Source: Fidelibacterota bacterium (GTDB lineage: Bacteria; Fidelibacterota; UBA2242). Taken from it: 22,155 nt of DNA. The translations under genes were made by a program, and so were the position numbers. Each line of letters starts with the position of its first letter. The stretch's first letter is position 1. The DNA lies in NCBI GenBank assembly GCA_049975265.1, contig JBNGDF010000032.1, positions 1-22,155 on the forward strand, written 5' to 3'. Below, piece after piece: positions 1-22,155 of this stretch. Under the pieces are notes generated by a model, which searched no databases, was not told where the DNA came from, and saw only the letters and a list, made by a program, of their open reading frames with translations.

Positions 1-441
1 ACTACTGGCTTTACATAGAAAATATGCCGTTAGTGTAATTTGAGGTTTTTAGAGGAGACTCATACATGAAATCTAAAAAATAAAGCAACTTAAATAGCTT
101 CGTCCTACCGACATTCCTTGTTTTTTTTACAGAAATGTTTTATCGCATTCAATACTTTTTGTTCAATAATGGTCACAACTAAAATTAGATTACAAATTTT
201 TTACATGCAAATATAATCAGAAATGCCTTATTTAGTAGAATTATCAGACATTCAAAATTCAAATAAATATCGAGCTCCGATCCATTCAAAATACAATTTA
301 AAGTAAATCCACATATATGCAATGAAAAAGATACATGGCGAAGGGCTAAGGGCAACGGTTTCCCGAAGGTCTTGGTTGATACTATCTCTTTTGATTCCCC
401 CCAACATTTTCTAAATTCTCCCAACAATCGGGGGAATCAAG

Positions 442-2112
442 ATGGCAAAGAAAATCAACCGCAGGGAATTCATCAAAGCCGGGACGCTGGCGGGACTCGG
501 TGTTGTGGTCGGCTGTTCCGTGAGAAACCGCTTCGATCTGATCATCCGCAACGGGCTGGTTATTGACGGCAGTTCGCCGGCGATCTATCCCGCCGATGTG
601 GGCATCAGACGAGATAAAATCATCACCATCGGGGATCTGGCAAATGCCGGTGCCGATCAGGTTATCGATGCCGCCAACCGGATCGTCTGCCCCGGTTTTA
701 TTGACATTCACACCCACACCGACACCGAACTGCTGGTCAATCCCCGGGGCGAGAGCAAAATCCGCCAGGGAGTCACCTCGGAGATCAGCGGCAACTGCGG
801 CTCCTCGCCCTTTCCGCTGAATGAAGAGGACAGCCGGGCTCTCTGCAATCGATTAAAAGAGCGCTACGGCATCTCCACCTCCTGGCAAACCGCCGCTGAA
901 TTTCTCGCCGCCATCGAAAAGGCAAAGCCCTCTCTCAATTACGCCACTTTCACCGGTCACGGCGATCTGCGCGCCTACGTCATCGGCAAAAACGACGTGC
1001 AGCCGACATCCGCTCAACTAGAGGAGATGAAACGCGTACTGGCAGAAACCATGGAAGCGGGCAGCCTGGGGCTCTCCACCGGTCTCGAATACGCCCCCGG
1101 CAGCTACGCCAAAACACCCGAACTGATCGAGCTCTGCAAGGTGGTCAAAGCATATGACGGCGTCTATGCCACCCATATGCGCAACGAGGACGATACCGTG
1201 GAAGAAGCCATTGAGGAGGCGCTGGAAATTTGCCGCCAATCCGGCGTCAACCTGGAAATCTCCCATCTGAAAGCCTGCAATCAGTCCAACTGGCACAAGG
1301 TTGACCACATGCTGGCGATGATCCAAACCGCTCACGATCAGGGTCTGCCGGTGCACGCCGATCGCTATCCCTACAATGCCTGGGGTACGGGACTATCGTC
1401 GTTTCTGCCGCTCTGGTCCCGGCAGGGCGATACGGAGGATATTCTGCAACGACTGCAGAATAATGCCGATTTACCGAAGATAAAAGCCTATACCGAGAGC
1501 CGGGGCAGGCGCATCGGCGGCTGGGACAGAGTGGTCATCAGCAACTGCCGCTCGGAAAAAAATAAACTCTACGAAGGTAAATCCATCCGGGATTGCGTCG
1601 CAATGACCGGCAAGGAGCCCTTCGAATTCATCCGCAACCTGTTAATTGAAGAGCGCACCAACGTCAGCGTAATCGGCTTTGCCATGGACGAAACCAACCT
1701 GAAAAAGGTACTTGCCTCGCCGCTGGTAATAATCGGCTCCGACGGCAGCGCCGTGGCGCCCTACGGAAAGCTGGGCGAAGGCAAGCCCCATCCCCGCTTC
1801 TACGGCACCTTTCCCCGAGTGCTGGGTAAGTACGCCCGGGACGAAAAGGTCTTCGATCTGATCACCGCCGTCCGCAAAATGACTAGCATGCCCGCTGACA
1901 AACTCGATCTGAAGCAGCGCGGCTATCTGCACAAAGATTACTTCGCCGATATCGTCATATTCAATCCCGAGACCGTGATTGATAACGCTACCTTCACCGA
2001 TCCGCACGAGTATCCCACCGGTATTGAATATGTCATTGTCAACGGCAAAGTGACCATTGCAAAGGGCGAACACACCGACGCTTTCGCCGGAAGGATTCTC
2101 CGGCATGGCTAA
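442..2112 (+). CDS. N-acyl-D-amino-acid deacylase (D-aminoacylase family amidohydrolase) with Tat/lipoprotein signal
   Basis: Motifs PGFIDIHTHTD, GNCG, YATHMRNE, ISHLK, GSDG, PHPRFYGTFPRVLG and ADIVIFNP are typical of the family. N-terminus has twin-Arg RREFIK, a hydrophobic stretch and VVGC. SD-like GGGGAA at 431-436. Confidence 0.9.
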   Translation: MAKKINRREFIKAGTLAGLGVVVGCSVRNRFDLIIRNGLVIDGSSPAIYPADVGIRRDKIITIGDLANAGADQVIDAANRIVCPGFIDIHTHTDTELLVNPRGESKIRQGVTSEISGNCGSSPFPLNEEDSRALCNRLKERYGISTSWQTAAEFLAAIEKAKPSLNYATFTGHGDLRAYVIGKNDVQPTSAQLEEMKRVLAETMEAGSLGLSTGLEYAPGSYAKTPELIELCKVVKAYDGVYATHMRNEDDTVEEAIEEALEICRQSGVNLEISHLKACNQSNWHKVDHMLAMIQTAHDQGLPVHADRYPYNAWGTGLSSFLPLWSRQGDTEDILQRLQNNADLPKIKAYTESRGRRIGGWDRVVISNCRSEKNKLYEGKSIRDCVAMTGKEPFEFIRNLLIEERTNVSVIGFAMDETNLKKVLASPLVIIGSDGSAVAPYGKLGEGKPHPRFYGTFPRVLGKYARDEKVFDLITAVRKMTSMPADKLDLKQRGYLHKDYFADIVIFNPETVIDNATFTDPHEYPTGIEYVIVNGKVTIAKGEHTDAFAGRILRHG

Positions 2113-3004
2113 TACACCGTATAAATTCTGGGTTCGGACCTTTCAGATCATCACCCTGTTGCTGTTGATTTTTCTGATTATCAGCACCTTCATTCCGCAA
2201 ATCAGTGAGTTTCCGCCCGGCGAATATCCCGGCGCCGCCAACCGTCTGATCCATATTCTGCATCTCAATCGCTTTTATGACTCCCCTATCAATGCCCTGC
2301 TTTGGGGAGTCTTATCTCTGAGTATCATTGCCGCTATCTTCCTGAAAGGAATTCGCTCACCGCTCCAGAAAATCCTGCACCTGCTGCTGGCGCTCTGCTT
2401 CATCGTCATTGCCATTGAAAAAAGCAGCAACCGGCGGTTTTTCATGACTCTCCGGGAGGGGGAGACGGTGCGTTTTTCGGAATTTACAAAATCGGCAACA
2501 GCCAAACATGACTGCAGGCTCCAGCTGTTACAGTTTGAAATTCAATATCACGAGAACAGGCGCACCCCCAGAGCCTTTATCAGTCACCTGCTGATCGACG
2601 AACGGGACACCGTGCGGCTGGCGGTCAATAAACCGCTGGCAATCGGTCATTACCGTCTATATCAGAATGCCTACGACCGGGAGATTCTGTTCTATCTGAG
2701 CATCAATGACCGGGAGTATGCCGTAGCGCCGGGCGATACGGTTTTTCACGGAGCCGTCGAATGCATCCTGGAAGACTTCGACCACGCCGAACGGGTTTTC
2801 AATCTGAAAGTTGACGGACAGTACTATCCTGTCGCGATGCTGAAACCGCTCAGGATTGGGGATTTGGAGCTTGTCATCAAACCCGGCAAAGCCGTTTACA
2901 GCAGCATCATCGAGGTGGCAGAGGTGCGCTGGACCAAACTGCTGCTGTTGCTTGCCCTTCTGTATATGGTCGTTCTGGCGCTTGCTTTCCGGCGGCGGAA
3001 ATAG
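2105..3004 (+). CDS. ccsB: Cytochrome c biogenesis protein CcsB/ResB-like (system II), compact form
   Basis: Three N-terminal hydrophobic segments with STFIPQ (cf. ResB GTxIPQ) and a His in TM3 (ILHLLL), the soluble-domain motif LAVNKPLAIGHYRLYQNAY (cf. VNxPLxxxGxxxYQxSY), and a C-terminal TM followed by RRRK. ATG 2105 overlaps the upstream stop and is preferred over the track start at 2057. Confidence 0.72.
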   Translation: MANTPYKFWVRTFQIITLLLLIFLIISTFIPQISEFPPGEYPGAANRLIHILHLNRFYDSPINALLWGVLSLSIIAAIFLKGIRSPLQKILHLLLALCFIVIAIEKSSNRRFFMTLREGETVRFSEFTKSATAKHDCRLQLLQFEIQYHENRRTPRAFISHLLIDERDTVRLAVNKPLAIGHYRLYQNAYDREILFYLSINDREYAVAPGDTVFHGAVECILEDFDHAERVFNLKVDGQYYPVAMLKPLRIGDLELVIKPGKAVYSSIIEVAEVRWTKLLLLLALLYMVVLALAFRRRK

Positions 3005-3010
3005 ACAGCT

Positions 3011-3790
3011 TCAGCCACCAAACATTTTCAGGAATTCCGGCAGGGTCAGAACCGGCAGGCGGTTTTTGCGGGCGCTATCCGCCTGTTCGGCATTATTATA
3101 TCCCCAGCCCGCCAGATAGAGATTGACGCCGGTAGCCTGCGCCCGGATCAGCGTGTCCACCTGATCGTCAATAAAGTGAAAATGCGCCGTTGATACCTGC
3201 TTTTCCGCCAGCAGCCGGGCAATAATCTGCGACTTGCTGATATTCTGATCGGCAGAGTGGATATTGCCCGGTGGAAATTTCACCCCGTTGCCCCGAAAAA
3301 TGGCTTCCACATTCTCTCGGAGTTTCGTAGTAATGATATACAACCGCTCACGCGGCTGATAATTTTCTACGAACTCCCGCATGCCCGGATAAAAGGGATT
3401 CAGCGCCAGCCAGTTCTGCGGTTCGTCCCGCCAAAACCGGGCGCGTTCGTCATAAAATATCCGCCGGAATTCTTGCTCCAGCGCGTGGTTCGCTTCCAGA
3501 AATGCATCAAAATCTCCCTGGTTGGTGATTGCCGCATCCTGCTGCAGGGCATAATGGATGAAGACGTAATCCTGTCCGTAGCGGATGAAATTCCGAATCC
3601 GCCGCGCTTCCCGGACAGTTGCCGGTGGTAATTCTGTCAGATACCGAATCCGCTCCTCCCGCTCCTGCTGAATCGCCAGGGCATTGTAACCCACCACCAG
3701 GCATTCTGCGATACTGTCCACCACCACGCCGTCGAAGTCCAGCGCAAGAAGATCGGTCTGGGGGGTAAATTTTTTCAATAACTGATTCAT
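3011..3790 (-). CDS. HAD-superfamily hydrolase
   Basis: Motif I LDFDGVVVDS, motif II IITTK, motif III K (ISKS), motif IV FIDDQ, and a C-terminal AGWGYN. Confidence 0.85.
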   Translation of the reverse strand: MNQLLKKFTPQTDLLALDFDGVVVDSIAECLVVGYNALAIQQEREERIRYLTELPPATVREARRIRNFIRYGQDYVFIHYALQQDAAITNQGDFDAFLEANHALEQEFRRIFYDERARFWRDEPQNWLALNPFYPGMREFVENYQPRERLYIITTKLRENVEAIFRGNGVKFPPGNIHSADQNISKSQIIARLLAEKQVSTAHFHFIDDQVDTLIRAQATGVNLYLAGWGYNNAEQADSARKNRLPVLTLPEFLKMFGG

Positions 3791-3799
3791 AGGTGTGGT

Positions 3800-3828
3800 A
3801 TTTTACATGTCTGAGGTAAAAAATTCAA
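3800..3828 (-). promoter_or_regulatory. Putative sigma70 promoter of the HAD gene
   Basis: Minus strand TTGAAT (3828-3823) - 17 nt - TAAAAT (3805-3800), ending 9 nt before ATG 3790. Confidence 0.55.
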
Positions 3829-3949
3829 TAACTTCCCGCGGCTCACGGATTCTCCCAAAAATACTTGATTTATTGACATCCTATCCAATAGATTTTCAGA
3901 AGTTTCTTTAAAGAACGACCGGAGTTAATCAAGATTCAGGAGGAAAGTT

Positions 3950-4537
3950 TTGAAAATATCCGCAGTCGGTTTACTTATTTCGAGTACGGCAATAATCATT
4001 CCCACCATCGTTTTTTCAGCGTCTGAACCGGAAGAGGATAGTGGGTCCATCTATCAGCATTAGGTAGACACAAGTCCACTGTCCCCTTTACTGCAGCTTG
4101 CCGGGGCAGGTATTTGGGGAATTCATTATAACTATCATTTCACACCGGTGGATGAGGCGATTATCGGGCTTGGCTATATGAACATTCATTTCGATTTTGG
4201 TCATACCAATTCGCCGGCACTGATACTCGGATACAGACGGTATTTATGGAAAAATTTGCATATTGAATATCAAATCTGGCCCTGCTACGATGAATTCTAT
4301 GAGAAAAATGAACAAAAATACTACAAAAGCTTCGATCTGTGGAATGAATTTCGCGTGGGTTATCAGTTCAATTTCGAGGTGAAAAATATACCCCTTTACA
4401 CCTCTTTTCAATGGCCTTTCGGATTCGGGCTCTACGCCGGCAATAAACCCGCCAGTTTCAGGGCACATGAAAAGGAGGCGTTCGAAAACAGATTTTTTTA
4501 CCAATTCCCGCTGCTGTTTGTCGGGGTAAAATTCTAA
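3950..4537 (+). pseudogene. Exported/outer-membrane beta-barrel-like protein interrupted by an in-frame TAG (4061-4063)
   Basis: SD AGGAGG at 3938-3943 and TTG at 3950 give the signal-peptide-like MKISAVGLLISSTAIIIPTIVFSA. TAG falls at codon 38, and the same frame continues into the track ORF 4148-4537, which is aromatic-rich with alternating strands and ends in Phe (FVGVKF). Confidence 0.7.
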
Positions 4538-4558
4538 CATATCTAAAAGGAGAACGAT

Positions 4559-5443
4559 TTGAACCGGAAAACGACTGTCACAATCCTCGTTGCACTTATC
4601 ATCCTGACCGGAGCACTTGCAAGCGCCTGCGGAATCTTTTCAAAAGACGGTCCCGGACCATTCCGGTATCAATCCATTCGCGGACAGACGGTGGATATTT
4701 ACGGTCAGGGAATCTACCGGCATATGCCGGCGGATGTGGCGATCCAGGGAATCGCCCAGGATTTTATCACCCTTTTTATCGGCATTCCACTTTTACTGAT
4801 AACATTACCGGGATATCGTAAAAAATCCGCGCGGGCTCACTTTTTATTGAGCGGCACGTTGGGATATTTTCTGGTCACCTATCTGTTCTATACCGCAATG
4901 GCAATGTATAATATCCTGTTTTTAGCCTATGCGGCGCTTCTGGGATTATCCTTTTTCGCTCTGTTCCTGACGCTAAAGGAGTTCGATCCCGCCTCAGTCT
5001 CTCAGTATTTTTCTCACAAGGCGCCCGTAAAATTTACCGGCGGCTTTTTGATCTTTAATTCCATTATCATCGCATTGCTATGGCTGAGTGTGGTTCTGCC
5101 ACCCCTGCTTAACGGCACAATTTACCCGGATGACCTGTACCATTTTACGACATTAATTGTCCAGGGCTTCGATCTTGGCTTGTTATTGCCGATCTCTTTT
5201 ATTGTCGGGCTGTTGCTGATGAAGAACAGAGCGACAGGATATCTGTTCGGAACGCCCTATATCATCTTCCTATCGATATTAATGATGGCACTAACCGCAA
5301 AAATTATTGCCATGGCTGTCAACGGGGTGAATGTTGTCCCGGCGGTTTTTATCATACCGGTAATCAATCTGGTCACGATAGGATGTGCGTTTTTAATGGT
5401 CAGAGAAATCCGGTCCCCGCAAGAAAGCACCGCGCCTGCGTAA
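4559..5443 (+). CDS. Polytopic integral membrane protein of unknown function
   Basis: 294 aa with about 8 hydrophobic segments. SD AGGAG at 4548-4552 precedes a TTG start. Lies 21 nt after the upstream gene, so probably co-transcribed. Confidence 0.8.
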   Translation: MNRKTTVTILVALIILTGALASACGIFSKDGPGPFRYQSIRGQTVDIYGQGIYRHMPADVAIQGIAQDFITLFIGIPLLLITLPGYRKKSARAHFLLSGTLGYFLVTYLFYTAMAMYNILFLAYAALLGLSFFALFLTLKEFDPASVSQYFSHKAPVKFTGGFLIFNSIIIALLWLSVVLPPLLNGTIYPDDLYHFTTLIVQGFDLGLLLPISFIVGLLLMKNRATGYLFGTPYIIFLSILMMALTAKIIAMAVNGVNVVPAVFIIPVINLVTIGCAFLMVREIRSPQESTAPA

Positions 5444-5488
5444 TCAGAGCCGCACCGGTTTGCAGGTGGTTTGACTCTCTGGTTTTTA

Positions 5489-6916
5489 TCATTTTCGTTT
5501 AATCCCGGGACGCTTTAATTTGACGTTCAGCTGATCTTCGGCTAATGTCACCAGCCGGTCCGAGACCTCCTGATGCCGGCGGATCAGCACCGGCTCATCC
5601 AGGTTGCGAACCCGACCGTTTTTCACGACGATTTTACCATTTACGATGACCCAATCCACCGGACTCAGGGCGGCACAGAAGACAAGCGCCGCCGCCGGAT
5701 CATGCTGCGCTCCGGCGTATTCAACCCGATCCAGGGAAATCATGGTAAGATCGGCGCACTTCCCGGTGGCAATCTGCCCGATATCGTTGCGCCCCAGAGC
5801 CAACGCTCCGCCCACCGTCGCCATCCACAAAACCTCCTCAGCGCCCAGCCAGTATTGCGGTTCCCTCAGGCGGCTGATCAGCAGGGCGTTACGCATCTCC
5901 AGGAGCATATTGGACGAGTCGTTGGAGGCGGAGCCGTCCACACCGAGACCGACCTTCACACCAGCCTCCAGCAGCTCCTTAATCCGGGCGATACCGGAGC
6001 CCAGGCGCATATTCGACGACGGACAGTGGGCAACACCGATGCGGGCGGCGCCCGCCCGGCGGATTTCCTCATCATTCAGGTAAATACAGTGGGCGAACCA
6101 GGCATTTTCCCGAATCCAGTCCAGGTCCTGCATGAATTGAAAAGGGCGGCTGTTGAATGTCGCAAGGCAGAAATTCTCCTCGTCCAGGGTTTCCGCCAGA
6201 TGGGTGTGAATCTGCAGCCCGTATTTTTCAGCTAGGCGCACGGTTGCGCGCATGGACGCCTGCGTCACCGAAAAGGGCGAGCAGGGCGCCAGTGCAATGC
6301 GCAGCATGGCGCCGAAAGAGGGATCGTGGTATTCATCAACAAGTCGCTCGATGTCGGCATAAATGACCTCTTCCGACTGAATAATATCGTCCGGCGGCAG
6401 ACCGCCGTCCTTTTTACCCAGGGACATGGAACCGCGGGTGGGCTGAAAACGCATGCCTAGCTCTTTGGCAGCCGTAATCTCCCGATCAATCAGTGTGGGT
6501 TCAGCCTTTTGCGGAAAGAGATAAAGGTGGTCGCTGGTGGTGGTGCAGCCGGATTTCAGCAATTCGGTCATGGCTGTTTTGGCGCTGATATAAAACGCTT
6601 CGCCGCTGATGCCGCGCCAGATTTCGTAGTTGACGGTCAACCATTCAAAAAGCCCCGATTTTTGAGTGGCATAAATATTCCGTGTCAGGGACTGAAAGAA
6701 GTGGTGGTGGGTATTTACAAAACCGGGCAAAACCACCATGCGGGAGGCATCAATAATCTCGTCAGCGGCGCCCTGAAAGGGTTGCGGACCAGCCGAACGA
6801 ATCTGATTGTCTTCAATATAGATATGTCCGCCGGAAAAGGCGTCCAGCAGATTGTCGTCGTGGACATCTGTTTTCATGCGACAGCAGAGCAGCGGATTTT
6901 TTATTAGAATTGACAT
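5489..6916 (-). CDS. 8-oxoguanine deaminase-like amidohydrolase
   Basis: Motifs PGFVNTHHHFFQSLTR, TTTSDHLY, TRGSMS, APCSPFS, HTHLAET, AHCPSSNMRLGSG and GVDGSASND. Start is ATG 6916 or TTG 6919. Confidence 0.85.
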   Translation of the reverse strand: MSILIKNPLLCCRMKTDVHDDNLLDAFSGGHIYIEDNQIRSAGPQPFQGAADEIIDASRMVVLPGFVNTHHHFFQSLTRNIYATQKSGLFEWLTVNYEIWRGISGEAFYISAKTAMTELLKSGCTTTSDHLYLFPQKAEPTLIDREITAAKELGMRFQPTRGSMSLGKKDGGLPPDDIIQSEEVIYADIERLVDEYHDPSFGAMLRIALAPCSPFSVTQASMRATVRLAEKYGLQIHTHLAETLDEENFCLATFNSRPFQFMQDLDWIRENAWFAHCIYLNDEEIRRAGAARIGVAHCPSSNMRLGSGIARIKELLEAGVKVGLGVDGSASNDSSNMLLEMRNALLISRLREPQYWLGAEEVLWMATVGGALALGRNDIGQIATGKCADLTMISLDRVEYAGAQHDPAAALVFCAALSPVDWVIVNGKIVVKNGRVRNLDEPVLIRRHQEVSDRLVTLAEDQLNVKLKRPGIKRK

Positions 6917-7007
6917 CAACAGACCTTTTTGATTAAGATTTCATCAAGCCGGTTCGCCGGCATCTGATCGGGTGAGTAAGGGCGATTGGATTGATTCATA
7001 ACGACCA

Positions 7008-7036
7008 AATATTCACTGAATTTCCGTAAATGTCAA
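7008..7036 (-). promoter_or_regulatory. Putative sigma70 promoter of the deaminase gene
   Basis: Minus strand TTGACA (7036-7031) - 17 nt - AATATT (7013-7008). Confidence 0.5.
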
Positions 7037-7068
7037 GCCGTCAGGACGGTTCCGGGATAAAATCCGGC

Positions 7069-7097
7069 TTGTACCCGAACCGGCTTTTTCATATATT
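7069..7097 (+). promoter_or_regulatory. Putative sigma70 promoter of ccsA
   Basis: TTGTAC (7069-7074) - 17 nt - TATATT (7092-7097). The -10 hexamer is the same as at the argR promoter. Confidence 0.55.
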
Positions 7098-7130
7098 CTA
7101 TTGGCAAACAGTCTGAAAGGAGCCCGGACT

Positions 7131-7883
7131 TTGGAAATAACTCTCTTGATTATTGCCCTGGTTGTCTACGGAATTTCCCTCCTTTTGTATCTCCTGCAGA
7201 AATCTCGCCCGGCTTATCTGCTGCTGCTGGCGGCGTTGGCTCTTCATTTCGGCGGGCTGGTGGCGCGCTCGGTAATCGCCCGGCATCCGCCCTTTACCAA
7301 TATGTACGAAACCTTTGTCCTGTTGCCATTTTTAGTCGGTTTGCGGACGGTGTTTTGGAAAGTGCAATTCAATGACCGTTTCCGCAAAATCCTCATCGGC
7401 GCTATAATGGTCATCCTCCTAATTGCCCTTATATTGCCGCGGTCAATGAAGATTCCGAAGCCGCTGATGCCGGCGCTGAACAGCGTCTGGATGTACATTC
7501 ATGTCCCGGCGTATTTCTTCGGCTACATGGCGATGATCATTGCCGCCGGTTATGCACTGCTGATTCTGCTGAAAAAGGAAGCAGTGGTGCCGGAAAACAT
7601 CGTCCGGCAGATGGACAACGAGGTTAAAATCGCCTTTTTCTTTCTGACGGTCGGCTTGATCACCGGCGGTATCTGGGCGTATGTCAGCTGGGGAAATTAC
7701 TGGGCCTGGGACCCCAAGGAGACCTGGGCGCTGATCAATATTCTGGTGCTCGCCTTCTACTTTCACCTGAATGTCGCCACCAAACAGAAAAAAGCGGTGG
7801 TCGTGGTGATTGCGCTGCTCTCCATCGCCTTTACATATTGGGGTGTCAGTTTCATCCTGTCGGGATTGCATAGCTATGCGTAA
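7131..7883 (+). CDS. ccsA: Cytochrome c biogenesis protein CcsA/ResC (system II heme delivery and ligation)
   Basis: WWD motif WAYVSWGNYWAWDPKETW, HPPFTNMYE, PALNSVWMYIHVP and C-terminal GLHSYA, with multiple TMs. TTG 7131 follows SD AGGAG (7118-7122) and is preferred over 7101. Confidence 0.93.
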   Translation: MEITLLIIALVVYGISLLLYLLQKSRPAYLLLLAALALHFGGLVARSVIARHPPFTNMYETFVLLPFLVGLRTVFWKVQFNDRFRKILIGAIMVILLIALILPRSMKIPKPLMPALNSVWMYIHVPAYFFGYMAMIIAAGYALLILLKKEAVVPENIVRQMDNEVKIAFFFLTVGLITGGIWAYVSWGNYWAWDPKETWALINILVLAFYFHLNVATKQKKAVVVVIALLSIAFTYWGVSFILSGLHSYA

Positions 7884-8048
7884 AATCCATTTCACAAATC
7901 CGTTTTTACTAACACATTCTGTTTGATTTGGAAATAAATAATTTTTAATGTTAAATTGAAATTAGGATATGAAATAAAATCTTGAATATGGAAGAGAAAT
8001 CTTGTTGAAAAATGTAACATCGCTAATGATCAAAAATGAAAAAAAGAT

Positions 8049-8525
8049 ATGGACCAGTTAATACTTTTTAATAAGGATAAAACGAGTTTTTTTACGATAA
8101 AAGAGGCTAGTGTCTGGGCATCTAATTATTTGAATCGAAAGGTAACGACTTCTAATATATCTTATTTAATCCAATACGGAAGAATTAACAAATATGGAGC
8201 AAACGGAAATGTATTGATTAAAAAAGAGGATCTAAAAAATTATTATGACTCATTAGACAACGGTAAAAAGTACCTGAAGAAATTCGGAGATGATCTTAAC
8301 TGGCATTTGTCTTTTTCAGAATATAAGGAATCAGAAAGAACCAAACACGTTCACAGACTCCATCCTTATAAAGGTAAATTTATTCCCCAACTTGTCGAAT
8401 ATTTTCTCGATACTCATACAGATGAATATAAAAAAGATGTTTACTTTAATAAAGGTGATATCGTACTGGATCCGTTTTGCGGAAGCGGTACTACGTTAGT
8501 ACAAGCAAATGAATTGAATTATTGA
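8049..8525 (+). pseudogene. Truncated amino-type (N4-C/N6-A) DNA methyltransferase with N-terminal HTH-like region
   Basis: HRLHPYKGKFIPQLV and SAM-binding motif I VLDPFCGSGTTLV. The ORF stops about 7 codons later, with no catalytic (S/D/N)PPY motif and no continuation in other frames. Confidence 0.75.
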
Positions 8526-8548
8526 TTTTTACATGAGGATAAAGTACA

Positions 8549-8749
8549 ATGAAGACTTTTAAAATATCTTTAGTTAGAAATTATATTATTGACATAGAAG
8601 CAAAAAATGCAAAGGATGCAAAAATATACGCTGAATATTATCTAGGTGATTGTCCTGACCTTTCAAGCAAGAGAGATCGCATAGATAAAAACTTTAACAT
8701 ATTTAATATTAAATCGATCTATAATGAGGCAAGTGAAATTATAGATTGA
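8549..8749 (+). CDS. Small hypothetical protein (66 aa) in the AT-rich island
   Basis: SD GAGG at 8535-8538, tightly packed between neighbours on the same strand. Confidence 0.65.
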   Translation: MKTFKISLVRNYIIDIEAKNAKDAKIYAEYYLGDCPDLSSKRDRIDKNFNIFNIKSIYNEASEIID

Positions 8750-8759
8750 TAGGTATGAT

Positions 8760-9683
8760 ATGGTAACAAAAGCAGATTTACTCTGTGAAGAATTTTTAAA
8801 AAAGGCAAAACAACTGAATACAAATGTTGAACCTATTAAAGTTCTTAAGTCAAGAGTATATCAAATTGCAGAAGCTAATGTACTAATAAGAGCGGCATCA
8901 AAGTCAAATAAGAGTGGGAGATATTTTTTTGGTATTAATTATATTACAATTGAAGAAATTGCAAATCTCGATAATCCGTTTATTGCTTTTATATGTGGCT
9001 CAATTGAAAACACCCTAATTGTTCCTGCTCAATTATTCTTTAATAATCTCTCGAATATAAGTCATGATAGAAATGGTGAGTATAAAATCCTTATTGATGA
9101 AGATTTAAATCTCATATTAAAGGGGCGGAGTAACAAAATTGAATGCAATAAATTTATAAATGCCTGGCAAATGTTACTTGAGCCCTTTAAAAGCAAAGAA
9201 CCTAAAAATACAGCAGAAGAAAGTCTGCATTCTGTAGTACAGGGTAGGATTATAGAAATAGGAAATATTAGAGGCTATAGAACGTACTGTCCAGATTTTT
9301 CAAGGCATTTCAACAGACGGAAAATTTCAGAGATTATATCATTACAAAAGTGCCCTCAACTCCAGTTTTCAGATTATAATGTTCTAAGAAAAATTGATGT
9401 ATTATGGTTCAGAGAAAAGGGTAGAAATTACATTCCAGAATACGCATTTGAAGTAGAAATTTCAACTGGTACTTGGTCAGGAGTAGGAAGACTAGCTACA
9501 TTAATTGACTATAGTAATGTGAAACTATATGTAATTTCTAATGACAAGAGACGGTACTCTCAAGTAATGCATTCTTTTTCTGAATTTGAAAGTAGATATC
9601 ATCACATTTTAACAGAATATATTGGTGATTTATATTCAGCAGAACTTCATTTGAAAGAATTGAGATATAAAATTGGTTTATAA
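8760..9683 (+). CDS. Putative PD-(D/E)xK-fold restriction-endonuclease-like protein
   Basis: 307 aa, AT-rich. C-terminal half has HSVVQGRIIEIG...IDVLWF...AFEVEISTG..SGVGRL, a pattern seen in restriction-endonuclease-like domains. The N-terminal ~140 aa are unassigned. Confidence 0.6.
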   Translation: MVTKADLLCEEFLKKAKQLNTNVEPIKVLKSRVYQIAEANVLIRAASKSNKSGRYFFGINYITIEEIANLDNPFIAFICGSIENTLIVPAQLFFNNLSNISHDRNGEYKILIDEDLNLILKGRSNKIECNKFINAWQMLLEPFKSKEPKNTAEESLHSVVQGRIIEIGNIRGYRTYCPDFSRHFNRRKISEIISLQKCPQLQFSDYNVLRKIDVLWFREKGRNYIPEYAFEVEISTGTWSGVGRLATLIDYSNVKLYVISNDKRRYSQVMHSFSEFESRYHHILTEYIGDLYSAELHLKELRYKIGL

Positions 9684-9699
9684 CTCAAGAATCACACAA

Positions 9700-9822
9700 G
9701 AATTATGGAACTTTCTCGGAAATGATGGTACCTATTCGGAACTGTTGGACTGCTTTGAAAGAGCCGGCATTGAGCTCAGACCGGAAATAGATGCCTACTT
9801 TAAAAAGTTTAAAAACAATTAG
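9700..9822 (+). pseudogene. C-terminal remnant of a type II restriction endonuclease (resembles the TdeIII family)
   Basis: Hand translation gives ELWNFLGNDGTYSELLDCFERAGIELRPEIDAYFKKFKNN*. There is no SD/ATG and the frame is closed upstream by TGA at 9661-9663. Family assignment is recalled similarity (EFWDFLGG..Y..LL..FE.VGIELRPEID.YF), not a search result. Confidence 0.6.
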
Positions 9823-9837
9823 TAGAAAGGTTGTTAT

Positions 9838-11178
9838 TTGAATAAAAATCTAATATTCTGGTCAATCGTACTACTGGTCAGTTTTACATACACCAGCGCC
9901 CAGCAAGCCGGTGAACATGCTCTCGGCAGCCGAAAATACGATGATTACGAAAAACCGGAGGTCTGCAAGAGCTGCCATACCAATATTTATCAGCAGTGGC
10001 GGCAGGCGATGATGTCACAAGCCTTCACCCACCACTGGGACGAGATCGAGTACTTTGAGCTGGCGATACCGCACAGCGAAAAAGACCCTTTCTTCAAAGC
10101 CACTGCCGACGGCTGCAACGGTTGCCATGCCCCGCTGGCGTATTTAGCCGGCGATGTCCCACCACCGCGACCGGAGCAAAAATCCCGCGCCAACGAAAGC
10201 GTCAGCTGCGATCTCTGCCATACAATCACCGGGATTGACGGCGACCCGGTTAATTTCAACTGGATTTCCGAACCGGGGCGTGTCAAATACGGCGCCAAAG
10301 AGGGACTCGTGTCGCCGCATCACATTACAAAATTTAATGAAACCTACACCCGGGCGGAATACTGCGGAACCTGTCATAATGAACGGAATCCTTTCGGAAT
10401 CGACGTGAAATCGACGCAGACTGAATGGGCGGAGGGGCCCTATAGTGCTGAGGGCGTGCCCTGTTTCGTCTGCCACATGCCCAAAGCCAAAGGGCGCAGC
10501 GCATCCATGGCAGAAGAGGGTATGGTGGCTCAGCATATTTTCCTCGGCGCCCACAACGAAGCCAAGCTCAAAAGCGCCATCGAGATTTCCATTCATCCCG
10601 ACGAACGTGAGATTCCCTACGATGGCGTGGTGACTTTGCAGGTGGAGCTGTTCAATGCCAAAGCCGGGCACAAAATCCCCACCGGCTCCGTGGAAGACCG
10701 GATTCTCTGGCTGGATGTCCGGGCGGTGGACGCCGAAGGCAAAGAGTACCATCTGCCCGTTGACAAAAAGGGCTTTGAGGGCGAGGAATACACCATCGCC
10801 GCCGACGAACTCGCCTACGCCGATATGGGCATCCCCCTGGGCTTGAAAAATTTCAGGGGCGTTCAGCGGGATGGTGTTCCGGTGGGCAACCGCATTTTCC
10901 GGATGCCTTACTTCGACGAGAACGGCATTATGACTATTCAGCAGTGGAATACCCGCAGCCTTGGCGTGGATTACCGGATCGGTCCACGGGAAACCAAGCT
11001 GGAAACCTTTACATGGGAAATGCCCGATGACATTGCCTTCGGTGAAGTCACCGTGACCGCCCGCCTGAACTATCAAAAACTGGTCAAGCCGGTGGCGGAT
11101 TTCCTGAAAGTGCCGGCGGAGGAGAGTGAAATCATTCTCATGAATAAAGCCTCCACCAACATCGAGGTTTATGATTAA
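9838..11178 (+). CDS. Periplasmic pentaheme c-type cytochrome with C-terminal non-heme domain
   Basis: Five CxxCH motifs (CKSCH, CNGCH, CDLCH, CGTCH, CFVCH) and a Sec signal peptide ending TSA-Q. The C-terminal ~200 aa contain NAKAGHKIPTGS. TTG start after AAAGG. Confidence 0.9.
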   Translation: MNKNLIFWSIVLLVSFTYTSAQQAGEHALGSRKYDDYEKPEVCKSCHTNIYQQWRQAMMSQAFTHHWDEIEYFELAIPHSEKDPFFKATADGCNGCHAPLAYLAGDVPPPRPEQKSRANESVSCDLCHTITGIDGDPVNFNWISEPGRVKYGAKEGLVSPHHITKFNETYTRAEYCGTCHNERNPFGIDVKSTQTEWAEGPYSAEGVPCFVCHMPKAKGRSASMAEEGMVAQHIFLGAHNEAKLKSAIEISIHPDEREIPYDGVVTLQVELFNAKAGHKIPTGSVEDRILWLDVRAVDAEGKEYHLPVDKKGFEGEEYTIAADELAYADMGIPLGLKNFRGVQRDGVPVGNRIFRMPYFDENGIMTIQQWNTRSLGVDYRIGPRETKLETFTWEMPDDIAFGEVTVTARLNYQKLVKPVADFLKVPAEESEIILMNKASTNIEVYD

Positions 11179-11188
11179 GGAGCATTGT

Positions 11189-12373
11189 ATGAATTTCCGC
11201 AAAATCTTATTTCTCAATATTTGCCTGGCGGTCCTATTAATCGGTCAATCCGCTCTGGCAATACCGGCGTTTGCCCGGCGCTACAAATTTTCCTGCAGCA
11301 CCTGCCATGATCCCTTTCCCCGGCTGAAAGATTACGGCGATGAATTCGCCGGCAACGGCTTTATCGAGCCCAACGAGGAGAAAGAGCGGGATTATATCTC
11401 CGCCGGCGACGACAAACTCTGGCTGAACCGCGATTTTCCCATCGGCGTTCGCTTCGACGCCTTCGCCCTGCTGGAAACCAAAGGCGCTATTGAAAAGGAC
11501 CTGCAGACGCCCTACGGTCTGAAGCTGCTGTCCGGCGGTACACTGTACAAAAAGATCGGCTATTACTTCTACTTCTATATTTACGAACGCGGTGAGGTCG
11601 CCGGGCTGGAGGATGCCTATATTCACTTCGATAATGTCTTCAACAGCAACCTCGATATCATGGTCGGGCAGTTCCAGACCTGTGATCCGCTGATGAAGCG
11701 GGAACTGCGGCTGAGCTACGAGGATTATCATATCTACAAAACTCAGATCGGCGAATCCGGGACGAATCTCGCCTATGACCGGGGCGTGATTCTGGCTTAC
11801 GGCATCGCAAAAACCGGCACCGATATCATCGCCATGATCACCAACGGCAACGGCATTCCCGAAGCCGGAAGCAATCTCCGCTTTGACAGCGATCCCTATA
11901 AAAATATCGGTCTGCGCGTCGCTCAGGGCGTCGGTGAGAATATCGGCATCGGCGGATTTTATTACCGCGGCGAAGAGGCAAAATTGAACGGTGCAACGGT
12001 CATCATTGATACCAGCAACGTGATCCAATATTTCGGACCGGATATGGTCCTGAATCTTGGAAAATTTGCTTTTACCGGCCAGTACCTGATCCGGATGGAC
12101 TCGAATCCGACCTTTAGCGCCAATCCCGACGAAACCAAAACCGCCGGTATCTGCGCCGAGCTGGTTTTTGCACCCAGGCTGGATCAGTCAAATTTTTACT
12201 GGACCCTGCTCTATAATAATGTCGAATCCGATATCGCGGCGCATAATTATCATACTGTCACGTTGAGCGGAACCTATCTTATGGCGCGCAATCTGCGTCT
12301 GATCGCCGAATATATTCACGACCTGGAAGCGGAGAATAATCTATTTATTCTGGGGCTGGTGTCGGGATTTTAA
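11189..12373 (+). CDS. Cyc2-like monoheme cytochrome c fused to an outer-membrane beta-barrel
   Basis: Signal peptide ending ALA, then IPAFARRYKFSCSTCHDPFPRLKDYGDEFAGNGF, matching the Cyc2-type pattern PxFARxxxxxCxxCHxxxPxLxxxGxxFxxxG[FY]. The remainder shows amphipathic aromatic beta-strands and a terminal Phe. SD AAGGAG at 11177-11182 supports ATG 11189. Confidence 0.8.
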   Translation: MNFRKILFLNICLAVLLIGQSALAIPAFARRYKFSCSTCHDPFPRLKDYGDEFAGNGFIEPNEEKERDYISAGDDKLWLNRDFPIGVRFDAFALLETKGAIEKDLQTPYGLKLLSGGTLYKKIGYYFYFYIYERGEVAGLEDAYIHFDNVFNSNLDIMVGQFQTCDPLMKRELRLSYEDYHIYKTQIGESGTNLAYDRGVILAYGIAKTGTDIIAMITNGNGIPEAGSNLRFDSDPYKNIGLRVAQGVGENIGIGGFYYRGEEAKLNGATVIIDTSNVIQYFGPDMVLNLGKFAFTGQYLIRMDSNPTFSANPDETKTAGICAELVFAPRLDQSNFYWTLLYNNVESDIAAHNYHTVTLSGTYLMARNLRLIAEYIHDLEAENNLFILGLVSGF

Positions 12374-12471
12374 GATAATAATGGTTTCCTGGAAGTGTAA
12401 AACATTGCATTGGGAATCTGCTCACCAGCACTATTCATTTTCAGGTCGGTGTTCCTGACCAAATAGGAAAA

Positions 12472-13650
12472 TCACCCGCCCCAGGTCACGTAGGTCTCCA
12501 AAGCCTGGTCCAGCACCTTCACCAGCCGGCTGATCTTGTACTTCGTCACATTGATCGCCGGCATGAGGCGCAAAACCGTCTTGTGCGTGCAGTTCAGCAA
12601 AACCCTTTTCTTCAGGCATAAGCGGACAATTTCCGCCCCGGGAACTTTCAGCTCCATTCCCAGCATCAGACCAATCCCGCGGATTTCTTTGATTACGGCG
12701 TATTTGGTTTTTAAGCCCTCCAGCTTTTCCCTGAGATATTCACCCATCTCCGTCGCATTCTCCAGTAGATTTTCATCGGAAATCGCCTTTAATACGGCGA
12801 TTCCGGCAGAACATGCCAGGGGATTTCCGCCAAAAGTGGAACCGTGATTGCCCGGTTGTAATACATGACAATGCTCACGCTTCACCACAAAAGCACCAAT
12901 CGGTACGCCGCCACCCAGCGATTTCGCCATGGTCAGCAGATCGGGCACCACCTCATAGTGCTGATAGGCAAAGAGTTTTCCCGTACGCCCGATCCCCGAC
13001 TGTACCTCATCCAAAACCATAAGTGCATCGTACTGATTACATAATTCCCGGGCAGCCTGCATAAATTCCGCCGTAATCGGTACGATTCCACCTTCACCCA
13101 GAACCGGCTCAAACATCACCGCCGCCACCGAATCGTTCATCATCTTTTCCAGCATAGCGATATTGTTGGCTTCGCAGTATTCAAAACCGCCGGGCAGCGG
13201 ATCGAAGCCATCGTGATAGACCGGCTGACCGGTGGCGGTGACCGCCGCAATCGTCCGTCCGTGAAAGGAATCTTTCAGGGTAATGATCGTTTTCTTATCG
13301 GGATTGCGTTTGCGAATCAGCTTAATGGCGCCTTCGTTGGCTTCGGCGCCGCTGTTGCAGAAAAACACCTGTCCATCAAAGGTACTCTCAATGATCCGTT
13401 TTGCCAAATCGCCCTGAGCATTGTTATAATAAACATTCGGTACATGGATAATCTCATCGATTTGCCGATGAAGAGCCGTGACAATCTTGGGATGGCAGTG
13501 TCCGAGATTACCGGCTCCGTATCCGGGGAAAAAATCGAGGTATTCCCGACCCTTATCGTCCCACACCGACATGCCCTGACCCCGGACAATGGTGATCGGA
13601 AGCCGGCTATAGGTATTCAGCACATATTTATCGAATAATTTCTGATCCAT
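12472..13650 (-). CDS. argD: Acetylornithine aminotransferase
   Basis: FFCNSGAEANE, SFHGRT, DEVQSGIGRTG, PLP lysine in MAKSLGGG, HGSTFGGNPLA, and operon context. Confidence 0.95.
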   Translation of the reverse strand: MDQKLFDKYVLNTYSRLPITIVRGQGMSVWDDKGREYLDFFPGYGAGNLGHCHPKIVTALHRQIDEIIHVPNVYYNNAQGDLAKRIIESTFDGQVFFCNSGAEANEGAIKLIRKRNPDKKTIITLKDSFHGRTIAAVTATGQPVYHDGFDPLPGGFEYCEANNIAMLEKMMNDSVAAVMFEPVLGEGGIVPITAEFMQAARELCNQYDALMVLDEVQSGIGRTGKLFAYQHYEVVPDLLTMAKSLGGGVPIGAFVVKREHCHVLQPGNHGSTFGGNPLACSAGIAVLKAISDENLLENATEMGEYLREKLEGLKTKYAVIKEIRGIGLMLGMELKVPGAEIVRLCLKKRVLLNCTHKTVLRLMPAINVTKYKISRLVKVLDQALETYVTWGG

Positions 13651-14521
13651 TTCTCAATATCTCCGTTCCTATTCCCTCACGGGTAAAAATTTCCAGCAAC
13701 AACGAGTGGTCAATGCGACCGTCCACAATATGCCCTTTATTGACGCCGAACTTCAGGGCGTTCAGGCAGGAGGTCACTTTCGGAATCATCCCTCCCTGAA
13801 TAATGCCTTCGCTAATCAGCCGTTCGGCTTCAACGCGGGTCAGCGTACTGATAACACTCTTCTTGTCAGCGGGGTTCCGCAAAATGCCCGGCATATCCGT
13901 CAGATATACCAATTTACGGGCGCCGATAGATGAGGCAATATCGCCGGCGACCACATCGCCATTGACATTAAAGGTCTGCCCCTCATCCCCCACCCCGATG
14001 GGTGCGATGACCGGAATTTTACCCTGCTCCAGCAGTCGGTTAAGCACCGGCGCATTGATGTAGCGCACACTGCCCACGTAGCCGATATCCACCGTCTTGC
14101 CATCCACTTCGGGCATCATTTTATCCACCCGGATCAGACCCCTGTCCAAGCCGTATAATCCCACGGCATCGCCATCCATCTTGTTCAGTAAATTGACAAT
14201 CTGGGAATTGATCTTATGGGCAAGAATATCCTCCACCAGATCCATGGTTTCGCGATCAGTTACCCGCAAACCATTGACAAACTCCGCCCGGCTGCCGCGT
14301 TGCTGCATGGCTTCCGTAATAGCCGGTCCCCCGCCATGGACAACGACCGGATGCCAGCCGACAAATTTCATAAAGACAATATCCATCAGCACTTCATTCA
14401 TCAAATTATCGTCGGTCATAATGCTGCCGCCGAATTTGATGACGATCTTCTTACCATGAAAAGCCTTGATATAGGGCAGGGCTTCGATCAGGACATCCGC
14501 TTTATTGATAATTTCTCGCAT
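13628..14521 (-). CDS. argB: Acetylglutamate kinase
   Basis: LIEALPYI, VIKFGGS, VVHGGGP, GLRVTD, FNVNGD, GGMIPKV. ATG 14521 follows SD GGGAG and is preferred over 14566. Confidence 0.96.
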   Translation of the reverse strand: MREIINKADVLIEALPYIKAFHGKKIVIKFGGSIMTDDNLMNEVLMDIVFMKFVGWHPVVVHGGGPAITEAMQQRGSRAEFVNGLRVTDRETMDLVEDILAHKINSQIVNLLNKMDGDAVGLYGLDRGLIRVDKMMPEVDGKTVDIGYVGSVRYINAPVLNRLLEQGKIPVIAPIGVGDEGQTFNVNGDVVAGDIASSIGARKLVYLTDMPGILRNPADKKSVISTLTRVEAERLISEGIIQGGMIPKVTSCLNALKFGVNKGHIVDGRIDHSLLLEIFTREGIGTEILRNGSEIIR

Positions 14522-14534
14522 AATTTCCGCTCCC

Positions 14535-15743
14535 TTAGGTATGATATTCCGCATTGATTCTGACATAATCGTAGGAGAGGTCCGTCGTATAAACCGTCGC
14601 CGATTCTAAACCTGTATTGACGGTGAGGACTATCTCCAGTTCCGGTGGCGCCATCAGCTGCTTCAGCACAGGCTTATCCAGCCGAACCGGATTGCCCGCC
14701 TTGTAAATATAGCTGCCGTTGATTTTCAGATCGGTCCGGTCCGGGTCGAAATCCACGCCCACCATGCCGGCGGCTGAGAGAATCCGTCCCCAGTTGGGGT
14801 CCTGACCAAACAGTGCCGTTTTTACCAGCGCCGAATTGGCGATGCCAAACGCCATTTTCCTGGCATTGGCAAAACTATCCACCTGTTCCAGTCGAATCGC
14901 CACGAACTTCGTCGCCCCTTCTCCGTCCCGGACAATCGCTTTTGCCATTTCCTCCGTTAACCACATCAGCGCCTCCCGAAACAGAGCGGCTTCGGGAGTA
15001 TCGTCCTGAATCGGCGGATTGTGCGCCTGCCCGTTTGCCATGATCAGCGCCGTGTCGTTGGTGCTGGTATGACCGTCCACGGAAATCATGTTGAACTGTT
15101 TTTCCACACATTCGGTGAAAATCCGGTTCAGCAATGCATGATCAATGTCCGCATCAGTGGTCACGAAAGCCAGCATGGTCGCCATATTGGGCTGAATCAT
15201 GCCGGACCCTTTCGCAATCCCGCTGATGGTCACCTCAATACCCTGAATGTCAATTTTCACGCCAAAACTTTTCTCTACCGTATCAGTGGTCAGAATCGCT
15301 TCGGCACAACCAAAACCGCCGTCCTCTGACAGCTGGAAAGATAGCGCTTCGATACCGTTTCGCATTTTTTCCATATCAAGTAGCTCACCGATGACCCCGG
15401 TACTGGAAGCGAGAATGAGCTCTTGCTGAACGCCGGTTTTTTCAGCCAGCATCCGGATCGTGGTGCGGGTATCCGCCAGCCCCTGTTGACCAGTCCCGGC
15501 GTTGGCGTTACCGGAATTAATGATCAGCGCCTGAAGCAGATTGCCTGTCTTTTTCAGCGACTCCATGGCGACCAGCAGCGGTGCGGCTTTGACCACATTT
15601 TGGGTAAATTTGACTACACTCTTCGCCGGCACAGCACTCTGTATGATACACAGGTCTTTGCGTTTACGTTTGAAACCCGCCCGCATTGCTGCGGCGGTGA
15701 ATCCCTGCGGATCCGTTATTTTGGGATTTTGGATAAATTTCAT
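14535..15743 (-). CDS. argJ: Glutamate N-acetyltransferase / ornithine acetyltransferase
   Basis: NSGNANAGTG, STGVIG, ILTTDT, AKGSGMIQPNMATML (autoproteolysis site), STNDT, DGEGATK, DPNWGR, INAEYHT. Confidence 0.97.
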   Translation of the reverse strand: MKFIQNPKITDPQGFTAAAMRAGFKRKRKDLCIIQSAVPAKSVVKFTQNVVKAAPLLVAMESLKKTGNLLQALIINSGNANAGTGQQGLADTRTTIRMLAEKTGVQQELILASSTGVIGELLDMEKMRNGIEALSFQLSEDGGFGCAEAILTTDTVEKSFGVKIDIQGIEVTISGIAKGSGMIQPNMATMLAFVTTDADIDHALLNRIFTECVEKQFNMISVDGHTSTNDTALIMANGQAHNPPIQDDTPEAALFREALMWLTEEMAKAIVRDGEGATKFVAIRLEQVDSFANARKMAFGIANSALVKTALFGQDPNWGRILSAAGMVGVDFDPDRTDLKINGSYIYKAGNPVRLDKPVLKQLMAPPELEIVLTVNTGLESATVYTTDLSYDYVRINAEYHT

Positions 15744-15753
15744 CGTTGCTCCG

Positions 15754-16776
15754 TCAGTTTAGTCCAAGGGTTTCATCCAATCCCATCATTACATTCATGT
15801 TTTGAACCGCCTGTCCCGAGGCGCCTTTGATCAGATTGTCAATGGCGCTCAGGAGGATCAGCCGTTTCCCGGAAATCACCATGCCGATATCGCAGAAATT
15901 CGTCCCGGCGACATGCTTGATTTCAGGAATCGCACCGCTCTCCAAAACCCGCACAAAGGGTTCATCCAGATACTGTTTTCGATAAAGGTCCTCCAGCTCA
16001 GCCACCCTTGCGGACCGGACAAGTTCCGTATAGATCGTATTGTAAATACCCCGCGTCATCGGCACCAGATGGGGTACGAAGGTAATATCCACGGTTTGAC
16101 CGGCTATTTTACCGAGCTCCTGTTCGATCTCCGGTTCGTGTTGATGGGATGCGACTTTATAAGCCGCCACATTTTCGTTACATTCCGGGAAGTGGAACGC
16201 CGGTCTGGGCGTCTTGCCTCCGCCGGAAATGCCGGTTTTGCTGTCCACCAGGATTGCGTCGGTTCCGATCAATCCCGCCTGCAGCGCCGGCATCAGCGCC
16301 AATGCAATCCCCGTCGGGAAGCAGCCCGGATTTGCGACGGTATTCGTCTGACGAATCTTCTCCCGATTGAATTCGGGTAATCCGTACACAAAGGCGGGCA
16401 GATTTCCTTTATCCAAATGATTCACGCCATAGGCATTTACATATTGCTTTTCATTATCCAGCCGATAATCGGCGCTGAGATCAATGATCTTCTTCCCGTA
16501 TCGCAGGAACTCCGGTACAATCTCCATACTCGTGCGGTGCGGCAGACCGAAAAAAATGACGTCACTTGCTTCCGCAATTTGCGTAACGTTAATCGCAACG
16601 CATTTTTGATCGCAGCGCCCTTTCAGCGCCGGAAAGAGCTCCGAATAGGGTCTTCCCACATCCGAACGCACCGCCAGATGGGCGATCTTCACCAGCGGAT
16701 GGCGCAGTAAAATTTTCACCAGCTCGAATCCGGTATATCCGGATGCACCGACAACCGATACCCTGATATCACTCAT
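15754..16776 (-). CDS. argC: N-acetyl-gamma-glutamyl-phosphate reductase
   Basis: VGASGYTG, IDLSADYRL, ANPGCFPT, HQHEPEI, IDNLIKGASGQAVQNMN. True start is MSDIRV at 16776, overlapping the argH stop. Confidence 0.96.
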   Translation of the reverse strand: MSDIRVSVVGASGYTGFELVKILLRHPLVKIAHLAVRSDVGRPYSELFPALKGRCDQKCVAINVTQIAEASDVIFFGLPHRTSMEIVPEFLRYGKKIIDLSADYRLDNEKQYVNAYGVNHLDKGNLPAFVYGLPEFNREKIRQTNTVANPGCFPTGIALALMPALQAGLIGTDAILVDSKTGISGGGKTPRPAFHFPECNENVAAYKVASHQHEPEIEQELGKIAGQTVDITFVPHLVPMTRGIYNTIYTELVRSARVAELEDLYRKQYLDEPFVRVLESGAIPEIKHVAGTNFCDIGMVISGKRLILLSAIDNLIKGASGQAVQNMNVMMGLDETLGLN

Positions 16777-17971
16777 AGTACAGCACTTTCGATTTTTCAT
16801 ACTGCTTGCCGATCTGACGGTAGGCTTCGCGGAAGGGCACACCCTGCTGCACCAGCTTATAAGCCTTTTCAGCAGCATACAGCTCCTCCGTCATGGCAAC
16901 TTCGCAATTTTCCTCGATGACTTTCAGATTCCGAAAAATCAGACTGGTCACATGGATCGAATCCAGCACCGTGGCAAATCCCCGAATGACCGCCTCCTTG
17001 GTCAGCTGAATATCCCGGTGGTAGCCGGAGATCAGATTCACCGTGGTGTTTTTCATCTGTATTTCATAGACAAAAATCTCGTGGTATTTACCCCGCAGCA
17101 GTTCCAGTACATCGGGATTTTTCTTCTGCGGCATAATGGACGACCCGGTCAGAAATTCATCGGGCAGAATAAAGTAGGCGATTGAGGGCAGCGTAAAGAG
17201 CACCAGATCGCTGGCGAGTTTATTAATATCCAGCATCACCTGACTAAGTACCGACAGAACAAACGCCTCAAATTTTCCACGACTATTCTGGGCATAGATA
17301 GGATTTTCCTGAGTTTTCGCAAAACCCAACTCGGCGGTAGTCATCTCCCGGTCCAGGGGCAACGGAATCCCATAGCCGGCGCCGGTTCCCAGCGGATTCT
17401 GATCCACCAGTCTGATAGCCGCCTGCAGCAGGTCGAGATCATCGGTAAACGCCGCTTTAAAGGCGTTCGCCCAGAGCCCCACACTGGAGGGCATGGCTTT
17501 GCGGGTATGGGTATACCCCGGCATGGGAATTGTGCCAAACGTCCTGATAAAATCCTCAATATGACCGGTAGTCTCCCGCAGCATTTCCAGACATCTTCGC
17601 AATTTCACCTTACTGTAAAGACGCAAAGCGGTCAGCACCTGATCGTTACGGCTGCGACCGGTGTGAATCTTTTTCCCCGCTTCACCAATTTTCTCGATCA
17701 GGAAATTCTCAATCGCCGTGTGACAGTCCTCGTCTTCAAGAGCGATGGTAAATTTGCCCTGTCTGTCCAGCTCAATTATCCGGTCGAGTCCCTGTAAAAG
17801 ATCAGCCGTTTCTGCTTCACTTAGAATCCCGATCTTCCCCAGCATCGCCGCATGGGCTTTGGAAGCAATGCAATCATAATACACCAGCTCCTTATCAAGG
17901 ATATAATCCTGCCCGACAGTAAATTTTTCAATCTCCTTATCAAGATGCTTTGTCTTTTGCCACAGCTTCAT
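16769..17971 (-). CDS. argH: Argininosuccinate lyase (short, about 400 aa)
   Basis: MKLW start, [45 protein letters not shown]. Confidence 0.95.
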
Positions 17972-19229
17972 GACCACCCTCCTTTTTACGCCACTGATAG
18001 GGCATTTTATCTTTCAGGACAATGTGATGCGCCTTTAGCCGGATCGCATTGATTTTGATAAATCCTTTGCAATCCACCGCATTGTAGTTGCCCTCAACAT
18101 CCATGCTCGACAACTCCTGATCGTAGAGTGAGGTCGGTGATTTCCGACCGATAACACTTACATTTCCTTTGTAGATCGAGAGATACACCGTCCCGTCAAT
18201 CTTTTCCTGGCTTTTCTCAAAGGCATGCATCAGGAAATCCATCTCGGGAGAGAACCAAAAACCGTTGTAGATCAGCTCGGAAAATTTCGGTGCGAGCATA
18301 TCCCGGATGTGCATGACCTCCTTGTCCATGGCGATGCCTTCCAGGTCGCGGTGGGCTGCCCAGAGAATCGTTGCGCCGGGCGATTCATAGACGCCCCGGG
18401 ACTTGATCCCCACGAAGCGGTTCTCCACCATATCCACCCGACCGACACCGTTTTTACTGCCGATCTCATTGAGATACATAAAGAGCTCCAGAGGATCGGT
18501 CTTTTCCACACCCTCGGTCTGATTCGCCACCCGGATCGGAAAACCGTCCCTGAATTCAACCTCCAGAATCGTCTCCTCATCAGGCGCATATTTCGGGTGC
18601 ACCGTTTTACTGAAAATATCCTCCCAGGGTCGGAATTCAGGATCCTCCAAAATACCGGCTTCATGGCTGATGTGCATCAGATTATCGTCTTCACTATAGG
18701 ATTTTTCTATAGATGCCTTGACCGGAATGGCATACTTTTTGGCATAGGCAATCATGTCGCTGCGCCCTTTGAATTCCGCCAGGAATTCCGGGTCCTTCCA
18801 GGGTGAAATCACCTCTATTTTCGGGTTCAGGGCATAAAAGGCAAATTCAAACCGGACCTGATCGTTGCCCTTGCCGGTGGAACCGTGCGCGACCTTGTTG
18901 GTCTTTTCCAGGGCGGCAATCTCCACGTGCCGTTTGGCAATCAACGGTCGCGCCAGCGCCGTTCCCAGCAGATAACGCCCCTCGTAAATCGCATTGCCCC
19001 GCAGCGCCGGATAGATATAGTCCATGACAAATTCTTCCTTTAAATCTTCGATATAGACTTTCGAAGCACCGGTTTTCAGCGCCTTTTCACGCACCGCCGC
19101 AAAATCCTCGGTCTGACCGACATCGGCAACATAGCAGATCACATCGTAGCCCTTGTTGCACAACCACTTTAGTATTACGGACGTATCCAGTCCGCCACTG
19201 TATGCAAGTACGACTTTTTCCTTTTTCAT
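17940..19229 (-). CDS. argG: Argininosuccinate synthase
   Basis: [56 protein letters not shown]. Confidence 0.97.
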
Positions 19230-19283
19230 CGTTCTCCTTCTTAAAATTTTGGTAACGGGGTTAATTGGTGAAGGAGCCCGGAC

Positions 19284-19757
19284 CTAAATTCGGCCGCGCA
19301 GCTCCGGCAAACGGGTCACGAGCAAGTCACGCAACTGCCCGTGCGAAACACCTTCGGCTAAAATGAGTAAAACCGTATCATCACCGGCAATGGTGCCCAC
19401 AATCTCTTTCAGACCGTTCCGGTCGATAATGTGGGCGACACTGGGAGCAAATGACGGCAGGCATTTGATGATAGCCAGATTATGAGAAAAGGCGACAGAC
19501 TGCACTGTGTGAAGCGGGGAGCTCTCCTGCAAATGAGTGTAGTTTGAGGACAACTCATTTGGTATTGAATAAATATGCCCTTTCTCATCATCGGGGATTT
19601 TGATGATTTTTAGTGCAGAAAGGTCTCTGGATAATGTGGCTTGGGTAGTTGCAAACCCCCGGACTTCCAGCATCGAGCGCAATTCTTCCTGACTGGAAAT
19701 TTTAACACTTTCCAGAATTTCCCGAATGGCTCTCTGTCTGTCGACCTTCTCTCTCAT
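19284..19757 (-). CDS. argR: Arginine repressor
   Basis: SSQEEL, TQATLSRDL (winged helix) and GTIAGDDT (arginine binding). Confidence 0.96.
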   Translation of the reverse strand: MREKVDRQRAIREILESVKISSQEELRSMLEVRGFATTQATLSRDLSALKIIKIPDDEKGHIYSIPNELSSNYTHLQESSPLHTVQSVAFSHNLAIIKCLPSFAPSVAHIIDRNGLKEIVGTIAGDDTVLLILAEGVSHGQLRDLLVTRLPELRGRI

Positions 19758-19759
19758 AA

Positions 19760-19798
19760 TCTGTATTATTATGCAACAAAACCGTATAAATATACATT
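19760..19798. promoter_or_regulatory. Tandem ARG boxes (ArgR operator)
   Basis: Two 18-bp imperfect palindromes, TCTGTATTATTATGCAAC (19760-19777) and ACCGTATAAATATACATT (19781-19798), separated by 3 bp. This is the canonical ArgR operator arrangement, and it overlaps the -10 element. Confidence 0.85.
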
Positions 19799-19817
19799 AC
19801 CTGCAATACTCTGTCAA
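19789..19817 (-). promoter_or_regulatory. sigma70 promoter of the arg operon
   Basis: Minus strand TTGACA (19817-19812) - 17 nt - TATATT (19794-19789). Confidence 0.8.
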
Positions 19818-19976
19818 GTATTTTTCCAAAAAATTTTAACAGTCTCTTTCCGAAATCAAATTTCGAGATGGAAAAGAAACGGTGTCGGCTGCGCTACTAT
19901 GGTCAAATCCGGTCCAATATTCCCTTGGTTTCAACACCGCAAACCGTTATTTTTCCGCCAAAACCGGAGAATCTGC

Positions 19977-20735
19977 ATGAAACCGTGGTATGAAGAACTG
20001 TTTATGGATTATGCGGCTTCCTATGACCGGGAGGTCTATACCCGGGGAACCGTCGCCGAAGTGGATTTTATCGCAACTGAAATTGGTGTTGATAAAACCA
20101 AAACCATTCTCGATATCGGCTGCGGCACCGGACGGCATGCGATTGAGCTGGCGCGGCGGGGCTACTCGGTCACCGGAATTGACCTGTCCGAATCGCAGCT
20201 GGCAAAGGCACAGGCGAAAGCTCAGGCAGCCAATGTCGCGGTCACCTTCCTCAGGAGAGACGCCCGGGATTTTCACTTTGACGAACTCTTTGATGCTGTG
20301 ATTATGCTCTGCGAGGGCGCCTTCTCGCTGATGGAAACCGATGAGATGAATTATCAAATCCTTGCAAACGCCGAAAAAGCGCTGAAACCGGGAGGAACAT
20401 TGATCTTTTCCTGCCTCAACGTGCTCTTTCCGCTCTATCATTCCTTAAAGGATTTCATTAACCGAAACACAGAAAATGAACTGGAATCCGCTAAAAACAG
20501 CTTCGATTTAATGACCTTCCGCGATTATTCGACATTGACGATTGTTGATGATAAGGGCATCAAAAAGACGCTGCACTGCAACGAACGCTATTATGCGCCT
20601 TCGGAAATCACCTGGCTGCTGAAATCGCTGAATTTCAGAAACATCACCATATTTGGTTGTGACACAGGGGATTTCCGCCGTGATAAACCGCTGACAACTG
20701 ATGACTACGAAATGCTGGTGACAGCTCAAAAATAA
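19977..20735 (+). CDS. Class I SAM-dependent methyltransferase
   Basis: ILDIGCGTGRH, TGIDLS, RDAR, FDAVI, LKPGG. ATG 19977 follows GGAG. The track extension to 19641 overlaps argR and is not credible. Confidence 0.9.
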   Translation: MKPWYEELFMDYAASYDREVYTRGTVAEVDFIATEIGVDKTKTILDIGCGTGRHAIELARRGYSVTGIDLSESQLAKAQAKAQAANVAVTFLRRDARDFHFDELFDAVIMLCEGAFSLMETDEMNYQILANAEKALKPGGTLIFSCLNVLFPLYHSLKDFINRNTENELESAKNSFDLMTFRDYSTLTIVDDKGIKKTLHCNERYYAPSEITWLLKSLNFRNITIFGCDTGDFRRDKPLTTDDYEMLVTAQK

Positions 20736-20749
20736 AACAGGGGATAGTT

Positions 20750-21067
20750 ATGTCTTTTAACGTACTCTTTCTCGCCCATGCGCCCGATGCGGACAAAGCC
20801 CTTCACCGCAGCCGGATTGAAACCGGCATGTACAAACTGATTACCGTTATAGTTAAAAATCAACCGGAAGCATTGGCGGTCTGTGAAGAACTGGTCGGAA
20901 AAGAAGAGATTCACTCAATCCTGCTCTGTCCCGGTTTTTCTCATCGGGATGTCGCCGAGATTGTCAAAGTCACCGATAATAAGGTTGCCGTGGTGGTTGC
21001 CCGGGGCGACGGACCCTCCGGGCGGATCGTTCAGGAAGCGCTGCAGCGTGCCGGGTATCAACACTGA
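20750..21067 (+). CDS. Small conserved protein, DUF6506-like
   Basis: 105 aa with ILLCPGF motif, resembling the recalled DUF6506 pattern. SD GGGGA. Operonic spacing. Confidence 0.65.
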   Translation: MSFNVLFLAHAPDADKALHRSRIETGMYKLITVIVKNQPEALAVCEELVGKEEIHSILLCPGFSHRDVAEIVKVTDNKVAVVVARGDGPSGRIVQEALQRAGYQH

Positions 21068-21094
21068 ACGGTGTCGTAGACATCTCTACGAGAT

Positions 21095-21934
21095 ATGGAC
21101 AATATCACCGAAGTTATCCAATCCCGCATCTCTCAGCGCAGTTATCACCCGGAACCGCTTAGCGGCGAGCTCCTGGCAAAGATTGAGCATATTCTTAATA
21201 TCAGCCCAGCCGGTCCATTCCACAGCAATGCTGACTTCCAATTAATTCACAAATCCAGCGCCGCCGGGCAGAAAGTCAGACTCGGGACTTACGGATTTAT
21301 CAGCGACGCTCAGCATTTCATCATCGGAAAAACGATTCCCGCACCCGGCACCTTAGTGGATTTTGGCTACCGAATGGAATGGGTCATTCTGCAAATGACA
21401 GCCATGGATCTCGGCACCTGCTGGATTGGCGGCAGCTTCAAACGGCACGAGTTCGCCAGACTGGTCAAACTGAGCGGCAACGCAGTCATCCCGGCTGTCA
21501 CGCCGGTGGGTTACCCGGCGGAAAAACCATCCCTGAAAGACCGCCTGATCCGATTTGGGGCTGGTTCAAAGAATCGCAAACCCTGGTCAGAAATTTTCTT
21601 TGAAAACGACTTCGGGCAGCCCCTTTCTAAAGATGCAGCCGGAAATGAAGCCACCGCCCTAGAGATGGTGCGCCTGGCGCCTTCAGCATCAAACCGGCAG
21701 CCCTGGCGAATCGTGAAAAGTGGCGCCCAGTACCATTTCTTCTTACACCACAAGCGGGGCTGTACCAAAATTAGCTCCGCCGTGGATATGCAAAAACTGG
21801 ATCTGGGGATTGCCCTTTGTCACTTTGAGCTGACAGCCCGGAAACTGCAGCAACCGGGACACTGGCAGAAAACCGATCCGGCGCTGAAATTATCGGACCG
21901 AACCGAATATATCCTGAGCTGGAGAAATGACTAA
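21095..21934 (+). CDS. Nitroreductase family protein (tandem-domain type)
   Basis: IQSRISQRSY, LGTCWIGG, VRLAPSASNRQPWR, DLGIALCHF. Confidence 0.9.
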   Translation: MDNITEVIQSRISQRSYHPEPLSGELLAKIEHILNISPAGPFHSNADFQLIHKSSAAGQKVRLGTYGFISDAQHFIIGKTIPAPGTLVDFGYRMEWVILQMTAMDLGTCWIGGSFKRHEFARLVKLSGNAVIPAVTPVGYPAEKPSLKDRLIRFGAGSKNRKPWSEIFFENDFGQPLSKDAAGNEATALEMVRLAPSASNRQPWRIVKSGAQYHFFLHHKRGCTKISSAVDMQKLDLGIALCHFELTARKLQQPGHWQKTDPALKLSDRTEYILSWRND

Positions 21935-22155
21935 CCCCTACGGGAAATCCTGGCGCTATCTGCATCTGTCACTGTATTTCGGCGGTTGGAAAATCCGGAA
22001 TTATCATAAAAATGCAGTGAAGAATAACAAATGAAAAAAATGAACAGGACACCCTTTTTATTGATATTTTATTAGAAAAAATTAAATTCTTAATGAAATA
22101 ATTAGGGTTTCCTGAAAAAGTCACGATTTTATTGGGACAGGTATAATTTTCGAAT

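Follow-up and report, generated by a model that had tools for sequence, protein, structure and literature searches.

Cyc2 serves as a marker gene of iron oxidation. The consensus set out for the protein comprises a single CxxCH after the signal, the motif AXPXFAR[Q/K][T/Y], a PXL four residues downstream and an OprP/OprO-like 16-strand porin of at least 365 residues (PMC8406198), with the heme located at the periplasmic mouth of the pore (Keffer 2021, PMC8406198). From homologues in KSB1, Calditrichota and Krumholzibacteriota the presence of new iron oxidisers has been deduced (PMC9769843), and what divergent Cyc2 proteins do is singled out as the point of greatest uncertainty in the family (PMC8406198).

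Here we consider a Cyc2-type gene (gene B) directly preceded by a pentaheme cytochrome gene (gene A) in a 22,155 nucleotide stretch of a Fidelibacterota genome, the window. The nearest precedent for the pair is PtdAB of bacteria from marine oxygen-deficient zones (bioRxiv 10.1101/2023.11.21.568154), where a pentaheme that has a beta-sandwich at its C-terminus is likewise followed by a porin. The pentaheme PtdA is, like gene A, homologous to T. tepidum c552. In those sections of the preprint that we draw on PtdB figures simply as a porin, with no mention of heme, whereas gene B carries a heme motif; the comparison is by description. The same sections have the ptd operon running on into ptdC-G, with tetraheme and decaheme genes, for which the loci studied here hold no counterpart. 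A count over 80 loci, with 866 called ORFs, gives one tetraheme and no decaheme beyond the pair itself.

Three further systems inform the comparison. In the MtrAB and MtoAB conduits a periplasmic multiheme gene also adjoins an outer-membrane barrel gene, but gene A with five hemes is no decaheme wire, and the gene B barrel is small and has its own heme motif. MccSep/ExtKL of G. sulfurreducens (PMC13510729, PMC5877670) has in common with gene A five CxxCH motifs, a helical cap and an Ig-like stem, and each cluster includes a porin gene (ExtI in G. sulfurreducens), although the ExtM-P partners of ExtKL are missing at gene A loci. The PHC family of cable bacteria (PMC11976967) has no porin gene nearby, in contrast to gene A. 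No paper describing the gene A-B pair was found in the literature, and the earlier note on this DNA, which named it a candidate for an under-described system, is supported in this respect.

The Cyc2-type heme-porin

Gene B (positions 11189-12373, forward strand) encodes 394 residues ending in Phe. Directly after the signal, which is predicted from the sequence and the structure model, comes A-I-P-A-F-A-R-R-Y-K-F-S-C-S-T-C-H-D-P-F-P-R-L (signature elements AIPAFARRY, CSTCH and PRL, positions 11258-11326), with the only CxxCH at C36-H40. Set against the consensus of PMC8406198 and against Cyc2 of A. ferrooxidans, Cyc2PV-1 of Mariprofundus and Cyt572 of Leptospirillum, gene B has the AXPXFAR motif, the single CxxCH, the PXL, the barrel and the length, and deviates at one residue, an Arg at the [Q/K] position. 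This position varies among relatives, with ARRY at 54, ARKY at 10 and ARQY at two of the 77 loci that have the motif. The N-terminus of Cyt572, YPGFARKYNF, is similar to that of mature gene B, IPAFARRYKF. The CxxCH is conserved in 119 of the top 120 homologues and the remaining one lacks its N-terminus.

The structure model has 16 barrel strands, with the heme region (residues 19-57) at low confidence. Fold comparison ranks 16-strand porins highest, with OprP first (PDB code 2O4V, Z 24.6, rmsd 3.1 over 298 aligned residues), whereas chain B of the Mtr complex (6R2Q) gives just Z 11.3 and rmsd 9.8. Sequence searches of Pfam, NCBIfam and PDB returned no match to Cyc2 or any other family, and an Atlas search led to unnamed clusters. 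Assignment of gene B as a Cyc2-type heme-porin is nonetheless supported by its motifs and predicted fold, and the heme motif, the barrel and the terminal Phe all agree with what had been noted earlier. Gene B differs from known Cyc2 proteins in having a fixed pentaheme partner and in occurring in fermenters without terminal oxidases.

The pentaheme partner

Gene A (positions 9838-11178, forward strand) encodes 446 residues from a TTG start preceded by the Shine-Dalgarno sequence AGAAAGG. A hydrophobic signal-like helix, predicted from sequence and model, leads into a helical heme domain and a C-terminal Ig-like domain (approximately residues 246-446), in line with the exported pentaheme with an extra domain that had been proposed. 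The five CxxCH motifs start at residues 43, 93, 124, 176 and 209, and all other positions are free of Cys. Chance would produce five such motifs in a protein of this length with a probability of about 7e-18; among the 2614 called ORFs of the genome gene A is alone in having at least five.

The predicted fold matches T. tepidum c552 (5ZE8) along the whole chain, heme and Ig domains included (Z 27.9, rmsd 3.0 over 338 residues; Foldseek E 1e-19), at approximately 21-25% identity, and hhalign assigns the 5ZE8/MccSep fold with a probability of 99.9. On the DmsE/MtrA model gene A scores 19.9 bits against a cut-off of 192.2. The earlier note saw in the pair a hybrid architecture that could move electrons across the outer membrane. 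A hybrid wire of Cyc2 and MtrAB is not supported. Gene A is unrelated to MtrA-type wires and has the branched enzyme fold of 5ZE8 and MccSep, which together with the Ig-like domain would make threading through a 16-strand pore implausible.

Is gene A then an MccSep sulfur reductase? The two share a GH-x-x-P-x-G loop. However, MccSep activity requires both Sec325 and Cys239, and in gene A Ser replaces the Sec, the ligand Cys is missing and Met replaces a His ligand; heme 2 of MccSep is His/Cys-ligated whereas every Cys of gene A lies within a CxxCH. On model NF040886 gene A reaches 52.7 bits, below the cut-off of 250, against 545.8 for a Sec-type control. The assignment was rejected on these grounds. 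A Cyc2 motif was found at none of 120 MccSep loci (41 of them at least 4 kb).

Four invariant residues, Met59, Lys191, Met224 and Ser284, form a set of gene A's own. Met59 (10012-10014) occupies a position that is Met in 120/120 relatives and His in 40/40 MccSep sequences and in 5ZE8, a likely His-to-Met swap of heme ligand judging from the alignments. Lys191 (10408-10410) is predicted to be the distal-side residue of the catalytic heme 2. It falls on the Cys of 'LCQT' in 5ZE8 by HMMER, although MAFFT and hhalign move the MccSep Cys several residues, and relative to Cys239 its placement could be off by roughly one helical turn. Met224 (10507-10509), in a loop not present in MccSep or 5ZE8, is a candidate alternative ligand of heme 2. 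Ser284 (10687-10689) stands where MccSep has the catalytic Sec325, and this position is Ser in all 120 relatives and Sec in 40/40 MccSep sequences. Gene A thus adds a Lys/Met/Ser branch to a fold whose sole characterised enzyme that we found, MccSep, uses Cys and Sec. Lys at 191 and Met at 59 are found in sister pentahemes too.

Genomic setting of the pair

The gene A stop is followed by exactly 10 nucleotides, GGAGCATTGT (11179-11188, forward strand), as counted before, which include a GGAG ribosome-binding site, and then by the gene B start codon, an ATG at 11189. A further ATG in the gene B frame, at 11171, overlaps gene A's end. Gene A lies directly before gene B at 79 of 80 loci anchored on B and 39 of 40 anchored on A, both misses being contig ends, and in 19 of 20 cases in a phylum sample; one genome, G006, keeps the porin without gene A. 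The synteny on which the earlier note had made its proposal depend is therefore present, and genes A and B are a conserved unit. Among 6684 candidates of 691-2000 residues there are neither A-B fusions nor longer porin forms, which is weak evidence. Carriers are many, uncultured and mostly anaerobic bacteria, and in one sampled phylum gene A is present in 97 of 167 genomes.

A System II heme lyase gene, ccsA (7101-7883, forward strand), provides the sole PF01578 match of the genome and in the closest relatives lies directly upstream of gene A. Of five carriers checked, four have their only CcsA next to the pair, and the fifth has a second copy away from it. A ccsB/resB-like heme-attachment partner (2105-3004, forward strand) adjoins ccsA and the pair in some relatives and is displaced here. 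Between ccsA and gene A, and outside the module, is a low-GC (about 0.30) insert (approximately 7900-9780, forward strand), with a truncated DNA methylase and a 307-residue ORF of no family. Across 71 upstream regions no common palindrome and no Fur, FNR, Rex or CRP box was shared or enriched, and promoter and terminator scans gave chance level.

Antioxidant genes (SOR, SOD, NiSOD, catalase, KatG, Bcp, ferritin, rubrerythrin, flavodiiron) flank the pair at 34 of 119 loci; the queries were taken from pair loci, which biases towards finding such genes there. The baseline in this genome is 2%. In a second, independent set they occur at 11 of 39 loci, whereas 20 control stretches taken from those genomes have none. 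On a tree of 117 rows the label switches 14 times, with its occurrences concentrated in a few KSB1 and Calditrichota clades. The 85 loci without such a neighbour include all 15 rows of the clade to which the window belongs.

Carriers vary in respiratory equipment. A heme-copper oxidase is missing in 37 of 67 and a heme-copper oxidase or NO reductase present in 30, NapC or NrfD occurs in most, and 20 of 67 are without heme-copper oxidase, NapC/NrfH and NrfD. NapC/NrfH-like matches were obtained in 40 of 68 searched genomes, some being the pentaheme itself. Within the phylum of the window the pair occurs in 18 of 99 genomes without an A-type oxidase and one of 102 with. No quinone or quinol-oxidase marker was found in four small carriers (G004, G034, G038 and G082, 88-95% complete), with MenA, MenB and MqnA/D all missing, but MenB and MqnA/D are also missing in 16 carriers that have an oxidase or NrfD, which makes the quinone test weak. 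The only other multiheme found in these four is a soluble or lipid-anchored octaheme, present in three; it was rejected as a membrane link since it has just an N-terminal hydrophobic stretch. In this genome heme-copper oxidase, bd oxidase, NrfD and cytochrome b were not found and the toolkit is that of a ferredoxin-based fermenter. NrfH and MenA are present, so that a quinol route to the periplasm exists, and NrfA has an internal stop. An initial view of the genome as quinone-free was dropped because MenA scores above cut-off. Many carriers have no recognised inner-membrane partner for a respiratory conduit, a further point against the hybrid wire.

Function of the pair

What might the two proteins do? 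Our preferred reading, to which we give a probability of about 0.4, is a self-contained envelope redox module. Electrons would pass from a reductant outside the cell to an oxidant in the periplasm, and the module would differ from a wire of the MtrAB kind. A small reduced solute, most likely Fe2+, would enter the pore and pass electrons to the Cyc2-type heme; gene A, which would dock on gene B, would relay them to its catalytic heme and would there likely reduce an oxidant such as O2, peroxide or NO. Met59 may raise the heme potentials, and heme 2 may have a labile Lys or Met ligand. An anaerobe would gain protection at redox boundaries, not conserved energy. Which way the electrons flow and what the two substrates are is inferred; the reading builds on predicted folds and on observations of motifs, conservation, the order and neighbours of the genes and the content of the genomes. 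Kept across bacteria that are mostly anaerobes and in many cases have no respiratory chain of the sort that Cyc2 normally feeds, the pair is more plausibly a means of oxidant defence than of growth on iron. Also in its favour are the obligate pairing, the fold of a proven enzyme combined with an invariant residue set of its own, the missing respiratory sink in many carriers, CcsA and antioxidant genes beside the pair, and the fused sixth CxxCH of Dehalococcoidales relatives. Counting against it are the 85 of 119 loci without an antioxidant neighbour, the concentration of such neighbours in a few clades and the bias of the queries, the weakness of the quinone test, the oxidase, NapC or NrfD of many carriers, NrfH and MenA in this genome, the occurrence of Lys191 and Met59 in sister pentahemes, the lack of an upstream palindrome, and G006.

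The arrangement also recalls ExtI and ExtKL: a small anion containing sulfur, selenium or nitrogen would enter through the pore, the pentaheme would reduce, oxidise or disproportionate it, and the porin heme would hold additional electrons. This we consider unlikely. It draws on the MccSep fold and active-site loop, on an anion channel, OprP, as best barrel match with 19 basic conserved barrel positions beside 24 acidic, and on the link of ExtI, the porin of the ExtKL cluster, to selenite and tellurite reduction. In addition Lys191 lines up with a His, taken to be catalytic, in the 'HPEFE' motif of this genome's NrfA. However, gene A lacks the two residues that MccSep needs, no sulfur-transfer or N-cycle family recurs among annotated neighbours, and net reduction requires an electron donor that many carriers apparently lack. 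More improbable is the outward route, by which fermenters would rid themselves of electrons via NrfH-type or other inner-membrane proteins, with soluble Fe(III), humics or neighbouring cells as acceptors. A heme-porin does adjoin a multiheme in mostly anaerobic carriers, this genome retains NrfH and MenA while its NrfA is interrupted, and NapC/NrfH-like matches are frequent. Against this, Met ligation of heme would favour higher potentials, no extracellular cytochrome gene is found in the 80 pair loci, and 20 of 67 carriers lack heme-copper oxidase, NapC and NrfD alike. One heme, located where the 16-strand pore opens to the periplasm, does not reach across the membrane (PMC8406198).

Iron figures in two more proposals. 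That the pair serves iron uptake by shifting the metal's redox state at the outer membrane, or curbs Fenton chemistry by taking away Fe2+, is similarly improbable. The Cyc2-type porin is compatible with this and ferritin adjoins the pair at six of the first 80 loci and two of the next 39, but no upstream Fur-type box was found and neither Feo nor TonB is among recurring annotated neighbours; the proposal overlaps the redox module, differing mainly in purpose. The least probable role is that of an ordinary energy-yielding Cyc2 iron oxidase with the pentaheme carrying electrons through the periplasm to an oxidase or a nitrate pathway. All but one residue of the Cyc2 features are present, homologues from KSB1, Calditrichota and Krumholzibacteriota have been read in this way (PMC9769843) and 30 carriers have a heme-copper superfamily enzyme. 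The genome context here argues against respiratory Fe(II) oxidation by gene B, as do the near exclusion of the pair from oxidase-bearing genomes of the phylum and the other Cyc2-like genes of Fidelibacterota, which have different partners and sit on long separate branches in a quick porin tree. As the clade is common and found in fermenters showing no chain for Fe(II) electrons, it offers a concrete two-gene test of the role of divergent Cyc2 proteins.

The redox module could take a stronger form, which we hold to be doubtful: a six-heme outer-membrane enzyme with no link to cell electron transport, in which Fe(II) would donate via the Cyc2 pore and the Lys/Met-ligated pentaheme would destroy periplasmic O2, peroxide or NO. 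We found no such activity in the literature for the pentaheme c552/MccSep fold, which also counts against the preferred reading, and in cable bacteria it has been proposed for globin fusions only. If the idea were correct, strict fermenters would oxidise iron for protection and many 'cyc2' counts in sediment metagenomes would reflect antioxidant defence, not lithotrophy. Relatives of gene A in Dehalococcoidales, which would then be a version for cells without an outer membrane, keep the Met, Lys and Ser and have a fused sixth CxxCH in six of the six near-full-length members listed, as if the sixth heme were part of the module.

The conserved gene pair

As the earlier note had it, gene A (9838-11178, forward strand, 446 residues) encodes a five-heme cytochrome, and gene B (11189-12373, forward strand, 394 residues) starts 10 nt after it, with a single CxxCH inside the Cyc2 signature and Phe as last residue. 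That description is accurate. The two genes form a real, strictly conserved module, the function of which is predicted. A GTDB scan gave 228 stretches encoding a gene B relative. In 79 of the best 80, which were retained, gene A lies directly upstream; the remaining locus has 59 nt of contig left. Gene B is next in 39 of 40 loci anchored on gene A in a second genome set, the fortieth being a contig end, and the proposed synteny is upheld. Among 201 genomes of the source phylum gene B occurs at E <1e-70 in 20, adjoined by gene A in 19; genome G006 has B alone. Its porin (L081:7036-8370) is a fast-evolving member of the clade, with an end branch of 2.56 and no pentaheme adjoining or found in the genome. 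Gene A is present in 97 of 167 genomes of the phylum containing KSB1, and orthologues are named from Bacteroidales as well.

The accessible part of PMC8406198 characterizes Cyc2 by AXPXFAR[Q/K][T/Y], CxxCH, PXL, an OprP-like barrel of 16 strands and a length >365 aa. Gene B has these features, the one exception being Arg at the Q/K position, and its predicted product is filed as a Cyc2-family porin. The barrel anticipated earlier appears in the model as 16 strands with OprP the best structural match (pLDDT 76.5, below 50 in the heme part). A protein search scored 7996 candidates, of which 3758 passed and 120 were listed; among these listed homologues CxxCH is kept in 119, in line with the conservation expected of it, and the C-terminal residue is Phe in 115 and Tyr in 5. 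Resemblance of the N-terminus to Cyt572, as far as the accessible text of PMC13741234 describes it, suggests Cluster 3, but only as a lead.

Other Cyc2-like genes of this phylum have different partners and long separate branches. Those at loci L082-L093 represent several distinct, undescribed arrangements, labelled by reading the sequences: their companions include small exported proteins, two-component systems, cytochromes of diheme and multiheme type, genes resembling Rieske/cytochrome b, or an oxidase operon.

The pentaheme and its putative ligand residues

The gene A product has five CxxCH motifs and no further Cys. Its model (pLDDT 89.5) has Thermochromatium tepidum c552 as sole full-length structural match. 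A second comparison is with MccSep/ExtKL, the Sec-containing pentaheme of Geobacter, a polysulfide reductase requiring the His/Cys239 heme 2 and Sec325 according to the accessible part of PMC13510729. Gene A scores 52.7 bits on the ExtKL model, for which the cut-off is 250. From 120 metagenome loci bearing the Sec motif came 51 five-heme products, 46 of them distinct, and 40 were aligned. In all 40, Ser284 of gene A lies opposite Sec and Met59 opposite a His, which we take to be a ligand of heme 4; hhalign concurs on both. Given the score below cut-off, Ser for Sec and Met for His, gene A is built on an enzyme scaffold without being a MccSep.

Met59, Lys191 and Ser284 are conserved in 120 of 120 close relatives, and Met224 is invariant across the alignment. 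Lys191 pairs with a Cys of the c552 structure 5ZE8 in HMMER alignments, its register against Cys239 of MccSep being uncertain by one helical turn. Lys/Met ligand switching occurs in TsdA. Gene A is taken to be a pentaheme of the c552-fold family (PHC). The pair would thereby be a variant that joins two kinds already known: the porin belongs to the Cyc2 family, and the pentaheme has the PHC fold but a new predicted ligand set. No description of the pair was found in literature, mostly open-access main texts, on cyc2 with a pentaheme, these phyla, cluster 3, oxidative stress and ptd. The nearest described architecture is PtdAB, compared by its description in the accessible part of a preprint.

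A sister cluster containing P0245 is named from Dehalococcoidales and retains the Met, Lys and Ser. An extra C-terminal CxxCH and a downstream GMP occur in all six near-full-length members among 15 listed of 41; P0245, P0407, P0408, P0410, P0411 and P0415 have a lipoprotein-like N-terminus and the sixth CxxCH fused C-terminally. Dehalococcoidales cells are not known to have an outer membrane. A further subfamily (L101, L102, L104-L107) is set apart by a further two Cys, located between hemes 4 and 5 (SCGNLTICDTDFEW), and by a Pro where Sec would stand; by sequence it is likely a His/Cys c552-like branch. In oxidase-bearing members of this phylum, loci L108-L120 encode pentahemes that share the fold and are lipoprotein-like; large secreted proteins are encoded alongside them in a conserved cluster.

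Hosts, neighbours and possible roles

Our preferred reading, at a probability of roughly 0.4, is a closed circuit in which a reductant from outside would donate electrons to the gene B heme, gene A would convey them to its heme 2, and heme 2 would reduce a periplasmic oxidant. It is the simplest fit because a single mouth heme cannot wire the membrane, the enzyme fold of gene A is branched and many hosts are without a chain. The same features tell against the earlier idea of a wire across the outer membrane: a 16-strand pore whose one heme sits at the periplasmic mouth cannot bridge it, making an outward electron conduit unlikely. Iron handling is equally doubtful. A channel serving an S/Se/N enzyme is somewhat better placed than either, though still improbable. 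Least probable is respiratory iron oxidation, the role given to Cyc2 homologues of KSB1, Calditrichota and Krumholzibacteriota in the accessible part of PMC9769843, which may concern another clade than that of gene B. A heme-copper enzyme in 30 of 67 pair carriers favours it, but in many hosts there is no chain that the pair could feed. The other 37 lack that enzyme; 20 also lack NapC and NrfD, and 19 of those MenB and MqnA/D. Sixteen carriers with an oxidase or NrfD likewise lack MenB and MqnA/D, so absent quinone genes in MAGs prove little. The cleanest marker-free carriers (G004, G034, G038, G082) lack MenA too. In this phylum a single genome of the 102 that have an A-type oxidase carries the pair, compared with 18 of the 99 that lack one, kin not being independent.

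In the source genome (2.86 Mb, completeness rated 95.3%; nearest named relatives Marinimicrobia/Fidelibacterota MAGs) no heme-copper oxidase, bd oxidase, NrfD, cytochrome b, MenB or MqnA/D was found; NrfH and MenA are present. ORF sequences and gene order indicate what we take to be Rnf, Mbh, an Mbx-like complex, Hdr-Mvh and FeFe hydrogenases.

Beyond the pair itself, no gene is present throughout; in the 80 B-anchored loci the heme-attachment genes ccsA and ccsB occur in 21 and 9, and the sole CcsA adjoins the pair in four of five carriers checked. Six antioxidant families, with queries derived from pair loci, stand beside the pair in 21 of these 80. Such neighbours are seen at 1 of 40 other cytochrome loci from the phylum, at none of 120 MccSep loci (mostly short) and in 2% of same-size windows of the source genome. 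Pfam, run on 79 of the 169 near neighbours, further identified NiSOD, catalase and KatG. One A-anchored locus, already present in the first set, was excluded from the neighbour count. With 67 of 151 neighbours scanned, the second set has antioxidant genes, SOR predominating, beside 11 of 39 loci, and none of 20 controls from the same genomes has any. Together, antioxidant genes flank the pair in 34 of 119 loci. The label changes 14 times on a 117-row FastTree, is concentrated in KSB1 and Calditrichota and is missing from the 15-row clade of the window. This neighbourhood is a real but partial clue.

Other features of the contig and genomes

Outside the window, contig C4 of the source genome carries an Mrp-linked group-4 complex (47918-58716, reverse strand), separate from the Mbh-like cluster on C20; the start of its catalytic subunit is presumably Mbx/MBS-like. 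On contig C7 (about 125300-127250, reverse strand) nrfH precedes an nrfA-like gene that contains a CxxCK motif and, inside a later heme motif (about 126141), a TAG in frame; it is a pseudogene or an assembly error. Three small fermenter genomes without quinone markers encode an octaheme protein that is 736-772 aa long and starts like a lipoprotein (L309:5066-7276, L310:5405-7615, L311:291-2609).

The window spans the entire contig C32. Between ccsA and gene A a low-GC insert (about 7900-9780), seen in the sequence and family scans, holds a DNA methylase truncated at 158 aa and an ORF of 307 aa that neither Pfam nor NCBIfam assigns to a family; the insert resembles a restriction-modification cassette in decay. 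Loci L001 and L003 have no such insert. Convergent toward gene B lies an arginine biosynthesis cluster with its repressor (12472-19757, reverse strand), named by reading the sequences, the aminotransferase alone being family-scanned.
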